Shown here piece after piece: positions 1 through 64,000 of a stretch of 64,000 nucleotides of DNA. The notes beneath the pieces are model-generated. The model made no database searches. It saw only the letters and a list, made by a program, of their open reading frames with translations, and was not told the DNA's origin. Within the stretch, counting starts at the first letter, position 1. Each line of letters begins with the position of its first letter. Made by a program: the position numbers and the translations under genes. The stretch is taken from NCBI GenBank assembly GCA_001777655.1, contig MFER01000013.1, forward strand, positions 68,322-132,321. The letters are read 5' to 3'. This stretch comes from Candidatus Doudnabacteria bacterium RIFCSPHIGHO2_02_FULL_43_13b (GTDB taxonomy: Bacteria > Patescibacteriota > Doudnabacteria > UBA920 > O2-02-FULL-48-8).

Positions 1-125
1 GGTGAAACACTCGGTGCCATTCTACTACCCTCCTTTCTGAGTAGAGTTTGGGTTTAAATAATAATTCTCTTTTTATTCCCTGTCAATGCTACAATTCCTA
101 TAGATAACTATTAGATCCCACTTTA

Positions 126-1616
126 ATGTTTCACGGTGAAACATATAAAACTATCAGAAATCTTAAGATTCACGAGGTTTTGTTCTACGTATTTCTGTTG
201 TTTTTGCCACTCCAGACCCGGATTCTCTATAATCCAACCTCGGCGTATATCCAAGATTACTTCAATTACCACTTGGCGTTTTTTGTCTATCTGACTGATC
301 TAATTCTAATCACATGTTTTATTAGTTGGTTCTTGTTTCCAACTAACGCATCTGCGAGCGAAGCGAAGCAGTCTATTTTAAGTTTTAGATTGCTTCGTCG
401 GTCAAATGGCCTCCTCGCAAATGCGAACAACCGATTTTTTTGGCTAATTTTAGCCTTTTTTCTAGTAATTTTAATAGGAATGTTCCCCGTGAAACATCTA
501 GATTTTGGCTTATATCAGGCATTTAAGTGGTTAGAGCTCTGGCTCCTAGTGATTTATATCTGGCAAACGTTTCACAAAAGGTTTCACTTCATAGTTTCAT
601 GTGCAACAATCTTCGTTTCTGGCCTGGGACAGGCCTTTCTAGGTCTATGGCAGTTCCACGTGCAACATGGGCTGGGACTGGGCTGGTTGGGCGAATATAT
701 CGCGCCAATAGGCACCTCTGGCCTGGCGACTATCAATGTGGCTGGGGAGAAACTAATCCGCGCCTATGGAACCATGCCGCATCCCAATGTTTTCGGGGCA
801 TTCCTAGTTTTTGGCTTATTTATGGGCTTTTTCTTGGTTTCACATGGAACCTCAAAAGAAACCCATCCCCGCGAAAGCGGGGATCTAAATAAAGCTTTAT
901 CAAGATCCCCGATTACTTATTTAATACTTGCCTCGGGGATGGTTATCGTTACCCTTGGAATCTTTGTGTCATTCTCTAGGTTAGCCTGGATAGCGGCGGC
1001 AATAGGGTTTTTCGGGTTTGGCCTCTATTATTTACTCAAAAAGGCTTGGAAACCCCTAATTTTATTAGGGTTTATAGCGATTGTTTCAGGTGGAACAATC
1101 CTGTTCTTCTTTGGGAACGACTTCAGTGCCCGAGTTTTTGATGCCAATCAAACGGCTTTAGTGGATCGCTGGTTTTTCGACGACCTCGGGTTAAAAATGA
1201 TGGCCCAACACCCACTGTTAGGAGTAGGAGTAGGCAATTATGTTCCGGCGTTACAGGCCGGGGTGTCGTTAGCCTCCTGGCAATACCAACCGGCTCATAA
1301 TATTTTTATCTTCTTGGGAGCAGAACTGGGCATCATTGGCCTGATAATTTTTCTCGGGCTGGTATGGGAAATTTGCCGGCGCCTAAAAAATATTTTTTCT
1401 GATCCATTACTATTTACTATTTACTCATTACTAATTACTATCCTGCTCATGGGACAGTTCGACCATTATTTTGTTACAATTCAACAGGGGAGACTGATGT
1501 TTTTTACTATCCTTGGATTATTAGCGGCGCTGCCCAATCTTTACGATCAACGGCGCGTCATTCCGGACCACGATCCGGAATCCAGATCTCTAGATTCTGA
1601 ATCAAGTTCAGAATGA
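126..1616 (+). CDS. O-antigen ligase / Wzy-like polytopic membrane protein; true start may be internal
   Basis: Many TM segments and a FSRLAWIAAAIGFFG motif typical of Wzy_C/O-antigen ligase. The ORF carries two in-frame palindromic repeat elements (351..428 and 863..942). Confidence 0.6.
   Translation: MFHGETYKTIRNLKIHEVLFYVFLLFLPLQTRILYNPTSAYIQDYFNYHLAFFVYLTDLILITCFISWFLFPTNASASEAKQSILSFRLLRRSNGLLANANNRFFWLILAFFLVILIGMFPVKHLDFGLYQAFKWLELWLLVIYIWQTFHKRFHFIVSCATIFVSGLGQAFLGLWQFHVQHGLGLGWLGEYIAPIGTSGLATINVAGEKLIRAYGTMPHPNVFGAFLVFGLFMGFFLVSHGTSKETHPRESGDLNKALSRSPITYLILASGMVIVTLGIFVSFSRLAWIAAAIGFFGFGLYYLLKKAWKPLILLGFIAIVSGGTILFFFGNDFSARVFDANQTALVDRWFFDDLGLKMMAQHPLLGVGVGNYVPALQAGVSLASWQYQPAHNIFIFLGAELGIIGLIIFLGLVWEICRRLKNIFSDPLLFTIYSLLITILLMGQFDHYFVTIQQGRLMFFTILGLLAALPNLYDQRRVIPDHDPESRSLDSESSSE
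351..428. repeat. Palindromic repeat family 1 copy (GCGAGCGAAGCGAAGCA...TTGCTTCGTCG...CCTCGCAAATGCG), in frame inside the Wzy-like CDS
   Basis: Nested inverted repeats. The same arms recur at 18445..18521, 26308..26372 and 61926..62002, with short relatives at 9386..9417 and 49090..49107. Confidence 0.7.
863..942. repeat. Palindromic repeat family 2 copy (CCATCCCCG..CGGGGATCTAAATAAAGC..AAGATCCCCG..CGGGGATGG), in frame inside the Wzy-like CDS
   Basis: A near-identical composite element lies at 44917..45011; both share the exact 17-mer GGGGATCTAAATAAAGC. Confidence 0.7.
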
Positions 1617-1623
1617 CAAGCTT

Positions 1624-2892
1624 ATGATGAAATCATTTATTAAACAATTTATTCCCGAAAGTTGGTTGAACTTCTATCACTTAAGTTTGGCGCGCTTGAG
1701 TAATTTTATTTTTAGGTATCCTTCAGAAAAATTAATTGTCATCGGGGTAACTGGCACCAACGGCAAATCAACTACAGTCAATTTGATTGCCAAAATTTTA
1801 TCCGGCTTCGTCGGGGATGAACGCAAGGTTGTAATATCATCAACAGTAAATTTTAGTGACGGCAGCAAAGAATGGTTGAATGATAAAAAAATGACCATGC
1901 CGGGAAGATTTTTTTTGCAAAAACTTTTAAACCAAGGGGTAAAAGCTGGCTGTAAATTCGCCGTCATCGAGTGTTCGTCTGAAGGGATTCTCCAACATCG
2001 TCAAGCGGGAATCTATTTCGACGTCATGGTTTTTACCAATTTAACCGCAGAGCACCTGCAAGCTCATGGGGGATTTGAAAATTATAAACAAGCTAAACTG
2101 ATTTATTTTCGACATCTAGAAAAACTGCCGCACAAAGTTATCGAAGGCAAAAAAATTCCGAAAATAATCATTGTCAACACAGATGACCCGCATGCACAAG
2201 AATTTTTGAATTGCAATGTCGATAAAAAAATTATGTATAGCAAAAACGCTGCTCAAAATATCCAAATTTCAGAAAGAGGCATTTCTTTCCAGTATCAAAA
2301 TACGCAATTTAGGCTTAATTTAAAGGGGATTTTTGATATTTATAACGCCTTAGCCGCGATTGCCACTACTGCGGCCTTGGGTGTTGGTCTAAACATTAGT
2401 AAACAAGCATTAGAAAAAATTTCTAACATCCCCGGCCGAATGGAATTAATTAATACGGGCCAAAGCTTTAAAGTATTGGTGGATTATGCACCCGAACCAG
2501 AAAGCTTAAAGCAAATGTATGCATCGATCAAAAGTTGGGATAAAAATAAAATTATTCATGTGCTCGGGTCAACTGGCGGTGGGCGCGATGTCGCCCGCCG
2601 AAAAATTTTGGGAGAAATCGCAGCGGCTAATGCGGATACGGTGATCATCACGAACGAAGATCCGTATGATGATGACCCCCAGCAAATTATCGATGATGTC
2701 GCCGTGGGTGTCCCACAAGCCTTAAAAATTCTCGATCGCCGAGAAGCGATTGCCAAAGCCTTATCGCTAGCGCAAAAAAACGATTTAGTCATTATCACCG
2801 GCAAAGGTGCTGAGCAAAAAATGGCAGTGCGCGGCGGCTATATTGACTGGGACGATCGGAAGGTTGTTCGAGAAGAGTTGTCGCGGTTGTAA
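1624..2892 (+). CDS. Mur ligase family protein (MurE/MurF-like UDP-N-acetylmuramoyl-peptide ligase)
   Basis: P-loop VIGVTGTNGKSTT typical of Mur ligases; central and C-terminal Mur ligase domains. Confidence 0.65.
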   Translation: MMKSFIKQFIPESWLNFYHLSLARLSNFIFRYPSEKLIVIGVTGTNGKSTTVNLIAKILSGFVGDERKVVISSTVNFSDGSKEWLNDKKMTMPGRFFLQKLLNQGVKAGCKFAVIECSSEGILQHRQAGIYFDVMVFTNLTAEHLQAHGGFENYKQAKLIYFRHLEKLPHKVIEGKKIPKIIIVNTDDPHAQEFLNCNVDKKIMYSKNAAQNIQISERGISFQYQNTQFRLNLKGIFDIYNALAAIATTAALGVGLNISKQALEKISNIPGRMELINTGQSFKVLVDYAPEPESLKQMYASIKSWDKNKIIHVLGSTGGGRDVARRKILGEIAAANADTVIITNEDPYDDDPQQIIDDVAVGVPQALKILDRREAIAKALSLAQKNDLVIITGKGAEQKMAVRGGYIDWDDRKVVREELSRL

Positions 2893-2921
2893 AAAAGACA
2901 GTTTATCTTTATAATCAATCT

Positions 2922-3086
2922 ATGCAAAGTCAAAATAATCAAGACGACTATCGGCAAGTCCGACACGATTTAATTTTTGTCCTCACGATGAATGCGATAT
3001 TTTTCGCCATCCTCATCGGTCTCTACTTTGTGAATCGCGCGACTGGGCAAATCGATAGTTTCTTTGTGAATTTGTTGAAATTTTAA
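2922..3086 (+). CDS. Possible small hydrophobic peptide (54 aa); not in the ORF track
   Basis: ATG..TAA ORF translating MQSQNNQDDYRQVRHDLIFVLTMNAIFFAILIGLYFVNRATGQIDSFFVNLLKF with one predicted TM helix. Confidence 0.2.
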   Translation: MQSQNNQDDYRQVRHDLIFVLTMNAIFFAILIGLYFVNRATGQIDSFFVNLLKF

Positions 3087-3166
3087 GGGCTCGTAGTAAA
3101 GTGGTATTATCCGCCTACACTGAAGTTTCGGCGGACAGGCACGCATTTGTCCCGCACCAATTTCGA
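3086..3166 (+). ncRNA. tRNA-like sequence directly upstream of tRNA-Ala; possible degenerate or duplicated tRNA
   Basis: Starts GGGCTCGTAGTAAAGTGGTATTATCCGCC, closely resembling the 5' half of the adjacent tRNA-Ala, but no clean cloverleaf could be folded by eye. Confidence 0.25.
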
Positions 3167-3240
3167 GGGCTTATGGTCTAGTGGTATGACGCCACATTCG
3201 CATTGTGGAAGCGCCAGTTCGATTCTGGCTAAGTCCACCA
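3167..3240 (+). tRNA. tRNA-Ala (anticodon CGC)
   Basis: Acceptor stem GGGCTTA/TAAGTCC with the G3:U70 Ala identity pair; anticodon stem CCACA/TGTGG with loop TTCGCAT; T-loop GTTCGATTC; discriminator A plus encoded CCA. Confidence 0.85.
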
Positions 3241-3251
3241 GAGAGGAAATC

Positions 3252-3707
3252 ATGAATCTTACTTACATCAATAGTATATTATCAGGGACATTACTACTGC
3301 TAGTGATCTGGCAAACCGTCCGACTGATCAAATTGGATCGCATTAGAAAAGAGTTTTTCTCCTCTGGATTAAAGAAAAATTTAGAGCAAATTTTAGTTGA
3401 CCAAAATCGGAGTCTAACCCAAATCAGCCAGGATTTACGGCACCTCGACGAAAACTTAACCAGGTTATACAAAGACAATCGGCATAATCTGCAAAAAGTC
3501 GGGTTTATCCGCTTTAATCCGTTCGACGATGCCGGAGGAAACATCAGTTTCGCTCTCGCCTTGCTGGATGGTGATGATAACGGAGCGGTAATTTCTTCCC
3601 TGCATGGACGCGAAGGAACGCGAATGTATGCGAAAGCAATTAAGGGCGGAGTTTCCGAATCTAAACTTACCGAAGAAGAGACGCAGGCTATTAAGGACGC
3701 TAAATAA
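3252..3707 (+). CDS. DUF4446-like membrane-anchored protein
   Basis: Start moved to MNLTYINS because the upstream part of the ORF overlaps tRNA-Ala; N-terminal TM helix. Confidence 0.5.
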   Translation: MNLTYINSILSGTLLLLVIWQTVRLIKLDRIRKEFFSSGLKKNLEQILVDQNRSLTQISQDLRHLDENLTRLYKDNRHNLQKVGFIRFNPFDDAGGNISFALALLDGDDNGAVISSLHGREGTRMYAKAIKGGVSESKLTEEETQAIKDAK

Positions 3708-3803
3708 ATTTTAAATGATTTATTTTTAATTTTGATTCAATTTCTAATATTTTAATATTAAAAATTCACTCGAAATTCAAAACTGAAAATTAAAAATTAT
3801 ATT

Positions 3804-4163
3804 ATGGCAAAACCAGAAACTAATCCAGAAACAATTGTCGCCGCTGGGATGCGGATCGAGGGGGAGCTTAAAAGCTCAGGCAATATCCGAATCGACGGCA
3901 TCGTCTCTGGTAAAATTCATACCTCACAAGATTTGATGGTCGGCCCAAATGCCCAAATCGACGCTGATTTGATTGCTGACAATGCTGTAATTGCTGGCGT
4001 GGTGAAAGGCAACATCACGGCGAAAGGATCAGTACTAATTTTAGAAACCGCCAAAATACTTGGCAACATCAGCTGTTTAAGTCTAGGGATTAAAGAAGGG
4101 GCATATTTCTCTGGCGCTTGTCGCATGAACGAGCCGAAGCCTACCGCAACCAATGGACAATAA
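3804..4163 (+). CDS. Bactofilin family cytoskeletal protein
   Basis: Beta-helical repeats IEGELKSSGNIRIDGIVSGKI..ADNAVIAGVVKGNITAKG characteristic of bactofilin (DUF583). Confidence 0.7.
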   Translation: MAKPETNPETIVAAGMRIEGELKSSGNIRIDGIVSGKIHTSQDLMVGPNAQIDADLIADNAVIAGVVKGNITAKGSVLILETAKILGNISCLSLGIKEGAYFSGACRMNEPKPTATNGQ

Positions 4164-4990
4164 TGTATTACTACATCGTCGATCCGGGAAAAATTTCACA
4201 GCGAGATTTCGAACGAGTCCAGAATCAGCTGTACTCGTCTGTTTCTGAATACAAAATTGCTGGTGAAATAGCGAGGGTTACCACGCTGCGCACCATTCCT
4301 CAGCTGGTCGAAGGAGCGTTGACCCGAGGGTATAAAACTATTGTGGCCGTGGGTGGTGACGATACTCTACACGATTTAATCAATGCCGTAGCCGGTCGGG
4401 AAGTGGGGATAGGATTCATCCCAATAATTGCATCTGAAGTTGGACAGATTTTGGGACTTGGCGATATTCCACATTCTGCTAAAACCATAGCCATTCGTCG
4501 AATCGAAGAGATGGATTTAATCTACATTAATCACAACGCGATTATCACATCAGTGGCGTTCGGCGCAGGCATGCAGGCTTACTCCTCGATATTTGAATTG
4601 TGGCGTTTGCCAACTTTTCAGATCGATTTTTCGGCTGACAACAATGAGTTTCGAGGAACAACTCAAGCAATTGGCGGGGTCGTCATTAACAGCCGCCTGA
4701 AAAAACCTGACAACCAAAAACTTTTTAATCCCACCGATGGAATATTGGATGTATTATTATTGCCGAAGCTTTCCAAGTTCCAAACCTTGAAGTTTCGAAT
4801 AGATATTTTAAAAGGAAACTTCGAAAAAATCCCGGGCAGCAGCATCATCCACGTCCGGCAACTGCAGATTTCTGCTCCTGAAGGCCTGCCGCTGCGGGTT
4901 AGTAATAAAATTATCACCCGCACGCCAGCAACGATCGAAGTCAAACCAAAGGCACTCAAAATCATCGTCGGAAAAGAGCGGAAATTTTAA
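4163..4990 (+). CDS. Lipid/diacylglycerol kinase catalytic-domain protein (YegS/DagK-like)
   Basis: TIVAVGGDDTLHDLINAV matches the DAGK_cat GGDGT motif; its start ATG overlaps the bactofilin stop (TAATG). Confidence 0.6.
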   Translation: MYYYIVDPGKISQRDFERVQNQLYSSVSEYKIAGEIARVTTLRTIPQLVEGALTRGYKTIVAVGGDDTLHDLINAVAGREVGIGFIPIIASEVGQILGLGDIPHSAKTIAIRRIEEMDLIYINHNAIITSVAFGAGMQAYSSIFELWRLPTFQIDFSADNNEFRGTTQAIGGVVINSRLKKPDNQKLFNPTDGILDVLLLPKLSKFQTLKFRIDILKGNFEKIPGSSIIHVRQLQISAPEGLPLRVSNKIITRTPATIEVKPKALKIIVGKERKF

Positions 4991-4998
4991 ATACTAAA

Positions 4999-5031
4999 GA
5001 AAAAATTCCATCATCAGATGGGATTTTTTCT
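4999..5031 (+). terminator. Rho-independent terminator
   Basis: AAAAAATTCCATCATCAGATGGGATTTTTTC hairpin followed by a T-tract. Confidence 0.6.
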
Positions 5032-5033
5032 TC

Positions 5034-5107
5034 TGGAGCGGGTAGCGGGAATCGAACCCGCGTCATTTGATTGGCAACCAAATGTTCTACCATTGAACCA
5101 TACCCGC
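5034..5107 (-). tRNA. tRNA-Gly (anticodon GCC)
   Basis: The reverse complement folds as GCGGGTA..TTGCCAA..GGGTTCGATTCCCGC..TACCCGC-T-CCA. Confidence 0.85.
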
Positions 5108-5118
5108 TCAAATATTTT

Positions 5119-5403
5119 TGGTGCCGCAGGTCAGAATCGAACTGACTACGCTCGCCTCTTCCAAAGGCTACTTGGACTATATCATCATCCTTTATAAAAA
5201 GGAGTTGGGCGCTGGTGCAGGGTTATTGTTGGGACTCACCTGCTAGTCTCTACACCTTACAGGAAACCTTCAGCCCTTCCTGCCTTGGCTCGGGATTGTC
5301 TTTTGCAAGAGTTCCCCCGAATTCACCCAATTTTTCTCAAGAACCATTACTGGTTCTGGCCCCAAAGATTTAGGGCGACGCTCTACCAATGAGCTACTGC
5401 GGC
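5119..5403 (-). tRNA. tRNA-Phe (anticodon GAA inferred) interrupted by a group I intron between U33 and G34
   Basis: 5' exon GCCGCAGTAGCTCATTGGTAGAGCGTCGCCCT; 3' exon GAAGAGGCGAGCGTAGTCAGTTCGATTCTGACCTGCGGCACCA. The spliced product is a canonical 75-nt cloverleaf with A73. Confidence 0.7.
5162..5371 (-). ncRNA. Group I intron (IC3-like, tRNA-intron type), about 210 nt
   Basis: P1 pairs exon CCCU with the guide sequence GGGG (U-G at the splice site). P10 pairs UCUUU with the 3' exon GAAGA. The intron ends in G. Core motifs CAAUCCCGAGCCAAG, GGUGUAGAGACUAGC and GAUAUAGUCCAAG match cyanobacterial tRNA-Leu introns. Confidence 0.7.
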
Positions 5404-5427
5404 GTGAAGTATATTATACATTATTTC

Positions 5428-5504
5428 TGGTGGACGCTAAAGGATTCGAACCTTTGACCTTCGCAGTGTAAATGCGACGCTCTAACCAGCTGAGCTAAGC
5501 GTCC
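5428..5504 (-). tRNA. tRNA-Val (anticodon TAC)
   Basis: GGACGCTTAGCTCAGCTGGTTAGAGCGTCGCATTTACACTGCGAAGGTCAAAGGTTCGAATCCTTTAGCGTCCACCA. Confidence 0.85.
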
Positions 5505-5508
5505 TAAT

Positions 5509-5594
5509 TGGTGGGGACGGAGAGATTTGAACTCTCACGCCTTGCGGCATACGCACCTCGAGCGTACGTGTATACCAAGTTCCACCACGTCCCC
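5509..5594 (-). tRNA. tRNA-Leu (anticodon GAG), class II with long variable arm
   Basis: GGGGACG..TACGC-TCGAGGT-GCGTA..variable arm GCCGCAAGGCGT..GAGAGTTCAAATCTCTC..CGTCCCC-A-CCA. Position 33 appears to be C. Confidence 0.7.
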
Positions 5595-5702
5595 AAAAAT
5601 CCCTCAAAGTATAAGTTAGATTGAACCATAGGTCAATTGTAGCATGAATTGCAGACTACTCCGACGTTTCAGTCGGAGTCCCGACCGCTATGCGTTCGGG
5701 AT

Positions 5703-5730
5703 TGACAAATCTGCGTTTTTGTGCTAACAT
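5703..5730 (+). promoter_or_regulatory. Sigma70-like promoter (TTGACA, 16-nt spacer, TAACAT) driving the GC-rich ORF
   Basis: TTGACAAATCTGCGTTTTTGTGCTAACAT, followed by a roughly 140-nt leader holding the long hairpin GCGCTGCTT..AAGCAGCGC and the RBS TAGGAGGAAGTAATG. Confidence 0.5.
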
Positions 5731-5879
5731 ATTTAGTTTGATAGTACTTTTATATCGACTTGCGGAATGGCGCTGCTTGTGCAGTTCTAAAATTTAGGAC
5801 TTTATAAGCAGCGCTGTTCCGAACTCAATCGGAAAGCTCTGACCAGCTCCGATAAGGGGCACCTTCTTAGGAGGAAGTA

Positions 5880-6491
5880 ATGGAATTGCCAAATCGCGTG
5901 CTCGTGAAATTTCGAATCAATCTCACCCGGGCCGCCGAACTGCGTGCCGCTGGACTCTACGAAGTCAAGCGCAGCATCGTGCAAGACCAGGCACTGCGGG
6001 GCAGGCAGGCCATCGAAGCGGAGGCTCTCGGTCGCGACCCATACCGCGGGCAGCGAACGGACGCCACTGGCACTGTCCGCCCGGACAGCGGCACGCCCAT
6101 GTTCACCTGGGACCCCAAGGGTCGGGTGAACGTGTGCCTGGCGACAACGATCGAGGATCTCCAGACGATTCTGGGCATGGTGTTGACGCAAGTCAACACG
6201 CTACAGAAACCGAACGATCACATGGCTTTCCTCGTTCTCAAGTTGGAGAACGCGGGATCGCCGGTGAATCTGTCGGCCAAGCAGCAGGCCCTCATCGACC
6301 GGCTCACAAGCCGGATCTACGGTCACCTGCATGGGTACAGAAACCCAGACAGATCGTGGACGCTCAACGCGGCCCACGCCGAGGACAACCCGTCCGAGAT
6401 CCGCGACGTACGGTTTTCCACAGACGGCTCAGTTCGCTGCGTCCCACGCCAGCAACACCCATCACACCACCAGCCGCCACCCCGCGGCTGA
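5880..6491 (+). CDS. Hypothetical protein (203 aa) encoded by a GC-rich, apparently foreign cassette
   Basis: GC about 62 % with strong G/C third-codon bias, against about 40 % in the flanks. It has its own promoter, an AGGAGG RBS and a downstream terminator hairpin; no recognisable domain. Confidence 0.55.
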   Translation: MELPNRVLVKFRINLTRAAELRAAGLYEVKRSIVQDQALRGRQAIEAEALGRDPYRGQRTDATGTVRPDSGTPMFTWDPKGRVNVCLATTIEDLQTILGMVLTQVNTLQKPNDHMAFLVLKLENAGSPVNLSAKQQALIDRLTSRIYGHLHGYRNPDRSWTLNAAHAEDNPSEIRDVRFSTDGSVRCVPRQQHPSHHQPPPRG

Positions 6492-6500
6492 AGAGACCCA

Positions 6501-6548
6501 AAGACTTAGATCGCAACGATTTAAGTCTTCTTCTTTTTGCTGAAATTT
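6501..6548. terminator. Bidirectional terminator hairpin AAGACTTAGATCGCAACGATTTAAGTCTT plus T-tract
   Basis: Perfect 8-bp stem followed by CTTCTTTTTG; lies between the GC-rich ORF and the convergent truD. Confidence 0.55.
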
Positions 6549-7950
6549 ATTCTTCTGATTCCGATTCCCTGGCCACGATAAACTTTTCTAATTTCTTTAA
6601 AGCTGGATCCATAGTGCCTGTTCCTAAAACCTGTTTAAGATCGTATTTCTTTGGATTAACTACGCTTGCTAATGATCCCTCAAGCGTAAAAAGATGAGAC
6701 AGAAAAGTCGTGGCATAAGCTCCCTTGGGCAAATCAAAGCTAATAATAACTCCTTCGGGTAAAATTTTGTAACCTAAAATCTTCGGCAATAATTTCGTTT
6801 CTACATATCTGAGTGTAAATCGAATAAAATCAAATCGTTTGATTTTTTGGGCGAAATCTAAGGGTATTTTATCCATTTCTAAAAACTGCCGATAAACCTC
6901 TCGATCTTTGGGGTCATTACTCAAAAGGAGAGGGAGGTTGGTGGGGACTTGAAATTTATCAGCAGCTGCCAATGACAGAACTTTATTAAATACAAAACTA
7001 CTGTAAGCATAAATCCACATTTTGACCTGTTCGGAAATGCTCCTGAGCGCCCCCGTATAATCGTGTCGAAATTCCTTCAAGTAATTTAAAAGTAATAACT
7101 CGAAACGCAGACTGAACCCGAATGGTTCATACAATTTTATTATTTCTTCCCAATTTCCGAATTGCTGGTTTGCCTGCTTCCGAAGTTGTGAAAAAAACGG
7201 CAATTCGCCGGGTCCTGGATCGCAAAGATAAGAACGCACCGTTTTTTCTTCCTTACCTTGTAGCAAAAGGAGTCCCCACCAATGACTCAGCAGGCGGTTA
7301 CCGAAACGCTGAAGCCAATAAAAATTCCAAAAACCCTCGGCCTGGATTTGAGTTAGACGTTGGACTAATTTTTCTTCATCAACCTGCTCTTGGGTTCGAA
7401 TAAATATTGTAAAACGATTCCCTAAAATATTATTCATGCTCATCGCTTCTTGGGCCGACTGGATATTTTTCAAATAAAAATTACTGTTAGGCAAAGTTTG
7501 GAGTTGATCTAGCGACACTTTACTTACACTTATTCGCTGTGACGTTAAAGCAATAGCATCTTTTACCCCACCATATCCGACTTGAGTTTCTTTGATATTT
7601 AGTTTCCGGGCCAGTTCCCGAATTGCATCGATGGTTGAAATTCCAACTTTAACCAAATCAGCACGAAAAAATGGAGCCGGTTGGCTGGAGACCGGAGACG
7701 AGTTAACGTCAATAGAAACTATGGTTCCATCGGACAATCTTTCTTCCACAATAAAATCAAAGGGATGGTATTTGATAAATCCTTTCACCAGAGGCTGGAC
7801 TGGCAAAACAATACCGACTCGCGTTAGTTGCTCTAAAATCTCTAATCCCTCTGTTCTTATAAATAATTCAGGATGTTGCTCTTTTTGGCTCGCCAAAAAG
7901 GCCTGTTCTTTCTGCCATTTCTCAAAGATCGGATCAAATAATTCGGGCAT
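6547..7950 (-). CDS. truD: tRNA pseudouridine(13) synthase TruD
   Basis: GYGGVKDAIALTSQR matches the TruD catalytic GxKD motif and YWLQRFGNR matches the RFG motif. Start set at MPELFDPIFEKW; the upstream part of the ORF is intergenic-like. Confidence 0.75.
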   Translation of the reverse strand: MPELFDPIFEKWQKEQAFLASQKEQHPELFIRTEGLEILEQLTRVGIVLPVQPLVKGFIKYHPFDFIVEERLSDGTIVSIDVNSSPVSSQPAPFFRADLVKVGISTIDAIRELARKLNIKETQVGYGGVKDAIALTSQRISVSKVSLDQLQTLPNSNFYLKNIQSAQEAMSMNNILGNRFTIFIRTQEQVDEEKLVQRLTQIQAEGFWNFYWLQRFGNRLLSHWWGLLLLQGKEEKTVRSYLCDPGPGELPFFSQLRKQANQQFGNWEEIIKLYEPFGFSLRFELLLLNYLKEFRHDYTGALRSISEQVKMWIYAYSSFVFNKVLSLAAADKFQVPTNLPLLLSNDPKDREVYRQFLEMDKIPLDFAQKIKRFDFIRFTLRYVETKLLPKILGYKILPEGVIISFDLPKGAYATTFLSHLFTLEGSLASVVNPKKYDLKQVLGTGTMDPALKKLEKFIVARESESEE

Positions 7951-8322
7951 GACCAAAGTATAGCCTGGTATGACACTATTGACAAAGCGGGGATTTTGTG
8001 CTAATATTATCAGTTGCGTACCCGACCCTATCCTCGTGGTAGGGCCGGGCAGGCAGCATGGGTCGCTGTGGTACATTTGCAAAAACTACCGGCAGTCAAA
8101 TTTAACTAAATTTGCTGCCTACGTGCTCGGTCGCTAAGGCGACCTGCGCAGGTTAGTTTTTGGCAAAGTACCTCGCTTCAGAGTAAAAAGTAAGTTCTTT
8201 ATAATATTAACTTCGCCTATTTCGTGGTCCCGCCTACGTGCAGGACGCAATACCCCGCGAACTAACACTTCGACGGGCAGGCAGGAGCCATAAAGTAAGC
8301 GAAGGATAGAAAGCATTATTCA
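7951..8322. other. Unusually long (372 bp) intergenic region with GC-rich repeated motifs; candidate structured RNA or regulatory region
   Basis: GGGCAGGCAG and CCTACGTGC each occur twice. GGCAGGCAGCA can pair with TGCTGCCT, and GGTCGCTAAGGCGACC forms a hairpin. Confidence 0.3.
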
Positions 8323-8862
8323 ATGACAAGCCGTTTTGTCTTGGTGGTGCTGACAGCAATTGTGATGGTAACTATATTCCCGCAAGCTGCATCAGCGCAT
8401 ATCAAAAACAAAACTCCACTCGTCTTTGAAATCAAAAGTATTCCAACAATTTCAGAACTAACTGGAAAAGCAGCGGTTGCGAAACCTTATGACCCTAAAA
8501 CTTACCAGATTCCTCCGAAAGTAACTGGCGACAATCGAATCTATATGCATGAGCCAGAAATTCGTGCTTATATCTGTCCAAAGATGGGCCAGAACGCTTG
8601 TAATATTTTTGTCGCTATCTTGAAAGCCGAAAACGGCACACATGAATGTACCAGAGACAATCGAGGATTAAATAAAAACGGATCAGTTGATGTAGGGTTA
8701 GCCCAGATCAATTGGAATCGAAATTATAACCCTCCTTATTCGATAGAACAGTTACAGGATTGCCAGTTCAATCTAGATATAGCGATAAAAAAATATGACG
8801 CCAGAGGATTCCAACCCTGGTATGCTTATACCAAAGGTGCCTACAAAAAATTCTTAAATTGA
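8323..8862 (+). CDS. Secreted lytic transglycosylase / lysozyme-like domain protein
   Basis: N-terminal signal peptide (VLVVLTAIVMVTIFPQAASA) and DVGLAQINWN resembling the SLT GLMQIN motif. Confidence 0.55.
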   Translation: MTSRFVLVVLTAIVMVTIFPQAASAHIKNKTPLVFEIKSIPTISELTGKAAVAKPYDPKTYQIPPKVTGDNRIYMHEPEIRAYICPKMGQNACNIFVAILKAENGTHECTRDNRGLNKNGSVDVGLAQINWNRNYNPPYSIEQLQDCQFNLDIAIKKYDARGFQPWYAYTKGAYKKFLN

Positions 8863-8910
8863 GCACTATAAAATTATAAATAGACGAAATCCCGTCGAAT
8901 GACGGGATCT

Positions 8911-8938
8911 AAAAACCCCCACAAATGTGGGGGTTTTT
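8911..8938. terminator. Rho-independent terminator AAAAACCCCCACAAATGTGGGGGTTTTT
   Basis: Perfect GC stem flanked by an A-tract and a T-tract. Confidence 0.75.
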
Positions 8939-8954
8939 AGATCAATAATTTCTT

Positions 8955-9041
8955 TGGTGGGCGAGGAGGGATTCCAACCCTCAATCCCTTGCGGGCCCAA
9001 GATTTTAAGTCTTGTGCGTATAGCAGTTCCGCCACTCGCCC
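8955..9041 (-). tRNA. tRNA-Leu (anticodon TAA), class II
   Basis: GGGCGAG..CAAGA-CTTAAAA-TCTTG..long variable arm..GAGGGTTGGAATCCCTC..CTCGCCC-A-CCA. Confidence 0.8.
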
Positions 9042-9047
9042 AAATAT

Positions 9048-9121
9048 TGGAGGCGTCAACCGGAGTTGAACCGGTGTAAAAGGTTTTGCAGACCTCTGCC
9101 TAACCGCTCGGCCATGACGCC
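9048..9121 (-). tRNA. tRNA-Cys (anticodon GCA)
   Basis: GGCGTCA..GAGGT-CTGCAAA-ACCTT..ACCGGTTCAACTCCGGT..TGACGCC-T-CCA. Confidence 0.8.
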
Positions 9122-9122
9122 A

Positions 9123-9368
9123 CTAGTCATTCTTGAAACGTTCTTTGAGTATTTCTTTTTGTTGATGAGCCTTGAGAAATCTTTCGCGTCTCACTGCTTC
9201 GCCTCTAGTATTATAACTCTCGGAGCCTAGCAACTTCCAGGGTGCATAAGCCTTTGTAGATCTAACTGACTTATTATTGTGCCTTGCAATTCTGCTGCTG
9301 ATATTCTCACAAGATCCTATATAGAGATCCCCGTTTACTTGGCTTTTAAGAAAATAAACATGGTACAT
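9123..9368 (-). CDS. GIY-YIG nuclease family small protein
   Basis: YHVYFLKSQVNGDLYIGSCENISSRIARHN is a GIY-YIG motif; the gene sits next to the tRNA cluster. Confidence 0.7.
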   Translation of the reverse strand: MYHVYFLKSQVNGDLYIGSCENISSRIARHNNKSVRSTKAYAPWKLLGSESYNTRGEAVRRERFLKAHQQKEILKERFKND

Positions 9369-9561
9369 AAAAAATAAAGAGTTTTGTCCCGCTACGCGGG
9401 ATCTCGCGAAGCGAGACAGACTCCAGCCTTACCCCTTGGCTACCAGGCCATAACTAGCATATTATAGTTTTTTTTTCGGAAATAATCTACACCAGACCAA
9501 TTGATCCTTAAGATCTAACAAAAATCCTAGAATTGATTAAGCATAAAAAAACTGCCTATTG

Positions 9562-10218
9562 CTAGGCAGTTTTTTGCTTTCTATTATCGGCCAATTCTCT
9601 TTCGATATACCCTATCTTTCCAGCAACAGCAGCCCATTTATGATCTCTCCTTAGTATGTCTTTTTCAATACCAGTTATGGCCTGGCGCAAATCCTTCCGT
9701 CTGGTTTCTGAAGTGCTTTCATCGTCGATCATGGATTTAAAATCTCGAATCCGTTGTCTCTCTGATTCTTGCACTTCCATAAATTTTTGGTGTTCAGCTC
9801 TGAGAATAGATAATTGATATTCCAATGCTCCCACCCGTTCTTGGAAAAAAGCTGACGAATAAGCGGCATCTGAACTTCGCCCCGGAGCATCTCTAAACGA
9901 ATAAGTAGAACCATCGGGTGATTGAAGTTCATAATCTATTTTCATATCAACCCAATCCGTATCTCCCTTTTGCTGATGTCTATAATCTATTACTGGAACG
10001 ACGGTTTGAGCAGATTCGATATTTTTTCTGTCATTGGCCAATAAAGGGTTTCTTTGGCGGCCCTCACCATAACTAGCTAAGATATCTTTCCTAAGCTCTG
10101 ACAGCAATGCCGCCTGAAACCTAGCCACCTGCTCTGTAGATTCTCGTCCCGATTCTTGCCCTTCAGGAGTAGCAATCCCCATCTCTTCCGGGGATGGACC
10201 TAATGTGTCTCTACCCAT
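9562..10218 (-). CDS. Hypothetical protein with a coiled-coil C-terminus
   Basis: ORF with a downstream terminator AAAAAAACTGCCTATTGCTAGGCAGTTTTTT at 9545..9575. Confidence 0.4.
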   Translation of the reverse strand: MGRDTLGPSPEEMGIATPEGQESGRESTEQVARFQAALLSELRKDILASYGEGRQRNPLLANDRKNIESAQTVVPVIDYRHQQKGDTDWVDMKIDYELQSPDGSTYSFRDAPGRSSDAAYSSAFFQERVGALEYQLSILRAEHQKFMEVQESERQRIRDFKSMIDDESTSETRRKDLRQAITGIEKDILRRDHKWAAVAGKIGYIERELADNRKQKTA

Positions 10219-10301
10219 ATTTTAATAGATTACTTATAATTTATGAGTTTAGTATATAACGACTAGGAAAAAAAACAAATATACGATGTTGATATACCAG
10301 G

Positions 10302-11018
10302 TTGACCTCTGAGTTAATTTTTAGTATCGTTTGGCTTGTAACAAATCCCATGGATATAATAAAAGTCATTCGGTATTTTCATCTTAAAGCAAACTTTGAA
10401 AACCTTTCCTGGATAAATAAATTTTTCCTGATTATTTTTTTAGTTAGCTTGATTTTTAATCTTATCCCGCACGAAGCCCAAGCGGCATTTTTAATTGTCA
10501 AAGATTATAAACCGATCTTAGTGTTTGATAGTAGTAGTCTAGATTACACAGATTACCTGGTCCAAATCAGCCAAGAAGCCACAGATCGATACTACCAGTT
10601 GCAAATGCAACAACAAGCGCAAAAACAAGTCTTGTTAGCAGAAAAAATCCAGAATTATTTAGAGTCTTATAATTCCCCGCTGGCTGATTATGCCGCGGCC
10701 TTGATAACCATGCGAAACTGGAAAACCATCATCTCCCTGGCTAACGCCGAAAGCTCAATGTGCCGCAAATATCCAATTTCGACTGCTAATTGTTGGGGGG
10801 TGGGCGGGTCTAATCTTTGGGATATGGGTGATAACTTAGCCCAGGGTATTATTAGTATGAACCATTTTTTAAACAAATACCCGAAAGGTCCGGTCAAATA
10901 TTCACAAATGAGTTTTGAACAAATGAATGGGTTTTACAAGCAACCAGCCAGAGACCACTGGGTTTATAACAATCAAAAAATTTATGACGAGCTTGCAGCC
11001 ATCGAACAAAACCTGTAA
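10302..11018 (+). CDS. Hypothetical membrane-anchored protein, possibly glucosaminidase-like
   Basis: TM helix, then SLANAESSMCRK..ANCWGVGG, loosely like the AQAALESGWG motif of endo-beta-N-acetylglucosaminidases. Confidence 0.35.
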   Translation: MTSELIFSIVWLVTNPMDIIKVIRYFHLKANFENLSWINKFFLIIFLVSLIFNLIPHEAQAAFLIVKDYKPILVFDSSSLDYTDYLVQISQEATDRYYQLQMQQQAQKQVLLAEKIQNYLESYNSPLADYAAALITMRNWKTIISLANAESSMCRKYPISTANCWGVGGSNLWDMGDNLAQGIISMNHFLNKYPKGPVKYSQMSFEQMNGFYKQPARDHWVYNNQKIYDELAAIEQNL

Positions 11019-11046
11019 AAAATCCCTCGAACGAGGGATTTTTTAT

Positions 11047-12186
11047 TTATTCAGAAGTTGGTGTCACTGGTTGGGGTGGAAGAGCCACTACTGCTCGCAA
11101 GGACAAACCCAATCGGTGTTCCTGCGGCTCAATTGAAATGATTTTAAATTCTTTCACGTCGCCGACTTTGACAATCTCGGATGGATCAGAAACTTCTTCC
11201 GATGAAAGCTCTACCGAATGCACCAGGCCATAAATTTCTGGGTCCAGTTCGACAAATGCGCCAAACGGCATCAGCTTCGTCACTTTACCAAAAACGACCT
11301 GGCCGACTTGATATTTCTTGATTGATTCAAGCCACGGGTCAGCCTGCAACCGTTTGACAGACAGTGAGATTCGATCCCGATCTATAGAAATAATCTGGGC
11401 CTGAATCTTCTGGCCGACTTTATAAAGCTCTCGGGGATGATCAATTCGATTCCACGATAATTCGGAGATATGAACCAGCCCTTCCAAACCTTCCCCGAAT
11501 TTGATAAAGATGCCAAAATCAACAACACCGGTTACTTCCCCGTCAACGAGGTTGCCCAGTTGCAATTTGCCAATTTTTGCTCGCAACTCGTCTTCCCCGA
11601 CCGCCTTTTCTGAAACAATTAATTTTTCATCAGTTGAATCAGCTGTGATAATTTGGACATCAAAAACTTTCCCGATGTAGCTACGCAAAATTTCCAAAAT
11701 CTTATTCTTATCGCCCTCTTCAACCCGCGGGTAATGTTCCGAAGACAGCTGAGAAACTGGTAAAAACCCGACAACCCCGTTGATTTCAACCATCAGACCA
11801 CCTTTATTAGCTTCTAAAATTTTAGTCTTGATCGCTTCTTTGGTTTTTAGTTGCTCGTTGAGAGTTTGCCAAACCCGTTCTTGACCCGCGGCTCGAAACG
11901 ATAACTCCACATTACCATCCTTGTTTTCTGGTTCAAGCACAGAGGCCAAAACTTTATCGCCAACTTTTAGGGTAGCAATCCGAACCGCCTCATCATAAAG
12001 CTCACGGCCCCGGACTACCCCTAATCCAATCCCTTCAAGATCAACATAGACTTCGTTTTTACCGACTGACAACACTGTTCCTTCGAGCACATCACTAATT
12101 TTTGGAATTTTAATTTCCACTCCTTCTTGCGCTAGGAGCTCCTGCATGGTTTTGGGTTCCGCGATAGCGGTTGTATTCGTATTCAT
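11047..12186 (-). CDS. rpsA: 30S ribosomal protein S1 (short four-domain form)
   Basis: Repeated S1 domains, e.g. VGQVVFGKVTKLMPFGAFVEL. Confidence 0.85.
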   Translation of the reverse strand: MNTNTTAIAEPKTMQELLAQEGVEIKIPKISDVLEGTVLSVGKNEVYVDLEGIGLGVVRGRELYDEAVRIATLKVGDKVLASVLEPENKDGNVELSFRAAGQERVWQTLNEQLKTKEAIKTKILEANKGGLMVEINGVVGFLPVSQLSSEHYPRVEEGDKNKILEILRSYIGKVFDVQIITADSTDEKLIVSEKAVGEDELRAKIGKLQLGNLVDGEVTGVVDFGIFIKFGEGLEGLVHISELSWNRIDHPRELYKVGQKIQAQIISIDRDRISLSVKRLQADPWLESIKKYQVGQVVFGKVTKLMPFGAFVELDPEIYGLVHSVELSSEEVSDPSEIVKVGDVKEFKIISIEPQEHRLGLSLRAVVALPPQPVTPTSE

Positions 12187-12251
12187 AACTTTAAGATTAT
12201 AGTTGAAATCGGGTTGAAAATCAAGCCCTTTTTTGGTAGAATATACAGGCT

Positions 12252-12881
12252 ATGACTATTTCCTGGTTTGGGCTTTCCAGCTTTAAAATCGTCGGACGCG
12301 ATCTCACCATCATCACTGACCCCTTTGGTAAACAAACCGGCTTGAGCGCGGTGCGGGGAGCAGCCGATGTGGTTGTTTCATCTAACCCCAAGTTAGACTG
12401 GTGTAACAATTTTTCCTCAATCCAAGGGTCGCCATTTATCATCACTGGTCCCGGCGAGTATGACATTAAAGGGGCTTTTATTATCGGCACGGCTGCTGAA
12501 AACAAAGAGTTAGGCGATTTGACAATTTATAGTATCGAAGTGGAAGGAATCCGCATCGCTTTCTTAGGCCCCATCAAACAAGGACAATTAACTGATGCCC
12601 AAAAAGCTATCTTTGAAGGCTCAGATTTGGTGTTAATACCAACCGGGGGTAAGCAAATCTTGGATTTTGAAAACGGCGCCAAAATCGCCACGCAACTGGA
12701 ACCTTATATTATCATCCCTCATAGCTATAAAACTTCGGGTCTGACATTAAATTTAGATAAACTGGACAAATTCTTGCAAGAGATGGGAAATAAATATGAA
12801 GAATCGGATAAACTGACTTTGAAAAAGAAAGACTTAAGCGGTGAACAAACCTCCCTGGTCGTACTTACTCCCCAACGATAA
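12252..12881 (+). CDS. Metal-dependent hydrolase, MBL fold (UPF0173-like)
   Basis: MTISWFGLSSFKI..TDPF..HSYK pattern of the Lactamase_B_3 family. Confidence 0.55.
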   Translation: MTISWFGLSSFKIVGRDLTIITDPFGKQTGLSAVRGAADVVVSSNPKLDWCNNFSSIQGSPFIITGPGEYDIKGAFIIGTAAENKELGDLTIYSIEVEGIRIAFLGPIKQGQLTDAQKAIFEGSDLVLIPTGGKQILDFENGAKIATQLEPYIIIPHSYKTSGLTLNLDKLDKFLQEMGNKYEESDKLTLKKKDLSGEQTSLVVLTPQR

Positions 12882-13450
12882 TGGATATCAAAAAAAGCCT
12901 GGAAAACTTACAAGACAAACCGTTTGCGACCCGAGTCAAAATATTATGGCTGACTGTCGGGGTTGTTGCTATTGGACTTATTATTATTTTTATTTTCAAT
13001 TTAAAATCAACTGTTAGTAATCTAAGCGGGCAGGATTTGATTAATTTATCGAATCGTTCTTCACAAACTGATTCCGAACAGCTTGAAACTCAATTGATTC
13101 AGGTGGAACGGATTGAAAAAGCTAATAATTCCTTCAAAATTTATTTTAACGTCAACAACGAAAGCCAAAATATCCTTAATTTTCCAAAATCGGAAGATAT
13201 CACCCTAACGGTGGAAGATCGCTCTTACCACCCTCGGCAAATTTCCGACCGGCAAGGAGAACCTTTCGTGCAAAAAATTCTCTCCCGCACTCAAAATTTC
13301 GGGATTTTAATTTTTGATTCAATCAACGGCGACGAAGGAAAACTGATTTTGGATAATTTAACCTTTGAGGAATCAAGTGCGACAACCTTGAAACAAGAAC
13401 TTGATTTAGACTTTAAGCAATTATTAAATCCCGTCGAGGTAAGAAACTAA
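12881..13450 (+). CDS. Hypothetical membrane-anchored protein
   Basis: N-terminal TM helix; no known domain recognised. Confidence 0.35.
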
Positions 13451-13451
13451 C

Positions 13452-15914
13452 ATGGATATCGGTAAAGTCAATCCAAGATCAATTGAACGTGAGATGGAGG
13501 AGTCATATTTGGATTACGCGATGAGTGTGATCGTGGCTCGGGCCCTGCCGGATGTTCGAGATGGGTTAAAACCCGTCCACCGCCGAATTCTTTATGCCAT
13601 GTCAGAGCTCGGGCTTCGCTCCAACGTAAAATTTCGCAAATCAGCGGCTGTGGTCGGGGAAGTTTTAGCCAAATACCATCCCCATGGGGACGTCGCAGTT
13701 TATGATTCCATGGTCCGCATGGCCCAAGAATTCGCCATGCGTTATCCCTTAATTGACGGGCAAGGAAACTTCGGTTCCATGGACGGCGATGCCCCGGCGG
13801 CCATGCGTTATACGGAAGCGCGCATGATGGCTTTGGCCGAAGAAATTTTGGCCGACTTGGAAAAAGACACGGTGGATTGGATGGATAATTATGATGCCAC
13901 AAAAAAAGAACCGAAAGTGCTGCCGGCCAAAGCTCCCAACCTGCTGCTCAACGGCACTTTAGGCATCGCAGTCGGGATGGCCACTGATATCCCGCCTCAC
14001 AATTTAGGGGAAGTGGTGGATTCCGTGATTAAATTAATTGAAGAACCACAAACTACGACTGATGAACTAATGGAGTTTGTGAAGGGCCCGGATTTTCCAA
14101 CTGGCGGATTTATCTATGATTGGAATACAATCAAACAAGTTTACGCCACCGGCAAAGGCCCCATCGTCATGCGCGGCCGGACCGAGATTGTGGAAGAAAA
14201 AGGCGTCCATAAAATTCTGATTACGGAAATTCCCTATCGAGTCAATAAGGCAACTCTCTTAGAGCAGTTTGCCGAGCTGGTGAAAGATAAAAGAATCGAA
14301 GGGATTAAAGATCTAAGGGATGAGTCGGACAAAGACGGGGTGCGAATCGTGATTGATCTGAAAAAAGAAGGCTTACCGAACAAAATTTTAAATCAATTAT
14401 TTAAATACTCATCTTTGCAAGAAACCTTCCACGTCAACATGCTGGCCTTGGTAGATGGAATAGAACCGCAGGTTTTGAACTTAAAAAATATTTTAGAATA
14501 TTACATTAAACATCGGGCCGAGGTTATCAAGCGGCGCACTGCTTTTGATTTGAACAAAGCGAAAGACCGCGCTCACATTTTAGAAGGATTAAAAAAAGCC
14601 CTGGATCATATCGATGCAGTGATCCAAACAATTAAGAAATCTGATACCACGGAAGAGGCTCATGCAGCCCTGATAACAAAATTCAAATTGTCAGATAAGC
14701 AGTCAACCGCGATTCTGCAAATGCAGCTTCGCGCACTGGCGGGATTGGAGCGTAAAAAAATCGACGATGAATTGAAGGAAAAACGGAAATTGATTGAAGA
14801 ATTGGAAGATTTACTCAAAAGTGAAAAAAAGATTAAAACCGTGGTCAAAACCGAACTGTTGGAATTGAAAGATAAATATAACAATCCTCGCAAAACCACG
14901 TTAGTGAAACAACCGATTGGAGAATTTAAAGCAGAAGATTTAATCCCCGAGCAATCAACCATGGTAATCGTTACCAGGTCAGGATACGTCAAACGTCTGC
15001 CCCCAGATACTTATAAAACCCAGGGCCGCGGCGGCAAGGGGGTAATCGGCATGACTACCAAAGAAGAAGACGTGGTAGAATGGCTGTCGACGACCAATAC
15101 TCACGATGATATTTTATTCTTTACGAACAAAGGGCGGGTTTTCCAAACCAAAGTCTACGAATTACCAGAAGCTTCCCGCACCGCCCGCGGTCAGGCCTTG
15201 GTCAACTTCTTGGAACTGCCGACTGATGAAATGGTTTCGGCCATCTTAACTTTTTCCAAGAAAATCCCGGCCAAATTTCTGATCCTTTCGACCAAAAAAG
15301 GCTTGATTAAAAAAACCGTAATCGAGGAGTTCGCGAAAGTCAGGCGATCGGGTCTGATTGCTATAAAGCTCAAAACCGGTGACGAACTGCGCTACGTCAA
15401 ATATTCTACGGGCAACGACGATGTGATTTTGTCCACGGCAGGCGGGCAAGCGATTCGGTTTGATGAAAAAGACGTCAGATCCATGGGCCGCGCCACTGCC
15501 GGAGTGAAAGGTATGCGATTGAAATCCGCCAGAGGCGGATCCTCCTCCGGAGGAAAAGATGATTACCTGATGAGTATGGATTTGGTATCCAAGAAAAACA
15601 AACTGGAAAATTTGCAACTTTTGATCGTCACGGAAAATGGCTTAGGCAAAAAAACAGATTTGAAATTCTACAAACGGCAACATCGCGGAGGATCGGGTAT
15701 AAAAACTTTGAAAGTTAGCCCGAAAACAGGCAAGATTGTCTCCCTCCACGTAATTGATAAAACCGAGGAACACGATCTGATGGTTATTTCCAAACTCGGA
15801 CAAACTCTTAGGACCCCCATCGGCAAAATTTCAACGCTGGGCCGCGCCACCCAAGGCGTACGAATCATGACCTTGGATAATAAAGACAAAGTGGCTACAA
15901 CCACAATAATTTAG
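13452..15914 (+). CDS. gyrA: DNA gyrase subunit A
   Basis: [16 protein letters not shown], the active-site Tyr region, and GyrA-box beta-pinwheel repeats. Confidence 0.95.
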
Positions 15915-15999
15915 AATTTACAATTTTGATTGAATTTTCGAAATTTGAATATTTAATATTCATTCGAAATTCATAACTCAAAATTAAAAATTCACTTTC

Positions 16000-16662
16000 A
16001 TGCTCTACGTAGTGGCTACCCCCATCGGCAATTTACAAGACATAACCTTTCGCGCCCTGGAAGTCCTCAAGACTTCCGATTTCGTAATTGCGGAAAATCC
16101 CAAAAACAGCGGCTTGCTTTTGAAACATTTTCAAATTGACAAGCCCTTCAAACAATTTGCCGAACATAATGAGCAAAAAGCTCTCCCACCCTTAATCCTA
16201 CAACTTAAATCCCAAAACGGCGCCCTCATTACCGATGCCGGGACGCCAGGCATCTCAGACCCCGGTTTCAGGCTCGTCCGGGCCTGTGTGGAAGCGGGGA
16301 TTAAAGTTGTTCCGATTCCAGGAGCAAATGCGGCCATCAGTGCATTATCAGTTTCGGGGTTGCCTACGGATCGCTTTCTTTTTATTGGTTTTGCTCCTCG
16401 CACAGAAAACAAACTAATCAAAACAGTCTTACTGGGTAAAGACACGGAAAGCACAGTCATTTTCTACGAATCACCCTTTCGGATTGTCAAATCTTTAGAA
16501 TTTATCCAAAAACATTTCCCAGACTGTCATGTGGTCGTGGCCCGCGAAATCACGAAAGTCTACGAAGAATTCCTGCGAGGGGCGCCCTCGGAGATTCTGC
16601 CCAAGCTCACAAAAGAAAATACAAAAGGGGAATTTACAGTCCTTATATCTTTCAAAAAATAG
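16000..16662 (+). CDS. rsmI: 16S rRNA (cytidine1402-2'-O)-methyltransferase RsmI
   Basis: MLYVVATPIGNLQDITFRALEVLK tetrapyrrole-methylase fold. Confidence 0.85.
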   Translation: MLYVVATPIGNLQDITFRALEVLKTSDFVIAENPKNSGLLLKHFQIDKPFKQFAEHNEQKALPPLILQLKSQNGALITDAGTPGISDPGFRLVRACVEAGIKVVPIPGANAAISALSVSGLPTDRFLFIGFAPRTENKLIKTVLLGKDTESTVIFYESPFRIVKSLEFIQKHFPDCHVVVAREITKVYEEFLRGAPSEILPKLTKENTKGEFTVLISFKK

Positions 16663-16702
16663 ATGTACTCTAATCTGACCGATCGGTCAATGGTGAGTAC
16701 AT
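16663..16702. repeat. Nested palindrome ATGTACTC..GACCGATCGGTC..GAGTACAT
   Basis: 8-bp outer inverted repeat around a perfect 12-bp palindrome; the TGACCGATCGGTCA core recurs at 59207..59222. Confidence 0.6.
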
Positions 16703-16849
16703 GGCTATTTAATCATTCCCCACGAAAACGGATCTATTTTATCAAAAAGGAAAGACCAAGCCGAATTGCTCTTCCAAAATTTTCAAAGCTTGAAAACTTA
16801 GGAAGGGGCACAAACTGAATTGCTCTATTTGTGCTCTTGGGTCGTATCG

Positions 16850-16937
16850 CTTTGGGGCGACAATCAAACGGCAAAAAAGCCATCACTGACCAAGGAAAAC
16901 ACCAAAGGTGAGTTTACGGTTCTAGTCTCGTTTAAAT
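16850..16937 (+). pseudogene. Degenerate duplicated fragments: yebC 5'-like (GGGCGACAATCAAACG) then rsmI 3'-like (translates TKENTKGEFTVLVSFK)
   Basis: Near-copies of the real rsmI C-terminus (TKENTKGEFTVLISFKK) and the yebC N-terminal codons, placed between rsmI and the TA cassette. Confidence 0.5.
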
Positions 16938-17007
16938 AATTTGACAAGTTAATTTAGTGGGAGCATAATAAACACATAAGGCGGCCAAGGGCCGTTTTTA
17001 TATTTTT

Positions 17008-17334
17008 ATGAAAATAATTATTAGCAAAGAAATGGGAAAATTTATCTATTCTCTTGAGAAGCAAACAATTGCCAAAGTTTTACGCACTCTAGATTTATTA
17101 GAAGAATTTGGTTACAAACTGCCAATGCCTCACAGCAAAAAGGTTTCGCGGAACATATTCGAACTCAGAACACGAGGACAACAGGAAATTCGAATATTCT
17201 ATTGCTTTTATCAAAGTAGAATTTATTTAATCTCGGGATTTGTTAAGAAGTCGCAAAGAATACCTCGTAAAGAATTAGAAAATGCAGAAAATAAATATAA
17301 AACTTTGGTTATTAATACTCTTGACAAGATATAA
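17008..17334 (+). CDS. Type II toxin, RelE/HigB (Gp49-like) family
   Basis: IFELRTRGQQEIRIFYCF..IYLISGFVKKSQ matches the Gp49/HigB addiction-module killer pattern; followed by an HTH antitoxin. Confidence 0.7.
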   Translation: MKIIISKEMGKFIYSLEKQTIAKVLRTLDLLEEFGYKLPMPHSKKVSRNIFELRTRGQQEIRIFYCFYQSRIYLISGFVKKSQRIPRKELENAENKYKTLVINTLDKI

Positions 17335-17355
17335 CTTATAAGTTATATTATATTC

Positions 17356-17628
17356 ATGCAAAGCTACAAATATTTCAAGGCTCAACTACTTAAGGATAAA
17401 ACTATCAAAAAGGCCTATAAAGAACTGGGACCGGAATTTGTTTTGGTGAAAATGTTGATTGAAAAGAGATTAAAACAAGGCTTGACTCAAACAGAACTAG
17501 CCCGAAAGATCGGTTCACAACAACCGGTAATTTCAAGACTGGAACGAGGAACTTATAATCCAACGATAAAATTCCTACATCGAATCGCTGACGCTCTAGA
17601 CGCCGAACTGAAAGTTTCAATTTCTTAA
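17356..17628 (+). CDS. HTH XRE-family antitoxin (HigA-like)
   Basis: GLTQTELARKIGSQQPVISRLERG helix-turn-helix. Confidence 0.7.
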   Translation: MQSYKYFKAQLLKDKTIKKAYKELGPEFVLVKMLIEKRLKQGLTQTELARKIGSQQPVISRLERGTYNPTIKFLHRIADALDAELKVSIS

Positions 17629-17719
17629 ATTTAAATCGAAAAACCAAGCCGACGTGCCCCGCACCGACACTTTTTGAACTCGCTTGGCAATAGGCCACTT
17701 CTTATGACAAAATAAAACC

Positions 17720-18436
17720 ATGAGTGGGCATAGTAAGTGGGCGACAATCAAACGAGCCAAAGGTGCGGCTGATGCCAAGCGCGGTCAGTTGTTTACGAAA
17801 TTGGCCAAAAATATTTCGGTGGCTGTCCAAAGCGGCGGGGGATCCGATCCGTCTTTCAATTTCAAACTCCGCATGGCAATTGACAAGGCCAAAGAATCGT
17901 CCATGCCGAATGAAAATATTGAGCGGGCAATCAAGCGTGGCGCGGGTGAGGGCAAAGAAGCCATTGTTTCTGTCACTTATGAAGGTTTTGGGCCGGCCGG
18001 ATCAGCATTGATTGTGGAAGCTATCACTGACAATTCCAATCGAACCCTCCAAGCCATCCGGACCGTTTTTCAAAAACATAACGGGCGGTTGGGTGAGCAG
18101 GGCAGTGTAGCTTGGATGTTTGAATCAAAAGGCGAGGTTCTAGTTGAACGGCAGCGTGGCGCTATGGATCTATCGTTAGAATTGATTGACCAAGGAGTCG
18201 AGGATGTGAAAGAAACCGAACATGGTTTAGAAATCTACACTCTGCCCGTGGATTTGGAAAAAACAAAAAAATTTATCGAAGGAAAAGGATTAAAAGTTCT
18301 ATCGGCAGAGCTGATTATGCGTCCGCAACAAACCGTGCAGCTGTCCGAAAACGATGCGGCTAAAGTTCAGGCTTTAGTGGACACTTTAAATGATAATGAT
18401 GATGTGGTAAATGTGCATAGTAATGTGAACTTATAA
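17720..18436 (+). CDS. yebC: YebC/PmpR family transcriptional regulator
   Basis: MSGHSKWATIKRAKGAADAKRGQLFTKLAKNI is the conserved YebC N-terminus. Confidence 0.9.
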   Translation: MSGHSKWATIKRAKGAADAKRGQLFTKLAKNISVAVQSGGGSDPSFNFKLRMAIDKAKESSMPNENIERAIKRGAGEGKEAIVSVTYEGFGPAGSALIVEAITDNSNRTLQAIRTVFQKHNGRLGEQGSVAWMFESKGEVLVERQRGAMDLSLELIDQGVEDVKETEHGLEIYTLPVDLEKTKKFIEGKGLKVLSAELIMRPQQTVQLSENDAAKVQALVDTLNDNDDVVNVHSNVNL

Positions 18437-18444
18437 AATAATCT

Positions 18445-18546
18445 TGTCTTTGCGAGCGAAGCGAAGCAATCTCTTTACTTAGGTCGGGATTGCTTCGTCG
18501 CTGTCGCTCCTCGCAAAGACAGAAGGAAAAAGACAGAAGGAAAAAG
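18445..18546. repeat. Palindromic repeat family 1 copy (12-bp perfect outer inverted repeat TGTCTTTGCGAG/CTCGCAAAGACA) followed by a 14-bp tandem GACAGAAGGAAAAA x2
   Basis: Shares the GCGAGCGAAGCGAAGCA and TTGCTTCGTCG arms with the copy at 351..428. The tandem ends at the ruvC ATG. Confidence 0.7.
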
Positions 18547-19020
18547 ATGAGAATACTAGGAATCGACCCCGGAATCGGCCGCACTGGCTATGCAATTTTG
18601 GAACAAACCAAGCAGAAAATTACTCTGCTGGCTTGCGGTTGTATCACGACCAAAACCGGCGAGGCCGAGCCTGCGCGATTGCTCGAGATCAAAACTGACT
18701 TAATGGCGATTATCAAAAAATATAAACCAGAAGCGATTTGCATTGAGTCATTATTTTTCGCGGCCAACGCGAAAACCGCGATGATGGTTGGGCAAGCTAG
18801 AGGAGTGGTGGTCGTCACCGCAGCGGAGAGCAAACTAAAAATTATTGAGGTCACCCCACTGCAAGTCAAAATTGCTGCCACAGGTTATGGCAAAGCGGAT
18901 AAACGGCAAGTGCAAACCATGATTGTCAAACTTTTGAAGTTAAAAAAAATCCCCAAACCCGATGATGTAGTGGATGCCATCGCTATCGCATGGGCGGGGA
19001 TTGGACGGACTAAGTACTAA
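18547..19020 (+). CDS. ruvC: Crossover junction endodeoxyribonuclease RuvC
   Basis: MRILGIDPGIGRTGYAIL RuvC N-terminus; start moved to the internal Met after the repeat. Confidence 0.9.
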   Translation: MRILGIDPGIGRTGYAILEQTKQKITLLACGCITTKTGEAEPARLLEIKTDLMAIIKKYKPEAICIESLFFAANAKTAMMVGQARGVVVVTAAESKLKIIEVTPLQVKIAATGYGKADKRQVQTMIVKLLKLKKIPKPDDVVDAIAIAWAGIGRTKY

Positions 19021-19029
19021 AATAAAAGA

Positions 19030-19067
19030 AAAGACCCTGTCCATCTACGAGAGTTGGACCGGGTCTT
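19030..19067. terminator. Bidirectional terminator hairpin AAGACCCTGTCC..GGACCGGGTCTT
   Basis: Long imperfect stem flanked by A-rich and T-rich runs, between ruvC and the GC-rich minus-strand gene. Confidence 0.5.
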
Positions 19068-19130
19068 CGTTGTGCACGACCGGCTGTCGCCGGGAATTTC
19101 CGTCTTTCTGGTCGTTGCCGTCTACGACGG

Positions 19131-19397
19131 CTACGAGGCGTCGCGCGTCGCTTCCGCGTCCGGTTGCGGCGGTGCGTCGCCTTCCGGGGGCGTGTTGCTG
19201 GCCGCCGCATGAGCCGCCGGCATCCGTGTATCAACAGCACGCTCTTCGCTGAAATGGAATCTCTCCGAGGGCGGGCGGGCGGGCGGAGCTGCGGTGGTGG
19301 CGGGCCGGGTCGAGCGGTTCCGGCTCCGAGCTGTCCTCGTGGAACGGCGGTTGCGCTTGCTCACTGGCTTGGCTAAACGTTTGGTCGCCTTTGACAT
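19131..19397 (-). CDS. Small, highly basic, low-complexity protein (88 aa) in a GC-rich (about 65 %) cassette
   Basis: MSKATKRLAKPVSKRNRRSTRTARSRNRS.. with an AGGAGGT RBS 5 nt upstream, a terminator downstream and a perfect palindromic operator upstream; GC far above the flanks. Confidence 0.5.
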   Translation of the reverse strand: MSKATKRLAKPVSKRNRRSTRTARSRNRSTRPATTAAPPARPPSERFHFSEERAVDTRMPAAHAAASNTPPEGDAPPQPDAEATRDAS

Positions 19398-19415
19398 GCT
19401 ACCTCCTGCTGATAA

Positions 19416-19438
19416 TTCACCTGGGATACCCAGGTGAA
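19416..19438. promoter_or_regulatory. Perfect palindrome TTCACCTGGG-ATA-CCCAGGTGAA (candidate operator or 5' UTR hairpin) upstream of the GC-rich small gene
   Basis: 10-bp perfect inverted repeat with a 3-nt spacer, 8 nt upstream of the RBS. Confidence 0.5.
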
Positions 19439-19481
19439 CCATTGAGCTAAGGTATCAGAAACCACAGTTTTAGTCAACACT

Positions 19482-19503
19482 AAAAAAGGCCTCATAGTGA
19501 GGC
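19482..19503 (-). terminator. tyrS rho-independent terminator (GCCTCACTATGAGGC plus T6 on the minus strand)
   Basis: Hairpin immediately downstream of the tyrS stop, followed by TTTTTT. Confidence 0.7.
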
Positions 19504-19589
19504 GCCTCTTCAACCCATCTCGAACGAAGGGAGAGATCTCGGTATTAACACCAAGATTTCTCGTCCCGATAAATCGGGACTCGAAATGG

Positions 19590-20744
19590 TTATTCAGTTT
19601 TAATAAATTTACGCTTACCCACCTGAATTATGCTACTGGGAGGAACCTTAGTCCCTTCATTAGCAATCTCATCATTAACCCTTACTCCTTTTTGATCAAT
19701 TAAGCGCTTAGCTTCATTTTTACTTGATGCTAAATTCGTTTCAACTAAAATACCAATAATGCTCGATTCGTGAACTTTTACATTCCGGATCTCCGAAGGT
19801 TTCTCTTTCTTAGAAAAAACTTTCGCCCACTCATTGGCCGCGCTCGTTGCCAATTTGGCTCCATGATATAACGTAACAATCTCTTGGGCCAAACGTTTCT
19901 TAATATCGCGGGGGTTAGCTCCCGCTTCCAGTTCTTTTTCCAATTCCTTAATTTCACTTATCGGCATTTGGGTCGCAAATTCAAAATATTTGAGGATCAG
20001 GTCATCATTAATCGACATAACCTTACCAAACATGTCATTCGGCTCATCTTCCAAGGCAATAAAATTACCGAGAGTCTTGCCCATCTTTTGGCCATCAGTC
20101 CCAATCAAATAATCAGCCAAGACAATATCTTGCGGCTCCAACCCGTGAGCATGCATGAGTTCTCGGCCGGTCAATAAATTAAATTTTTGATCCAGGCCAC
20201 CCAGTTCAACATCGGCCTTAGTCGCCACCGAATCGTAGGCTTGGATTAAAGGATATAACAATTCGTGAAAAGCCAAGGACTGGCCCATCTTTAATCGCTG
20301 TCTGAAAGTTTCGTGAGACATAATCCAACCAGCAGATAATTGCGAGGCTTCATAAATAACATCTTGCAGAGTAAATTTAGCAAACCATTCGGACTGCCAA
20401 TGCAATTCCAGCCGATTTTTATCCAAGATTTTCAAGGCTTGCTGTTCGTAAGTTGCAAAATTTTTGGCAATGTCGCTTTTGGTCAGTGGCGGCCGAGTTT
20501 CATTTTTGCCAGAGGGGTCGCCGATTGAAGCAGTCGTATCGCCGATAATTAAAACGGCGGTATGGCCCAGGTCTTGAAATCGCCTCAAAATCCACAGGAC
20601 CACGGCATGTCCGATATGAAGCCTTGCTCCCGTTGGATCAATCCCGAGTTTGATTCGTAATTTTTTCCCGCTATGCAGCTGCTGTTCGAGATGCTTTCGA
20701 TCGATAATCTCAGCAACACTGCGAGTCAATATTTCGTCTTCCAT
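19590..20744 (-). CDS. tyrS: Tyrosine--tRNA ligase
   Basis: HIGHAVVL (HIGH) and KMGKT (KMSKS) class I motifs, C-terminal S4 domain. Confidence 0.9.
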   Translation of the reverse strand: MEDEILTRSVAEIIDRKHLEQQLHSGKKLRIKLGIDPTGARLHIGHAVVLWILRRFQDLGHTAVLIIGDTTASIGDPSGKNETRPPLTKSDIAKNFATYEQQALKILDKNRLELHWQSEWFAKFTLQDVIYEASQLSAGWIMSHETFRQRLKMGQSLAFHELLYPLIQAYDSVATKADVELGGLDQKFNLLTGRELMHAHGLEPQDIVLADYLIGTDGQKMGKTLGNFIALEDEPNDMFGKVMSINDDLILKYFEFATQMPISEIKELEKELEAGANPRDIKKRLAQEIVTLYHGAKLATSAANEWAKVFSKKEKPSEIRNVKVHESSIIGILVETNLASSKNEAKRLIDQKGVRVNDEIANEGTKVPPSSIIQVGKRKFIKTE

Positions 20745-20796
20745 AGTAATAGTAAAGACATTATATCAGTTTTTTGCTACAATTAGTAGGCATTTT

Positions 20797-23361
20797 ATGA
20801 GTTATTATTATTCAAATTGGAATCGCAATCAAAGATCAGGGTGGAAAAAAATTGTCCAGCAAATTTTGGGTTATCCGAAAAACCTCTGGCAAAAATTCAG
20901 AACCCAAAAAACTTTCCGGCGGAAAATTTTTATGATCTGCGCTTACGCCATAACCGGCGCGTTATTAGCGGCCAGCGCCCTGTTTGCTGCCGTTTCATTA
21001 AGCTTACCTGACCCTAACAAACTCAATGCCAGAATTATACCTCAGTCGACGAAAATCTATGCCCGAGACGGCACCACGCTATTATACGAAGTTCACGGTG
21101 AAGCGAAACGCACTCTGATAGAACTGGCTGAAATTCCAGACTATGTAAAATGGGCGACTATTGCCATCGAAGATAAAAATTTCTATAACAACCACGGCAT
21201 TGACTGGCGGGGGATTTTCCGTTCCCTGTTTCGGAATATCACTTCCGGCGATTTAACTGGCCAGGGAGGTTCTACCATCACCCAACAATTTGTGCGCAAC
21301 GCGATTTTAACTCGCGAAAAAACCTTGATTCGAAAAATTAAAGAAGCCGTGCTGGCAATTGAGATCGATCAAAAATTTACTAAAGATGAAATTCTCAAAC
21401 TTTATCTAAACGAAATCCCGTATGGCCAAAACGCTTATGGTATTGAGGCGGCGGCTCAGACGTATTTTGGCAAACGCGCGCGTAATTTAGGCTTGGCAGA
21501 AGCAGCTTATCTGGCCGCTCTTCCTCAAGCCCCCACGTTTTACAATCCCCAGGGCCCCAACAAAGATCGGCTGGAAGCGCGAAAAAACTTAGTTTTGGAT
21601 CAAATGTTTGAGCAAGGATATATCAAAGAACAAGAACGCGACGAAGCTTGGGCCAGTCAAGTTACCTTTAATAAAATTAAGGATGCTATCTTAGCTCCGC
21701 ATTTTGTGCTCTATGTCCAAGGGTTGCTGGCGGAAACTTACGGGGAAAAAACTTTGGAAGAAGGCGGGCTCAAAGTTATCACGACCCTGGATTGGAATTT
21801 GCAGCAAATTGCCGACAAGGCGGTTAAAGAAGGCGTTGCTAAAAATGAAAAAAACAATAAAGCCAGTAACGCGGCGCTGACTGCGATTGATCCAAAAACC
21901 GGCCAGGTCTTAGCTATGGTCGGCTCCAGAGATTATTTTGATGACGAGCACGATGGTCAGGTTAATGTTGCTATCAGAGAACGACAACCAGGTTCCTCAA
22001 TCAAACCCTATATTTACGCAACAGCCTTTAAAGAAGGGATGGGCCCAGCAACGATGTTGGTGGATGTAAAAACCGTATTTGGGACTTATAACGGCAGGGA
22101 ATACGCGCCAACAAATTATGACGGAGCTGATCACGGAATCGTTAATATGCGAAAAGCGCTAGCCGGCTCCCTCAATGTACCCGCTGTCAAAACTTTGGCT
22201 TTAGTGGGAGTCCAAGATGCGATTGATACTGCCAAAGATATGGGAATTAGTTCGGATATCAGCGCCGACCGCTGTGGATTGGCCTTAGTTTTAGGGGGCT
22301 GTGAAATTAAACTAATCGATCATGTCTCAGCCATGGGAGTATTTGCCAACAATGGCGTTCGACACGAAGCGACCACCATCCTGAAAATTACGGACGGCTC
22401 AGGAAAAATTTTAGAAGAATACCAAGATAACGAAGGCGAGCAAGTTTTAGATCCGCAAGTTGCTTACCAAATCGTTAATATCATGACTGACAACGATGCC
22501 CGGTCTTTTATTTTCGGTTCCAATTCCCCATTAATTCTACCGGGAAGAACTGTCGCAGCCAAAACCGGCACGACGCAAGAATGGCGTGACGGTTGGACCT
22601 TAGGATTTACTCCCTCCCTGGCGGCCGGAGTTTGGGTTGGCAATAACGATTTTTCTAAAATGCGCGCGGGCGCTGACGGAGTGATTGTCGCCGCCCCGAT
22701 CTGGAACCAATTTATGCGGGAGGCGCTGAAGGATACCCCCCCGGAATTATTCATTGAACCTCCCGGCATCCAGCACATTCTCGTCGATTCGATTTCAGGC
22801 AAACTCCCCACCGAGTATACTACAGCTACTAAATCAGAAGTCTTTGCGGATTTTGCTCTGCCCAATACGTTTGACGATGTTCATGTCACATTAAACATCA
22901 ATAAATACAACGGTAAACTAGCTAACTCTCTAACACCTGCTGACGCGTTGGAAACCCGGGTTTATACGGTCTTACATTCAGAAATGCCAAATAATCCTGA
23001 CTGGGAGGTACCGGTGGTGTTCTGGGCCCAGGCGAATGGCTATAGTTATCCAACCGAACAAGATGATGGATCCACCAACCCCTCCTTTAATAACCCAACT
23101 ATTAACTTTATAACTCCGATTGAAAATCAAGAAATCTCAAATTTGCCTTTGATGGTCCAATTATCAGTCAGCGGCGATGTCCCCCTTAGTGTGGAACTGT
23201 CATTAAACAGCGTATTTATTGGTTCGACTAATACGCCTCCTTATAGTTTTGAAATCAAACAAGCGCCAAATGGTTGGTCCGTTCTTTCTGCGAAAGCAAA
23301 GATGTCGAATGGCAATACGATCCAAAAAAATATCCTTATCAATGTCAAGGTCAAAAAATAA
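20797..23361 (+). CDS. Class A penicillin-binding protein 1A (transglycosylase/transpeptidase) with a C-terminal extension
   Basis: GT51 motifs (EDKNFYNHGIDW, GGSTITQQ) and transpeptidase motifs (SSIKP, KTGT). Start set at MSYYYSNW to avoid overlapping tyrS. Confidence 0.85.
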   Translation: MSYYYSNWNRNQRSGWKKIVQQILGYPKNLWQKFRTQKTFRRKIFMICAYAITGALLAASALFAAVSLSLPDPNKLNARIIPQSTKIYARDGTTLLYEVHGEAKRTLIELAEIPDYVKWATIAIEDKNFYNNHGIDWRGIFRSLFRNITSGDLTGQGGSTITQQFVRNAILTREKTLIRKIKEAVLAIEIDQKFTKDEILKLYLNEIPYGQNAYGIEAAAQTYFGKRARNLGLAEAAYLAALPQAPTFYNPQGPNKDRLEARKNLVLDQMFEQGYIKEQERDEAWASQVTFNKIKDAILAPHFVLYVQGLLAETYGEKTLEEGGLKVITTLDWNLQQIADKAVKEGVAKNEKNNKASNAALTAIDPKTGQVLAMVGSRDYFDDEHDGQVNVAIRERQPGSSIKPYIYATAFKEGMGPATMLVDVKTVFGTYNGREYAPTNYDGADHGIVNMRKALAGSLNVPAVKTLALVGVQDAIDTAKDMGISSDISADRCGLALVLGGCEIKLIDHVSAMGVFANNGVRHEATTILKITDGSGKILEEYQDNEGEQVLDPQVAYQIVNIMTDNDARSFIFGSNSPLILPGRTVAAKTGTTQEWRDGWTLGFTPSLAAGVWVGNNDFSKMRAGADGVIVAAPIWNQFMREALKDTPPELFIEPPGIQHILVDSISGKLPTEYTTATKSEVFADFALPNTFDDVHVTLNINKYNGKLANSLTPADALETRVYTVLHSEMPNNPDWEVPVVFWAQANGYSYPTEQDDGSTNPSFNNPTINFITPIENQEISNLPLMVQLSVSGDVPLSVELSLNSVFIGSTNTPPYSFEIKQAPNGWSVLSAKAKMSNGNTIQKNILINVKVKK

Positions 23362-23364
23362 ACT

Positions 23365-24504
23365 ATGATTCACTTTTTAGGTTTGGTTCTGGCTCTCCTG
23401 CCAACCTACTTGATCCGATTCAAGCTTTTTGGCGTTCCGACAACCCTGTTAGAACTCTTGATTGCGGCCTTTTTATTTCTAACTCTGATTAATTTTAAAC
23501 TAACTGATCTTGTCAAGTTAAAAAGTTTAGGAAAAATAAACTTAAGCGCGGGCTTATTTATTTTGGCTGGAATTATTTCAACAATTGTTTCACCAGAACC
23601 CTTGCGGGCATTGGGACTTTTAAAAGCTTTTATCATTGAGCCAGTTCTACTTTTCTATGCCACTATCGTTACTATAAAATTGCCCAAAGATAAAATCGTA
23701 GTTTTGCGATGGTTGTTGGCAAGCAGTTTTCTGATTTCTCTGTTTGGGATTGTTCAATACTTTACTTATCTTAACTTGCCGATCAAGTTTTGGGGAAGCG
23801 GAGATGAGGGGCTTCGGATTACTTCAATCTTTGAACACCCCAACCAGTTAGCATTATACCTAGCCCCGTTATTAATTTTCTTTTTTGCTCTTTATCTTTC
23901 TGGTTTTAAATTATTTAAGGTTTGGTTTGAACGATTAGCTTTAATCATTCTGGGGGTTGCTTTGGCCCTGACGTTTTCTCGGGGCGCCTGGCTGGCTGTG
24001 AGTCTGATGGGTTTGATTTTGCTGATAAAAAAATACTCTTGGAAACAAATTCTACCACTCGTGCTTTTGTTGGTATTAATTCTCTTCAGTATTGCTCCAA
24101 TTAGAGAACGAGTCATGCTTGGAATCTCTGACCCATCCAGCAGTGTCCGCTTGCAACTGATGAAAATCGGCTTTCAAAAAACCCTATCTTCTCCCTTCTT
24201 AGGCAACGGCTTGTATGGATTTCGGACCACCCTGGCCGAATCCCAATTTAGCGGGGAAATTTTAAACAATCCTCATAATATTTTTCTGACCTTTTGGCTG
24301 GAAATGGGACTATTAGGATTACTGACCTTTGCTTTAATTTTCTTCATCTCCGCTGAGCAGGTAAAAATACACCCGTCAGCACTAAAGTTTGCTGCGGGTG
24401 TATTTTTGTTAACTGTGATTATTCAAGGCATGGTTGATGTGCCATATTTTAAAAATGATCTCTCAATTTTATTTTGGTTTATGATCAGTTTATTTTTTAT
24501 TTAG
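23365..24504 (+). CDS. O-antigen ligase / Wzy-like membrane protein
   Basis: FSRGAWLAVSLMGLILL Wzy_C motif; polytopic. Confidence 0.6.
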   Translation: MIHFLGLVLALLPTYLIRFKLFGVPTTLLELLIAAFLFLTLINFKLTDLVKLKSLGKINLSAGLFILAGIISTIVSPEPLRALGLLKAFIIEPVLLFYATIVTIKLPKDKIVVLRWLLASSFLISLFGIVQYFTYLNLPIKFWGSGDEGLRITSIFEHPNQLALYLAPLLIFFFALYLSGFKLFKVWFERLALIILGVALALTFSRGAWLAVSLMGLILLIKKYSWKQILPLVLLLVLILFSIAPIRERVMLGISDPSSSVRLQLMKIGFQKTLSSPFLGNGLYGFRTTLAESQFSGEILNNPHNIFLTFWLEMGLLGLLTFALIFFISAEQVKIHPSALKFAAGVFLLTVIIQGMVDVPYFKNDLSILFWFMISLFFI

Positions 24505-25234
24505 GTTCTAGACTGTCCCACATAAAATTAAAGCTAGCTCGCTGCATCTGCGATAATTCTTGGCTTTCAATTAATATTGCTGAGAGGTCTTCGCCAAAAG
24601 AAAACATCGCAATTTTATCATTCCAGATATAAAACAATCCATGATAATCGTAATGTTCTGGAATCAATCTAACTTCTCTTAAATGTTGCGGTCCTAAAAC
24701 TTTTCTTTCCCGGGCCTTCGGAGAATCTCTGAGAATGACTCTAACTGGAATTTTTAGTTCCACTCTCTTTTTCACAAAATCTGGATAATTTTCCAGAGTC
24801 GCAAATAAATCTTCAACCGAGGCAAATGATAACAGACTCTTTGCTTCATTGAGAATTTCTTCGAGAATAATTTTCATCCCCGGCTTGCCTTCATAAAAAC
24901 GAACAGTTGGACGAGATTTGCTACTGCCATACACAGCCATAAATTTCGGCAAGGCTCTCTCCATAATCGTAGTTTTTTCTTTCAGCGATCCAATAATCGT
25001 ATGCGGATCATCGGCACTGAAATATCTGACGCGTTTCTTTTTGAATGACGAAACCAGCCCTTTGTCGAGTAGGGTATTAAGCACGATTTCGGTCGTGGAC
25101 CTAGCCAACCCGGCTTGCTGGGCGATTTTTAATATGGGTCCAGAGCCGACTTGAAGAGTAGCCAAGTAAACCTTGGCCTGTTTTGGCCTGAGGCCATAAT
25201 CGATTAAAGTTCGTTCTAGGTCTAGTTCTGCCAT
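24497..25234 (-). CDS. TrmB-family transcriptional regulator
   Basis: N-terminal winged HTH (AKVYLATLQVGSGPILKIAQQAGLARSTTEIVLNTLLDKGLV); start at MAELDLER. Confidence 0.65.
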   Translation of the reverse strand: MAELDLERTLIDYGLRPKQAKVYLATLQVGSGPILKIAQQAGLARSTTEIVLNTLLDKGLVSSFKKKRVRYFSADDPHTIIGSLKEKTTIMERALPKFMAVYGSSKSRPTVRFYEGKPGMKIILEEILNEAKSLLSFASVEDLFATLENYPDFVKKRVELKIPVRVILRDSPKARERKVLGPQHLREVRLIPEHYDYHGLFYIWNDKIAMFSFGEDLSAILIESQELSQMQRASFNFMWDSLEPK

Positions 25235-25398
25235 AAAAACCGGCGGCATTAATTAGCTATATTATAGCTTATTTAAAGCCCTTTTGTCAATAGTTTACTA
25301 AAATATGCCAAAATTATTGTTTATATATCTATAATACTATAAACTTTCAAGTCAATGTAGGAATAGATCTAATTGACTGCCAATCCCAAGGAGGCAAA

Positions 25399-25869
25399 AT
25401 GGACGCGGTGCTACAGCTAGATAGGATAATGAATTTGCTTGCTGAATCTGAAGCGGTCTTGGAAGAAGTGGATCACAATCTTCAAGCGCTAGAAAAGAAA
25501 GTTCCTCAAGCTACGGCACATATGGTCAGATTCGCAACCTTGCAAGGAAGAATCGAGGCTATAAAGGGCCGGCTGAAGCACCAGAAACTCAGGTTACTGT
25601 CAGCAATGGACATCTGCATGAAACCCCTTTTTCCTGCATATAAATGGGGGGAAATGAGTATGGAAAATCTGGCTTCATGGGAAGGAAGGTATGATTTCGA
25701 GCGGTACTGTCCCGCAAGACTTCATGACCTCTCTACCAAATTTGAGGATGGTGAGAAATCTAGCCAAGCAGTCATGGAACAAGTGAGCAACCTTAATCTT
25801 GTATGCTTACAAATCCAAACCAAGCTAAATACTCTTATACGACGTGACCAGAAACTCGAGAAAGAATAA
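25399..25869 (+). CDS. Hypothetical protein (156 aa)
   Basis: Strong RBS AAGGAGGCAAAATG; no domain recognised; divergent from the TrmB regulator. Confidence 0.4.
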   Translation: MDAVLQLDRIMNLLAESEAVLEEVDHNLQALEKKVPQATAHMVRFATLQGRIEAIKGRLKHQKLRLLSAMDICMKPLFPAYKWGEMSMENLASWEGRYDFERYCPARLHDLSTKFEDGEKSSQAVMEQVSNLNLVCLQIQTKLNTLIRRDQKLEKE

Positions 25870-25973
25870 TCTCAAAACCGGCCCAGTCGCTGACTGAGCC
25901 GTTCTCTTTTATTTAAACCCAAAGGATTTTGGTTTTTCTTCAACCGACAACAGATTCCTGATCGCGTTAAAGA

Positions 25974-26300
25974 CTATTTTAAACCGCTGATCGTATTTGC
26001 GTTCCAGTTTTTTCCCGCCACTGCTATTTGAAAATTAAATGTAGGCGGGATCCCGCCAAAGGCGGTGACAATCTTTTCTCGCAACTCTTTATTACTCACG
26101 AGCATCTCGCGCAATTTCGTAAATGTCCGCATGATTTGGATATTGACTTGAATCGCGCGTTTACTATTGAGCACACTCGAAAGCATGGCAACGCCTTGTT
26201 CCGTAAAAACCAACGACGCGTATTTGATATTTTGCCTCTATTCAAGGTGCCAATTTGGAACCCCAAGTTCTTTAAGGTCACAAATTGTGACCTCGAAATT
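25974..26300 (-). pseudogene. ORF6N (KilA-N-like) domain gene remnant, frameshifted and N-terminally truncated
   Basis: Frame 1 gives [22 protein letters not shown]; frame 2 continues [36 protein letters not shown] (ORF6N core). A family 1 repeat replaces the upstream part. Confidence 0.55.
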
Positions 26301-26307
26301 TTCTGAT

Positions 26308-26372
26308 AGATTGCTTCGTCGGCGCCGAGGTTCTAACTATAAAAAAAGCGCCTCCTCGCAAATGCGCTTTTC
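26308..26372. repeat. Palindromic repeat family 1 copy (GATTGCTTCGTCGG..CCTCGCAAATGCG)
   Basis: Same arms as 351..428 and 61926..62002; truncates the ORF6N gene. Confidence 0.65.
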
Positions 26373-26402
26373 GTACTTTTATATTTTTTCCTAGTTCGTA
26401 GA

Positions 26403-26900
26403 CTAGCTATTCTCAATAAAATTAAATCCGTCTTTGTCTTTAACTTTGGCTTTTGGCCGGATGATCAGTTTGCGATTGGGTTCCACTCCCATGCTTTCTG
26501 ACCCCACGTCAGAATATAAAGATAAATAAGAATGTACCACGCGACGCTCATATGCCGGCATGGGTTCTAAAGAGACCGCTCTTTTCGTTTCACGGACATG
26601 GTGAGCGGCCTTGCGCGCCAATTCCTTTAAATAAATCACGCGCTTATCTTTATAATCATCAATATCAATGGCAAATGGGAATCGATCATCTTGAATCTGC
26701 TTGCGAAACAACACTCTAAGGATGTATTGCAGGGCCTCTAGGTTGGCCCCCAGTTTACCAATCAAAAGCTGCGCGTCATGGGTTTTGATATTAAATACCG
26801 TGCGGCCTTCTTCTTGGCGTTCGAAAATTTCTGCTTCAAATCCCATTTTTCGCAACAAATTTAAAGTTATATTTTTCAAAAGTTCATTGCTTGGTTCCAT
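26403..26900 (-). CDS. jag: Jag/KhpB RNA-binding protein (KH and R3H domains)
   Basis: Located downstream of yidC; MEPSNELLKNITLNLLRKMGF..R3H-like C-terminus. Confidence 0.7.
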   Translation of the reverse strand: MEPSNELLKNITLNLLRKMGFEAEIFERQEEGRTVFNIKTHDAQLLIGKLGANLEALQYILRVLFRKQIQDDRFPFAIDIDDYKDKRVIYLKELARKAAHHVRETKRAVSLEPMPAYERRVVHSYLSLYSDVGSESMGVEPNRKLIIRPKAKVKDKDGFNFIENS

Positions 26901-27594
26901 ATAACGCTTCCTTGGCTTCCTTTCGCAAAAGATAATATTGCTGGCCCACCCCAAACAAAGTAGTGATAATCCAATACAAGGTCAGTCCGGCTGGAAAAGT
27001 GCTGCCAAAAAATACTGTCAGGGCTGGCAAAAAATAGAGCGTTTGGTATTTGACCATTTTGGTGGTCGCATCCTCTGTCTGATTCTTTGGGAGCATAATT
27101 TTACTTTGCCAATACTGTAAGGCACCCGCTACCACTGCCATAATAATATTTTTTTTGGCCAAATCCAGAAACCCCAAAAACACTGGATTGATTTTTTCTG
27201 GAGCAGTGATAAATGAATATATCCCGTGTAGCTCGTTGCCGTTTAAGCTTTGGATAAACACCTGATAAAGCGCAATCAGGATTGGTAATTGAATTAAAAG
27301 CGGTAAGCAAGAACTTAAGGGATTTACCTTATGAGTGGAATAAAGCTCCATCATGGCCTTGGCTTGACGCTCTTTGTCATCCTTATATTTCTCTTTAATT
27401 TCGGCCATTTTGGGCTGGAGCGCGGTCATGGCCCTTTGGTGTTTCAATGATTTATGAAAGGAGGGCAAAAGGAGTAAACGAACTATAAGCGTTAACAAAA
27501 TGATAACCGCCCCGATATCCGGAATAAAATTATAGAAAAAAACCAAAAGGTTCAAAAGTGGGTAAACTAAAATTTGATTAAAAACTTGAATCAT
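26884..27594 (-). CDS. yidC: Membrane protein insertase YidC (short form)
   Basis: Five-TM YidC/Oxa1 core in the conserved rnpA-yidD-yidC-jag order. Confidence 0.85.
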   Translation of the reverse strand: MIQVFNQILVYPLLNLLVFFYNFIPDIGAVIILLTLIVRLLLLPSFHKSLKHQRAMTALQPKMAEIKEKYKDDKERQAKAMMELYSTHKVNPLSSCLPLLIQLPILIALYQVFIQSLNGNELHGIYSFITAPEKINPVFLGFLDLAKKNIIMAVVAGALQYWQSKIMLPKNQTEDATTKMVKYQTLYFLPALTVFFGSTFPAGLTLYWIITTLFGVGQQYYLLRKEAKEALYGTKQ

Positions 27595-27599
27595 AAACT

Positions 27600-27857
27600 T
27601 TAGGGCTGATCAATCACCGGAGCAACGCCGGGTCGGCACTTAATTAAACGCTTAATAATTTTAGGTAGCCCCGCCACGCCTTCATTTCTTAAAACTAATT
27701 CGGCATAAGCTGAACAAGAAGGATAAAATTTACAATAACCGTATGGGTAAAAAACCCTCAAGGGACCATGATCAAAAGAAAAGGTTTTTTGGTAAAGCCA
27801 AACCAGCCCTCTTAGAGGAAACGCCAAAATTAAATTAATATATTTTATGATTGCCAT
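27600..27857 (-). CDS. yidD: Membrane protein insertion efficiency factor YidD
   Basis: YQKTFSFDHGPL..CKFYPSCSAYA is the YidD signature. Confidence 0.85.
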   Translation of the reverse strand: MAIIKYINLILAFPLRGLVWLYQKTFSFDHGPLRVFYPYGYCKFYPSCSAYAELVLRNEGVAGLPKIIKRLIKCRPGVAPVIDQP

Positions 27858-28180
27858 ACGTTTGCTCGCTTCAGTAACTGGGTAACCTCTAATTCTAAAT
27901 CTTGGAATTTAATTCTCAAAATCTTACTGCTTGGAAAAAACAAGACATCAAAGGACTTAAATTTGTTTTGGTGCTGACTGACGATTGACTTTAAGCGCCG
28001 TTTAACTTTATTCCGATCAACTGCTTTGGGTAATATTTTTTTAGGGACAATAAAACCAAAACGTGGCAGGTTTTGGTTCGAGGGGAGAACTCTGATCCGA
28101 AGGTTTAAGCTTTGGAAGAAACGACCCGATCGAAATCTAGTAAAGTCAGCCTCATTTTTAAGTAAGTGAATCTTCCCCAT
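27845..28180 (-). CDS. rnpA: Ribonuclease P protein component
   Basis: KAVDRNKVKRRLK RNR-like motif; sits between rpmH and yidD. Confidence 0.85.
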   Translation of the reverse strand: MGKIHLLKNEADFTRFRSGRFFQSLNLRIRVLPSNQNLPRFGFIVPKKILPKAVDRNKVKRRLKSIVSQHQNKFKSFDVLFFPSSKILRIKFQDLELEVTQLLKRANVWQS

Positions 28181-28315
28181 TTAAACAGTGAGTCGTTTTC
28201 TGCCCTTAGCGCGTCTTCGGGATAAAACTGCTCGCCCAGTTCTTGATTTCATTCGCTTTCTAAACCCATGAACCCGTTTGCGTCGAAGCTTTTTCGGTCG
28301 ATATGTTGGTTGCAT
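28181..28315 (-). CDS. rpmH: 50S ribosomal protein L34
   Basis: Translates [44 protein letters not shown]; absent from the ORF track because it is under 60 aa. Confidence 0.9.
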
Positions 28316-28523
28316 ACTGACACATTATACTGCAAAGTGAGAGTTCTGTCACCCGGTTGTCGGCTTTGTAACACTTAATCAACTAATAATCCACATTATA
28401 TTAACAAGCTATCTATTTTTTGCTTAATCTTAGGCAAAAAATATATATTTACATGTTGATAACTTATCTGTTAAAATAAGTCACAGCCATTAAAAATCTT
28501 CAACCTTTACGATTAGCCTTGAA

Positions 28524-29855
28524 ATGACAAACCAACAACTCTGGCAAGCAATCCTCGGCAACCTAGAACTAGCCATAAGTAAAGCTAGTTTTACTACTTG
28601 GTTTAAAAACACCTCAATTTTGGAAAAAACCGACTCCGCGATAATAGTAAATACCCCCAACGCTTTCACGAAAGAGTGGCTGCAGAACAAATACCACCAG
28701 GATATTCTGAAAGCCTTAAAATCAATCGCCCCAGAGATTAGAGAGGTTAAATTCCAAATCACCAACCCAACTTATGTTGCTCCTCAGGCTGCCAGAGAAA
28801 TCCCCAAAACTACCGTAAAACGACCTGAAAACCAAAGTCTTAACCCCAAATATACTTTTACCACCTTCATTGTTGGTTCGAACAACCAGCTCGCTCATGC
28901 CGCCAGCTTAGCAGTCAGCAAAAAACCAGGAACAGTCTATAATCCATTATTTATCTACGGCGGCGTCGGCTTAGGCAAAACGCATTTAATGCAGGCGGTT
29001 GGAACGGAAATTTTAAAAAAAGACCCTTCGACCAAAATTTTATACGTAACCAGCGAAAAATTTACCAATGATTTCGTCTCAGCCCTTTCGCAAGGTCGAG
29101 CAGATCAATTCAAGTCACTTTATCGAAACGTTGATGTATTGTTGGTGGACGATATCCAATTCCTAGCCGGGAAAGAAGGAACCCAAGAAGAATTTTTCCA
29201 CACTTTCAATGCTCTGCACCAAAATAATCGACAAGTGGTGATGACCTCTGATCGATTACCGAAAGAAATCCCCGCCATCGAAGAACGGCTAGTTTCTCGG
29301 TTTGAATGGGGGATGATCGCGGATATTCAGGCGCCCGACTTGGAAACACGAATCGCGATTTTAAAAACGAAGGCCAAGGAAAAAAATTACAACGTTGACC
29401 CGGAAATTTTAACCTATATTGCCGAAATTATTCAAAGCAATATTAGAGAATTGGAGGGAGCCCTAAACCGCTTGATGGTTTATTGCCAGCTCAATAACAC
29501 CAAGCCCACCATCGATCAGGTAAAAAGTGTGTTGGTTAACGTCATCACCCCACCCAAAAAACGCGGTGTCTCAGCCAAAAAAATCATAGAGGTAGTGTCT
29601 GATTTTTATAATGTTTCACCAGAAGACTTACTCAAACAATCGCGTAAAAAAGAGTATGTGAACCCCAGACAAATCGCAATGTATATCATCAGGAAAGAAT
29701 TAGAAACTTCCCTGCCTTCCATTGGTGAGTTTTTTGGTGGGCGCGACCATACAACAGTCATCCATGCCGTAGACAAGATTGAACGAATAATTAAAGAGAA
29801 AAATAGTTTAAAACAAGAGATTAATTTAATCAAAGATCGGTTATATTTGAATTAG
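28524..29855 (+). CDS. dnaA: Chromosomal replication initiator DnaA
   Basis: Walker A GGVGLGKTHL, box VII, and the C-terminal DnaA-box-binding HTH. Confidence 0.95.
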   Translation: MTNQQLWQAILGNLELAISKASFTTWFKNTSILEKTDSAIIVNTPNAFTKEWLQNKYHQDILKALKSIAPEIREVKFQITNPTYVAPQAAREIPKTTVKRPENQSLNPKYTFTTFIVGSNNQLAHAASLAVSKKPGTVYNPLFIYGGVGLGKTHLMQAVGTEILKKDPSTKILYVTSEKFTNDFVSALSQGRADQFKSLYRNVDVLLVDDIQFLAGKEGTQEEFFHTFNALHQNNRQVVMTSDRLPKEIPAIEERLVSRFEWGMIADIQAPDLETRIAILKTKAKEKNYNVDPEILTYIAEIIQSNIRELEGALNRLMVYCQLNNTKPTIDQVKSVLVNVITPPKKRGVSAKKIIEVVSDFYNVSPEDLLKQSRKKEYVNPRQIAMYIIRKELETSLPSIGEFFGGRDHTTVIHAVDKIERIIKEKNSLKQEINLIKDRLYLN

Positions 29856-30060
29856 TTGTTAATTAACGGTTAACATCTTCTAGGTAAGTTTTTAGTAATA
29901 ATTATGTTAAAATATTTAGGGCAATCTTAACGACAGGTTTTACACAAGGTCCAGACAAGTTATTGCTTTGACCCAAACCTAAACCACCCAACAAAACAAA
30001 CAAAAACAACCTTACACACAAATCCACAGTACTTATTATCATTATTATTTTTTAAAATTT
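29856..30060. other. Probable oriC (dnaA-dnaN intergenic, AT-rich DUE plus DnaA-box-like 9-mers)
   Basis: AAATCCACA and TTTTACACA 9-mers and an AT tract TTATTATCATTATTATTTTTTAAAATTT. A second box-like TAATCCACA lies upstream of dnaA at about 28385. Confidence 0.5.
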
Positions 30061-31158
30061 ATGAAATTAATAGTAACTAAAGAAAATTTGAAAAAAGGTT
30101 TGTTTGCGGTTAGCCGGGTTGTTGGCAGCGGTAACCCCCTGCAGGTTTTAAATAATATTTTAATCAAAACCGACCAGGGCCGGGTTAAATTTTCTGCGAC
30201 CAACTTAGAAATTGGAGTAAACACTTGGGTAGGGGGAAAAACCGAAAAAGAAGGGGCTTTGACCGTACCGGCCAGATTAATTAATGAATATGTTAATAAT
30301 TTACCAACCGAGAAGGTAACGCTCGAGGGAACCGAAGGAAATACATTAAAACTTGACTCAGAAAATTATCACACGAATATTAAAGGTCTTCCTGCTGAAG
30401 ATTTCCCGCTAATCCCTCAGGTAACCGAAGAGCCGTTTGCTAAAATTGACGCTTCAGAGTTTAAAGATGCTTTAGCCGAAACAATCTGGGCTTCTTCTAA
30501 CAATGAGACCCAACCGGAAATTTCAGGGATTTTTATGGCGTTCGAAGATGAAAAAATAAGAATTGCCGCCACCGACCGATATCGTCTTGCCGAGCGAACA
30601 GCCACACTTAAAACCGCGGCCCGGGTTGTCAAAGAGGTCATTGTGCCATCCCGAACTGTTTCAGAGCTTTATAAAATCTTAAGCGTGGGGGCAGGAGAAG
30701 TAGAGATTTATTTTTCTGAAAGCCAGGTGTTGTTTAAATTTGATGATACCGAGTTGATTTCTCGCCTGATTGATGGCCAATACCCAGATTATCGGCAAAT
30801 TATTCCCAAGGAATTTAAGACTGAAGTCGAAGTTGAGCGAGAAGAATTTATCCACGCGCTTAAAGCTGCCGCGCTGTTTGTTCCAGATTCCAACAACATC
30901 ACAGTTGAGGTTAAGGCAGCAGGGATTACTGTTTCCGCCTCTTCTATGGCAGCGGGTGAGAACACCACTCAAATCAAAGCCAAGGTTTCCGGCAGTGATA
31001 ACAGCGCGGTGTTTAATTTTCGTTATTTGTTGGATTGCTTGAACAATTTGAGTGAAGCGATTGTGAAATTCAAAATGATTAATGACGCCTCGCCGGCCTC
31101 GCTGGCGCCCCTCAAACGGGACAATTATGTTTACATCGTCATGCCAATCAAGTTGTAA
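30061..31158 (+). CDS. dnaN: DNA polymerase III beta sliding clamp
   Basis: Three-domain clamp; conserved dnaA-dnaN-recF order. Confidence 0.9.
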   Translation: MKLIVTKENLKKGLFAVSRVVGSGNPLQVLNNILIKTDQGRVKFSATNLEIGVNTWVGGKTEKEGALTVPARLINEYVNNLPTEKVTLEGTEGNTLKLDSENYHTNIKGLPAEDFPLIPQVTEEPFAKIDASEFKDALAETIWASSNNETQPEISGIFMAFEDEKIRIAATDRYRLAERTATLKTAARVVKEVIVPSRTVSELYKILSVGAGEVEIYFSESQVLFKFDDTELISRLIDGQYPDYRQIIPKEFKTEVEVEREEFIHALKAAALFVPDSNNITVEVKAAGITVSASSMAAGENTTQIKAKVSGSDNSAVFNFRYLLDCLNNLSEAIVKFKMINDASPASLAPLKRDNYVYIVMPIKL

Positions 31159-32222
31159 TGAAGTTAACTGAGGTTAAATTAGAAAACTTTCGTAATTATA
31201 AAAAAATCGGCGTCGCTATTGACGCTGATTTAGTTTTGGTTTTAGGGGATAACGCTTCAGGTAAAACTAATTTTTTGGAAAGTATCTATTTTTTATCTCG
31301 TTTAAAATCTTTTCGCGCCCCCGATGATTTGTTGATAAGAGTCGGAGCAGATTATTTCAATTTACAAGCCAAAGTCCAAGAACAAAAACTTGAAGCAGTA
31401 GTTGCAAAAAACACTATCGTTCGCCGGGTGTTTAAAATTAATGATCAGAAAGTTAAACGAACGATCTGGCAATCATACAAAACTGTTTTATTTGTTCCCA
31501 ACGATTTAAACTTGTTTATTTTAGGGCCTGCGACAAGACGGAAATTCTTGGATGAAATATTGTCACAAAAAAGCAAAGAATATTCGCTGGCATTAATATC
31601 ACTGGGGCACATTCTCAAACAAAAAGCCGCGTTGTTAGAAGTTTTGAATCAAGGGAGCGGGGATGTTTCTGAGTTGGAATCTTGGAACGAACAGTTAACT
31701 CAATCCAGCCGAATCATCGAGCAACACCGCTATTTATTTATTGATTTTATTAACCAAAGATTTAAGCATTTAAATCAGGAATTAACCGGGCTTTCTTCTC
31801 GCTTTTTGGTGGAATTTATAAGTATGGTTGCCGGTTTAGATGAACAAGGACTTTTAGCCAAGCTTTCACAATACCAAGAGGCAGAAATCAAAAGCGGTCA
31901 GTGTTTGGTTGGCCCGCACCGTGATGATTTTGTCATCAAAAAAGACGAAGTTTTAAATATCTTTAATTCTTCCCGTGGTGAACTTCGCACCCAAGTACTT
32001 ACATTAAAACTGCTCGAAGCTGAGTATTTATCAGACGACAAGCAAAAACCCATCATTTTGCTTGATGATGTGTTTTCAGAGCTAGATGAAATTCGGCGCG
32101 CCAAGCTAATTGAAAACTTAAAGGGTTATCAAATTTTTATTACATCCACCGAAGAGCACCATCTGCCGAAACTAAGCAAGGAAGCCTTGGTTTTGAAAGT
32201 TGAGAATAATGCTATAATTTGA
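31158..32222 (+). CDS. recF: DNA replication and repair protein RecF
   Basis: Walker A GDNASGKTNFLESI and an SMC-like signature. Confidence 0.9.
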   Translation: MKLTEVKLENFRNYKKIGVAIDADLVLVLGDNASGKTNFLESIYFLSRLKSFRAPDDLLIRVGADYFNLQAKVQEQKLEAVVAKNTIVRRVFKINDQKVKRTIWQSYKTVLFVPNDLNLFILGPATRRKFLDEILSQKSKEYSLALISLGHILKQKAALLEVLNQGSGDVSELESWNEQLTQSSRIIEQHRYLFIDFINQRFKHLNQELTGLSSRFLVEFISMVAGLDEQGLLAKLSQYQEAEIKSGQCLVGPHRDDFVIKKDEVLNIFNSSRGELRTQVLTLKLLEAEYLSDDKQKPIILLDDVFSELDEIRRAKLIENLKGYQIFITSTEEHHLPKLSKEALVLKVENNAII

Positions 32223-32226
32223 ATAT

Positions 32227-32856
32227 ATGAGAGATTATGCAACATTAGCAACACCTGAAGAGCCAACCGCCGGTACAGAAAAAAATCCGGGAGATAGGTC
32301 GAGTGTATCAGCTGAAGAAACCGAGGCTAGTAATTTAGAAATTGTTAAAGCACAGATAATTAATCAAGCCCAGTTGTTATATTCCCAAGGGGCTTGGACT
32401 GATCTGAATCAACTGGTTCATGAACCCTTAACTACAAGATTGTTTGCCACGACAAACCTAGCAGTGAATCTACACGATCGATTAGCCCACGGAGAATTTA
32501 GGCTAGCAAAAGATCACTATTATTTAGACGATACACCATATAACTTCGCGACGGATTTAGTAGAATCTATGGGTGATAATCCGGATAACCTACCCGAGTT
32601 AATGAAAATTTGGTTAAAACATAAAGTCTCATCAGAAGAATGCGAAGAAGCTTTTGCTACTGAAGAACTTTTTCGCCAGCCTGATGAACTGCATTCTCAT
32701 AAAGAAAATAGATATATTTTAATTAGCAAGACCAAAAAATCGAGATTATTATTTATTGTTTATACGATTAGAAAAAATAAGGTGCGTGTAATTTCCGCCA
32801 GAAGCATGCACAAAAAGGAGCAAGATTTTTATGAAAAAGAAGCTGGTTCTGCCTAA
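32227..32856 (+). CDS. BrnT-family (DUF497) ribonuclease toxin fused in frame to a 125-aa N-terminal region of unknown function
   Basis: C-terminal MKIWLKHKVSSEECEEAF..RYILISKTKKSRLLFIVYTIRKNKVRVISARSMHKKEQDFYE matches BrnT. An internal Met at 32602 would give a standalone 84-aa BrnT. Confidence 0.6.
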   Translation: MRDYATLATPEEPTAGTEKNPGDRSSVSAEETEASNLEIVKAQIINQAQLLYSQGAWTDLNQLVHEPLTTRLFATTNLAVNLHDRLAHGEFRLAKDHYYLDDTPYNFATDLVESMGDNPDNLPELMKIWLKHKVSSEECEEAFATEELFRQPDELHSHKENRYILISKTKKSRLLFIVYTIRKNKVRVISARSMHKKEQDFYEKEAGSA

Positions 32857-33094
32857 ATTCAAAAATGAAGACGAAGAAAGAGAATTTTGGGATAAAATTG
32901 ACCTTGCCGATTATCTAGAACCTGGTGATTTTATCCGCGTCCGATTCCCAAACCTGAAACCCACTTCTCGATCGATTTCTATCCGGATCCCCGAATATAT
33001 CATTAATCAAGTCAAGATTGAAGCGAACAAGATTGACATTCCTTATCAGGCCTTGATGAAACAGTATATCGCCAAAGGTGTCTTAAAAAAATAG
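32831..33094 (+). CDS. BrnA-family antitoxin (CopG-like)
   Basis: EFWDKIDLADYLE..ISIRIPEYIINQVKIEANKIDIPYQALMKQYI; overlaps the toxin stop. Confidence 0.65.
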   Translation: MKKKLVLPKFKNEDEEREFWDKIDLADYLEPGDFIRVRFPNLKPTSRSISIRIPEYIINQVKIEANKIDIPYQALMKQYIAKGVLKK

Positions 33095-33158
33095 GCTTAA
33101 AAAGTCCGCTCCAAACTCAGGAGCGGATTTTTGGTTTTGAAAGTTGAGAATAATGAGA

Positions 33159-33719
33159 TTATTTATTAAACGGGTTTTTTTGTTTCTGTTTTTCGGGCAA
33201 GGCCTCGTAGAGATCCAAAAGTATTTTATTGATTTTGGTCGGGTTTGGTACGCGGTCAAACTCAAACCGATTGGTTTCAGCTGCGGTTTGGACGTAGACA
33301 TTACCATAATCAAAGAAGTTTTCTAAAATACCGTTGACCTCGGCGGTTACATCTTCAATTCTGCTTAAATGAAGCTCGGAAATTGTATGATGCAAGAGGG
33401 ATTTTTGGGTAATATCGACGATCCGTTCGTTCGTGACAATTTGCATATTCAGATAATACATGACCCAAGTGATCAAAAACCCCAGCAAGATGAAGAGTAG
33501 ATAAATAGTTTTGATCAGATTAACATAATCCAGATAAGGGTCTTTTTTAAGGGTCGGGGCATAACGGTTAATAGCCCAGTCAGAGAGGAACAAAATTATT
33601 ATAAATAAAAACCAAACCAAAAGTTTCGTGACCAACACCATCCAATGCTGGCGAGTGATGATGAAGATTTGCTCATTTTCTTGTTGGCCGGGGAAAAGGA
33701 TTTTTTTATTAATTAGCAT
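33159..33719 (-). CDS. Bacterial PH-domain (YdbT/DUF304-like) membrane protein
   Basis: Two TM helices followed by a PH-like domain. Confidence 0.45.
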   Translation of the reverse strand: MLINKKILFPGQQENEQIFIITRQHWMVLVTKLLVWFLFIIILFLSDWAINRYAPTLKKDPYLDYVNLIKTIYLLFILLGFLITWVMYYLNMQIVTNERIVDITQKSLLHHTISELHLSRIEDVTAEVNGILENFFDYGNVYVQTAAETNRFEFDRVPNPTKINKILLDLYEALPEKQKQKNPFNK

Positions 33720-33721
33720 GG

Positions 33722-33946
33722 TCAGAATTTAATGTTACTTAGATTATTAACAGCCGCTACATAGAGTCCGGCGGTAATTGTTAAGTAGACTAAAGATACC
33801 ACAATCGCCAGGATTTTGGAGCGACCGTAGCGCAGGAGTGCATAAAGCGCGATTAAACTATAAAGCACAAACCCAGCCATGATTAGATAAAAAATTAAAC
33901 TGACAATGCTCGAGATAAGGTTGGTTGGTTGAAAAGCTGGAGTCAT
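33722..33946 (-). CDS. Small two-TM membrane protein
   Basis: 74-aa hydrophobic ORF just upstream of ruvB. Confidence 0.35.
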
Positions 33947-34983
33947 AAAAGTGGTTTGGTTAGGGGTTTATTAATGGGTTTTTTCAAATGATCATAAGCC
34001 GCCGGTGTGGCCACCCGCCCTTTCGGAGTTTTGGCGATTAACCCTAAGCGTAATAAGTAGGGTTCATAAATATCCTCGATAGTCCCGGCATCTTCGGAAG
34101 TGGCAGCGGCGATGGACGTAATACCAACCGGCCCCCCCCCGAATTTTTCAATCAAGGCTTCCAAAATTCGTCTGTCGTTATTATCTAAACCCAAGTCATC
34201 AACTTCCAGCATATTTAAGGCGTCGTGTGCGACTTGTTCTGTGATCTTCCCTCCAGCGCGCACTTGCGCGTAGTCGCGAACTCGCTTGAGCAAGCGATTG
34301 GCAATTCTAGGGGTCCGCCGGGCCCGTTTGGCCACCTCTGCCCGGCCCGTAGATTCGATTTTGATATTCAAAATTTTTGCTGACCGCTCGATAATTTTTT
34401 CAATTTCTGGTTCTTCGTAATAATCTAGGCGGTAAGTCATGCCAAAACGGTCACGCAAGGGAGCTGAGAGCATGCCGATTCTCGTGGTGGCGCCAATTAA
34501 AGTAAATTTAGGCAGATCCAAGCGTAGGGCTTTTGCTCCCGCGCCTTTGCCCAAGACTATGTCCAAACTATATTCTTCCATGGCGGGGTAAAGAATTTCC
34601 TCTACCGTTTTGTTCAGTCGATGGATTTCATCTATGAATAAAATATCATTTTCTGAAAGATTCGTAAGCAACGAAGCTAAATCGCCGGATTTTTCAATGG
34701 CGGGGCCAGAGGTAATCTTAATGCCAACCTTTCCTTCTTTGGCAATAATATGAGCCAGTGTGGTTTTGCCCAAGCCCGGCGGGCCATACAGCAAGAGATG
34801 TTCTAAAGTTTCTTTTCTGCCCGAGGCGGCATCAATGAGAATTTTCAGACTTTCCTTGATTTTTTCCTGTCCGATGTATTCGGATAGCTTTTGCGGCCGC
34901 AGGGTTACTTCAAATAGCGTTTCAGAAGCATCTGGAACCGGGTTGATAATATCGATTTCGGCAACAGTTGGTTCAATAGCCAT
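33943..34983 (-). CDS. ruvB: Holliday junction branch migration helicase RuvB
   Basis: [18 protein letters not shown] Walker A, sensor motifs. Confidence 0.95.
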
Positions 34984-35002
34984 GAGTTTAGTATATCAAA
35001 TC

Positions 35003-36445
35003 TTAAAGATTACGTAAGAATTTTAAAGTTAGGTATACTCCCCAGCCAGTCGCACCCACTGTCAGGTGTTTTTTTGGTCGCATCGTCGAGGCCGTACCTG
35101 CAATGTCCAAATGAATCCAAGGGGTATTTTGCACGAAATGTTTTAAAAATAGCGCTGCCGTAATCACCCCCGCTAAGCCTTTTTCACCAACATTCTTCAA
35201 ATCAGCAACTTGGCTCTGGAGCTGATCTTGATACTCGGACACAAGCGGTAAGGGCCAGAGATTTTCGGCAGTGGCTAAGCTTGCTTGGTTTATTAATTTG
35301 TCATAAGTTTTGGTATTGGCAAAAAACCCGGTATATTCATCACCTAAAGCCACTAATACCGCCCCAGTTAAGGTGGCGTAGTCAATGATCAGTTTGGGTT
35401 GATAATGTTTTTTGGCAAAACTAATCGCATCCGCCAAAACTAGCCGGCCTTCTGCGTCAGTATTAATAATTTCTACGCTGGTTTTATCGTGAGCGACTAA
35501 AATATCGCCTGGTTTTAAAGCGGCGCCTGAGACCAAATTTTCTGCCGCTGGAATGATGGCGACCAGATGGCTTGAGAGTTTGAGCATGGCCGCCGCTTGC
35601 ATAACGCCAAGCACAGTTGCCCCGCCCGCCATGTCGAATTTCATTTCTTCCATTTTTTCGGCAGGTTTAATCGAGATCCCGCCGCTGTCAAATGTTAATC
35701 CTTTGCCAATTAAGACTATCGGTGGCTGTTTTTGATTCCCTGATTCTAAAATAATAAACCGAGGGGGTTCGTCAGAGCCCCGGGAGACTCCTAAAATTAG
35801 GCCTAATTTTTCCCTCATCATTTCTGATTCACCGAGGATTTTGTAATTTAGTTTATATTTTTTGGCAATGGTTATGGCGTGTTGGGCTAAGTGTTTCGGG
35901 GTCATGATGTTGCCTGGATGATTAGCCAAGTCCCGCGCTTGGTTGGTAGCCAGACCGATCATCCCTCCATCATTAAGAGCTGTTTTATAGCTTTTATTGT
36001 TCTGAATCACGATCTCTATTTGTTCAAAAGCTGGCGTTTTGTTGCCTTGTTTATAAATATTAAATTGGTAAGCACTATGCGTTACAGCAAAACCCGTAAG
36101 TTCCAAATAATTTGGGACCCAAGCTCGGTTGACGCTTGGCAGAAACAAACTGATTGATTTTGCTTGTAATTTTTGAGCGTTAGTGATGGCAGTATGGATG
36201 GCAATTCGCCAATTTTTTGCACCAAAATTTTGCTTCTTTCCCAAAGCGATTAATAACAGCCGAGCTGTCGGGGTATAGACGAGCAGACTATTGCCAATTT
36301 CATTTTTAAAATCAGCCAAAGCAGCTTCGGGTATTAAGAGTTTAGTTTTTTGCTTAACCGTCTTGGCTGCCTCCTCGTTTTCAAACAATGGAAAAACAAT
36401 CAGATCGGTTTTACTAGATAGTTTTGGATTGAGAGTAATTTTCAT
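35003..36445 (-). CDS. pepA: Leucyl aminopeptidase (M17)
   Basis: NTDAEGRLVLADA and the M17 catalytic-domain motifs. Confidence 0.85.
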   Translation of the reverse strand: MKITLNPKLSSKTDLIVFPLFENEEAAKTVKQKTKLLIPEAALADFKNEIGNSLLVYTPTARLLLIALGKKQNFGAKNWRIAIHTAITNAQKLQAKSISLFLPSVNRAWVPNYLELTGFAVTHSAYQFNIYKQGNKTPAFEQIEIVIQNNKSYKTALNDGGMIGLATNQARDLANHPGNIMTPKHLAQHAITIAKKYKLNYKILGESEMMREKLGLILGVSRGSDEPPRFIILESGNQKQPPIVLIGKGLTFDSGGISIKPAEKMEEMKFDMAGGATVLGVMQAAAMLKLSSHLVAIIPAAENLVSGAALKPGDILVAHDKTSVEIINTDAEGRLVLADAISFAKKHYQPKLIIDYATLTGAVLVALGDEYTGFFANTKTYDKLINQASLATAENLWPLPLVSEYQDQLQSQVADLKNVGEKGLAGVITAALFLKHFVQNTPWIHLDIAGTASTMRPKKHLTVGATGWGVYLTLKFLRNL

Positions 36446-36553
36446 CCCGATTAGAAATTTTGATTAGTTAATTATACGATTTAATTAGATTATTCCCGTT
36501 GAATACATTTTTCTTGGCAAAGATGCTTGTGAGTATTTCTAACGGGATTCATA

Positions 36554-37699
36554 TTATTGGGTTGAGGAAGGAGTTTCAGGGTTCGGAGTGGAGGGCTCGG
36601 TGACGGTTATTTTTTGGAACAGAGCAGGAGGGAGATAAGTGCTTTTGAAGGTTTGAGTAGTGGTTTGGTCATTCATAGTGACATGTCTAGTCCAGCTTGC
36701 TTTCATGGAGCCGTCTGGTTTTTGATCGAATTGGTATGGTCCTTCAAATACTACACTACGGTTATCTTTTGTGCCATAGAACTCAAAGTAGAGTTTACGA
36801 CCAACAATTTTGGTATGAATCAAAAAACTGCTCGGTAAGTTGTTAGTAAATTTTAAATCCAAGGCCCCCGGGTAGATCGTGGCATCGGAACCTTGTGGTG
36901 CGTAGTATTTTACGGCAAAAGAGTGATTCCGGCGAGCCGTAATCGGTAACCCCGCGTTCATCGCCGCTCGAAAAGCAGTGGTAGAGACTTGGCAGAGGCC
37001 TCCACCAAACTCTGGCACCAGGCCATCGGGTTTAATGACCAGCTCCGGCAAAAATCCGTGTTCCGCATCCACGTCGCCTAAAAATTTGTTGAAAGAAAAT
37101 TCTTCCAGGGGTTTAATAATCACTCCGTCGTATTTTTTTGAGCCGACGCTGATGTTATGAACCCGGTTAGCGGGAGAACCAGAGAAGTCCGACTCGCCTG
37201 CCGCCACTAATTCATTAATACCCAAGGTATTGGTTTGGGACAGTTTAATTTTTGGTTCTGAAATTAAAACCGGCAACCCAACAAGCAAGGCATCAGATTG
37301 CAAACTTTGGGCCAGAGAATAAATATCTAGGGCTTGTCCGTTTTGGCCTGGATTGAATTCTTCCGCCTTGCCGTTTTGCAAAATCAACTTGGCGTTTTCG
37401 GTTGATTGATTAATCTGGGCAGTTAAATCCTCGATTTGATTGATTGTGGCTGGGTCAAAAATTTTTCCTGGTTGTTCTAAATTTTTATCCAAAACTACCG
37501 AATTGATCAGACTAACTAGGGAAAAATCATTCCTAGTGTATGCTTGAGTAAGAAAATTAATACTATTAGTTTCAATTTCCCATTTTTTTTCACCAAAAAG
37601 TAAAGTTTTCCCAGAAACGATGGTAGGTAGGAGTAAAAGGGCAAGAACAATATTAAATTTTATGATTTTGGATCGTAACATTTCTGGTTTGGTTAGCAT
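36554..37699 (-). CDS. VanW-domain protein
   Basis: GGGLCQVSTTAFRAAMNAGLPITARRNHS matches the VanW core. Confidence 0.55.
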   Translation of the reverse strand: MLTKPEMLRSKIIKFNIVLALLLLPTIVSGKTLLFGEKKWEIETNSINFLTQAYTRNDFSLVSLINSVVLDKNLEQPGKIFDPATINQIEDLTAQINQSTENAKLILQNGKAEEFNPGQNGQALDIYSLAQSLQSDALLVGLPVLISEPKIKLSQTNTLGINELVAAGESDFSGSPANRVHNISVGSKKYDGVIIKPLEEFSFNKFLGDVDAEHGFLPELVIKPDGLVPEFGGGLCQVSTTAFRAAMNAGLPITARRNHSFAVKYYAPQGSDATIYPGALDLKFTNNLPSSFLIHTKIVGRKLYFEFYGTKDNRSVVFEGPYQFDQKPDGSMKASWTRHVTMNDQTTTQTFKSTYLPPALFQKITVTEPSTPNPETPSSTQ

Positions 37700-38081
37700 T
37701 GATTTTGATCGTGATGATTAGATCGCATCGGGTTTTTACTTTCGGAAAACGATCAACCCATTCGATCAGTACCACATTTTTTTCACCAAGAATTTCATCT
37801 AAACCCAAGACCGAAAGTTGGTCCAGTTTTTTCAGCCGATAAAAATCTAGATGAAATAAAACCCGGGAGTCGAACTTATATTGATGGATGACAACAAAAC
37901 TCGGACTGCTGATTTTTTGAATTCCCAAAGCCCGGGCAAAGGCTTTGACAAAGGTGGTTTTCCCAGCCCCCAAGGGGCCGATTAACCCAATCACATGGGC
38001 CTTTTTACGATACCTCATCCCTAGGCTTTTGCCTAGATTTTGAAATTGTTTTAGGCTTAAGTTTTTAAGCTTCATCGCCAT
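37653..38081 (-). CDS. tsaE: tRNA t6A biosynthesis ATPase TsaE
   Basis: LIGPLGAGKTTFVKAFARALGI P-loop. Confidence 0.8.
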   Translation of the reverse strand: MAMKLKNLSLKQFQNLGKSLGMRYRKKAHVIGLIGPLGAGKTTFVKAFARALGIQKISSPSFVVIHQYKFDSRVLFHLDFYRLKKLDQLSVLGLDEILGEKNVVLIEWVDRFPKVKTRCDLIITIKINANQTRNVTIQNHKI

Positions 38082-38082
38082 A

Positions 38083-38225
38083 CCCAGTATATCAACTTCG
38101 ATAAATGGTTTATTGGCTTTTGCATAAAATTAAAGTCTTTATTATAGATTTTTTGCTTAATCTATTATTATTAGTTTGATAATAAAACCATTTAGGGGCA
38201 AAAGCATCGAAGTTGTATTACTGGG
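38083..38225. mobile_element. MITE-like element A, copy 1 (about 143 bp, TIR CCCAGTATATCAACTTCGAT / ATCGAAGTTGTATTACTGGG)
   Basis: Near-identical inverted copy at 48128..48274. Terminal inverted repeats match at 18 of 20 positions. The element starts 1 nt from the tsaE start codon. Confidence 0.65.
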
Positions 38226-38282
38226 CTTATTTTAGCAGCTATTGACGACTTAGCCAAAACCAATTATAGTAATATGATTTAT

Positions 38283-38423
38283 GCCCGGTAGTAGAAATTT
38301 GATATTTATCCCGCGACTCGTGGGATAAATAAAAAACAACCGCGCGATAAAATTTCTTTGCTGGTTATAATAATCAAAGACAATTAGTAACTAATTTATT
38401 CTTTAATCAAATTTTCACTACCG
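38283..38423. mobile_element. MITE-like element B, copy 1 (TIR CCCGGTAGTAGAAATTTGAT / AAATTTTCACTACCGGG)
   Basis: Second copy at 47962..48057 with the same termini. It abuts the ATG at 38427 as ..CACTACCGGGTATG. Confidence 0.55.
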
Positions 38424-38426
38424 GGT

Positions 38427-39566
38427 ATGGAAATCACAGCTCAAATTACCTCAAAAATTTCACAGGCCGCCACAGTCTTGATTATTGTGGCAGGAGATAG
38501 CGGTGATAGCCTGGCCGCCGGTTTAGCATTGCAAGGATTTCTTAAAAAACTGGAGAAGGAAACCGCTGTTTTATCCTTCACCCCGAAATTGAACAAGCTA
38601 GATTTTTTGCAAGGATTTAGGGAGGCTCGGGAAGAGCTGGATGTGACCAAAAGTTTTGTCATTGACGTCTCAACCAAGCAGACGCAAATCGAGGAACTAA
38701 GTTATAAAAAAGAGGTTGATAAACTCTCGATTTTTATTAAACCTAAAAAAGGCCAATTCGAAAAAAATGACATTAGTTTCCGCAGTTCAAACTTTCCCTT
38801 CGATTTATTAATCATGATCGGGGTTGACTCGCTGGACCGTTTGGGGCAGCTTTATAATGAAAATACGGAATTATTTTTTGAAACCCCGATTTTAAATATC
38901 GATTTTAAGGCTACTAATGAAAATTTTGGGCAATATAATCTAGTGAATTTGACTGCCACTTCCAATTCGGAAATTGTGTTTGATTTAATCAACCACATTG
39001 AGGCTACCTTTATTGATGAAGCGATCGCGACTCAACTGTTAACCGGGATTATTTCCGAAACCGAAAGTTTCCAGCATGTTCGGACTACACCCCAAACTTT
39101 TCTCAAAGCTTCCCAGTTAGTCAGTTTAGGCGCCAACCAACAGGAAATTATCTCAAGGCTTTATAAGACGAAAAGTTTGGGGTTACTAAAGCTATGGGGC
39201 CGGGTTCTTGCTCGTCTGCAGCAGGCGCCAGAAATTTCTTTGGTTTATTCGTCAATTAATCAAACCGATCTAGAACGCTCACAGGCTTCGGAAGAAGACG
39301 TTCAGACTATTATCAAGGAAATGTCGATGCAGTTAGGGTTTGCCAAACTGTTTTTATTTTTTAAAGAAGACCAGTCCAACCAAACCTCTGTTTGGTGCCA
39401 CTCCACTCTGCCGGTTGATTTAAGACAAATTTTCGCCCAGTTTAAGCCCAAACTACTCGCTTACCAGACGACCTATTTTAGTTTGAACCAACCGTTATCT
39501 GAGGCGGAAAAACAAATCGTCTCGTTGCTAAAAAGTGACATTGCCAAATATAAATTGAACATGTAA
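38427..39566 (+). CDS. DHH/DHHA1-like phosphoesterase (NrnA-like), possibly degenerate active site
   Basis: NrnA-like architecture with VAGDSGDSLAAGLAL in place of HxNPDGDAxGS and NHI in place of DHH. Confidence 0.4.
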   Translation: MEITAQITSKISQAATVLIIVAGDSGDSLAAGLALQGFLKKLEKETAVLSFTPKLNKLDFLQGFREAREELDVTKSFVIDVSTKQTQIEELSYKKEVDKLSIFIKPKKGQFEKNDISFRSSNFPFDLLIMIGVDSLDRLGQLYNENTELFFETPILNIDFKATNENFGQYNLVNLTATSNSEIVFDLINHIEATFIDEAIATQLLTGIISETESFQHVRTTPQTFLKASQLVSLGANQQEIISRLYKTKSLGLLKLWGRVLARLQQAPEISLVYSSINQTDLERSQASEEDVQTIIKEMSMQLGFAKLFLFFKEDQSNQTSVWCHSTLPVDLRQIFAQFKPKLLAYQTTYFSLNQPLSEAEKQIVSLLKSDIAKYKLNM

Positions 39567-39612
39567 ACATCCCGCCAATGGCGGGGTGTTTTTTTCGTGA
39601 TATACTAAAATC

Positions 39613-41253
39613 ATGTCCAACCAAGCCGATAAAGCGATGCGGCTAAAGCAGGTTTACTCTGAGCTTAATCGCAAGTTTGAAGAAGAAGAAACTCAAAGGC
39701 AAGCGCTAAAACTTAACCTTCCCTATATTAATTTATATGGTTATCCGACCGATACCCAGGCTTTAAACGTGCTGTCGAAAGAAGACGCCCAAACGCATGA
39801 CGCCGCGGTATTTTTCCGCGAAGGGCGAGTTTTAAAATTAGGGGTAGTCAAACCTTCCCCGAGCCACCAGCAATTAATTAAGGAATTAAAAGAGCTAGAC
39901 TATACCGCTGAAATATACCTAATTTCCCACAGCAGTTTGCAACACCTTTTTGGTGGTTATAATGTGCTGCTATCGACGAAACAGAGATCCTCAGAAATTA
40001 AATTGATCAGCAGCGACCCGCGGTTTAAAGCTGCTTCGATTAAAGAATTTGGTCAGCAATTATCGAAAGTTTCGGCCACGGAACTGATCGATGTGCTTTT
40101 GGGATCGGCCTTAGATTTAGATTCCTCGGATATTCATGTTGAACCAGAAGGCGCCGATTTGAAAATTCGATTTCGCATAGACGGGGTGTTACAAGACGTC
40201 GCCGCTCTTTCGTTGGATACTCACCATCAAATGGTTTCCCGAATCAAAATTTTATCCAAGATGAAACTGAATATAACAACCACTCCACAAGACGGCAGTT
40301 TCGGCCTGACTTTTAATCAATCGCAAGTGGATGTCAGGGTTTCGGTCCTCCCATCGGCTTACGGCGAATCTATCGTGATGCGGATACTGCGACAGGACAA
40401 GGGTTCATTGCAGTTTGAGGAGTTGGGGATTGTCGGATTGGCCCGCGAGCGGATTTTGAAAGAAATTGAAAAACCTAACGGCATGATTTTAACCACCGGG
40501 CCGACCGGTAGCGGCAAAACTACGACTCTCTACGCAATTTTGAAACGTCTCAACGAACCAGGGATTAAGATCATCACTTTGGAAGATCCCGTGGAATATA
40601 AGATCGAAGGGATTACCCAAACCCCGATAGATACTCGCGCTGGCATGACTTTTGCTTCGGGCCTGCGAGCCATTTTTCGACAAGATCCGGATATTATCAT
40701 GGTTGGAGAAATGCGCGATTTAGAAACTGCTGAAACCGCCTGCCAAGTCGCTTTGACCGGACACATCGTTTTGTCGACCCTCCATACCAATGATGCGCCG
40801 TCCGCGATCCCGCGGTTGTTAGATTTGGGCGTTAAACCATTTGTGCTCGCTCCCGCCATCAATGCGATCATCGCCCAGCGATTAGTGCGGAAAATTTGCA
40901 CCGCTTGCAAGGAAAGTTATAAACCGTCAGGAAGATTGCAAGAACGCGTGGAAATGATTTTGAAAGCAGTGCCCAAATCTGCTCAAGCCGACATCCCTTC
41001 AAAACTTAACTTCTACCACAGCCCGGGTTGTAGCGTATGCAAAGGTTTGGGGTATAGGGGGCGAATGGGTGTTTATGAAGCCTTTAATATTAGCGATGAG
41101 ATTGAAAAAATGATTACTCGAGGCGCTACGACTACGGAAATTCGCAACCAAGCCATCAGTGAGGGCATGTTAACTATGGCCCAGGATGGGCTATTAAAGG
41201 CCTTGCAAGGGATCACAGACGTGGAAGAAGTATTTCGGGTGACCGAAGAGTAA
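39613..41253 (+). CDS. pilB: Type IV pilus / type II secretion assembly ATPase (PilB/GspE family)
   Basis: ILTTGPTGSGKTTTLYA Walker A, Asp and His boxes, tetracysteine motif. Confidence 0.85.
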   Translation: MSNQADKAMRLKQVYSELNRKFEEEETQRQALKLNLPYINLYGYPTDTQALNVLSKEDAQTHDAAVFFREGRVLKLGVVKPSPSHQQLIKELKELDYTAEIYLISHSSLQHLFGGYNVLLSTKQRSSEIKLISSDPRFKAASIKEFGQQLSKVSATELIDVLLGSALDLDSSDIHVEPEGADLKIRFRIDGVLQDVAALSLDTHHQMVSRIKILSKMKLNITTTPQDGSFGLTFNQSQVDVRVSVLPSAYGESIVMRILRQDKGSLQFEELGIVGLARERILKEIEKPNGMILTTGPTGSGKTTTLYAILKRLNEPGIKIITLEDPVEYKIEGITQTPIDTRAGMTFASGLRAIFRQDPDIIMVGEMRDLETAETACQVALTGHIVLSTLHTNDAPSAIPRLLDLGVKPFVLAPAINAIIAQRLVRKICTACKESYKPSGRLQERVEMILKAVPKSAQADIPSKLNFYHSPGCSVCKGLGYRGRMGVYEAFNISDEIEKMITRGATTTEIRNQAISEGMLTMAQDGLLKALQGITDVEEVFRVTEE

Positions 41254-41431
41254 TAGGAGTGAGACGATTATTAATTTTTCTATAATTATCTTTTACTATC
41301 ATTTTTTGACCGGTCGGACAAAATTTGAGAGTAATCATTTCATCCATTTTTCAATCTCCTGATCTGACTTCACCCAAGCTTGGTCGGACAAGCAGGCGTT
41401 TTTTTGATATGATAATTGTATCGATACTTCT

Positions 41432-43741
41432 ATGGAATTTAAGCAAAAACTCCTTTTAATTGATGGGCATGCGCTGTTTCATCGCGCTTATCACGCCTTG
41501 CCCAATATGACTGGGCCGGGCGGGTTTCCGACTGGCGCGATTTTCGGCTTTTTGTCCATGTTATTTAAAGCTTTGGTGGACATCAAACCGACCCATGCTT
41601 TGGTAACCTTTGACGTGCCTGGCAAAACTTTCCGCGATGAAATGGCGGCAGATTACAAAGCGCACCGCAAGGCGCCGGATGAACAGATGGTGATCCAACT
41701 CCCCAAGCTCAAAGAAATTTTGGCCGCGCTTGATATTCCAATTTATGAAAAAGAAGGATTTGAAGCCGATGATCTGCTCGGCATTATCTGTCACAAAACT
41801 TTAAAAGATGTCTTGAATATTATTGTCACTGGCGATTTGGATTTGTTGCAGCTAATCGATAATCATACCCATGTTTATCGGTTCAAAATTGGCTTTTCGG
41901 ATATCCAAATTTTCGATGCGGATAAAATGGTGGAAACTTTCGGGCTGCACCCGTCACAATGGGTGGATTACAAAGCCATCCGCGGGGATACTTCGGATAA
42001 CATTCCCGGTGTGCCAGGCATTGGTGAGAAAGGGGGCCTGGAATTGATTAAACAATTCGGATCTCTGGACGGCGTGTATGAAGCCGTAAATCAAGGAGCA
42101 GGCTCCGACGCTTCGGTCGGAGCAGGCAAAATCAAACCCGGGACCTTGAAAAAATTGATGGCTGGCAAAGATAAGGCATATTTATCTCAAAAATTAGCGC
42201 ACATTGACCAAACCAACCATCTGGATTTTGATTTTGAAGACACATTGCTTGATAAATATGATCAGGAAAAAACCAAAGAGTTATTGCATACGCTCGGAAT
42301 CAAAGCTTTGGATTCGAGACTGCCAGGGCTTAAGCAAGTTGAAAGTAAACAGGAAGCAGGAAGCAGTAAGCAGAGTGGTAAATCAAATAAATCTAATAAT
42401 CTAATCAAATCTGAAGCCCAAGCCCAAATCGCGGCATATCTTCTCGATCCCGGTCGGCGAAGTTATGATACGAGTAACTGGGACGAACTAGCTAAACAAC
42501 TGAGCGAACAGAAAAAACTTCTCGAACTTTATCAAGAGATTGAACTGCCGCTGATGCCAGTGCTTGAAAAAATGCAACAGCGCGGCGTCAAGGTGGATTT
42601 GCCTTGGCTGAAATCGTTAAGCGTGAAGCTTGAAGCGCGAATTGCAACTTTAACGAAACTGATTTACAAAGAAGCGAACATGGAATTCAATATCGCTTCC
42701 CCGATTCAACTGCGCGAAGTGCTGTTTGAGAAACTTAAGATTCCGACAGAGAATATTCGCAAAACCGGCAAAACCAAAGCGCTTTCCACGGGTGCGGAAC
42801 AGTTGGAAAAATTGCGCGGCCTGCACCCGATCATTGAATTAATCTTCGAGTATCGAGAACTGGCGAAACTCAAATCTACCTACATTGATGCGTTGCCGGA
42901 GTTAGTCGGACCAGATGACCGGATTCATACAACCTATAGCCAAACGATCTCGGCGCATGGGCGGCTGTCCTCGGTTAATCCCAATCTGCAGAATATTCCC
43001 ATCAAAACCGAACTGGGCAATAAAGTGCGCAAGGCTTTTATCGCTGATCCTGGCCAGGTCTTGTTGTCTTTGGATTATTCGCAGATTGAATTGCGCATAG
43101 CCGCGTCGTTGTCAGGGGACGCGGAGATGATTAAGATTTTTGACAAAGGCGAAGATTTTCATAGCGCCACGGCGGCGAGAATTTTCGGCGTGAAGGAGTC
43201 GGAAGTTACCCCGAAGCAACGACGCGATGCCAAAACCATTAATTTCAGCATTCTTTATGGGGTGTCAGCCTTCGGTTTATCCGAACGATCGGAAATGGAG
43301 CGGGCGGAAGCGGCCGACTATATCAAAAAATACTATGAAGCTTTTCCGCAATTGAAAGCCTATATCATGGGCCTAATTCAACTGGCCCACCAAGACGGCT
43401 TTATGACCAACCCGTTGGGTCGGATCCGTTATTTTCCGGAAATTCATGATTCGAAGTTCGCGGTTCGCACCGCGGCCGAGCGCTCGGCTGTGAATATGCC
43501 CATGCAATCGCTGGCTGCGGATATTATTAAAATGGCCATGATTGAGATTGATCAGAAATTGCCGGATCTAAAAATGCTCTTGAGTGTGCATGATGAATTA
43601 GTTTTTGAAGTAAAAGAAGGCGAGGAGAAAATTTGGGCGGCCAAAATTAAGCCGATCATGGAATCCGTCTATCAATTAAAAGTGCCAGTGATGGTGGAGG
43701 CCAAATTCGGCAAAAATTGGGCGGAGATGAAAAAGATATGA
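41432..43741 (+). CDS. polA: DNA polymerase I (5'-3' exonuclease plus polymerase; proofreading domain apparently reduced)
   Basis: N-terminal FEN-like domain and C-terminal Pol A motifs (DYSQIELR, KTINFSILYG, SVHDELVFE). Confidence 0.9.
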   Translation: MEFKQKLLLIDGHALFHRAYHALPNMTGPGGFPTGAIFGFLSMLFKALVDIKPTHALVTFDVPGKTFRDEMAADYKAHRKAPDEQMVIQLPKLKEILAALDIPIYEKEGFEADDLLGIICHKTLKDVLNIIVTGDLDLLQLIDNHTHVYRFKIGFSDIQIFDADKMVETFGLHPSQWVDYKAIRGDTSDNIPGVPGIGEKGGLELIKQFGSLDGVYEAVNQGAGSDASVGAGKIKPGTLKKLMAGKDKAYLSQKLAHIDQTNHLDFDFEDTLLDKYDQEKTKELLHTLGIKALDSRLPGLKQVESKQEAGSSKQSGKSNKSNNLIKSEAQAQIAAYLLDPGRRSYDTSNWDELAKQLSEQKKLLELYQEIELPLMPVLEKMQQRGVKVDLPWLKSLSVKLEARIATLTKLIYKEANMEFNIASPIQLREVLFEKLKIPTENIRKTGKTKALSTGAEQLEKLRGLHPIIELIFEYRELAKLKSTYIDALPELVGPDDRIHTTYSQTISAHGRLSSVNPNLQNIPIKTELGNKVRKAFIADPGQVLLSLDYSQIELRIAASLSGDAEMIKIFDKGEDFHSATAARIFGVKESEVTPKQRRDAKTINFSILYGVSAFGLSERSEMERAEAADYIKKYYEAFPQLKAYIMGLIQLAHQDGFMTNPLGRIRYFPEIHDSKFAVRTAAERSAVNMPMQSLAADIIKMAMIEIDQKLPDLKMLLSVHDELVFEVKEGEEKIWAAKIKPIMESVYQLKVPVMVEAKFGKNWAEMKKI

Positions 43742-44385
43742 GTGAAATTAAAGCTGTAATTTTTGATATCGATAATACCTTGACCAAGAAAAATTCTTGG
43801 TGGATGATTGCTGAAGCTATGGGCATGACCATAGCAGAAGATTTGGAAATTTATGAATTATCCAAAAGGGAGAAGGTTTCTCCAAGAGAGGTGGATAAGC
43901 AACTTTTGACTTTGTGGCAAAGGAAAGGATTGGCAACCAAGAGTAATTTTGAAAAAACATTCAGAGAAATGGAGCTAAGAGATGGCGTGCTTGATTTGAT
44001 AAAGTAATTGAAGCAAAAGAGTATAAAAGTTTGTTTAATTACTGGATCGATGGGACCTTTCGCTAAAATTATCGCCGAACGAGTCGCTGCCGATGATTTC
44101 TATTTCAATACGCCTCTTAGCTATGACGAGCAGGGGAATATTACGGATTTAGTATATGAAAAAGATCAAGCGGGACATAAACTTAAGCAATTCACGGAAT
44201 TTTGTCAGAAGTATGGATTTAAACCCGAAGATTGTGTAGTAGTCGGAGATAGCGAAAATGATCTTTTGCTTTTCCTAGAAACCAAGAAAGGTATCGCGAT
44301 TCGGACTGAAGCAGAAGATAAAATTTTGGAGCCTGTCGCTTGGAAAATCATTAATAATTTAGCAGAAATAAAAAATATTTTATGA
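43717..44385 (+). pseudogene. HAD-superfamily hydrolase interrupted by a single in-frame TAA at 44005..44007
   Basis: IFDIDNTL (HAD motif I) sits in the first part and VVGDSENDL (motif IV) in the second; both ORFs share one reading frame. Confidence 0.5.
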
Positions 44386-44879
44386 AACTTATAGAAACGC
44401 CCCTGGGAACGCCTGAGCAATTTAATGTTGTGATTGAAATTCCGAAGGGATCAGAAAATAAAATTGAATATGATGAGATAAAGGACGAAATGTTTGTAGA
44501 TTTTATTTTTACTGGTGGGTTTAAATTCCTATTCAATTATGGTTTTATTTCGAAGACCAAAACTGGCGACGGGGATACCTTGGACGCTATTGTTTTAGGA
44601 CCGAACCCGATTGCTTCGGGGACAGTAGTTTTATGTCGACCCGTGGGGATTATGCGGCAGTTGGATCGGGGGCAAGTGGATAATAAAATTATTGCAGTGC
44701 CAGTAAATGAACCAGAAACTATCTCGATTCAATCAATTCAAGACGTCCCCCAAGGAGAAATTCAAGCCTTTATAGAATTTTATGCCGAAGTGGCTCGGCA
44801 AAAACAGAAAACCATCGAAGTCACTGGTTTTGAAGATAAGGCGAGCGCGATCGAGGAAATAAAAAAAGCAATGATATGA
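44382..44879 (+). CDS. ppa: Inorganic pyrophosphatase (family I)
   Basis: EIPKGS..KIEYD..DGDTLDAIVL signature. Confidence 0.85.
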   Translation: MKLIETPLGTPEQFNVVIEIPKGSENKIEYDEIKDEMFVDFIFTGGFKFLFNYGFISKTKTGDGDTLDAIVLGPNPIASGTVVLCRPVGIMRQLDRGQVDNKIIAVPVNEPETISIQSIQDVPQGEIQAFIEFYAEVARQKQKTIEVTGFEDKASAIEEIKKAMI

Positions 44880-44916
44880 TATACAATGCGAATACGCGAA
44901 TACGCGAATACCATAA

Positions 44917-45011
44917 CCCATCCCCGAGGCGAGGATTAGCCAAGTGATCGGGGATCTAAATAAAGCCAACTAAGATCCCCGCTCAACTTTAGGAATACTT
45001 AGCGGGGATGG
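44917..45011. repeat. Palindromic repeat family 2 copy (intergenic), preceded by the tandem CGAATACG x3
   Basis: Shares CCATCCCCG..GGGGATCTAAATAAAGC..AAGATCCCCG..CGGGGATGG with the in-frame copy at 863..942. Confidence 0.7.
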
Positions 45012-45046
45012 TAAAAAAGCCCCGATTGTCGAGGCCTTTATGTTTC

Positions 45047-45301
45047 TTATTTCAACTTCGCAACCATCCGGCTTAGTCTGGATTTTTTGCGAGAAGCGTT
45101 ATTCTTATGAATAATGTTTTTCTTGGCAGCTTTATCCAGGGCAGCAAACGCGGCAGTTAGGGCTTTCGTCCCATCAGCCTTGGTCGCGGCCTTGTGGACC
45201 TGCTTGATGGCTTTGCGAATGGTTTCTAAAGCCTTAAGGTTAGTGACTCGGCGTTTCAGATTTTGCCGGACAGCCTTCATGGCGGATTTAGTGTTGGGCA
45301 T
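45047..45301 (-). CDS. rpsT: 30S ribosomal protein S20
   Basis: MPNTKSAMKAVRQNLKRR.. basic helical protein. Confidence 0.85.
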   Translation of the reverse strand: MPNTKSAMKAVRQNLKRRVTNLKALETIRKAIKQVHKAATKADGTKALTAAFAALDKAAKKNIIHKNNASRKKSRLSRMVAKLK

Positions 45302-45386
45302 GTTTCAAAGTAAAAGGTTAAAAGTAAAAAGTCAAAATTTGATTAGCCAAACAATGATAACAAAATTGCCTAAAAAAGACAAGGGT

Positions 45387-45656
45387 TTAATATGTTTTTG
45401 AAGTTCGCCGTTCGAGACGGAAGACTAAAATTATTTTTAGATCAATTAGAATTTTGTAGAAAATACGGTAGTTGCCGACTCTTCGGCGCCAAGTATGATC
45501 TTGGCCTTTCATTTTTTGGACATCACCGAAATAGGGATTAGTTGGCAAGAGTTTAATGACTGCTAAAATCGCCTCGGTATCGTGTTGAGGGATATTTTTT
45601 AACGCTTTGAAAACATCCGGGTCAATTCTTAAGTCCCAATTTTCTGATAGTGTCAT
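45387..45656 (-). CDS. RelE/ParE-family type II toxin
   Basis: WRRRVGNYRIFYKI..VFRLERR pattern; overlaps the upstream antitoxin gene. Confidence 0.65.
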   Translation of the reverse strand: MTLSENWDLRIDPDVFKALKNIPQHDTEAILAVIKLLPTNPYFGDVQKMKGQDHTWRRRVGNYRIFYKILIDLKIILVFRLERRTSKTY

Positions 45657-45900
45657 GGTAACTTAAGGATTTACCGTGTTCCAAATTTTGTTCGGCCTTA
45701 ATCAAGGCTTTTTTTTGAGCGGCAGTGGCAACAAATAGTTTCGGATCAGTTATTTCTTCCCAAATTTCCTCCTCGACGGGAGACACCCTAAAGATTGGTT
45801 CAGACCGTTTCATAACCACGACCGAATTACCATGTTTGACGTGTTTGATCCAGACGTCGACATTATTTCGAAATTCTTTTAGGCCCACAATATTTTTCAT
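45622..45900 (-). CDS. Phd/YefM-type antitoxin
   Basis: Small acidic protein immediately upstream of the RelE-like gene with a 35-bp overlap. Confidence 0.55.
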   Translation of the reverse strand: MKNIVGLKEFRNNVDVWIKHVKHGNSVVVMKRSEPIFRVSPVEEEIWEEITDPKLFVATAAQKKALIKAEQNLEHGKSLSYHDTIRKLGLKN

Positions 45901-45959
45901 GTTTATTAAGTTAATTAAAGTTCAACTTAAGTTTATCTTAAGATAAACCTTATGTCAAG

Positions 45960-47960
45960 TTACTTGAAACTATGCCGCTTCATCCGTTGTTTTTGGCGGA
46001 TGGCTTGGATTTCATCCCGTAATTTGGCGGCTTGTTCGAAATCAAGATTGCGGGCGGCCAGATCCATCTGATCGCGCAGTTCTTCGATCGCATAAGCAAT
46101 TTCTTGCTTGGTCATTTTGGTCAGATCTCGTTGAGGGGTGAGGGGTGAGGGTTCGGGGGTGAGTTTTTGACCAGCAAGCCGAGATTCGCGAATTGCCTTT
46201 TCTATACCTTTGGGCGTGATGCCATGTTTTTTATTATAATCTTCTTGGATTTTACGGCGACGGAGGACTTCATCCGTGGCCCGCCGCATGGAACCCGTGA
46301 TTTTGTCAGCATACATAATTGCCTTGCCATCTAAATGTCTGGCTGCCCGACCCATGGTTTGGATAAGAGAGGTATCGGAGCGCAAAAATCCTTCCTTATC
46401 AGCATCAAGAATGGCAACCAGTGAAACTTCCGGCAAATCCAAGCCTTCTCGTAAAAGGTTGATCCCCACGACCACATCATAAACACCTATTCGCAAATCG
46501 CGCAAAATTTCCAACCGTTCTAGGGTCTCTACGTCAGAGTGCAGATAATGGACTTTTATCCCATATTCTGTCAGATAATTGGCCAATTCCTCGGCCATGT
46601 TTTTGGTCAAGGTAGTAACCAAGACGCGTTGGTGTTTTTTCACTCGAATTTGGATTTCCTCCATTAAATCATCAATCTGATTTTTCGTCGGCCGAATCTC
46701 GATCTTAGGATCCAACAGGCCGGTTGGTCGGATCAACTGCTCGGCGACTTGTTTTGAGATTTTAAGCTCGCGGTCTTTCACCGGGGTAGCAGAAACAAAA
46801 ATTGTCTGGCCGATTTTTTTCTCAAATTCCTCGAATTTTAAAGGCCGGTTATCGGCAGCAGACGGTAGGCGAAAACCGTAATCAATCAAAGTTTTTTTGC
46901 GGGATTGGTCGCCCAAATACATCCCACCGATTTGCGGCAGTGTCATGTGAGATTCGTCGATAAACAGCAGAAAATCGTCAGGGAAATAATCCAGCAGGGT
47001 AGATGGCGGTTCTCCGGCCTTACGAAAGTCTAGCTGCCGAGAGTAGTTTTCAATCCCTGAGACAAACCCTGTTTCCAGCATCATTTCGATATCGAAATTT
47101 GTTCGCTGCTCAATCCTTTGGGCTTCGAGTTCCTTTCCTTGTTTTTTGAAAAATTTAACCTGATCGGCAAGTTCCTTTCGGATATTGCCAATCGCCGCCA
47201 TTAGCTTTTCTCTCGGTGTGACGAAATGTTTAGCTGGAAAAATAGTATATTCATCCAAGGTCCCGAGATCTTGACCAGTCAGAGGATTGTGCTGGGAAAT
47301 TTTTTCCACCCTATCACCATCAAAATTAAACCGCAAGACCCAATCAGAGGAAGCGGGGATAATTTCGATGACGTCTCCTCTGACGCGGAACGTTCCGCGC
47401 TCTAAATTAATGTCGTTTCGTAAAAACTGCAGATCGGTTAAGCGCCGTAAAAATTTATCTCGCTTGAAAGTCTCACCAATCCTAACTGGAATTGATAATT
47501 CCAAATAATCGTCCGGGGAACCCAAGCCATAGATACACGAAACAGAAGCGACGATCAGGACGTCTTTGCGAGAAAGGAGGCTTTCGGTGGCGGCATTGCG
47601 CAATTTATCAATCTCTTCGTTAATTTCCGTTTCTTTTTCGATATAAGTGTCAGAGCGCGGGATATAGGCCTCCGGTTGATAGTAATCATAATAAGAGACA
47701 AAATAGTGCACAGCGTTATCTGGAAAGAAATTTTGAAACTCTGAGGCTAATTGCGCCGCTAAGGTTTTATTATGAGAAATGATTAAAGTTGGTTTTTGGA
47801 GTTTTTCGATAACGTTGGCCATGGTAAAAGTTTTACCTGAGCCTGTCACCCCCAAAAGCGTTTGGTAGCGGTATTTTTTGGCCAGACCCGCAACTAGTTT
47901 GTCGATGGCATCTGGTTGATCCCCCGCGGGTTTGAAATCGGAATGAATCTTAAACGGCAT
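45960..47960 (-). CDS. uvrB: Excinuclease ABC subunit B
   Basis: [12 protein letters not shown] Walker A, helicase motifs, C-terminal UVR domain. Confidence 0.95.
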
Positions 47961-47961
47961 A

Positions 47962-48057
47962 CCAGGTAGTAGAAATTTGATTAATGCTTAAATTTACTGC
48001 AAGGTGTTATATTAATCTGTTCGCGAAGCGAACAGATATGAAATTTTCACTACCTGG
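47962..48057. mobile_element. MITE-like element B, copy 2
   Basis: CCAGGTAGTAGAAATTTGAT...AAATTTTCACTACCTGG with the internal hairpin CTGTTCGCGAAGCGAACAG. It starts 1 nt from the uvrB start codon. Confidence 0.55.
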
Positions 48058-48127
48058 CATAGTAAATTTCATTGTAGCAGAAATTTGTTGCGGGTGTATA
48101 GACCAACAGAGTATAATACGTTTATGA

Positions 48128-48274
48128 CCCAGTAATACAACTTCGATGCTTTTGCCCCTAAATGGTTTTTGAATTAACCTTCATTAGTTATATGACTAAG
48201 AATACAGTTAATAATAATGGTTTTTTTAGCGCAAAAGCGCACACAAAAACCATTATCGAAGTTGATATACTGGG
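48128..48274. mobile_element. MITE-like element A, copy 2 (inverted relative to copy 1)
   Basis: Its reverse complement aligns along its length with 38083..38225. It ends ..GTTGATATACTGGG directly at the ruvA ATG. Confidence 0.65.
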
Positions 48275-48841
48275 ATGATTGGATCAATTAAAGGCAGGGT
48301 TTCCAACAAAGGCACAGGGTACGCCATCCTGGATACTGGCAGTGTTGGCTATAAGATTTTTATTACTCCCACGCTTTGGGCGACCTTGAAGTTAAATCAA
48401 GAGATTGTTTTAATGATTCATACTTATGTTCGAGAGGATCAGCTCACTTTATATGGATTTCCCAGTTTACCAGAACTAGAATTTTTTGAACTACTCCTGA
48501 CTGTTTCCGGCGTCGGACCCAAATCGGCTTTAGGGATCATGTCTTTAGCTTCGATTGAGATGATCAAATCAGCGATCGTGTCAGAGGATCCGTCGGTGTT
48601 TACTAAAGTATCAGGGATTGGCAGAAAAACGGCGGAACGCGTAATTTTGGAATTGAAAGAAAAACTAAAAGATGAATCGTCGTCAACTCCGGTCGCCAAA
48701 GAACATTCGGATGCGATGGACGCCCTGATCGCGCTGGGGTACACTCAACAACAAGCCCGGGAAGTCTTAAAAACTGTACCCAAAGATGTGGTGGATTTGC
48801 AGGCCAAAATTAAGATGGCATTGAAGAGTTTAAATAAGTAA
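48275..48841 (+). CDS. ruvA: Holliday junction DNA helicase RuvA
   Basis: MIGSIKGRV N-terminus and the HhH motifs VSGVGPKSALGI / VSGIGRKTAERVI. Confidence 0.9.
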   Translation: MIGSIKGRVSNKGTGYAILDTGSVGYKIFITPTLWATLKLNQEIVLMIHTYVREDQLTLYGFPSLPELEFFELLLTVSGVGPKSALGIMSLASIEMIKSAIVSEDPSVFTKVSGIGRKTAERVILELKEKLKDESSSTPVAKEHSDAMDALIALGYTQQQAREVLKTVPKDVVDLQAKIKMALKSLNK

Positions 48842-48879
48842 GCAGGAAGTAGTAATCAGTAAGTAGATACGTCACCGAT

Positions 48880-49195
48880 ATGAATCATGGATATCAAAAT
48901 TTGATTGTTTGGCAGAAATCAATGTTGGTTGTTAAGGGCGTCTATAAAATCACAGGAGAATTGCCTAAACAAGAACAGTATATTTTAGTTTCACAGATGC
49001 TAAGAGCGGCAATATCTATTCCGTCAAATATTGCTGAGGGATGGTCACGCTAACTGGAATCAAGAGTTTATACGATTTTTTGAAATAGCCTTTGCTTCGC
49101 CTGCGAGCTGGAAACTCAGTTATTGATATGTAAAGATCAATATCAAAAAATAGATTGTAGTTCTGTCGAAGCGATCCTCGTAGAGGTTAAAAAAT
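48880..49195 (+). pseudogene. Four-helix-bundle protein (23S rRNA IVS / Avd-like family) with two frameshifts
   Basis: Frame 1 gives MNHGYQNLIVWQKSMLVVKGVYKITGELPKQEQYILVSQMLRAAISIPSNIAEGWSR then a stop. The family consensus continues in other frames as NQEFIRFFEIAF.. and ELETQLLICKD... Confidence 0.6.
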
Positions 49196-49264
49196 GTTAA
49201 CGAGTCTTATTCAGAACAAAACAAGGGCCCGGTTCTGATTACTGCTTACTATTTACTGACTGCT

Positions 49265-50197
49265 ATGATAAGCGCTCTTACAGAACAAACTTGGGATGCG
49301 AAAGTTGTCGAGCTGGGCGGCTCGATTTTGCAATCATGGAGTTGGGGTGAATTTCAGAAATTTCTAAATCAAAAAATTTACCGTTTTTCTGGTCAGGATT
49401 TTATTTGTTTGGCAGTTGGAATCGAATTGCCACTAGATAAAAAATATATTTATTGTCCCCGCGGCCCAGTTGGCAATCTCGAGTCTGCTTTGAGTGATTT
49501 AAAAAAATTAGCAGAGGACCATTCTATTATTTTTTCACGGCTTGAACCCCCCCAACCGCTGTTATTGCCGAAAGCGATCAAAGATGTTCAGCCTCCGAAC
49601 AATTGGATGTTGTCATTGGAAAAATCCGAAGAAGAATTATTGATCGGGATGAAACCAAAAACCCGCTACAATATCAATTTGGCCCAGCGTAAAGGAGTGT
49701 CGGTGCGGCTTGGGAACCAAGTTGACCTTTTGGATTTTTATAAGTTGATGCTGGAGACGGCGAAGCGCAATCAGTTTAAATTACATCCGCAGAATTATTA
49801 TTTGCAGATGTGGGATCATTTAGCTCCAACTAATTTGCAATTACTCTTGGCTTATTATAAGAATCAATTATTATCAGGAATGCTGTTGTCATGGTTTGGC
49901 GATTCGGCGACTTATCTGCATGGTGGGTCCTCGGTCAGATTGAAAGAGGCAATGGCCCCTTATTTAGTGCATTGGGAGGCGATTAAATTAGCTAAAGAGC
50001 GGGGGTACAAAACTTATGACTTTGGCGGAGTGGCTCCGGGCAATCAAACAGGGCATAGTTGGGCGGGAATCTCGAGGTTTAAGAAGGGTTTTGGCGGCTT
50101 TGAGGTGACCTATCCCGGAGCTTATGACCTAATTTACTCGCCAATTTGGTATAATGTTTATACGCAAGCATGGAGCTTACGAAAAATCTTAAGGTAG
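49265..50197 (+). CDS. FemAB-family peptidoglycan peptide-bridge aminoacyltransferase (FemX-like)
   Basis: APYLVHWEAIKLAKERGYKTYDFGG closely matches the FemAB core. Confidence 0.65.
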   Translation: MISALTEQTWDAKVVELGGSILQSWSWGEFQKFLNQKIYRFSGQDFICLAVGIELPLDKKYIYCPRGPVGNLESALSDLKKLAEDHSIIFSRLEPPQPLLLPKAIKDVQPPNNWMLSLEKSEEELLIGMKPKTRYNINLAQRKGVSVRLGNQVDLLDFYKLMLETAKRNQFKLHPQNYYLQMWDHLAPTNLQLLLAYYKNQLLSGMLLSWFGDSATYLHGGSSVRLKEAMAPYLVHWEAIKLAKERGYKTYDFGGVAPGNQTGHSWAGISRFKKGFGGFEVTYPGAYDLIYSPIWYNVYTQAWSLRKILR

Positions 50198-50270
50198 TAA
50201 ACAGAAAACAGTAAGCAGTAATCAGAATTAGTTCCTGTTTCCTGATTACTATTTACTGCTTACTAAATTT

Positions 50271-50840
50271 ATGAATTACAAAATTGCTGTTTCTGGATCA
50301 GCCTCCAATAATTGTGCGAAGGGAGCATTTAGAAAATCTTTTGAAGTCGGGCGGCAGATTGCTTTGCATGGCTGTGTTTTAATCACCGGCGCTACTATCG
50401 GGATACCCGAATGGGCGACCAGGGGAGCGAAGTCAGTGGGTGGCGTATCAATTGGCCTCTCCCCGGCAGTTTCCAAGCAAGCCCACATCAATACTTATCA
50501 TTTGCCTACTCGTTACATGGATTTGATAATTTATACCGGTTTTGATTATTCTGGTCGGAACATGCTCATGACCAGAGCTTGTGATGCCGTAATTACGATT
50601 TGCGGCCGGATTGGTACCTTAAATGAGTTTACGACTGCGTTCGAAGATCGGCGGGTTGTGGGAGTCTTGACTAACACGGGGGGAATTGAAAGCGAAATTG
50701 ATGATATCCTAAAACTTGCTAAACGCGGCCGAAGACGGATAGTATTTGATGATGACCCCAAGCGTTTGGTCCAGAGGGTTATCAAGGCAATCCGGATCAA
50801 TGAAAGGCAAAAACATATTAGACACAAAGAAGTTGCTTAA
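50271..50840 (+). CDS. TIGR00725 / LOG-like Rossmann-fold protein
   Basis: IAVSGSAS..LITGATIGIPEWATRGA pattern of the TIGR00725 family. Confidence 0.5.
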   Translation: MNYKIAVSGSASNNCAKGAFRKSFEVGRQIALHGCVLITGATIGIPEWATRGAKSVGGVSIGLSPAVSKQAHINTYHLPTRYMDLIIYTGFDYSGRNMLMTRACDAVITICGRIGTLNEFTTAFEDRRVVGVLTNTGGIESEIDDILKLAKRGRRRIVFDDDPKRLVQRVIKAIRINERQKHIRHKEVA

Positions 50841-50841
50841 T

Positions 50842-51168
50842 ATGATTTTATCCATTGACTCTTCAGATAACCAGATTACCAAGTTATCGTTGGTTTCTCC
50901 CAAAAAAATATTTACTCACCAATTTGAATCAGCAGGAAGTTTGTCCGAACAGCTGACGGAAGAGATAACCAGTTTTCTTAAAAAAAATAAGATCAGCATC
51001 CGGCAAATTAAAAAGATTACTGTCCATGAAGGTCCCGGTCCGTTTTCTCGAATTCGAACCGATATTGCCACAGCTAATGCTTTAATCTTCAGCTTGAACC
51101 TTAAGCAAAAATTGATTAAACCCCGATATGAAAAGGCACCAAATATCACCTTCCCCAGACATAGTTGA
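50842..51168 (+). CDS. tsaB: TsaB-like (YeaZ) N-terminal domain protein, short
   Basis: MILSIDSSDNQITKLSL..GPGPFSRIRTDIATANAL resembles the TsaB N-terminal half; start at the internal Met. Confidence 0.5.
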   Translation: MILSIDSSDNQITKLSLVSPKKIFTHQFESAGSLSEQLTEEITSFLKKNKISIRQIKKITVHEGPGPFSRIRTDIATANALIFSLNLKQKLIKPRYEKAPNITFPRHS

Positions 51169-51273
51169 CAACTTTTAAAAAAAGATTAAGATAGTAATGT
51201 GATATCAAACTTAATAAGCTTATAGCCAAAAGAGCGGCTCTTTTTGCATATGTGCAGAAAGAGAGATTATTTT

Positions 51274-54200
51274 ATGTCTCAAAAAAAGAAAATGGCTAAT
51301 CTTAGCCTAAATTTTAGCCCAACAAAGAATCTTCAAAACTCCCGAAGGTTCTTCACTTCATTTACCGAGGTGATGGAGATGCCCAATTTGATTGAAGCCC
51401 AAATTCGATCTTATAAATGGTTTTGGGAAAAGGGACTCAAGGAGCTGTTTGCCGAAATTAACTCGATTAAGGATTTTACAGGGAAGAACTTAGAGCTATT
51501 TTTTGGCGATTACTATCTTGATAAGCCTAAATATGATGAAAAAACCGCGAAAGAACGCAACACCACTTATGAAGCTCCGCTTTATGTTTCGGTAAGATTG
51601 GTGAACAAGGTGACCGGCAAGACTAAGACCCAAGATGTTTATCTGGGTGATTTTCCATTGATGACCCCTCGAGGAACCTTTGTGATCAATGGAGTAGAAC
51701 GCGTGGTGGTTTCACAGTTAGTCAAATCACCAGGCGTTTTCTTTAGCGCTGAAGTTGCCCGGGGCCGGAACTGGTATGGCGCCAAGATTATTCCCAATCG
51801 CGGAGCTTGGCTTGAAATCGAAACCGATATTAATGGCATAATCAGTGTCAAGATCGATCGAAAACGCAGAATTCCAATCACGGCCCTGATGCGAGTATTT
51901 AAGTTTACGACTGACGAAGAAATTCTGTCAGCCTTTGCCGACGTGGATACCAACCCCGATCTTCGATACATTCAAAACACTTTAGAGAAGGATCCGTCGA
52001 AGAGCGCTGATGAAGGATTTAAGGAAGTATATAAAAGAATTCGACCAGGAGATTTGGCGACAGTCGATAACGCGCGATCCTTGATCGAGGCCATGTTTTT
52101 CCACGCTGATCGCTATGATCTTTCAGAAGTTGGTCGCTACAAGCTAAATCAGCGTTTAAATGTCAAAGATCGACAGGACCGGATTTTAACCAAACAAGAT
52201 TTAACTGAAATTATCCGCGAAGTAATCCGTTTAAATAACAGCCAAGGAATCTGGGATGACATTGATCATCTTTCTAATCGTCGAGTGAGGGCCGTGGGCG
52301 AGTTGATTCAGGGTAAGTTCCGAATTGGTCTGGCTCGCATGAGCAGAATCGCCAAGGACCGCATGAGTTTGGCAGATATCGAAACAGTAACGCCAGCCCA
52401 GTTAATTCATGTTCGTCCGATTGTCGCGGTTATTCAAGAATTTTTTTCCTCCTCTCAATTGTCTCAATTTATGGACCAGACTAATCCTTTGGCGGAACTG
52501 GAGCATAAGCGCCGATTATCAGCTATGGGGCCAGGTGGGTTATCGCGGGAACGAGCGGGATTTGAGGTTCGAGACGTCCATCGTTCTCACTATGGCCGAC
52601 TTTGCCCAATCACCACCCCGGAAGGACCCAACATTGGCCTGGTGGCCCATTTGGCTAGTTATGCCAGAATCAACGATTTTGGTTTTATTGAAACCCCTTA
52701 TCGAAAGGTCATTAAACAATTACCCAATAACGGCAAATCAGCCGTAGGCCAAGCCGCCCTTTATGATTTAAAAGACACTTCTGACCAAGTCCTTGTTTTG
52801 GCAGGCAAAAAAATTAGTAAAGAAGCGGCCGGCAAGCTAGCTGCGAATAAAGCGCTGGGAATGATTCGAATCAAACCTTATTTGACCGAGGAGATTGAAT
52901 ATCTTGATGCCTACGAAGAACAACTGACTATTATTGCCCAGGCTAATGTATTGACTGACGAGCAGGGATATTTTATCGATGAAAGAACTTCGGTTCGAGT
53001 TCATGGCGAACCGTCCATTGCCGAAACTTCTGAAATAGATTATGTTGAAGTTTCTCCCAAACAAATTATTTCAGTCACGACTTCTCTGATTCCTTTTTTG
53101 GAGCACGATGACGCGAACCGAGCCTTGATGGGATCCAACATGCAACGTCAAGCGGTTTCCTGTATTAAACCCCAAGCTCCTGTTGTTGGTACTGGCGTAG
53201 AGTCTAAGGCTGCTTATGATTCTGGCCAAGTAGTAATTACCGAAACCGCTGGAGTAGTATCAAGTGTCTCCGGTGAAAAAATTATCATCGCGGAAAAAAC
53301 CGGGAAAAAACGTGAATACTCTCTGCAAAAATTTGTTCGTTCCAATACTTCGACTTCGATTAACCAACACCCAACTGTCAAAAAAGGAGAAACGGTCAAA
53401 GCCGGCCAGCCAATTGCCGATGGTGCCGCGATTGAAAACGGGGAACTGGCCTTGGGTCAAAACATGTTGGTCGCTTTTATTTCTTGGGAAGGCGGCAATT
53501 ACGAAGACGCAATTTTGATTTCTTCCCGGGTCGTGGAAGAAGATCGTTATTCTTCAATTCATATCGAAGATTTTAAGGTTGACGTTCGGGATACCAAATT
53601 GGGACCTGAAATTATTACTCGAGATATTCCAAATGTCGGAGAAGAGAAGCTGAAAGATTTGGATGAACTTGGAGTGATTCGAATTGGGGCCCAAGTCAAA
53701 GCCGGTGACATTTTAGTTGGAAAAATTACTCCGAAAGGAGAAACGGATCTGACTGCTGAAGAAAAATTACTCCGAGTTATTTTCGGCGAAAAATCCCGCG
53801 ACGTGAAAGACACTTCTCTGACATTGCCGCACGGTGAATACGGTAAAGTTGTGCATATTCGAGAATTTTCTCGTGAACAAGGCGACAAATTACCATCGGG
53901 CGTGATCAGATCGATTCAGGTGTCAGTCGCGGTGCTTCGAAAAATTCAAGTGGGTGATAAAATGGCTGGTCGTCACGGCAACAAGGGAGTTATTTCCCAG
54001 GTAATCCCAGTTGAAAACATGCCATTTATGGCTGACGGCACGCCAGTGGATATAATTTTAAACCCTTTGGGAGTGGCAAGCCGCATGAACATCGGCCAAA
54101 TTTTGGAAACTCATTTAGGTTTGGCGGCTCAGCGACTCGGGTATACCGTCGCCTCCCCGGCGTTAAATGGGGTGTCGGAAGAGATCATAAAACAAGAACT

Positions 54201-54759
54201 TGATAGAGCTGGTTTCCCTCAAGATGGAAAGGTGACTTTGTTTGATGGGAAAACCGGGCAGCCATTTTTAGAAAAGGTGACGGTGGGCATAATTTATATG
54301 TTGAAACTGCACCACCTAGTTGATGATAAAATGCATGCTCGCTCCACCGGCCCTTATTCCTTAATTACCCAACAGCCCTTAGGTGGTAAAGCACAATTCG
54401 GTGGCCAAAGGTTTGGGGAAATGGAAGTCTGGGCTTTAGAAGGATACGGAGCAGCGCACACCCTACAGGAAATGCTGACTATAAAATCTGATGACGTGGT
54501 TGGTCGGGCGAAGACCTATGAATCGATCGTTAAAGGCGAGCCGATCAAAAAGCCAAATGTGCCGGAATCTTTCCGGGTCTTGGTGAAAGAATTGCAATCG
54601 TTGTGTTTGAGTGTCGAATTGGTCGGCGAAAAGTTGGCCCGTGACAATGAAGTTAGTAGCGAGATTCGCGAGCTTGCGACTACCGATGTCCAAATTCCAA
54701 TAGAGGAGAAAGAAGAGATTTTAGACGATAAAGGAAAAAAGAGGAAGGGGAAAAAATAA
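51274..54759 (+). CDS. rpoB: DNA-directed RNA polymerase subunit beta
   Basis: LPNLIEAQ..SY N-terminus and conserved beta-subunit regions throughout; start at MSQKKK after a purine-rich RBS. Confidence 0.95.
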
Positions 54760-54763
54760 TCTT

Positions 54764-57700
54764 ATGTTACAAGCAACCGAAGAATTTAAAGCCGTCCGAC
54801 TCAGGCTCGCTTCACCCGCGGATATTTTGAATTGGTCGTATGGAGAAGTGACCAAGCCGGAGACTATTAATTATCGCACTCAACGGCCGGAGAAAGACGG
54901 TTTATTTGATGAGAAAATTTTTGGTCCGATTAAAGATTGGGAGTGTTATTGTGGTAAATACAAGCGCATTCGTTATAAAGGAATTATTTGCGATAAATGC
55001 GGCGTGGAGGTGACTCGCGCAGCAGTCCGCCGAGAGCGGATGGGCCATATCAAACTGGCCGCTCCCGTCGCTCACATTTGGTTTTTGCGCGGCGTGCCAT
55101 CCAGGTTAGGTTTAGTTTTAGATCTTTCAGTCCAGGAACTTGAGAAAGTCGTTTATTTTGCAGCTTATATTATCACGAATGTTGATGAAGAAGCCAGGTC
55201 AGCTACCCAAGAACAGATTGAGCGAGAATTTAAAGCGAAACGAAAAGAAATTGACGGTCGTTATGAGCACTTACTTAATCAATCCAAAGAAGAGGCTGAG
55301 GGCTTGCGAACCAGAGACATGTGGAGTAAGGAGATTGAACATTTAGAATCAATTCGTGATTTGGCCCGCTCGGAACTTAAATCCATCAAAAAATACCAAA
55401 TTATTTCGGAATTGGAATATCGCGATCTGTCCTTAAAGTACGGTCCGGTCTTTCAGGCCGGCATTGGAGCCGCAGCGATTGAACAGTTGGTTTCGGAGAT
55501 TGATTTGGAAAAACTATTTACCTTGTTGCGAGAAGAAATTAATACCGCGGAAGGCGTGAATAAGCGTAAATTAATTAAACGTCTCAAGTTGGTCAAATCG
55601 ATGATTAAATCCGCGATCCGACCCGAATGGATGATTATCCAAAACTTGCCGGTCATCCCGCCGGATCTGCGTCCGATGGTTCAATTAGATGGTGGTCGGT
55701 TTGCCGCTTCGGATTTGAACGATTTATACCGTCGAGTGATCAATCGTAATAATCGATTAAAAAAACTTTTGGAAATCGGCGCGCCGGAAGTGATTACTAG
55801 GAATGAAAAAAGAATGTTGCAAGAGGCAGTGGATGCTCTGATTGATAATTCTATCCGGCATGGTAAGGAAGTCACGGCTTCGACCGGTCAAAAACGTAAA
55901 CTTCGATCGTTAGCGGATATGTTGAAAGGCAAACAAGGAAGATTCCGACAAAATCTTTTAGGTAAACGTGTGGACTATTCCGGCCGCAGCGTGATTGTGG
56001 TGGGACCGAAATTGAAACTGCACCAGTGTGGTCTGCCGAAAAAAATGGCCTTGGAATTATTTAAACCATTTGTCATTTCTAAATTGATTTTAAGAGAGTT
56101 TGCTCATAATGTTCGCAGTGCCAATCGGTTGATTGAGCAAGGACGACCAGAGGTTTACGATATTTTAGAAGAGGTGACCAAACATCACTATGTCTTGCTC
56201 AATCGAGCCCCGACCCTGCATCGATTAGGTTTTCAAGCTTTTTTGCCAGTCTTAATTGAAGGCAAGGCCATCCAGATTCATCCCATGGTTTGTGATGCTT
56301 ATAACGCTGATTTTGACGGTGATCAAATGGCTGTCCATGTTTCCCTGACCGAAGCCGCTCAAGAAGAAGCGCGGAACATTATGTTGTCTGCCAAAAATTT
56401 GTTGAAGCCAGCCTCCGGAGAACCAGTCATGGGACCTACGAAAGATATGGTCTTAGGATGTTTTTGGTTGACCCGCATCCAGGCGGGTCAAAAGGGAGAA
56501 GGCATGGTTTTCGGCAGCGCAGAAGAAGCAATTTTGGCCTACCAATCCGGGATTTTAAGTTTGAAAGCCAAAATTAAAATTCGTTTGGGAGAAAAATGGG
56601 GCAATTTGGGTTTAACAGAAACTTGCGTTGGCCGGGTAATGTTTAATCAGATTTTACCGGAGGGGGTTAGGTTTAATAACGAAGTCATGGATAAAAAGAA
56701 ACTGCAACAGGCCTTACAGGTAGTTTATCGGGATTTTGGCATTGAGCGTACGGCCGATCTTTTAGATGAGATTAAAAAATTAGGGTTTAATTACGTCACC
56801 AAATCAGGTTTGTCTTGGGGGATGGAAGATTTGAAGGTGCCGGAAATTAAGAAACAATTGGTTGAACAAGCCGATCGAGAAGTTTTGGAAACTTACGAAC
56901 AACATCGAATGGGACTGTTGACTGAGCAAGAACGATATAATCGGGTGATTGAAATTTGGGCTACGGTCCGTGATAAAGTGGCGGAAGCTGTGACGAAAAG
57001 TTTGGATGAATATGGACCGGTTTATCAAATGGTGATTTCCGGAGCGCGGGGATCAGTTTCGCAGCTGGCTCAGATGGCTGGCATGAAAGGGTTGGTGACT
57101 AATCCGGCTGGGGACGTCATTGAATTGCCAGCCAAAGATTCATTTAAAGAAGGTTTAAGTATTTTAGAGTATTTTATCTCTACTCACGGTTCCCGTAAAG
57201 GGATGACCGACACGGCGTTGCGGACTGCCGATGCTGGATACCTGACTCGTCGGTTGGTTGATGTGGCGCAGGATATCGTGATCAACGCTGAAGATTGTGG
57301 GGTTGAAGAGGGTCGGATTATTACTAGGGCCTCTTCGGAAGCCTTGGGCCGACCTTTGGCTCGGCGAATTTTTGGTCGGGTCTTGGCAGCCAACGTGAAA
57401 GACGCCTCTGGTAAAGTCATTGCCAAGGCAGGGACCCTAATTGACGATAAACTCTCGGTTGAAATTGAAAAATCTACCACTGATCAAGTAGAGGTCCGAA
57501 CCGTACTTCGCTGCACCCTAACTCGCGGCGTTTGTACCAAATGTTATGGTTATGACCTTGGCTTTAATCGATCCGTCGAACAAGGAGCGGCAGTCGGGAT
57601 TGTCGCAGCGCAGGCGATTGGAGAACCAGGAACTCAGCTGACCATGAGAACTTTCCATACAGGAGGGGTGGCGGGCTTAGATATTACCCAAGGTTTGCCT

Positions 57701-58600
57701 CGGGTCGAGGAGTTATTAGAGGCCCGTGAACCGAAAGGTCAAGCGGTAATTTCCGAAATCGATGGATTCGTTTCCGAAATTAAACCTACGAACAAAGAAA
57801 CCACGATTCGGGTGGAAGCCAAAGAGATTTCCCAAGACAAATACGCTCTCGATCTGCCAAGTGGGGGGCCACGATTACAATTAACTGATGGCGAAGGAGT
57901 CAAGCAAGGGGATCCACTGTTCGTCAATACCAAAGGTGAGACGATCAAGGCTAAAGCACCGGGAGTCGTAAAGATTAAAAATAATCAATTGTTCGTCGTT
58001 CATGAATCTGAGAATTTTAAAGAATATTCAGCGCCGCTTGGCTTTAACGTAATTGTGAAACAAGGTGAGCTGATTACTAAAGGGCAGGCCTTAACCGAAG
58101 GTAATTTGAACCTACATCAATTATTTATTTTGAAGGGAATTGAGGCTTGTCAGGATTATATCATCAAAGAGGTCCAGGAGATTTATTCTTCCCAAGGACA
58201 AAATGTGAACGAAAAACATATTGAGATTATCGTACGACAAATGTTTTCCAAAGTTCGAATCACTGAAGCCGGAGATGCTGATCTTTTAATCGGGGATTTG
58301 ATAGATAAATCGAGATTACAAATGGCTAACGCGAAAATTGAAAAAGGCAAAGAAGCACAAGCCGAACAACTCCTTATGGGAATTACCAAATCATCTTTGA
58401 ATACCGAATCGTTCTTGGCTGCCGCTTCTTTCCAAGAAACCACGAGGGTTTTAATTGAGGCAGCGGTCACGGCAAAAACAGATTATTTAAGGGGTTTGAA
58501 AGAAAATGTGATTATCGGAAAACTTATTCCAGCTGGCACCGGTTTTCGAAAAGAAGCGCTGGGTGAAAAAGAAGCGGCTGAAATTGCCGATAATATTTAA
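54764..58600 (+). CDS. rpoC: DNA-directed RNA polymerase subunit beta'
   Basis: Zn-finger [35 protein letters not shown] catalytic loop, bridge helix and trigger loop. Confidence 0.95.
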
Positions 58601-58724
58601 AAGCGGTATACTAACGCCATGAATCCCGTTAGAAATTTCACATTGCGAGTTTATACTAAAAACACTCTCTGACGGGCTGATTATAAAGAAATTATTTATT
58701 AACTAATCAAAATTTCTAAACGGG

Positions 58725-59165
58725 ATGAATAAATACATCCAAGGAATTATCTTATTAATCTTGGTCGTTGCGGCAATCTTTTTGATTCCTAAGAAACAAG
58801 AACAGGCGCCACCAACCCAGGTTACTGACCAACAACCTCAAGCTATTCCAGAAGTGATTGTTGATACCCCGCAACCCAACGATGTGATCATAAGCCCAGT
58901 GACTGTGACTGGCCGCGCTCGTGGGTTTTGGTATTTCGAAGCCAATTTACCAGTGACGCTGAAAGATGGCAATGGCAATGTTTTGGCGCAAAAAGGTTTT
59001 CAGGCTATTGGAGATTGGATGACCACGGATCATGTGGATTTTTCTGACACTTTAATATTTATTACTCCGGCCACGCAATACGGCACTTTGATTATCAGTA
59101 AAGATAACCCGTCGGGCGAGCCGATCAACGACGCTGATTTCGTAGTCCCTATAAGATTTTGGTAA
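58725..59165 (+). CDS. Gmad2/GerMN-like immunoglobulin-fold secreted protein
   Basis: Signal-anchor, proline-rich linker, then VTVTGRARGFWYFEANLPVTLKDGNGNVL. Confidence 0.5.
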   Translation: MNKYIQGIILLILVVAAIFLIPKKQEQAPPTQVTDQQPQAIPEVIVDTPQPNDVIISPVTVTGRARGFWYFEANLPVTLKDGNGNVLAQKGFQAIGDWMTTDHVDFSDTLIFITPATQYGTLIISKDNPSGEPINDADFVVPIRFW

Positions 59166-59295
59166 AAATCCGCTCGGACACTGCTAAAAAATCTGAGATG
59201 TATGCACATTTGACCGATCGGTCAGCTAAGAGTACAAAAAGAAAAGCGGTTTAGTAGGTTAGATCCTGAAACGAGTTCAGGATGACGAATATTTT

Positions 59296-61521
59296 TTAGT
59301 TTAATTTTATCGGCCATTTTTCGACCAGCAGTAGGTTCTTGTGATTGATTTGCCAGGCGGCTTCGGTAACGAACGGCACGAATGGATGCAGGAGTTTGAG
59401 GCAAGTTTCCAAGACAGTTTTTAACATTAGTTGGGTGGAAGCCTTGGTTTTTGGATTGGCTAGCTGAGCTTTGGATTCTTCGATAATTTTATCAGCGAAG
59501 GTATGCCAAAAGTAATGATAGAGATTTTCTGCCGCATGGGCGAGGTCTTGTTTGTCCAAAAGTTTAGTTGTGCCATTAGTTACTTTGTCTAAATTTTTCA
59601 GGATGACTTTGTGAGCAGGGGCTAATTGAGCTGTTGCGTCCATGCCCTCTGTGTTTTGCATGACAAACCGAGCCGCGTTCCAAATCTTGTTGGCAAAGTT
59701 TCGGTAGCCGCGGACTTTATCTTCTGATAGCGGCAAATCATTGCCTGGCAAGTTGCCGACAACCAAAGCCATCCGCAGAGCGTCGTTGCCATAAATATCG
59801 ATCACGCCCAAAGGATCAATGACATTGCCCTTGGACTTGCTCATTTTTTGGCGATCTTTATCGCGCACCAGGCCATGAAGGTAGACGTTTTCAAACGGCA
59901 CCTGCCCGGTTTTGTAAAGCCCGAACATAATCATCCGCGCCACCCAGAAGAAGAGAATATCCCAACCAGTTTCCATCATTTGGGTCGGGTAAAAAGTCTG
60001 GAAGTTTATACCCCCCCTAGCCCCCCCTATGTTAGGGGGGGAATCTCTCTGTTCTCCTCCTTTCAAGGGGGAGTTAGAGGGGGTATTATCTAATGCCATG
60101 AGTGTGGCATATGGCCACTGACCGGAAGAAAACCAGGTGTCGAAAGTGTCAGGATCCTGGACCCAACCTTCCCCTGGCGATGCTTCTGAAATTTTCAGCT
60201 CATTGTCTTTATACCACACCGGGATCGGAATGCCCCACCAGATTTGGCGAGAAATCGGCCAGTCACGGATGTTTTTCATCCAATGCATTAGCACTTTTTC
60301 AAATTTTATTGGATTTATTTTAACTTTTTTATTTTTTACAGCATTTACGACCAAATCACGCAGTGAAATTTCGAATTTTGAATTTCGAATTTTGAATTTT
60401 TTTGTCATTGCCACATACCACTGGGGGATGATCAGGGGTTCCAGGACATTCTTACACTTGTAGCATAGTGACACGTTGTGCTTGTAAGTTTCATCGATTT
60501 TTTCCAGCAGTCCCAGCTTCTGCAGATCTTCGACAACTACCTTGCGTGCTTCGGCGACCTTCAGTCCGTGATATTTCGTGTTGGGCAAGTCCATCTTACC
60601 TCGCTTATCAATAACCTGTTTGGGCCCTGGGATTTCATCTTTTCCGCCGGGGACGGATCCGCCTTTGGCGGAATGTTTCTGCCAGATTTCGAAATCTGCG
60701 GCATCATGCGCCGGTGTTACCTTGACTACCCCGGTGCCGAAATCTTTATCTACTAGTTCATCCGCAATCACTTTGATTTTAAATTTGCCCAAAAGTCCTT
60801 CAGCCTCCAGTTCTTGGCCAATGTATTTTTTATATCTGGTATCTTTCGGATTGACTGCCAAGGCCGTGTCGCCAAATTTGGTTTCCGGCCGCACTGTCGC
60901 CAAAGTCAGCGGGCCGTATTTGATGTAATAAAGCGGATCGGTTCGCTCTTCGTGCTCGGTTTCGAGGTCAGCTAGGCCGGTTTGGTGTTTGACACACCAG
61001 TTGCAGATGCGGTTGCCGCGGTAAATCAGACCGTCGCGGTACATTTGCTCAAATGTTTCGTAAACGATTTGGATAATCCGCGGATCCAGGGTAAACATAT
61101 TGCGCGACCAGTCAGTCGAAGCGCCGAGGCGGCGAATGCCGTCTTCGGTTTGCTGTTTATAGTCCTGCACGAAATCCCAGACTTCTTTATAAAATTCCTC
61201 CCGCGTCATCTGAAAGCGTGACCGGCCTTCTTTTTCCAGTTTTTTCTCAAACACGACTTGGGTTTCGAACCCGGCATGATCCGTGCCGGGTAGCCAAAGG
61301 GTTTTTCGGCCGCGCATGCGTTCGAAGCGGATCATGATATCTTGCAGAGTAAAGCCTAATGCGTGGCCGACATGGACTTGGCCGTTGGCATTAGAAGGCG
61401 GCATGATGATCGTATATGGCTTGCCCGACAGATTATCGGGATTAAAAAAACCTGACTCTTCCCAGAGTTTGTAAATCTTGGACTCTTTGGATTGGTCATA
61501 GGTTGTGGGGATGTCGCGCAT
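59296..61521 (-). CDS. valS: Valine--tRNA ligase (short form) carrying two in-frame repeat insertions
   Basis: HVGHALG (HIGH) and KMSKSKGN motifs, editing domain. Insertions lie at 60009..60090 (G/C-homopolymer palindrome) and 60361..60400 (tandem). Confidence 0.85.
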   Translation of the reverse strand: MRDIPTTYDQSKESKIYKLWEESGFFNPDNLSGKPYTIIMPPSNANGQVHVGHALGFTLQDIMIRFERMRGRKTLWLPGTDHAGFETQVVFEKKLEKEGRSRFQMTREEFYKEVWDFVQDYKQQTEDGIRRLGASTDWSRNMFTLDPRIIQIVYETFEQMYRDGLIYRGNRICNWCVKHQTGLADLETEHEERTDPLYYIKYGPLTLATVRPETKFGDTALAVNPKDTRYKKYIGQELEAEGLLGKFKIKVIADELVDKDFGTGVVKVTPAHDAADFEIWQKHSAKGGSVPGGKDEIPGPKQVIDKRGKMDLPNTKYHGLKVAEARKVVVEDLQKLGLLEKIDETYKHNVSLCYKCKNVLEPLIIPQWYVAMTKKFKIRNSKFEISLRDLVVNAVKNKKVKINPIKFEKVLMHWMKNIRDWPISRQIWWGIPIPVWYKDNELKISEASPGEGWVQDPDTFDTWFSSGQWPYATLMALDNTPSNSPLKGGEQRDSPPNIGGARGGINFQTFYPTQMMETGWDILFFWVARMIMFGLYKTGQVPFENVYLHGLVRDKDRQKMSKSKGNVIDPLGVIDIYGNDALRMALVVGNLPGNDLPLSEDKVRGYRNFANKIWNAARFVMQNTEGMDATAQLAPAHKVILKNLDKVTNGTTKLLDKQDLAHAAENLYHYFWHTFADKIIEESKAQLANPKTKASTQLMLKTVLETCLKLLHPFVPFVTEAAWQINHKNLLLVEKWPIKLN
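60009..60090. repeat. G/C-homopolymer palindrome CCCCCCCTAGCCCCCCCTATGTTAGGGGGGGAA..GGGGGAGTTAGAGGGGG in frame within valS
   Basis: Encodes the low-complexity segment ..NSPLKGGEQRDSPPNIGGARGGINF.. inside ValS. Confidence 0.6.
60361..60400. repeat. Tandem repeat ATTTCGAATTTTGA x2 in frame within valS (encodes KFKIRNSKFEIS)
   Basis: A related tandem AAATTCAAAATCC sits in tsaD at 63026..63060, both next to CGCGAAC/GTTCGCG-type hairpins. Confidence 0.55.
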
Positions 61522-61558
61522 AGTAATAAGAAAAAAGCGGCTCGTCGGCCGCTAGTGG

Positions 61559-61801
61559 TTATTTTTGCATTCCGACTTTCTTTTCGAGTAATTCTACCCG
61601 TCGCTGTAATTCGACAAGCTCAAACCGATAAGCGACATTGTCGAGCTTAAGTTTAATTTCTTCTTGGCCTTCTTTAAGGTTGTTCAATCTTTTCTCAACC
61701 CCTCCAAAGCCTGTTTGGACCATTACAGCTAAGTCATCAATTGTAGTGCCTGATTTGTTACTCATAAAAATAATTATACTCCCTATTGACAAATTCGTCA
61801 A
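61559..61801 (-). CDS. Small hypothetical coiled-coil protein (80 aa)
   Basis: ORF with a C-terminal heptad-like region (ELVELQRRVELLEKKV). Confidence 0.35.
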   Translation of the reverse strand: MTNLSIGSIIIFMSNKSGTTIDDLAVMVQTGFGGVEKRLNNLKEGQEEIKLKLDNVAYRFELVELQRRVELLEKKVGMQK

Positions 61802-61814
61802 AAAGGAGTATAGT
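61786..61814 (+). promoter_or_regulatory. Sigma70-like promoter (TTGACA, 17-nt spacer, TATAGT) with a palindromic -35 region TTGACAAATTCGTCAA
   Basis: Consensus hexamers at ideal spacing, reading towards the RT fragment; the -35 element sits inside a 16-bp palindrome. Confidence 0.5.
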
Positions 61815-61845
61815 ATTAAACTGATAATTTGACCATCAGATACTT

Positions 61846-62430
61846 TTGAATATTTTCAAGCAATATATCCCAGATCAAGATAATATTTTATGGTTGTTGG
61901 AGGAGATAATTGAGAGCTTTGGATTAGATTGCTTCGTCGCCCCGCCATGGCGGGACTTCTCGCAAATGCGTAAAGATGCTTCTGCGAGGAGCGAAGCGAC
62001 GTGGCAGTCTAAAAAAGGCCTGCCCTTAGGCAACCTCACCTCCCAGCTCTTTATCAATCTCTATATGAATGAATTTGATCAATTCGTGAAGCACAAACTG
62101 AAACTTAAATACTATATCAGATACGCCGACGATTTTGTGTTCTTATCCGATACTAAGAATGACCTTACTGCAATACTGTCCCGTATTGCAGTATACTTGA
62201 ACGATGGGCTAAAACTATCGCTTCACCCTAACAAAATTATCCTCAAAACCTTTTCGTCTGGCCTTGATTTCTTAGGCTGGGTGAATTTCCCGCAGCATCG
62301 AGTCTTAAGAGCCGCGACGAAGCGGCGGATGATGAAAAAAGTCAATGAGAAAAACATATCGTCATATTTGGGGCTTCTAAAACATGGAAATACTCGTAAA
62401 ATTTCTACTTCAATTCCAAATTTGGTTTAG
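61846..62430 (+). CDS. Reverse transcriptase, DGR-type signature, N-terminally truncated (fingers motifs 1-3 absent), TTG start
   Basis: GLPLGNLTSQLFINLYMNEFDQFV has the [ILV]GxxxSQ motif diagnostic of DGR RTs, and YIRYADDFVFL is the YxDD catalytic motif. The ORF is only 194 aa, with a stop 21 nt upstream in frame. Confidence 0.65.
   Translation: MNIFKQYIPDQDNILWLLEEIIESFGLDCFVAPPWRDFSQMRKDASARSEATWQSKKGLPLGNLTSQLFINLYMNEFDQFVKHKLKLKYYIRYADDFVFLSDTKNDLTAILSRIAVYLNDGLKLSLHPNKIILKTFSSGLDFLGWVNFPQHRVLRAATKRRMMKKVNEKNISSYLGLLKHGNTRKISTSIPNLV
61926..62002. repeat. Palindromic repeat family 1 copy inside the RT ORF (GATTGCTTCGTCGCC..CTTCTCGCAAATGCG..CTGCGAGGAGCGAAGCGACG)
   Basis: Same arms as the other family 1 copies; translates in frame as LDCFVAPPWRDFSQMRKDASARSEAT between RT motif A remnants and motif B'. 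Confidence 0.65.
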
Positions 62431-63424
62431 CGGAGAAGGTTTTCACAAACTTTGCTTTGTGATTTTTTATGCGATAATAAGCCGCGAGGCCGATCATGGC
62501 TGCGTTGTCAGTGCAGTACTCAAGCTTAGGAATAGAAGCTTTTAGCTTATAGCTTTTAGCTAACAGTCCGAAGCGCTTGCGAAGTAATTTATTCGCAGCA
62601 ACACCGCCGCCGAGCATGATAGTTTTTGGCTTGTAACGGATGATGGCCTTTTCAAGCTTAGCAATCAGAACATCAACAATGGCTTGTTGCACGGAAGCAG
62701 CGATATCAGGTTTTAGGTTATAGGTTATAGGTGATAGTTCCTGAAGCTTATAAAGCACGGCGGTTTTCAGGCCGGAAAAACTGAATTCGAAATTTTTCGA
62801 GTTGATCATAGGCCGAGGAAAATCAAAGGCTTGCGGATTTCCTCGTTCAGCCAGTTTGCTTAAGTGTGGTCCCCCAGGATATGGCAAGCCGAGCATCTTT
62901 GCGGTTTTGTCGAATGCTTCCCCCGCGGCGTCGTCCAAAGTTTCCCCCAAGATGCGATACTGGCCATGTCCGCGCATGAGGACCAACAGCGTATGCCCAC
63001 CGGAGACAATCAATATTATCGCCGGGAATTTTGGATTTTGAATTTTGGATTTTGAATTTTCGCGAACGAAGTTCGCGTAGATATGGGCCTCCAAATGATT
63101 GACTGGCAGCACGGGTTTATTCAGAGCCAGGCCCAAAGCCTTGGCCGTATCAACGCCGACCATTAGTGAGGTCGCCAACCCCGGACCTTCGGTCACTGCG
63201 ATATAGTCGATTTGTTTCAGTGTCGTTTTCGCCTGTTTCAACGCTAAATCAATCGTCGGGATGATGGCCGTAATATGCTCCCGGGCCGCCACTTCGGGCA
63301 CGACACCACCATACTTTTTGTGCAGACTTGCTTGAGAGGCGATAATATTGGATTTTATCTGACCATTAATAATAACCGCGGCCGCGGTTTCATCACAACT
63401 AGTTTCGATGGCGAGGATCCTCAT
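62405..63424 (-). CDS. tsaD: tRNA N6-adenosine threonylcarbamoyltransferase TsaD
   Basis: MRILAIETSCDETAAAV and conserved His/metal motifs. Contains an in-frame tandem-repeat/hairpin insertion at 63026..63080. Confidence 0.85.
   Translation of the reverse strand: MRILAIETSCDETAAAVIINGQIKSNIIASQASLHKKYGGVVPEVAAREHITAIIPTIDLALKQAKTTLKQIDYIAVTEGPGLATSLMVGVDTAKALGLALNKPVLPVNHLEAHIYANFVRENSKSKIQNPKFPAIILIVSGGHTLLVLMRGHGQYRILGETLDDAAGEAFDKTAKMLGLPYPGGPHLSKLAERGNPQAFDFPRPMINSKNFEFSFSGLKTAVLYKLQELSPITYNLKPDIAASVQQAIVDVLIAKLEKAIIRYKPKTIMLGGGVAANKLLRKRFGLLAKSYKLKASIPKLEYCTDNAAMIGLAAYYRIKNHKAKFVKTFSAKPNLELK
63026..63080. repeat. Tandem AATTTTGGATTTTG x2.5 plus hairpin CGCGAACGAAGTTCGCG in frame within tsaD
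   Basis: Encodes ..ANFVRENSKSKIQNPKFPA..; related to the valS tandem. Confidence 0.55.
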
Positions 63425-63978
63425 ACCAAACTTTCTGTTTCCATATGACGTCTGGATTTCCAGAAGAAATAACCCACAGTGCCGAACGTAATTAGCGGAG
63501 AAAGCCACGTAGGTATATGGAACCCAAAGCTATCCGAAAGCATAATCAGTCCCAAAAATAAAATTGAATACATCGCGCCGTTTTTCAAATATTTATATTT
63601 TTTGATCCGTTCAATATTGCTCACAGTCAGTTTTCGTAAAACCAAAGCTCCCAAACCGTTCCCCAAGAGGATTAAAGGAACTGAAAAAGTGAAAGCAAAC
63701 GCGCCAATCACGCCATCTATCGAAAAGGAGGCGTCTAATACTTCCAAATATGCGACTTTTGCAATATCAGAGATTCCCCCAGCCAGAAGTTTTTTTTCTT
63801 GCTCCTCGGCATATTGTCGAAAACCATGAATGATGAAGAAAGCAGTAGAACCCAACACTGCCCCAAAGGCCATGAGGGGATTGATTTTAAGAGCAAACCA
63901 GACAATCGTAGCCAATAAGATTGAAACTACAGCAAAATACCACGCCCCTTGTCGGTGCAGAAATTTTTCGCCGAACAA
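63421..63978 (-). CDS. Integral membrane protein (DUF475/TerC-like); N-terminus may lie beyond the window end
   Basis: Multiple TM helices. Confidence 0.4.
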   Translation of the reverse strand: MFGEKFLHRQGAWYFAVVSILLATIVWFALKINPLMAFGAVLGSTAFFIIHGFRQYAEEQEKKLLAGGISDIAKVAYLEVLDASFSIDGVIGAFAFTFSVPLILLGNGLGALVLRKLTVSNIERIKKYKYLKNGAMYSILFLGLIMLSDSFGFHIPTWLSPLITFGTVGYFFWKSRRHMETESLV

Positions 63979-64000
63979 CCCATAATTTTTTGGTTCTAAA

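Follow-up and report, generated by a model that had tools for sequence, protein, structure and literature searches.

The palindromic repeats in a 64,000-nt stretch (the window) of a contig from an ultra-small groundwater bacterium of the Doudnabacteria have been linked to a repeat superfamily that is widespread in bacteria. Two of the repeat families (Family 1 and Family 2) had been described in a first-pass annotation as in-frame insertions in protein-coding genes, analogous to the Rickettsia palindromic elements (RPEs). These families, together with a third element that the annotation overlooked, are likely to be non-autonomous hairpin repeats of the REP type that belong to the CGTC/TGTC superfamily, with Family 2 as a gene-less miniature of an element encoding a GIY-YIG nuclease. 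Each element consists of two stem-loop units in inverted orientation whose tags face outward, and all full copies in the window are such pairs. Three elements, all of them translated, lie within one gene encoding a Wzy_C membrane protein (Table 1), which is the only intact host gene for Families 1 and 2.

Table 1. Repeat elements, host genes and other features of the window.
Feature	Position	Strand	Remarks
Wzy_C / O-antigen-ligase-like membrane protein gene	126..1616	+	496 aa; Pfam PF04932, 7e-18
Family 1 copy in Wzy	345..428	+	dimer of TGTC/CGTC-type units; in frame, aa 74-101
Family 2 copy in Wzy	861..944	+	pair of inverted units, tags outward; fold z -5.0
Canonical CGTC REP dimer	1556..1619	+	CGTC and TGTC tags; C-terminal extension relative to most homologues
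GIY-YIG nuclease ORF, 81 aa	9123..9368	-	Pfam PF01541, 2.2e-13
gyrA in-frame double mini-hairpin	15525..15562	+	10-aa insert
Family 1, most complete copy	18445..18521	+	TGTC...GACA tags; intergenic; fold z -5.4
Family 1, right-arm-only copy	26308..26372	+	33-nt side insert
Family 2 intergenic copy	44917..45011	+	no frame open
valS inserts of other repeat types	60013..60400	-	AT-rich repeat and G/C-run hairpins
Family 1 copy in reverse-transcriptase (RT) ORF (61846..62430)	61926..62002	+	in frame; ORF 5'-truncated
tsaD insert SKSKIQ, 6 aa	63027..63060	-	AT-rich tandem repeat; not palindromic

Both families were recovered where the annotation had placed them, far above chance in shuffles and exact-match counts. 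In Family 1, the sequence GATTGCTTCGTCG has exactly four occurrences in the window (388, 18488, 26309 and 61927); its mean in shuffled sequences is 0.14, and none of 100 shuffles reaches four. The core common to the Family 1 copies (alignment A2) is GATTGCTTCGTCG...CTC/TCTCGCAAA, the unit pattern is GTCATTGCGAG...GCAATCC, and the 17-mer left arm is found at 354 and 18452. The Wzy copy has the layout CGCATCTGCGAG-CGAAGCGAAGCAGTCT ... AGATTGCTTCGTCG-side loop-CCTCGCAAATGCG and the translation NASASEAKQSILSFRLLRRSNGLLANAN, and two of its six frames are open. In Family 2, CGGGGATCTAAATAAAGC is found at 878 and 44949 where none is expected. Its Wzy copy, which is the intergenic copy in reverse-complement orientation minus 15 nt, reads ACCC-ATCCCCGC-GAAA-GCGGGGAT-CTA, spacer, AAG-ATCCCCGA-20 nt-TCGGGGAT-GGT, so that a stem ATCCCCGC-GAAA at 865-884 is followed by a second unit with a 20-nt loop. 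The frame in use, translated as THPRESGDLNKALSRSPITYLILASGMV, is the sole open frame. As DNA, the full copies of both families fold far better than their shuffles (z from -3.2, in the Wzy copy of Family 1, to -5.4), and the half copy of Family 1 at 26308 folds no better than shuffles (z -0.24). Two sites that had been taken for short relatives of Family 1 were not placed in it by alignment, one at 49090 and the other at 9386-9417, where there is a separate hairpin pair. Various 7-8-mer matches elsewhere in the window were judged to be chance. A search of Rfam with the repeats gave no match at the gathering threshold, and only sub-threshold chance matches at 300-1000.

The CGTC REPs were described by Di Nocera, De Gregorio and Rocco (2013, BMC Genomics 14:522, PMC3733652) as four families, CGTC-1 to CGTC-4, of a CGTC/TGTC superfamily that includes Rickettsia RPE-6 (CGTC-1) and RPE-4 (CGTC-4) as well as Neisseria dRS3. 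The unit consists of a 5' CGTC, TGTC or CCTC tag and a stem of 8-9 bp that starts with AT and encloses a loop of 4-5 nt, followed by a tail resembling CCA. Most units are arranged in inverted pairs just downstream of ORFs, and some are intragenic, including copies in gyrase and Uvr genes (Di Nocera et al., 2013). The window repeats share the inverted pairing, the position near the 3' ends of ORFs and the intragenic minority. Their intergenic copies always lie at most 40 nt downstream of a stop codon: the most complete Family 1 copy is 9 nt past the stop of yebC and before ruvC, the half copy is 31 nt downstream of a khpB/jag-like gene, and the Family 2 copy is 38 nt past the stop of the ORF 44382..44879. 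The intragenic copies, in Wzy and in an RT fragment, are free of stops in the used frame and occupy either loops with little structure or the C-terminal end.

The third element is canonical in its layout, which reads CGTC-ATTCCGGA-CCACGA-TCCGGAAT-CCA gatctc TAG-ATTCTGAA-TCAAG-TTCAGAAT-GACA and encodes the last 19 aa of Wzy (VIPDHDPESRSLDSESSSE) and the TGA stop. It combines the CGTC-REP tag, the AT-start stem, the CCA-like tail and the inverted pairing; the TCAAG loop next to ATTCTGAA fits the 4-5 nt of the superfamily, and the 6-nt loop of the ATTCCGGA unit is a near miss. An unpaired CGTC or TGTC tag was found in this dimer, in the Family 1 copy at 18445 and in the pan-bacterial Family 1 set, and the tails of window units are CCA (1582-1584) or CTA (885-887, and again from 44956). 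The two families also differ from the CGTC REPs. Family 2 in Doudnabacteria has long side loops and an ACCC/AACC tag (ACCC, AACC and TACC in the window, where the CGTC tag is absent). Tagged canonical forms of its unit exist outside the window, and canonical TGTC/CGTC-ATCCCCGC...GAC dimers of the Family 2 architecture are present in metagenomes. Family 1, compared with the superfamily by its text description, has an outer stem of only 5 bp (ATTGC/GCAAT) around a GCGAAGC mini-hairpin. From their sequences, both families appear to follow the grammar of the superfamily.

CGTC REPs have been reported from five phyla, and CPR/Patescibacteria are not among them (Di Nocera et al., 2013). Our literature searches returned no papers on palindromic elements in CPR, nothing relevant on REPs in Patescibacteria and, when repeat sequence strings were used as queries, primers only. 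In the sequence collections, Family 1 arms were found at no fewer than 120 genome loci from many phyla (more than ten) and on at least 120 viral contigs, and were in frame elsewhere in UvrC, GltX, ABC transporters and PLD. In this pan-bacterial set the 3' end is GAC(G/A) in at least 94 of 141 genome copies and in 116 of 130 viral copies, and the left arm has a CGTC or TGTC tag in 40/53 genome and 45/49 viral copies.

No dedicated transposase was identified for the CGTC REPs and none was flanked by their units (Di Nocera et al., 2013). A small GIY-YIG gene of ~95 codons is bracketed by such units. Of 42 IMG/VR loci with this gene, 26 have a unit upstream and 28 have one downstream, with units on both sides in 20; the corresponding counts among 5328 control ORFs are 105, 166 and 7 (Fisher p 1e-32 to 3e-39). 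The 42 viral loci form roughly ten related groups and are not independent, and the control ORFs come from different loci. REP-flanked GIY-YIG genes were also found in named genomes (loci L446, L449, L451 and L452, and also L250), and unit-bracketed ones in Azospirillum lipoferum 4B, N. gonorrhoeae, Sphingobium, S. meliloti, Omnitrophota and Doudnabacteria. Members of 95 aa include A. lipoferum AZOLI_RS22735 and the Doudnabacteria protein P0247. Units and gene are a fixed distance apart, ~17 nt on the ATG side and 4-16 nt on the stop side, and the ORF extensions that precede the nuclease are translated as VIPAKAGIQ and SFPRRRES. The nuclease, on contigs that are often under 1 kb, is 60-67% identical across phyla, and its catalytic-type residues are invariant in 36 homologues.

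The two families differ in how they relate to this gene. In the Doudnabacteria contig L446, the two flanks of the GIY-YIG gene align with both halves of Family 2, and in the intergenic copy of the window the homology covers both halves and also the side loops. The best reading of Family 2 is accordingly a derivative, without the gene, of an element that carries GIY-YIG. No nuclease-flanked copy of Family 2 was found in the window or in the 10 kb upstream. For Family 1, no GIY-YIG ORF was found beside it in 120 genome loci, a search of viral contigs for the left arm plus YVYI pattern gave 30 matches and no GIY-YIG gene, and all-against-all clustering of the ORFs within 800 nt of Family 1 gave no recurrent neighbour except shared phage genes. 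In these data, then, no enzyme gene adjoins Family 1, which appears to be tied to the nuclease by shared grammar only.

The GIY-YIG fold is known from homing endonucleases and UvrC. We tentatively propose, at somewhat less than even confidence, that a pan-bacterial selfish element, found on phages as well, encodes the ~95-aa nuclease and has the CGTC REPs as its ends and as its derivatives without the gene. Repair, from other copies, of breaks made by the nuclease would then both disseminate the hairpins and hold their arms alike, in coding sequences as elsewhere. Family 2 would relate to the GIY-YIG element as REPINs relate to RAYT genes. The nuclease would cut at or near the hairpins, and repair of the break from another copy would spread or homogenise the units. 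Copies could land anywhere, and only those that keep the frame at tolerant positions would survive and then be translated as passenger peptides. Such cutting and repair would explain why the arms are identical, or changed by compensatory pairs, in orthologous genes with saturated synonymous sites.

A less probable reading, and on balance a rather unlikely one, sees in the GIY-YIG gene a free-standing homing endonuclease gene for which REP dimers are landing pads; the repeats would then spread by other means and the nuclease would not be their mobiliser. REPs are known targets of insertion sequences, gene-less dimers vastly outnumber those with the gene, and the gene always occupies the dimer-spacer position at the fixed spacing given above. 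In Azospirillum the gene lies between two complete dimers, not two single units, and the failure of Di Nocera et al. (2013) to find a CGTC-flanked transposase would fit homing as well. The association of unit and nuclease fits a gene that homes into pre-existing dimers equally well. Two observations speak for a closer partnership: the taxa with the nuclease overlap strikingly with the listed CGTC-REP hosts (Sphingobium, A. lipoferum, S. meliloti, Neisseria and Rhizobium; Di Nocera et al., 2013), and the flank unit types co-vary with the lineage of the nuclease, as those of co-evolving partners would. Both, however, are also compatible with homing.

Comparison of Wzy orthologues suggests what is conserved at the insertion sites. 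The Family 2 site is filled in L248, L249 and L250, where the copies have the CCA tail, and holds a decayed copy in L247. Insertion specific to one lineage, as expected in the annotation, did not hold: unit pairs occupy this codon position in four other Doudnabacteria orthologues, and Family 1 is present at the first site in one. Between orthologous copies, the stem ATCCCCGC/GCGGGGAT is replaced by the compensatory pair ATTCCCGC/GCGGGAAT, and a second stem, ATCCCAGA/TCTGGGAT, by ACCCCGGA/TCCGGGGT. The arms are identical at 40 of 42 positions where the nucleotide identity of the gene is 0.59 and that of third positions is 0.40. Because the arms keep their pairing through compensatory changes while the peptide drifts, it is the hairpin, as DNA or RNA, that is maintained rather than the stretch of protein. 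The presence of the same peptide in orthologues, which the annotation had named as evidence against insertion, was not seen, since what those orthologues share is a DNA hairpin rather than a peptide, and most orthologues lack that hairpin. Two orthologues that are 81% identical (P0002 and P0004) differ by a clean 30-nt hairpin indel, and no target-site duplication flanks this indel, the one clean case examined. Carriers of an element are scattered on a rough and poorly resolved NJ tree of 25 orthologues, so one old insertion followed by losses is indistinguishable from repeated insertions.

Stem changes that compensate each other and alter amino acids, and arm identity far above the gene background, would also be expected if the intragenic hairpins were kept for a nucleic-acid role in the host, such as pacing of membrane-protein translation by structure in the mRNA, action as an RNase site or terminator, or recognition by a conserved DNA-binding factor, with mobility irrelevant today. 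The position of the intergenic copies so soon after stops, like that of REPs thought to be RNA elements, points the same way. We consider such a role improbable. More than 100 of 120 orthologues lack any element, about 13 have a hairpin from one of two unrelated families in the same loop, one has the decayed copy, and the same arms are found in unrelated genes and phyla. The covariation is accounted for just as well by homogenisation from copies elsewhere in the genome.

The identical Wzy protein was found on 22 contigs from several samples, and at 496 aa it compares with a median of 441 aa in its homologues. Its AF2 model has a pLDDT of 81.6 and a pTM of 0.85, and the inserts are stretches of pLDDT 46-58 (aa 71-100 for Family 1) with confident helices on either side. 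Both families form extra segments that most of 24 aligned homologues lack (22 of the 24 for Family 1), and the homology of the family resumes in frame on both sides of each element. The annotation's view that the coding copies keep the frame open, and appear to have been taken into the protein as extra loops, is supported for this gene. The multiple-of-three length for which it proposed a check does not hold for Family 2, whose delimited element has 80 nt; the net gain over orthologues is ~19 aa, and the last ~10 codons run into a transmembrane helix. The predicted peptide strings that span the elements are SASEAKQSILSFR, ETHPRESGDLNK and VIPDHDPESR. That these are ordinary variable loops with a chance likeness to intergenic repeats, or that the gene is a pseudogene or an assembly artefact, is contradicted by the data and highly implausible: although both sites are indel-rich in the family alignment, exact matches of 13 to 18 nt occur where 0-0.17 are expected, the 22 contigs are independent, and the protein combines in-frame homology around the elements with invariant family residues and a confident fold.

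Other genes that had been listed as hosts gave a mixed picture. The Family 1 copy in the RT ORF is indeed in frame, as a ~25-aa insert between IIxSF and GLPLGNLTSQ, but its host is a 5'-truncated fragment of 194 aa compared with 320-340 aa in homologues. Truncation of an ORF6N gene by the half copy at 26308 is unproven, ORF6N being a frameshifted pseudogene that the half element adjoins. The inserts in valS and tsaD are real in comparison with solved orthologues but belong to other repeat types: in valS, KKFKIRNSKFEI (60367-60402) derives from an AT-rich tandem repeat and PLKGGEQRDSPPNIGGARGG (60013-60081) from G/C-run hairpins. A pair related to the gyrA mini-hairpins was also observed in valS (60635-60672). 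The GIY-YIG ORF of the window differs in subfamily from the REP-flanked nuclease. Its ATG is preceded, at a distance of 17 nt, by the hairpin pair at 9386-9417, and tRNA-Cys comes immediately behind its stop. Its relatives mostly abut tRNA genes, and the N-terminal extensions in 150 representatives of the subfamily look like tRNA 3' halves (GSNP, RFES), not REP peptides, which argues that the subfamily associates with tRNA genes. No close relative of this ORF was found in viral contigs.

Palindromic repeats translated in frame have been known in Rickettsia since 2000 (Ogata et al., 2000), and REPs inside genes since 2013. The RPE-like reading stands: the window repeats are hairpin-forming, occur in intergenic and intragenic copies, and are translated in frame in loops that are rare among orthologues. 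RPEs are likewise found in frame in unrelated housekeeping genes, where loops tolerate them, and have coding and non-coding copies; an in-frame insertion in a functional ORF at a fold-compatible position, the mark of an RPE, was found in the Wzy gene. The tie may be closer than analogy, as Family 2 units seem to follow the grammar of CGTC-1, to which RPE-6 is assigned, and in the same frame CHSRRSGNP and CYSRESRNP, the CGTC-1 peptides of R. conorii, are similar to the Family 2 peptide HPRESGDL. The repeats are absent from R. prowazekii. In contrast, RPE-1 is ~150 bp long and specific to Rickettsia, whereas the window elements have 64-95 nt and families that extend across phyla and viral contigs; expression has been shown for some proteins decorated by RPE-1, whereas the Doudnabacteria peptides are predicted from sequence.

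The REPIN/RAYT system (Nunvar et al., 2010; Bertels and Rainey, 2011) offers a parallel in architecture: its non-autonomous elements are abundant and take the form of inverted REP pairs, and units of the same kind flank an enzyme gene that is present in single copy. Its tag is GTAG, which none of the window copies has. RAYT is an IS200-like HUH tyrosine transposase, whereas the flanked gene in CGTC-type loci encodes the GIY-YIG protein, which would imply cut-and-repair rather than single-strand transposition. Intragenic MITEs (ERIC, RU-1/2/3, Nezha and QMITE; Delihas, 2007, 2011) are also small and non-autonomous, with open frames and sometimes in-frame fusions to host genes. The window units, however, are stem-loops without long TIRs, and an IS-derived terminal inverted repeat is absent. 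Integron attC sites, CRISPR repeats and retron msd were dropped as candidates, their defining sequence features all being absent.

Given that RPEs have been known since 2000 and intragenic REPs since 2013, the observation of the first-pass annotation by itself adds to the range of a known phenomenon the Candidate Phyla Radiation, in whose small genomes such repeats had not been known. The results also matter for gene annotation: translated repeat units account for many short peptides labelled "hypothetical" and for many extensions at either end of proteins (for example VIPAKAGI, SFPRKRES, VIASEAKQS and DCFASLAMT). The loci around the nuclease, as read from sequence, point to the tiny GIY-YIG gene as a candidate for the long-missing partner of CGTC-type repeats, and among the bracketed cases are cultured species that had been recorded earlier as hosts of CGTC REPs. 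Should the nuclease be that partner, a protein of 95 residues and a hairpin of 25 nt would allow a direct test of what moves the CGTC REPs and the related RPEs.

The window is part of a Candidatus Doudnabacteria genome (CPR/Patescibacteria). Two families of hairpin repeats are present in it at the sites proposed by the first-pass annotation, with exact matches above shuffle expectation. The 13-mer GATTGCTTCGTCG of Family 1 occurs exactly four times (388, 18488, 26309 and 61927), always on the + strand, against 0.14 expected from dinucleotide shuffles. The family's 17-mer left arm was found at 354 and 18452. When the four copies were aligned, their invariant core was GATTGCTTCGTCG, a variable side insert of 9-33 nt and CT(C/T)CTCGCAAA. 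Family 2 is marked by CGGGGATCTAAATAAAGC at 878 and 44949, where none is expected; its two copies are oppositely oriented, and one side loop of the Wzy copy is shortened by a 15-nt deletion. Folded as single-stranded DNA, full copies gave z-scores of -3.2 to -5.4, and the half copy at 26308 gave no such signal. The supposed short relatives at 9386 and 49090 have only 6-9 nt in common with Family 1 and were not counted as members. Between a Family 1 copy and the start of ruvC, a 14-nt tandem duplication doubles the likely ribosome-binding site.

The best-documented host is the Wzy gene (ORF 126..1616), which encodes a Wzy_C/O-antigen-ligase-like membrane protein (Pfam, 7e-18). Its product is 100% identical to a protein from 'Candidatus Doudnabacteria bacterium RIFCSPLOWO2_01_FULL', and 22 contigs from several samples encode the identical protein. 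The ORF is 496 aa long, compared with a family median of 441. Alignment with 24 homologues showed that residues 76-101 (Family 1) and 246-272 (Family 2) are extra segments within two indel-rich loops, missing in most of the homologues. Confidence in the AlphaFold2 model is high overall (pLDDT 81.6, pTM 0.85), and pLDDT falls to 46-58 at residues 71-100 and 52-56 at 241-260. The last ten Family 2 codons (ITYLILASGM) were modelled as the beginning of helix 262-281. Helix order and positive charges suggest a cytoplasmic position for both loops. Both copies lie in frame, and for this gene the first-pass observation and interpretation are essentially right.

The repeats can be assigned to a described class. 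CGTC-tagged REPs carry a CGTC/TGTC/CCTC tag, a stem of 8-9 bp beginning with AT, a loop of 4-5 nt and a CCA tail; they are mostly inverted dimers near ORF 3' ends, some are intragenic, and they are stated to lack a dedicated transposase (Di Nocera et al., PMC3733652). The three intergenic copies in the window all lie 9-38 nt past a stop codon, which agrees with this location. All class features were found in a dimer at the Wzy 3' end, overlooked in the first pass: CGTC-ATTCCGGA-CCACGA-TCCGGAAT-CCA gatctc TAG-ATTCTGAA-TCAAG-TTCAGAAT-GACA. The ORF takes its final 19 residues from this dimer, whose AATGAC supplies the stop codon. Family 2 units fit the class save for the tag (ACCC-ATCCCCGC-GAAA-GCGGGGAT-CTA), and a metagenome scan found canonical tagged versions, (C/T)GTC-ATCCCCGC-GAAA-GCGGGGAT-CT...AG-ATCCCCGC-TTTC-GCGGGGAT-GAC. 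The Family 2 peptide HPRESGDL is akin to the Rickettsia conorii CGTC-1 peptides CHSRRSGNP and CYSRESRNP (PMC3733652 supplement), and the class also holds Rickettsia RPE-6 and RPE-4 and Neisseria dRS3 (PMC3733652). The elements are of a known kind, intragenic CGTC-type REPs, in a lineage without earlier reports. The likeness to Rickettsia palindromic elements (RPEs) is essentially right for the Wzy gene, and the class includes some RPEs. The other proposed hosts are weaker. The window also holds single tagged-type units and a further hairpin family.

In the RT ORF, a Family 1 insert of about 25 aa between IIxSF and GLPLGNLTSQ is clear, but the ORF is short, at 194 aa where homologues have 320-340, and its N-terminal half is missing. 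The copy at 26308 adjoins a frameshifted ORF6N pseudogene, in which a perfect palindrome codes the RSQ(I/F)VTS motif of the ORF6N family on either strand. Inserts do exist in valS (12 and about 24 aa, vs T. thermophilus ValRS) and tsaD (6 residues, vs E. coli TsaD), as they do in gyrA (10 residues, vs E. coli GyrA), but none belongs to Family 1 or 2. Those of valS and tsaD stem from an AT-rich repeat and G/C-run hairpins, and that of gyrA from a double mini-hairpin. Related double mini-hairpins lie in frame in gyrA and valS, the latter translating SAKGGSVPGGK. An intergenic AT-rich direct repeat is akin to the AATTTCGAATTTTGAATTT repeat translated within valS and tsaD.

Features of the window and of related Doudnabacteria contigs (L001, upstream part of the window's contig; L248 and L249, contigs with Wzy orthologues)
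Feature	Position	Strand	Remark
Dimer at Wzy 3' end	1556-1619
77-nt AT-rich direct repeat	3722-3798; 15916-15992		83% identical
Intron-split tRNA gene (- strand)	5118-5403		5' exon GCCGCAGTAGCTCATTGGTAGAGCGTCGCCCT; 3' exon ends ...GTTCGATTCTGACCTGCGGCACCA
Group I intron	5152-5381	-	Rfam RF00028, 66.7 bits
Single tagged-type units	8889-8908; 11022-11039		directly past ORF ends
81-aa GIY-YIG ORF	9123..9368	-	Pfam 2.2e-13
GIY-YIG ORF with hairpin pair	9123-9417		TCGCTTCGCGA + TCCCGCGTAGCGGGA
Double mini-hairpins	gyrA 15525-15562; valS 60635-60672		TCCGCCAGAGGCGGA-TCCTCCTCCGGAGGA
14-nt tandem duplication	18514-18541		AGACAGAAGGAAAA x2
ORF6N-like pseudogene	25974-26293	-	frameshift
Perfect palindrome	26276-26292		GGTCACAAATTGTGACC
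~350-nt inverted repeat	38083-38429; 47958-48274		arms 84-91% complementary, three blocks
Further hairpin family	48015-48037; L001:4732-4754 (5 kb upstream)		ATCTGTTCG-loop-CGAACAGAT
Unit with nested hairpin	L249:2696-2890		ACCTGTCCGCTGAAGCTTCAACACAGGCGG
GIY-YIG genes/remnant upstream of Wzy	L248:1-348; L001:5984-6223

Two further features were observed. A group I intron splits the anticodon loop of a tRNA gene within a tRNA cluster (Gly, Val, Leu), and this tRNA was uncalled by ARAGORN. A long inverted repeat fills two divergent intergenic regions on either side of seven ORFs that span 9.5 kb; it may represent a promoter duplication or the termini of a segment that inverts or moves.

Outside the window, the Family 1 pattern (GATTGCTTCGTCG N5-35 CTCGCAAA) was found at no fewer than 120 loci in species-representative genomes and gave at least 120 matches in viral contigs. 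Hosts among the matches listed include Bradyrhizobium, Pedobacter, Flavobacterium, Dehalococcoidia, Ignavibacteria, Omnitrophota, Coxiellaceae, Legionella, Saccharibacteria and Doudnabacteria, and the outer ends of the listed matches, genomic and viral, are overwhelmingly CGTC/TGTC ... GAC(G/A). In-frame copies occur in Doudnabacteria UvrC, Flavobacterium GltX, two ABC transporters and a PLD-like protein. The element as a whole is very widespread, and Family 1 is its local form.

Within the Wzy family, the hairpin is kept and the peptide is not. Four syntenic orthologues were compared (protein identity 50-55%, third-codon-position identity 0.39-0.44), and all four have a unit pair at the Family 2 codon position; in a fifth gene (L247) the copy is decayed. 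Unit 1 is ATCCCCGC-GAAA-GCGGGGAT in three orthologues and ATTCCCGC-GAAA-GCGGGAAT in one, and unit 2 is ATCCCAGA/TCTGGGAT in one and ACCCCGGA/TCCGGGGT in two. These stem changes are compensatory and alter the peptide (GSQIKSGM to GPRIKSGV). Site 1 of L247 also carries Family 1, with arms identical at 40 of 42 positions against 59% for the whole gene (P about 1e-7). The CGTC-1 pair is present in about 6 of 120 Wzy orthologues and an unrelated FAEASADK-type hairpin in about 7 of 120, mostly in the same loop, and carriers are scattered over a rough tree. At that loop, two orthologues with 81% DNA identity differ by a clean 30-nt hairpin indel showing no target duplication; one of the two ends in a Family 1 unit. 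The loop is either an insertion hot spot or simply tolerant of insertions. In one of the orthologues (L249), the loop of an intragenic CGTC-1 unit holds a nested 30-nt hairpin of a different family, a repeat within a repeat within a gene.

A GIY-YIG gene is a candidate partner enzyme for this orphan repeat class, judging from its genomic position. In L250, a contig with a Wzy orthologue, a 99-aa GIY-YIG gene has CCCC-ATCCCGCA-CTTGA-TGCGGGAT-CTTGCC directly before its ATG and G-ATTCCTGC-TTTC-GCAGGAAT-GGGT directly after its TAA, a unit pair with the spacer replaced by the gene. Homologues 60-67% identical occur across Campylobacterota, Dehalococcoidales, Omnitrophota, Zixibacteria, KSB1 and CPR, many on contigs below 1 kb. 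The upstream extensions that gene callers give this family (VIPAKAGIQ, SFPRRRES, TPAEAGVQ) are translated units. Across 36 homologues there is no variation at the Tyr, Tyr, Gly, Arg, His, Glu and Asn positions typical of active GIY-YIG nucleases (I-TevI, UvrC). At 42 viral-collection loci, a GTC-tagged unit was sought within 70 nt of the GIY-YIG start or stop, with 5328 ORFs from repeat-containing loci as controls. Units were found upstream at 26 loci (105 controls), downstream at 28 (166 controls) and on both sides at 20 (7 controls), with Fisher p of 1e-32 to 3e-39, the 42 loci representing about ten related groups. Usually one unit lies 17 nt ahead of the ATG and an inverted one 4-16 nt past the stop, tags outward.

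Unit-flanked GIY-YIG genes were also found in Doudnabacteria, Campylobacterota, Omnitrophota CP070780 and Sphingobium, in Neisseria gonorrhoeae with dRS3-type units, in Sinorhizobium meliloti with CCTC-tagged units and in Azospirillum lipoferum 4B between sufB and sufC with full CGTC dimers on either side. Several of these species are listed as CGTC-REP hosts (PMC3733652). In L446, a Doudnabacteria contig, the two flanks of the gene can be aligned with the two halves of Family 2, and the match extends to the side loops. Family 1 was found beside no GIY-YIG gene in the genome and viral loci examined, and has only the tag, the ATTGC/GCAAT stem and the tail in common with the flanking units of three loci (L375, L376, L396). 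A literature search for GIY-YIG together with REPs found no paper in the library searched. The hairpins may depend on the nuclease for their mobility, or existing dimers may be homing sites for its gene; the association alone is compatible with either direction of dependence.

The window's own GIY-YIG ORF, directly upstream of tRNA-Cys and with a hairpin pair 17 nt ahead of its ATG, belongs to a subfamily other than the REP-flanked one, and relatives within its own subfamily mostly abut tRNA genes. The N-terminal extensions in 150 relatives read as translated tRNA 3' halves (GSNP, RFES), which suggests that this subfamily inserts beside tRNA genes. Upstream of the Wzy gene, at a distance of a few kb and still within the syntenic block, several Doudnabacteria contigs carry a small GIY-YIG gene, two such genes or a truncated remnant.

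These results add three points: the arms are pan-bacterial and reach viruses too, they evolve inside genes in a way that preserves the hairpin, and the repeat class gains a candidate for its partner enzyme.

What the first reader, a model, noticed from the sequence alone, without database searches (positions are those of the whole stretch)
5119..5403. Group I intron (about 210 nt) in the anticodon loop of tRNA-Phe(GAA), at the unusual U33/G34 position
The two halves of a canonical tRNA are separated by 210 nt. The intron starts AAAUCUUUGGGG, giving P1 (exon CCCU with GGGG, U-G at the splice site) and a perfect P10 (UCUUU with 3' exon GAAGA), and it ends in G. Its core carries CAAUCCCGAGCCAAG, GGUGUAGAGACUAGC and GAUGAUAUAGUCCAAG, which match the P4-P6 and P7/P9.0 regions of cyanobacterial tRNA-Leu(UAA) IC3 introns. 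Splicing yields the loop CUGAAGA (anticodon GAA, G37), A73, and a class I variable loop. Known bacterial tRNA group I introns sit in tRNA-Leu(UAA), fMet, Ile(CAU) or Arg(CCU) at 34/35 or 36/37. A Phe(GAA) host with insertion at 33/34 would be unusual, especially in a CPR-like genome.
Basis: partly seen in the sequence, partly recalled or inferred. Interest (0 to 1): 0.7.

Follow-up and report, generated by a model that had tools for sequence, protein, structure and literature searches.

The report
Self-splicing intron inside a phenylalanine tRNA gene
The finding is real: a 210-base self-splicing group I intron interrupts the phenylalanine tRNA gene of a tiny groundwater (Doudnabacteria/CPR) bacterium, but this tRNA, this insertion site and this intron family have already been described and are common in such bacteria.

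Summary
Confirmed. On the minus strand, 5403..5119 holds a split tRNA-Phe(GAA). The 5' exon is 5403..5372, the 210-nt intron 5371..5162 and the 3' exon 5161..5119. Rfam RF00028 scores 66.7 bits (gathering 50). ARAGORN in intron mode calls exactly these coordinates, and in-silico splicing gives a canonical 75-nt tRNA-Phe.

In 83 relatives the U:G pair at the 5' splice site is invariant. P1, P2, P3, P4, P6a and P7.1 covary strongly, and P10 covaries at one pair.

The novelty claim fails:
- 33/34 is the classical tRNA-fMet site.
- A Phe(GAA) 33/34 intron 77% identical to this one is already tabulated for another Doudnabacteria genome (Nakagawa et al., mSystems 2026).
- I found at least 100 more in CPR genomes and metagenomes.
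- The intron is homologous to a Patescibacteria tRNA-Asn intron shown to self-splice in vitro.

The window comes from Candidatus Doudnabacteria RIFCSPLOWO2_01_FULL_44_21.

The "IC3" label is only half right. Core motifs match IC3-type tRNA introns, but a P7.1 hairpin, an IA trait, is present.

Two modest extras: a covarying L6a-L7.1 loop-loop contact, and no P9 hairpin, with the intron tail pairing to the 3' exon instead.

Verdict: new member of a known kind.

The parts
5372..5403 (-). 5' exon of tRNA-Phe(GAA): acceptor 5' strand, D arm, anticodon-stem 5' strand, C32, U33 (32 nt)
   Evidence: ARAGORN intron mode; in-silico splicing; tRNA stems 98% paired with covariation in 83 relatives
5162..5371 (-). 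Group I intron, 210 nt, from the A after U33 to the terminal G (omega-G) before G34
   Evidence: Rfam RF00028 66.7 bits, E 1e-14; the U-1/omega-G rule picks loop position 2 (33/34) as the site giving a Phe(GAA) tRNA, uniquely in most relatives; structure 94.1% paired versus 79.3% in shuffles, 0/500
5119..5161 (-). 3' exon of tRNA-Phe(GAA): G34 A35 A36 G37 A38, anticodon-stem 3' strand, variable loop, T arm, acceptor 3' strand, A73, CCA (43 nt)
5359..5376 (-). P1: 5' exon GCCCU plus the first intron bases paired with the internal guide UUUGGGGC; U33:G wobble at the 5' splice site
   Evidence: U:G present in 83/83 sequences; neighbouring pairs switch GC:51/CG:31 and AU:47/CG:35 (helix 3)
5340..5357 (-). 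P2 hairpin, 7 bp, GUAA (GNRA) tetraloop
   Evidence: all 7 pairs show changes on both sides (helix 5)
5324..5330 (-). P3, 5' strand (UUGGGUG)
   Evidence: pairs with 5205..5211; two pairs covary, UA:53/CG:29 and CG:42/UA:35 (helix 6)
5205..5211 (-). P3, 3' strand (CGCCCAA)
   Evidence: helix 6
5254..5320 (-). P4-P5-P6-P6a domain (P4 UCGGGG/UCCCGA; P5 with GCAA loop; P6; P6a CAGGAA/UUCCUG)
   Evidence: P4 99.8% paired with 2 covarying pairs; P6a 96.6% paired with 7 of 7 pairs covarying (helices 7-10). P5 is poorly aligned because its length varies.
5244..5248 (-). P7, 5' strand (GACUA), part of the guanosine-binding helix
   Evidence: pairs with 5175..5179; all 5 pairs invariant in 83 sequences, so conserved but uninformative for covariation (helix 12)
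5175..5179 (-). P7, 3' strand (UAGUC)
   Evidence: helix 12
5217..5243 (-). P7.1 hairpin inserted between P7 and P3': stem GCAGG/CCUGC, conserved 17-nt loop UGAGUCCCAACAAUAAC
   Evidence: 100% paired; pairs switch CG:72/UA:10 and AU:40/GC:35/GU:8 (helix 13). The same helix is named P7.1 in the published model of the homologous Asn intron.
5274..5276 (-). GGG in loop L6a, proposed to pair with CCC (5231..5233) in the P7.1 loop as a loop-loop tertiary contact
   Evidence: CCC with GGG 70/70; CUC with GAG 7/8; UCC with GGA 3/3; CAC with GUG 1/1; ACC with GGU 1/1. So 12 of 13 variants are compensated, against a mean of 2.8 (maximum 9) in 2000 shuffles (helix 11).
5231..5233 (-). CCC in the P7.1 loop, partner of the L6a GGG
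5188..5203 (-). P8 hairpin (UCCUUU/AAAGGA)
   Evidence: six pairs form in the window sequence. Columns are poorly aligned across relatives because P8 length varies (helix 14).
5162..5174 (-). Short 3' tail (CAAGUAGCCUUUG) in place of a P9 hairpin. UAGCC (5166..5170) can pair with the anticodon-stem 3' strand GGCGA (5152..5156); omega-G is at 5162.
   Evidence: In 28 relatives of this subtype, a mean of 4.5 of 5 positions pair, against 3.6 (maximum 3.96) when exon strands are swapped; listing. The Rfam model aligned this tail plus 3' exon as its last hairpin.
5034..5636 (-). Probable four-tRNA transcription unit: promoter-like site 5636..5608, tRNA-Leu(GAG) 5594..5509, tRNA-Val(UAC) 5504..5428, split tRNA-Phe, tRNA-Gly(GCC) 5107..5034; terminator-like hairpin 5021..5008 follows
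   Evidence: tRNAs. Promoter and terminator are consensus matches only, with counts not above shuffled expectation.

Best explanation
This is a functional, HEG-less, self-splicing group I intron of 210 nt inside the tRNA-Phe(GAA) gene of Candidatus Doudnabacteria bacterium RIFCSPLOWO2_01_FULL_44_21.

Proposed mechanism (inferred from the anatomy):
1. The gene is probably transcribed with tRNA-Leu(GAG), tRNA-Val(UAC) and tRNA-Gly(GCC).
2. In the precursor, the 5' strand of the anticodon stem plus C32-U33 (GCCCU) pairs with the intron's internal guide (GGGGC) to form P1, with a U33:G wobble at the 5' splice site.
3. An external guanosine bound at P7 attacks after U33.
4. The 3' exon bases G34-A38 then pair with the guide (UCUUU) as P10.
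5. The terminal G of the intron replaces the cofactor, and the exons are joined to give the loop CUGAAGA.

The fold is a compact P1-P8 core with three particular features: a P2 hairpin with a GNRA loop, an extra P7.1 hairpin whose loop contacts loop L6a through three base pairs, and no P9 hairpin. In place of P9, the short intron tail pairs with the freed 3' strand of the anticodon stem.

What is shown: sequence, model score, splice-site geometry, covariation, and homology to a published Phe intron and to an experimentally self-splicing Asn intron. What is inferred: that this particular copy splices, that it does so without protein help, and that it supplies the cell's tRNA-Phe.
For: - Rfam RF00028 full-length match, 66.7 bits against gathering 50.
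- ARAGORN intron mode gives tRNA-Phe(gaa) i(33,210) at 5119..5403.
- The spliced product is a canonical 75-nt tRNA-Phe.
- In 83 non-identical relatives (redundancy-filtered at 93% among the fetched loci), the structure is 94.1% paired against 79.3% in shuffles. The covariation score is 0.434 against 0.148 (0/500 shuffles reach it), and it collapses when partners are slid by 1-3 columns.
- The U:G at the splice site is present in 83/83.
- P10 covaries with nucleotide 37: UA:47, CG:35.
- Loop position 2 (33/34) satisfies U-1/omega-G and gives Phe(GAA) in 96 of 104 motif-bearing loci with a split-tRNA call, and it is the only such position in most of them.
- The intron is 77% identical to the published Phe(GAA) 33/34 intron of GCA_016699995.1. 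It is 67-74% identical to the Asn(GUU) intron of GCA_016700035.1, which shares the P7.1 loop. That Asn intron was shown to self-splice precisely in vitro, and an omega-G to C mutant blocked it.
- No other tRNA-Phe lies in the 64-kb window.
- The related genome GCA_016699995.1 has a single tRNA-Phe gene (count 1 in the paper's table).
- No ORF of meaningful size lies in the intron.
Against: - There is no experimental or transcript evidence for this copy.
- P7 is invariant, so covariation says nothing about it.
- The lack of a P9 hairpin is atypical for group I introns and might reduce activity or create a need for a cofactor.
- P5 and P8 columns align poorly (72% and 64% paired), because of length variation rather than demonstrated mispairing.
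- The rest of the genome was not searched for a second, intronless tRNA-Phe.
Confidence: 0.88

Rival explanations
1. The gene is a decaying, non-functional copy: an intron that no longer splices, sitting in a tRNA pseudogene.
For: No direct activity data exist. The P9 hairpin present in the other subtype of this family is missing here.
Against: Every core helix is intact in the window sequence. U-1, omega-G and the invariant P7/J8-7 bases are all present. At least 28 relatives share the same P9-less architecture with compensatory changes, which implies purifying selection. No alternative tRNA-Phe lies in the window. In the related complete genome, the intron-containing gene is the only tRNA-Phe.
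Confidence: 0.04
2. The intron is functional but not autonomous: efficient splicing in the cell needs a protein or RNA chaperone, because the 3' domain (P9) is reduced.
For: There is no P9 hairpin and therefore no L9 tetraloop contact. The tail is only 13 nt.
Against: Compensating peripheral contacts are supported by covariation: the L6a-L7.1 loop-loop pairing and the tail-exon helix. Homologous Patescibacteria introns with the same P7.1 element self-splice without protein. However, the tested Asn intron has a longer 3' region that appears to hold a P9-type hairpin with a GAAA loop (read by eye). No intron-encoded protein exists.
Confidence: 0.1
3. Splicing uses other junctions and yields a different anticodon, for example site 6 giving loop CUAAAUA with anticodon AAA.
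For: In the window and a few relatives, a second U.../...G combination exists at loop position 6.
Against: That alternative occurs only in a minority of sequences, whereas position 2 fits nearly all. The conserved U:G wobble in P1 lies at U33 in 83/83. P10 covaries with nucleotide 37 under the 33/34 junction. A bacterial tRNA-Phe with an unmodifiable AAA anticodon and U37 is not known (general knowledge).
Confidence: 0.02

Closest known systems
Group I intron in tRNA-Phe(GAA) at 33/34 of Doudnabacteria genome GCA_016699995.1 (Nakagawa et al., mSystems 2026, PMC13011429, Table 1 and supplementary sequence table)
   Same: Same candidate class of bacteria, same host tRNA, same insertion site and same subtype (G37, short tail, no P9 hairpin). 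It has the same P7.1 loop and core motifs. The introns are 77% identical.
   Different: It is a different genome, and the sequences differ by about 23%. P1, P3 and P7.1 carry compensated substitutions, for example UUGGGUG/CGCCCAA against UCGGGUG/CGCCCGA. Neither copy has been tested experimentally.
Patescibacteria tRNA-Asn(GUU) 35/36 group I intron (GCA_016700035.1), experimentally self-splicing; classed as IA by the authors
   Same: Homologous ribozyme. It shares the P3/P4 strands, the P6a loop with GGG, AGACUAG, a P7.1 hairpin with loop UGAGCCCAACAAUAA, AGCGCCC and GAUGAGAUAGUCC. Identity is 67-74%. I also found Asn(GUU) 35/36 hosts carrying the exact family motif (L127, L186, L211).
   Different: The host tRNA and insertion site differ by two nucleotides, so the internal guide sequence differs. 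The Asn intron also has a longer 3' region that appears to hold a P9-type hairpin.
Classical IC3 bacterial tRNA introns: cyanobacterial tRNA-fMet (33/34), tRNA-Leu(UAA) (34/35), tRNA-Arg(CCU) and Azoarcus tRNA-Ile(CAU) (36/37)
   Same: Same mechanism and the same location in the anticodon loop. The tRNA-fMet intron uses the identical 33/34 site. The 24-nt core motif CCGAGCCAAG...GGUGUAGAGACUAG is shared exactly with many Leu(UAA), Arg(CCU), Met/Ile(CAU), Ser and Thr tRNA introns from Proteobacteria, Acidobacteriota and others.
   Different: In the Leu(UAA) examples read, the P3' strand follows P7 within 2-3 nt, so they have no P7.1 hairpin. Identity to one such intron is only 57-62%. The window's own tRNA-Leu(UAA) (8955..9041) is intronless.

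Membership tests
Group I intron (Rfam RF00028) | Covariance-model score at or above the curated gathering score | tested here: met
   66.7 bits against 50, E 9.9e-15, model positions 1-253 of 253
Group I intron (Rfam RF00028) | 5' splice site after a U that forms a U:G wobble in P1 with the internal guide sequence | tested here: met
   U33:G41 in the window; UG in 83/83 relatives, with flanking P1 pairs covarying
Group I intron (Rfam RF00028) | Intron ends in G (omega-G) and the 3' exon pairs with the guide (P10) | tested here: met
   The intron ends ...UUUG. P10 is five pairs, and the nucleotide-37 pair switches UA:47/CG:35.
Group I intron (Rfam RF00028) | Conserved core helices P3-P8 and P4-P6, supported by covariation | tested here: met
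   P3, P4, P6a and P7.1 covary. The whole structure is 94.1% paired against 79.3% in shuffles, 0/500.
Group I intron (Rfam RF00028) | P7 helix forming the guanosine-binding site | tested here: inconclusive
   GACUA/UAGUC can pair and is invariant in 83 sequences, so covariation gives no information (helix 12)
Group I intron (Rfam RF00028) | Guanosine-dependent self-splicing | not testable with these tools
   Shown only for homologous Asn and Asp introns of other Patescibacteria
tRNA-Phe | Cloverleaf with anticodon GAA and discriminator A73 after intron removal | tested here: met
   ARAGORN calls tRNA-Phe(gaa) on the spliced and the unspliced sequence. Acceptor, D, anticodon and T stems are 98% paired with covariation in relatives.
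Published class: tRNA-Phe(GAA) with a group I intron at 33/34 (Nakagawa 2026) | Same host tRNA, same junction and a homologous intron | tested here: met
   Alignment with the GCA_016699995.1 sequence: 77% intron identity and the same architecture
Subgroup IC3 | Core sequence motifs of the tRNA-intron IC3 lineage (P4-P6 and P7 strands) | tested here: met
   The exact 24-nt motif is shared with Leu(UAA), Arg(CCU) and Met/Ile(CAU) tRNA introns
Subgroup IC3 | No extra helix between P7 and P3' (no P7.1/P7.2). This criterion is my recollection of the Michel-Westhof scheme. | tested here: not met
   A covarying 5-bp P7.1 hairpin with a 17-nt loop is present (helix 13)
Subgroup IC3 or IA | Best hit among the subgroup-specific covariance models used in the published survey | not testable with these tools
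   The models are not available here. The paper reports that no Patescibacteria tRNA intron was assigned to IC.
Subgroup IA | P7.1 (and usually P7.2) between P7 and P3' | tested here: inconclusive
   P7.1 is present and covaries. There is no second hairpin (P7.2): only 5 nt separate P7.1 from P3'.

The most novel reading that the evidence does not exclude
The least ordinary reading that the data allow concerns architecture, not the host tRNA. This subtype of Patescibacteria tRNA introns may replace the usual P9 domain with two contacts I have not seen described:
1. A three-base-pair loop-loop contact between L6a and the P7.1 loop, which would clamp the P4-P6 domain to the P3-P7 domain.
2. A helix between the intron's 3' tail and the anticodon-stem 3' strand. 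P1 frees that strand by taking its partner, so a pseudo-anticodon arm would present omega-G and the P10 bases in its loop.

If both are real and undescribed, this would be a minimal group I design that borrows part of its scaffold from its tRNA host.
Probability: 0.3. Interest if true: 0.45.

Novelty: new member of a known kind. Interest (0 to 1): 0.27.

Why it matters
For annotation: default tRNA finders miss this gene. The Doudnabacteria genome would therefore look as if it lacks tRNA-Phe, which distorts completeness estimates for CPR genomes; Nakagawa et al. make this point about tRNA counts generally. The same fix probably applies to many CPR assemblies, given about 100 relatives in two truncated scans.

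For biology: the case adds a second Doudnabacteria example. Together with copies in Ryanbacteria, Saccharibacteria and other Patescibacteria, it shows that the Phe(GAA) 33/34 intron is widespread in the phylum rather than a one-off. It also shows that the same ribozyme lineage sits in Asn(GUU) 35/36 and Arg(CCU) 36/37.

It does not open a new question. The only fresh material is structural: the L6a-L7.1 contact and the P9-less tail-exon helix.

Tried and rejected
1. ARAGORN 'tRNA-Phe' calls among the genome hits. Nine of the eleven (alphaproteobacterial and one Bryobacterales locus) are mis-called tRNA-Leu(UAA) 34/35 genes with a long variable arm. I discarded them. Only L094 and L110 were true Phe hosts there, plus L038 and L040 found by BLAST.

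2. An alternative P3 partner. The UCCCAA in the P7.1 loop could pair with UUGGG. I rejected this because P3 covaries with CGCCCAA/CGCCCGA while the loop stays CCCAAC.

3. The intron tail pairing with the internal guide instead of the 3' exon. The outer tail positions track the outer anticodon-stem positions (CAGCU with GGCUG, AUGCU with GGCAU, UUGCU with GGCAG, GACGC with GCGUC). By my reading, P1 does not extend to those positions, which argues against this. It is not formally excluded.

4. Exact-protein look-up of the 511-aa TruD ORF found nothing, probably because the start codon was chosen wrongly. ORFs with ATG starts then identified the organism.

5. A literature search for a described L6a-P7.1 contact returned nothing relevant. 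This is not proof of novelty.

6. Williams 2020 reports 21 classes of intron-interrupted tRNA, but its table is an image. I could not confirm that Phe(GAA) 33/34 is among them.

7. The supplementary tables of Nakagawa 2026 were cut in storage, so the subgroup they assigned to the Phe intron itself could not be read.

Full report
**Observation**

The feature lies on the minus strand. Default ARAGORN finds six tRNAs in the window and skips this locus. In intron mode it reports tRNA-Phe c[5119,5403], anticodon gaa, with an intron starting at position 33 and 210 nt long.

Rfam's Intron_gpI model (RF00028) matches 5381..5152 (-) end to end at 66.7 bits, against a gathering score of 50 (E 9.9e-15). 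It is the only group I hit in the 64 kb.

Removing 5371..5162 joins ...GUCGCCCU to GAAGAGGCGAG.... The result is a 75-nt RNA that ARAGORN draws as a standard tRNA-Phe. It has loop CUGAAGA, a 5-nt variable loop, discriminator A and an encoded CCA.

**Source and context**

Eight window proteins are exact matches to proteins of Candidatus Doudnabacteria bacterium RIFCSPLOWO2_01_FULL_44_21, and to the near-identical RIFCSPHIGHO2_02_FULL_43_13b.

The split gene sits in a run of four minus-strand tRNA genes: Leu(GAG), Val(UAC), Phe and Gly(GCC). A promoter-like site lies at 5636..5608 and a terminator-like hairpin at 5021..5008. Both are consensus matches only.

Neighbouring genes encode a Wzy-type ligase, a Mur ligase, a bactofilin, a DAG-kinase-like protein, a TruD-family pseudouridine synthase and an S1-domain protein. 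The intron holds no ORF of meaningful size, so there is no homing endonuclease.

**What is already known**

- Williams (bioRxiv 2020) expanded intron-interrupted bacterial tRNAs from four classical types to 21. The paper writes the classical tRNA-fMet type as 'fMet.2Ug', meaning after the second loop nucleotide, which is 33/34.
- Nakagawa et al. (mSystems 2026) also state that 33/34 in tRNA-fMet is a well-characterised site. They found group I introns at nearly every anticodon-loop position.
- Their Table 1 lists 'GCA_016699995.1 Phe (GAA) 33/34', agreed by their own pipeline, ARAGORN and tFind. The supplement gives the sequence and the class, Doudnabacteria.
- They report that about 40% of Patescibacteria genomes carry group I introns.
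- They showed that two Patescibacteria introns, Asn(GUU) and Asp(GUC) at 35/36, self-splice precisely in vitro, and that an omega-G to C mutation blocks exon ligation.

So neither the site, nor the host tRNA, nor the phylum is unusual any longer.

**Relatives**

I ran a genome scan with a 24-base core motif shared by the window and the published Phe intron (CCGAGCCAAG N10-40 GGTGTAGAGACTAG).

Most hits are tRNA-Leu(UAA) 34/35, Arg(CCU), Met/Ile(CAU), Ser and Thr introns from Proteobacteria, Acidobacteriota and other phyla. The core is therefore that of the classical IC3-type tRNA-intron lineage. Nine of the eleven ARAGORN 'Phe' calls in this set, mostly alphaproteobacterial, are mis-called Leu(UAA) genes.

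True Phe(GAA) 33/34 homologues in this set all come from CPR or unclassified MAGs:
- L094: Patescibacteria group bacterium, also followed by tRNA-Gly(GCC).
- L038: Candidatus Ryanbacteria.
- L040: Candidatus Saccharibacteria.
- L110: uncultured bacterium.

I mapped splice sites by the U-1/omega-G rule over the eight possible loop positions. Of the 124 motif-bearing loci:
- 96 are tRNA-Phe(GAA) spliced at 33/34. Four more are Phe genes that ARAGORN mis-set.
- Three are tRNA-Asn(GUU) 35/36.
- One is tRNA-Arg(CCU) 36/37.
- Twenty are truncated or uncalled.

The window intron compares with known introns as follows:

| Comparison intron | Identity to window intron |
|---|---|
| Published Doudnabacteria Phe intron (GCA_016699995.1) | 77% |
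| Experimentally validated Saccharimonadia Asn intron (GCA_016700035.1) | 67-74% |
| An alphaproteobacterial Leu(UAA) intron (L019) | 57-62% |

**Structure**

I aligned 83 non-identical precursors (alignment A1; redundancy-filtered at 93% among the fetched loci) and projected a hand-drawn structure from the window sequence onto the alignment.

For the whole structure, 94.1% of cells pair, against 79.3% in shuffles. The covariation score is 0.434 against 0.148, and no shuffle in 500 reaches it. Both measures collapse when the 3' partners are slid by 1-3 columns.

Individual elements (unless stated):
- The U:G wobble at the 5' splice site is present in 83/83 sequences.
- P1 switches as a block between GCCCU/GGGGC and GGACU/GGUCC.
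- All seven pairs of P2 covary, and all seven pairs of P6a covary.
- P3 and P4 each have two covarying pairs.
- P7 is invariant.
- P10 covaries with nucleotide 37: G37 with C, A37 with U.
- The tRNA stems are 98% paired.

Between P7 and P3' lies a hairpin (5243..5217) that is always paired and has two covarying pairs. Nakagawa et al. name the same helix P7.1 in their Asn intron. In the Leu(UAA) introns I read, P3' follows P7 directly.

This probably explains a discrepancy. Yet the published covariance-model classification puts no Patescibacteria tRNA intron in IC and most in IA. I could not run those models, so the subgroup label stays open.

**Two features seen in passing**

1. A loop-loop contact. 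The GGG at the 5' side of loop L6a and the CCC in the P7.1 loop change together:
   - CCC with GGG, 70/70.
   - CUC with GAG, 7/8.
   - UCC with GGA, 3/3.
   - CAC with GUG, 1/1.
   - ACC with GGU, 1/1.

   So 12 of 13 variants are compensated, against a mean of 2.8 and a maximum of 9 in 2000 shuffles. This supports a three-base-pair tertiary contact.

2. Two subtypes. Subtype B has A37, the P1 pairing GGACU/GGUCC and a normal P9 hairpin with a GNRA loop. Subtype A includes the window and the published Doudnabacteria intron. It has G37, the P1 pairing GCCCU/GGGGC and no P9 hairpin, only an 8-13 nt tail.

   P1 uses the 5' strand of the anticodon stem, which leaves the 3' strand free. The tail is complementary to that free strand and tracks its changes. 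On average 4.5 of 5 positions pair, against 3.6 (maximum 3.96) when exon strands are swapped between sequences. In the window itself, 4 of 5 positions pair.

   The Rfam model in fact aligned tail plus 3' exon as its terminal hairpin. I infer a pseudo-anticodon arm that presents omega-G and the P10 bases in its loop. This is an inference, not a demonstration.

**Mechanism and rivals**

The best explanation is an active, protein-independent group I intron. It would be removed by the standard two-step guanosine-initiated pathway to yield what is probably the cell's only tRNA-Phe. Confidence is 0.88.

- A decaying pseudogene is unlikely. All helices are intact, and the architecture is conserved with compensatory changes in dozens of relatives. 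In the related complete genome, the intron-bearing gene is the sole tRNA-Phe.
- Dependence on a cofactor cannot be excluded, given the missing P9.
- Another junction is very unlikely.

**Verdict**

It is a new member of a published and, in CPR metagenomes, abundant class.

Practical value lies in annotation, since default tools miss the gene. Scientific interest is limited to the structural details above, which would need mutagenesis to establish.

Noticed in passing
window 5274-5276 and 5231-5233 (minus strand); alignment A1 columns 215-217 and 312-314: GGG in loop L6a and CCC in the P7.1 loop covary across relatives: GAG/CUC, GGA/UCC, GUG/CAC and GGU/ACC, with 12 of 13 variants compensated. 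This suggests a loop-loop tertiary contact. Neither of the two tRNA-intron papers I read nor one full-text search described it.
   Followed up: yes
window 5162-5174 with 5152-5156 (minus strand): This intron subtype has no P9 hairpin. [quoted passage not shown] The other subtype (A37, GGACU/GGUCC P1) has a normal P9 hairpin with a GNRA loop.
   Followed up: partly
L127, L186, L211 (tRNA-Asn GUU, 35/36) and L169 (tRNA-Arg CCU, 36/37): The same intron subfamily (identical P7 plus P7.1 motif) sits in other tRNAs at other anticodon-loop positions. This implies past movement between tRNA sites with retargeting of the internal guide.
   Followed up: partly
L019, L039, L046, L062, L079, L091, L093, L101, L107: ARAGORN in intron mode labels these tRNA-Leu(UAA) 34/35 intron genes, mostly alphaproteobacterial, as tRNA-Phe(gaa/aaa). 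Such calls inflate apparent Phe hosts unless the tRNA body is checked.
   Followed up: yes
window 8955-9041 (minus strand): The window's tRNA-Leu(UAA), the classical host of bacterial group I introns, is intronless in this genome.
   Followed up: no
window 5364-5368 (internal guide UCUUU); alignment A1 columns 44-49: The guide segment that forms P10 contains a Phe codon (UUU here; UUC in 60 and UUU in 23 of 83 relatives) that pairs with the GAA anticodon. P10 therefore resembles a codon-anticodon pairing extended by nucleotides 37-38.
   Followed up: partly
Nakagawa et al. 2026 (PMC13011429), section on structural subgroups, against loci L001-L120: The paper reports that no Patescibacteria tRNA intron is classed as IC. 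Yet the Phe intron shares an exact 24-nt core motif with many classical IC3-type Leu/Arg/Met tRNA introns. The P7.1 insertion may be what drives the IA call.
   Followed up: partly
window 6547-8082 (minus strand): A 511-aa ORF matching the TruD family of tRNA pseudouridine synthases (Pfam PF01142, E 2e-58) lies about 1 kb from the tRNA cluster. Its exact sequence with the TTG start was not on record.
   Followed up: no

Follow-up and report, generated by a model that had tools for sequence, protein, structure and literature searches.

Among the described systems closest to the locus reported here are the HigBA toxin–antitoxin (TA) systems, represented by the S. pneumoniae pair (PDB 6af3/6af4) and by the classic Rts1 higBA, in which a second promoter is located in front of higA. 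Chromosomal TA modules are furthermore found as strain-variable cargo, present or absent between conserved neighbours. A related kind of locus is the effector–immunity array of the T6SS, for which it has been proposed that homology-facilitated illegitimate recombination leaves the 3' ends of genes behind as orphans; the same mechanism has been hypothesised for Rhs loci (PMC5361080).

The locus described here is the gap between rsmI and yebC in the genome of an uncultivated member of the Doudnabacteria (CPR). It was analysed within a window of 64 kb, by which we mean the whole stretch of DNA under study. Downstream of the rsmI stop codon (16660–16662) the window has, in this order, a palindrome, a 5' fragment of yebC joined head-to-tail with a 3' fragment of rsmI, and a TA pair. 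We favour, with moderate confidence, the view that the two fragments are leftovers of recombination with a diverged relative; this grading applies to the best explanation as a whole, i.e. to the identity of the TA pair, the hot spot and the origin of the scar.

The rsmI–yebC gap in Doudnabacteria

The gap is bordered by two intact housekeeping genes:

16000–16662, + strand: resident rsmI (16S rRNA C1402 2'-O-methyltransferase), intact, 220 aa (Pfam TP_methylase, E = 3e-27; NCBIfam TIGR00096, 233 bits, above cutoff)
17684–17713, + strand: promoter-like site of yebC, TTGGCA-18-CAAAAT (promoter scan), inside the trmB relic described below
17720–18436, + strand: resident yebC, intact, 238 aa, with the N-terminal haplotype AKGAAD (Pfam and NCBIfam matches; haplotype comparison)

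The order rsmI–yebC–ruvC is conserved in 30 or more Doudnabacteria loci (20 genome loci plus metagenome loci, designated here by L numbers). In these loci the rsmI–yebC gap mostly measures 1–60 nt or holds other cargo. In the closest relatives it comprises 1 nt (L047), about 3 nt (L081), 22 nt (L049) and 37–58 nt (L018 and L057). The other cargo found at this site includes a 23S-IVS four-helix-bundle gene, a PaaX-like gene, another RelE/HigB-like TA system, and TrmB together with hypothetical genes. The earlier note on this DNA had proposed that the TA pair was inserted between rsmI and yebC; in the comparison of the junction, related genomes have the two genes adjacent without the TA pair, or separated by different cargo. 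Judged from these loci, the gap is a hot spot at which Doudnabacteria gain and lose small accessory genes, and the TA pair is accessory at this site. Duplicated junction fragments were found at none of the other occupied junctions inspected (L019, L021, L024, L029, L031, L034, and L048).

We considered whether the arrangement could be an assembly chimera in which reads of two co-occurring strains were merged. Some short contigs break or hold Ns near 16853–16910, but these differences are end-of-contig noise, and a 2.6-kb region is 100% identical in at least eight independent assemblies (NCBI, JGI, ENA, and Logan; several assemblers), the contigs stemming from differing samples and pipelines and including some of 35–156 kb. 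Further contigs are also identical over the parts they cover. A chimera therefore has a negligible probability in our judgement. Variant or empty-site alleles were sought in the population contigs L001–L017; all were identical, and the apparent variants proved to be scaffold Ns or contig-end noise. An Rfam scan of 15900–18600 (E ≤ 1) matched no RNA family.

The toxin–antitoxin pair

The right part of the gap is occupied by the TA genes and their putative signals:

16941–16969, + strand: sigma-70-like promoter TTGACA-17-CATAAT (11/12, a consensus match only), directly after the stop codon of the rsmI fragment
16978–17005, + strand: GC-rich hairpin with T run, terminator-like, between the upstream promoter and the toxin ATG (−11.5 kcal/mol, z = −3.0)
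17008–17334, + strand: HigB/Gp49-like toxin, 108 aa, intact (PF05973, E = 7e-22, 77.7 bits versus a cutoff of 23.9)
17321–17349, + strand: internal promoter TTGACA-17-TATATT, predicted antitoxin promoter/operator, position and sequence kept in four cassettes
17356–17628, + strand: XRE/HigA-like antitoxin, 90 aa, intact (HTH_3, E = 4e-15, 55.9 bits versus a cutoff of 23)

The toxin gene lies upstream and the antitoxin gene downstream, both on the + strand and 21 nt apart. Besides the Pfam domains, both chains of the HigBA structure 6af3 were matched (toxin to 6af3_A HigB, E = 8.5e-5; antitoxin to 6af3_B HigA, E = 8.6e-5), whereby the earlier assignment as a type II pair of a HigB/Gp49-like toxin and an XRE antitoxin is corroborated. 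NCBIfam models gave no match to the toxin. All 29 columns that are invariant among 13 homologues are kept in the toxin. An alternative start at 17032, giving a toxin of 100 aa, was rejected since the start codons of the homologues align with 17008. By these matches and the gene order, the pair is a HigBA-type type II toxin–antitoxin operon with the toxin first, and as such a TA system of an ordinary, known kind. The toxin is presumably a ribosome-dependent mRNase with the RelE fold; toxicity, neutralisation, and repression would be expected from what is known of the family.

Homologues of the toxin are numerous (321 at E ≤ 1e-5). The three closest ones examined are 68–71% identical and, in L050, L051–53, and L054–56, each is followed by an XRE gene of about 90 aa and stands in an unrelated context. 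In the homologous loci examined the antitoxin gene always accompanies the toxin. One of these pairs is situated beside a phage portal gene; a scan of IMG/VR with the toxin found no relative. When four cassettes were compared, the nucleotide homology extended from the toxin ATG to the antitoxin stop codon and was confined to both genes.

The internal promoter lies in the 3' end of the toxin gene, and its −35 and −10 boxes enclose an 18-nt perfect palindrome, TATAACTTATAAGTTATA (17330–17347). The block of TTGACA, palindrome and −10 box is conserved among the four homologous cassettes; the upstream promoter was checked for an equivalent palindrome and has none. The internal promoter probably serves the antitoxin gene, and the palindrome is likely to be an autorepression site.

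The earlier note had also regarded the cassette as a mobile or recombined module. This view holds in so far as the pair is accessory and homologous pairs occur in unrelated contexts, but neither a transposase or integrase nor terminal inverted repeats are associated with it. A transposon- or IS-borne cassette was rejected, there being no transposase or integrase open reading frame in or near 16663–17719 and no bracketing inverted repeats. Likewise rejected was an integron cassette: the called genes around the locus include no integrase, the 3' flank (17630–17700) shows no significant structure (z = −0.3), and the Rfam scan returned nothing.

Gene fragments and relics in the gap

The remainder of the gap, on both sides of the TA genes, contains the following elements:

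16663–16702, no strand assigned: 40-nt nested palindromic element (inverted repeat), directly after the rsmI stop codon
16713–16749, + strand: what is left, in decayed form, of the intrinsic terminator of rsmI; homologue in L048 at 4598–4634 (CCCCGCGAAAGCGGGG plus T run)
16743–16769, + strand: direct repeat copy 1, corresponding to the 5' arm of a clade-wide terminator hairpin (17/19 to L058 609–627)
16764–16823, no strand assigned: hairpin (16767–16810) plus further sequence, homologous to the end of a 195-aa cargo gene with its last codons and its terminator (matches in L048 and L058)
16853–16890, + strand: yebC fragment, codons 7–19 of a non-resident allele, encoding WATIKRQKAITD (31/36 nt to L048 and L020)
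16886–16939, + strand: rsmI fragment, codons 202–219 plus stop of a non-resident allele (profile E = 2e-8; alignment to the resident gene)
17638–17657, + strand: direct repeat copy 2, a second terminator-arm relic (14/15 to copy 1)
17667–17716, + strand: relic of a TrmB-family regulator gene, last ~16 codons with an in-frame stop (35/42 nt to L048 6771–6812, 0/1000 shuffles)

The rsmI fragment aligns with the resident rsmI end (16606–16659) at 39 of 54 nt and ungapped, and local alignment gave 40/55, a score reached in 0 of 2000 shuffles. With a profile made only from the rsmI 3' ends of relatives, the fragment was recovered from the whole 64-kb window at E = 2e-8. A degenerate copy of the rsmI 3' end fused to a piece of yebC, as reported before, is confirmed by these figures; aligning the region 16850–16937 with the rsmI 3' and yebC 5' ends gave similarity above chance (0/2000 shuffles each). 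The 15 differences to the resident copy are distributed unevenly, 13 of them being at third codon positions (p = 3e-5), and in 100,000 trials with 15 random substitutions not one led to at most one amino-acid change. The two copies differ at about 75% of the third positions, and the 36 first and second positions show only 2 differences; the alignment is free of indels and the stop codon is preserved. This third-position bias indicates that both copies diverged as functional genes in separate lineages, and that the fragment was formerly a working gene of another lineage and is no copy of the resident one. Its closest match is the rsmI tail of L047 (43/51 nt, with the stop codon in the same position), whereas the resident gene matches at 37/51.

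In two homopolymer runs the yebC fragment has one base too many, a G and an A, and the reading WATIKRQKAITD follows correction of both; the resident yebC reads WATIKRAKGAAD at this place and agrees with the fragment at only 25/36 nt. The 16-mer GGGCGACAATCAAACG is present without mismatch at 16855–16870 and at 17739–17754 (0/2000 shuffles) and is also identical in L084. Identification of the fragment rests on this 16-mer together with 16 of 19 matches downstream of it to L048 and L020; an nhmmer profile of the relatives matched 16855–16892 with E = 0.39, taken alone. The fragment has the haplotype QKAITD and the resident gene AKGAAD, both widespread among Doudnabacteria, and by this comparison the fragment belongs to an allele group other than that of the resident. 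It is longer than had been recognised before. Codons 1–6 of yebC were sought upstream of it and are absent, which points to a breakpoint at 16852/16853.

These observations bear on the alternative that the junction was copied in situ, either by insertion of the TA pair or by a tandem duplication of the segment that begins with the 3' end of rsmI and closes with the 5' end of yebC, with neutral decay of the copy afterwards. The yebC head followed by the rsmI tail is indeed the order of a tandem duplication junction, the 16-mer is exact in both copies, and the repeats are collinear in their spacing (888 nt versus 884 nt). However, the codon-position pattern of the rsmI differences, free of indels and with the stop retained, rules out neutral decay of a pseudocopy as its source, and beyond the 16-mer the haplotype of the yebC fragment is one of other lineages and not that of the resident. 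An in situ origin thus appears unlikely. In situ duplication with subsequent allelic replacement of both resident genes by recombination is a possible variant, but more events are needed, and it would still involve recombination between lineages. The earlier claim that the insertion duplicated the junction sequences is not sustained, as both fragments are diverged, non-resident alleles.

The nested palindrome seen before directly after the rsmI stop is present. It consists of outer 8-bp arms (ATGTACTC/GAGTACAT) around the core GACCGATCGGTC, and its RNA fold has −19.5 kcal/mol (z = −5.1). A second copy, which had escaped notice, is located at 59198–59237 on the minus strand (33/40 identical). 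The core was sought in the loci of relatives and was found in none.

Further downstream, the seemingly unique DNA flanking the cassette resembles cargo of the relatives. The segment 16713–16749 occupies the collinear position just after the rsmI stop and is 27/32 identical to L048, although 28 of 1000 shuffles score equally anywhere in the L048 gap. The region 16764–16823 matches L048 5228–5272 at 34/44 and L058 1217–1267 at 43/51 (0/1000 shuffles in both cases), corresponding to the end of the 195-aa gene, which is encoded on the minus strand in the relatives; its hairpin folds with −14.2 kcal/mol (z = −3.2). The trmB relic translates as LFELAWQ*ATSYDKI, compared with LFELAWQTATPYDKI, and is matched by L084 as well. 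The flanking DNA is, by homology, a relic of cargo seen in L048, L058, and L084; the segments 16824–16852 and 17629–17669 (the repeat excepted) were matched to no relic.

The imperfect direct repeats described in the earlier note do exist (16752–16769 and 17640–17657, 15/18 matches with a 14/15 core), but they are shifted by 5–7 nt from the coordinates given there and do not directly flank the TA genes: copy 1 is about 250 nt away and copy 2 lies 10 nt behind the antitoxin stop codon. The motif occurs only twice in the window, and its significance is modest (1/2000 shuffles; 17 of 2000 random window pieces score equally, some of them overlapping the locus itself). Copy 1 matches a sequence that adjoins the rsmI stop in L058, and the terminator arm is also present in L084 after gyrA; at copy 2 no hairpin was left on folding (z = −0.3). 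The repeats, which had been seen as part of an insertion pattern, are relics of the 5' arm of a terminator, an arm that L058 and L084 also have. A target-site duplication was rejected on the imperfect match (14/15 only), the distances from the genes and the nature of the repeats as terminator relics, the gene fragments being diverged alleles.

We also asked whether the repeat could mark a site-specific cassette system, with ACCARGC(C)GA as attachment core at which an unidentified recombinase inserts and excises small cassettes including the TA pair. In L058 the motif ACCAGGC stands on both sides of a gene segment of about 600 nt, for which the window has the single-copy, 'empty' configuration, and the second motif copy is placed just behind the antitoxin gene. 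Yet in L058 and L084 the motif belongs to the arm of a terminator hairpin, the cargo borders of the more distant cargo-bearing loci examined lack it, and the one-sided ACCRRGC matches in L048, L064, and L075 fit the background rate (0.29 per kb per strand). No integrase is nearby, and a deletion between 7-bp repeats equally explains the difference between L058 and the window. ACCRRGC was consequently rejected as a general attachment core, not being found at cargo borders outside the window and L058. That the gap is a dedicated cassette-exchange site at the ACCARGC terminator arm, with the scar as a by-product, seems to us highly improbable. If true, the gap would act as an integron-like platform of CPR bacteria, with no integrase that can be recognised, and TA pairs, four-helix-bundle genes, and regulators would be swapped there between lineages.

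Origin of the scar and comparison with known systems

Fragments of diverged alleles of both flanking genes abut the acquired segment, the arrangement expected of a recombination product: rsmI tail and yebC head are both non-resident. The two fragments share a 5-nt overlap, CTGAC (16886–16890), which is present in both presumed parents as deduced from the relatives' sequences (ATCACTGAC for yebC, CTGACCAAG for rsmI).

Recombination with a diverged relative could have proceeded as follows. The ancestral order, of which relics remain in the window, was that of L048, L084, and L058, i.e. rsmI, terminator, an optional gene, hairpin, the minus-strand 195-aa gene, a trmB-like gene, and yebC. Two diverged syntenic versions of this locus from different lineages would have recombined, at one end by homology and at the other by an illegitimate out-of-register join at the microhomology CTGAC, which put codon 19 of one parent's yebC next to codon 202 of the other parent's rsmI. 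In the product, the yebC head would derive from one allele and the rsmI tail fused to it from the other, followed by the TA pair. The 195-aa gene, codons 1–6 of yebC and all of trmB but its last 16 codons, which carry the promoter-like site of yebC, may have been lost in a later deletion; the left breakpoint would require a second event. The TA pair would either have arrived with the foreign DNA or have been resident already. As the best model, the out-of-register join may be likened to homology-facilitated illegitimate recombination.

A donor or intermediate genome was sought by RsmI, toxin, and YebC protein searches and by genome and metagenome scans. No TA pair above 71% and no rsmI tail above 43/51 nt was obtained, so the path is reconstructed and not observed. 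When gyrA, rsmI, yebC, and ruvC were compared, phylogenetic incongruence was weak and concerned YebC, whose first ~65 residues deviate somewhat (Fisher p = 0.04 at a cut chosen post hoc); L048 has the same pattern. A separate origin of yebC nt 34–69 (86% identical to L035) was dropped since the KGAAD haplotype is common in many lineages.

The permuted junction could also be read as that of a circle. The rsmI tail, the TA pair, and the yebC head would have been closed at CTGAC in a related genome, transferred, integrated by a single Campbell-type crossover in the conserved yebC 5' region, and trimmed by a deletion. The foreign origin of the fragments agrees with such a circle, and the exact 16-mer could be the crossover site. 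On the other hand, yebC codons 1–6 are missing before the left 16-mer, which would demand an extra deletion ending exactly there; neither a recombinase nor any sign of circles was detected; and the 16-mer is accounted for by simple conservation, being identical in L084. As a circle also demands no fewer steps than the staggered join, we assign it a low probability.

If the preferred recombination between diverged lineages is right, the locus would have forensic value: relics of previous cargo, foreign alleles of both housekeeping neighbours, and a junction microhomology are preserved in a single 1-kb stretch. Taken together, these would be direct footprints, in sequence, of recombination between CPR lineages whose nucleotide divergence is about 30%; they also reveal a hot spot for accessory genes in a genome that is very small and otherwise syntenic. 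In uncultivated episymbionts gene flow is difficult to follow, and such scars can be searched systematically; these searches could measure how often illegitimate recombination brings TA or defence cargo.

With the HigBA systems the pair shares the toxin-first order, a RelE-superfamily Gp49 toxin with an XRE helix-turn-helix antitoxin, and a separate antitoxin promoter, predicted in the window. It differs from the 6af3 pair in that the similarity is only distant (E ~1e-4), the host belongs to the CPR and the pair is known here from its sequence; the putative operator palindrome TATAACnTATAAGTTATA is specific to the Patescibacteria subfamily of the window pair (four cassettes compared). Like chromosomal TA modules that form strain-variable cargo, the pair is present or absent between conserved neighbours, occurs in unrelated contexts, and has no linked transposase, but such insertions rarely keep readable relics of previous cargo together with a foreign allele of both neighbours. 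In the T6SS clusters of Vibrio cholerae, with their orphan immunity genes and 3' effector ends, and in Rhs C-terminal displacement, homology in a conserved flanking gene is proposed to anchor an incoming module whose opposite end is joined illegitimately. Short orphaned ends of diverged alleles remain beside the module (PMC5361080), a signature that the window has too. In contrast to those arrays, the orphans of the window are pieces of housekeeping genes, an rsmI tail and a yebC head, and not of toxin genes, and the join, as deduced from the sequence, would have been made out of register between syntenic loci, giving the permuted order of yebC before rsmI.

The toxin–antitoxin pair in the rsmI–yebC gap

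The studied population of Candidatus Doudnabacteria (Patescibacteria/CPR) stems from the Rifle aquifer (NCBI GCA_001777825.1, contig MFFB01000006.1); NCBI assigns its RsmI and YebC proteins to Doudnabacteria. The genes of the locus are arranged as follows.

13452-15914, gyrA
16000-16662, resident rsmI
17008-17334, toxin
17356-17628, antitoxin
17720-18436, resident yebC, with ruvC next

At least eight contigs, built from different samples with different assemblers, carry the region 15900-18500 with 100% identity; additional contigs agree across whatever portion each covers. In the few short contigs that deviate, the differences are confined to scaffold Ns or noise at contig ends. Since independent contigs are identical and the deviations are of this kind, the structure with the toxin–antitoxin (TA) pair between rsmI and yebC is genuine and practically fixed in the population; among the population contigs compared, none was an empty-site variant lacking the TA pair. 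Directly after ruvC a GC-rich stretch (~19010-19440, ~50% vs ~43%) holds a 103-aa Arg/Ala/Pro-rich open reading frame without Pfam match (19131-19442, minus strand); downstream of ruvC the gene calls differ in the strain contigs L011 and L015.

The earlier note had proposed a type II pair of a HigB/Gp49-like toxin and an XRE antitoxin. This was confirmed by Pfam matches to Gp49 (PF05973, E = 7e-22) and HTH_3 (E = 4e-15), respectively, and by a search of solved structures: the sole match of the toxin was the HigB chain of the S. pneumoniae HigBA complex 6af3, and the antitoxin matched the HigA chain of 6af3 and other XRE-type repressors. The toxin has 321 homologues in the protein database at E <= 1e-5, mostly from Patescibacteria, the nearest being 71% identical. 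For all three closest homologues looked up, a ~90-aa XRE gene directly follows the toxin, and these pairs lie in unrelated surroundings (near Fic/PIF1 helicase genes, near a phage portal gene and near a DEAD-box helicase gene). Nucleotide homology among four aligned cassettes extends from the toxin ATG (17008) to the antitoxin stop (17628). A block conserved in the four at the 3' end of the toxin, TTGACA followed by the palindrome TATAACnTATAAGTTATA and a -10 box, is read as the predicted promoter and operator of the antitoxin. The best upstream promoter match lies at 16941-16969, with a terminator-like hairpin (16978-17005) between it and the toxin ATG. None of the 29 columns without variation among 13 homologues is altered in the window toxin. 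Both genes are intact and the pair appears functional, with putative toxin and antitoxin activities.

The order rsmI–yebC–ruvC is conserved in 20 Doudnabacteria loci of the genome collection, in the look-ups and in further metagenome loci. Whether rsmI and yebC are adjacent without a TA pair in relatives, as raised with the initial claim of an insertion, could be answered positively: the closest relatives have gaps of 1 nt (L047), ~3 nt (L081), 22 nt (L049) and 37-58 nt (L018/L057). Other relatives carry a 23S-rRNA-IVS four-helix-bundle gene (PF05635, ~105-124 aa; L021, L024, L029 and L034), a PaaX-like gene (L019), a different TA pair consisting of a 76-aa gene and then a 90-aa RelE/HigB/YafQ-like toxin (L031, 5797-6303), or two hypothetical genes and a TrmB regulator (L048). 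Such tiny or differently loaded gaps show that the TA pair is accessory and the rsmI–yebC gap a hot spot. Duplicated junction fragments were found at none of the other occupied rsmI–yebC junctions examined.

Some relatives show further peculiarities. The L034 copy of the 23S-rRNA-IVS gene is broken in two by a frameshift. The yebC gene of L047 (4662-5377) is called as two open reading frames (154 + 88 aa), by frameshift, pseudogene formation or assembly error. The gyrA gene of L019 (1397-4996) and L059 has a ~1.05 kb interruption between residues ~101 and 132, possibly an intein or some other insertion. Between gyrA and yebC, rsmI is absent from locus L084 (gyrA–196aa–TrmB–yebC) and a P0246 contig (yebC right after gyrA), so the position of rsmI itself varies within Doudnabacteria; the YebC of these lineages is closest to that of the window.

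Origin of the gene fragments

Between rsmI and the toxin, a degenerate copy of the yebC 5' codons fused to a degenerate copy of the rsmI 3' end had been described and taken as a duplicate of the resident junction. Both fragments are present.

16853-16890, yebC', codons 7-19, longer than previously described
16886-16939, rsmI', codons 202-219 and stop

The fragment rsmI' aligns ungapped with the resident tail (16606-16659) at 39/54 nt (40/55 by local alignment, a score reached by none of 2000 shuffles). A DNA profile of only the relatives' rsmI 3' ends finds it at E = 2e-8 with the whole window searched. There are 15 differences and no indels, and 13 of the differences fall at third codon positions (3e-5 for at least 13 by chance); ~3/4 of the third positions differ, and first and second positions are almost unchanged. 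Twelve codon changes are synonymous and one replaces Ile by Val; in 100,000 trials with 15 randomly placed substitutions, none left at most one amino-acid change. This codon-position pattern rules out a simple in situ duplication whose extra copy decayed neutrally. Because the differences concentrate at third positions, the comparison argues that both copies must have been functional genes throughout almost all of their divergence, which is only possible in separate lineages. The stop of rsmI' lies one codon earlier than the resident's, as in L047, and rsmI' matches the L047 tail at 43/51 but the resident tail at only 37/51.

A yebC 16-mer occurs exactly at 16855-16870 and 17739-17754; it is also identical in L084, and its exactness thus reflects conservation. 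Once a surplus G and a surplus A in homopolymer runs are dropped, yebC' reads WATIKRQKAITD. It is identical to L048 and L020 at 31/36 nt and to the resident at 25/36, the latter matches lying nearly all within the 16-mer. Doudnabacteria YebC N-termini fall into two haplotypes, 'AKGAADAKRGQLF' for the resident and '[AQ]KA[IV]TDAKKGKAF' for yebC'. The insertion is real, but with the third-position differences and the non-resident yebC haplotype the fragments are diverged foreign alleles, and no duplication of the junction came with the insertion.

Resident yebC nt 34-69 (17753-17788) are 86% identical to the distant L035, whose RsmI is only 56% identical to the window's, as against 58-67% identity with the close clade. 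The 'AKGAADAKRG' haplotype encoded there is widespread; the pattern may reflect two old allele classes separated by recombination.

The two fragments share CTGAC (16886-16890), and this overlap is interpreted as a microhomology junction. No resemblance to yebC codons 1-6 was found upstream of 16853, which therefore marks a second breakpoint.

Relics in the flanking sequences

Three stretches resemble parts of L048, a relative with older-type cargo.

16717-16749, rsmI terminator relic, 27/32 to the rsmI terminator of L048
16764-16807, hairpin relic, 34/44 to the hairpin after the 195-aa minus-strand gene of L048 (0/1000 shuffles)
17673-17714, trmB relic, 35/42 to the last codons of the TrmB gene preceding yebC in L048 (0/1000)

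The same hairpin in the metagenome locus L058 matches the window at 43/51 (0/1000 shuffles), and the L084 block 196aa(-)/TrmB(+)/yebC has the same arrangement. The trmB relic translates to LFELAWQ*ATSYDKI vs LFELAWQTATPYDKI, with an in-frame stop. It probably survived because it holds the best promoter-like site before yebC (TTGGCA-18-CAAAAT). By these similarities the apparently 'unique' flanks, except 16824-16852 and (the repeat described below aside) 17629-17669, are read as relics of older cargo.

The imperfect direct repeats reported around the TA genes exist, 5-7 nt away from the positions first given (16752-16769 and 17640-17657, 15/18). Their significance is modest, as 1/2000 shuffles but also 17/2000 random window pieces equal the best local match. 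They correspond to the 5' arm of a terminator hairpin located after rsmI in L058 (AAAGACCAGGCTGA-AAG-TCAGCTTGGTCTTT) and after gyrA in L084.

Just after this arm, L058 (605-1298; JGI Ga0070686_100248539) carries a ~600-nt segment with a 181-aa minus-strand gene lacking a Pfam match. The segment is flanked on both sides by the 7-bp direct repeat ACCAGGC (at 621 and 1217); at this place the window has one copy only, the empty configuration. As a mark of cargo borders ACCRRGC failed in more distant loci; its only further matches are one-sided single ones (L048, L064, L075), in line with the background rate.

The nested palindrome after the rsmI stop is present as described (16663-16702; RNA fold -19.5 kcal/mol, z = -5.1). 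A second copy (59198-59237, minus strand, 33/40) lies between the convergent valS (59296-61521, minus) and a 146-aa gene (58725-59165, plus), and a weaker look-alike at 41306-41321. The 40-nt element is absent in the relatives' loci and may be a genome-specific terminator or a site of protein binding.

A possible path to the present arrangement

The present order is resident rsmI, palindrome, terminator relics, hairpin, yebC' (7-19), rsmI' (202-219, stop), 68 nt, higBA, terminator-arm relic, trmB relic and resident yebC, with breaks before yebC', between yebC' and rsmI', and before the trmB relic. The ancestral order would have been rsmI, terminator, hairpin, 195-aa gene, trmB, yebC. From the alignments we infer, as the simplest path found, a recombination followed by a deletion. 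Two diverged syntenic versions of the locus would recombine with one end homologous and the other illegitimate and out of register, so that codon 19 of yebC from one parent would be linked, at CTGAC, to codon 202 of rsmI from the other. This single out-of-register join would account for both the permuted order and the non-resident alleles in both fragments. A deletion would then take the 195-aa gene, the trmB body and yebC' codons 1-6. The reconstruction is compatible with a TA pair that was incoming as well as with one already resident. Two alternatives seem less likely and need no fewer steps: in situ tandem duplication with later allelic replacement of both resident genes, and Campbell-type integration of a circle that had closed at CTGAC.

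The locus is thus a known kind of system, an ordinary HigBA-like TA pair as accessory cargo, beside an unusually legible recombination scar. The two-step path proposed here would follow the same logic as homology-facilitated illegitimate recombination, a mechanism proposed for T6SS effector–immunity arrays and, as a hypothesis, also for Rhs loci, which carry orphaned 3' ends in strings (PMC5361080).
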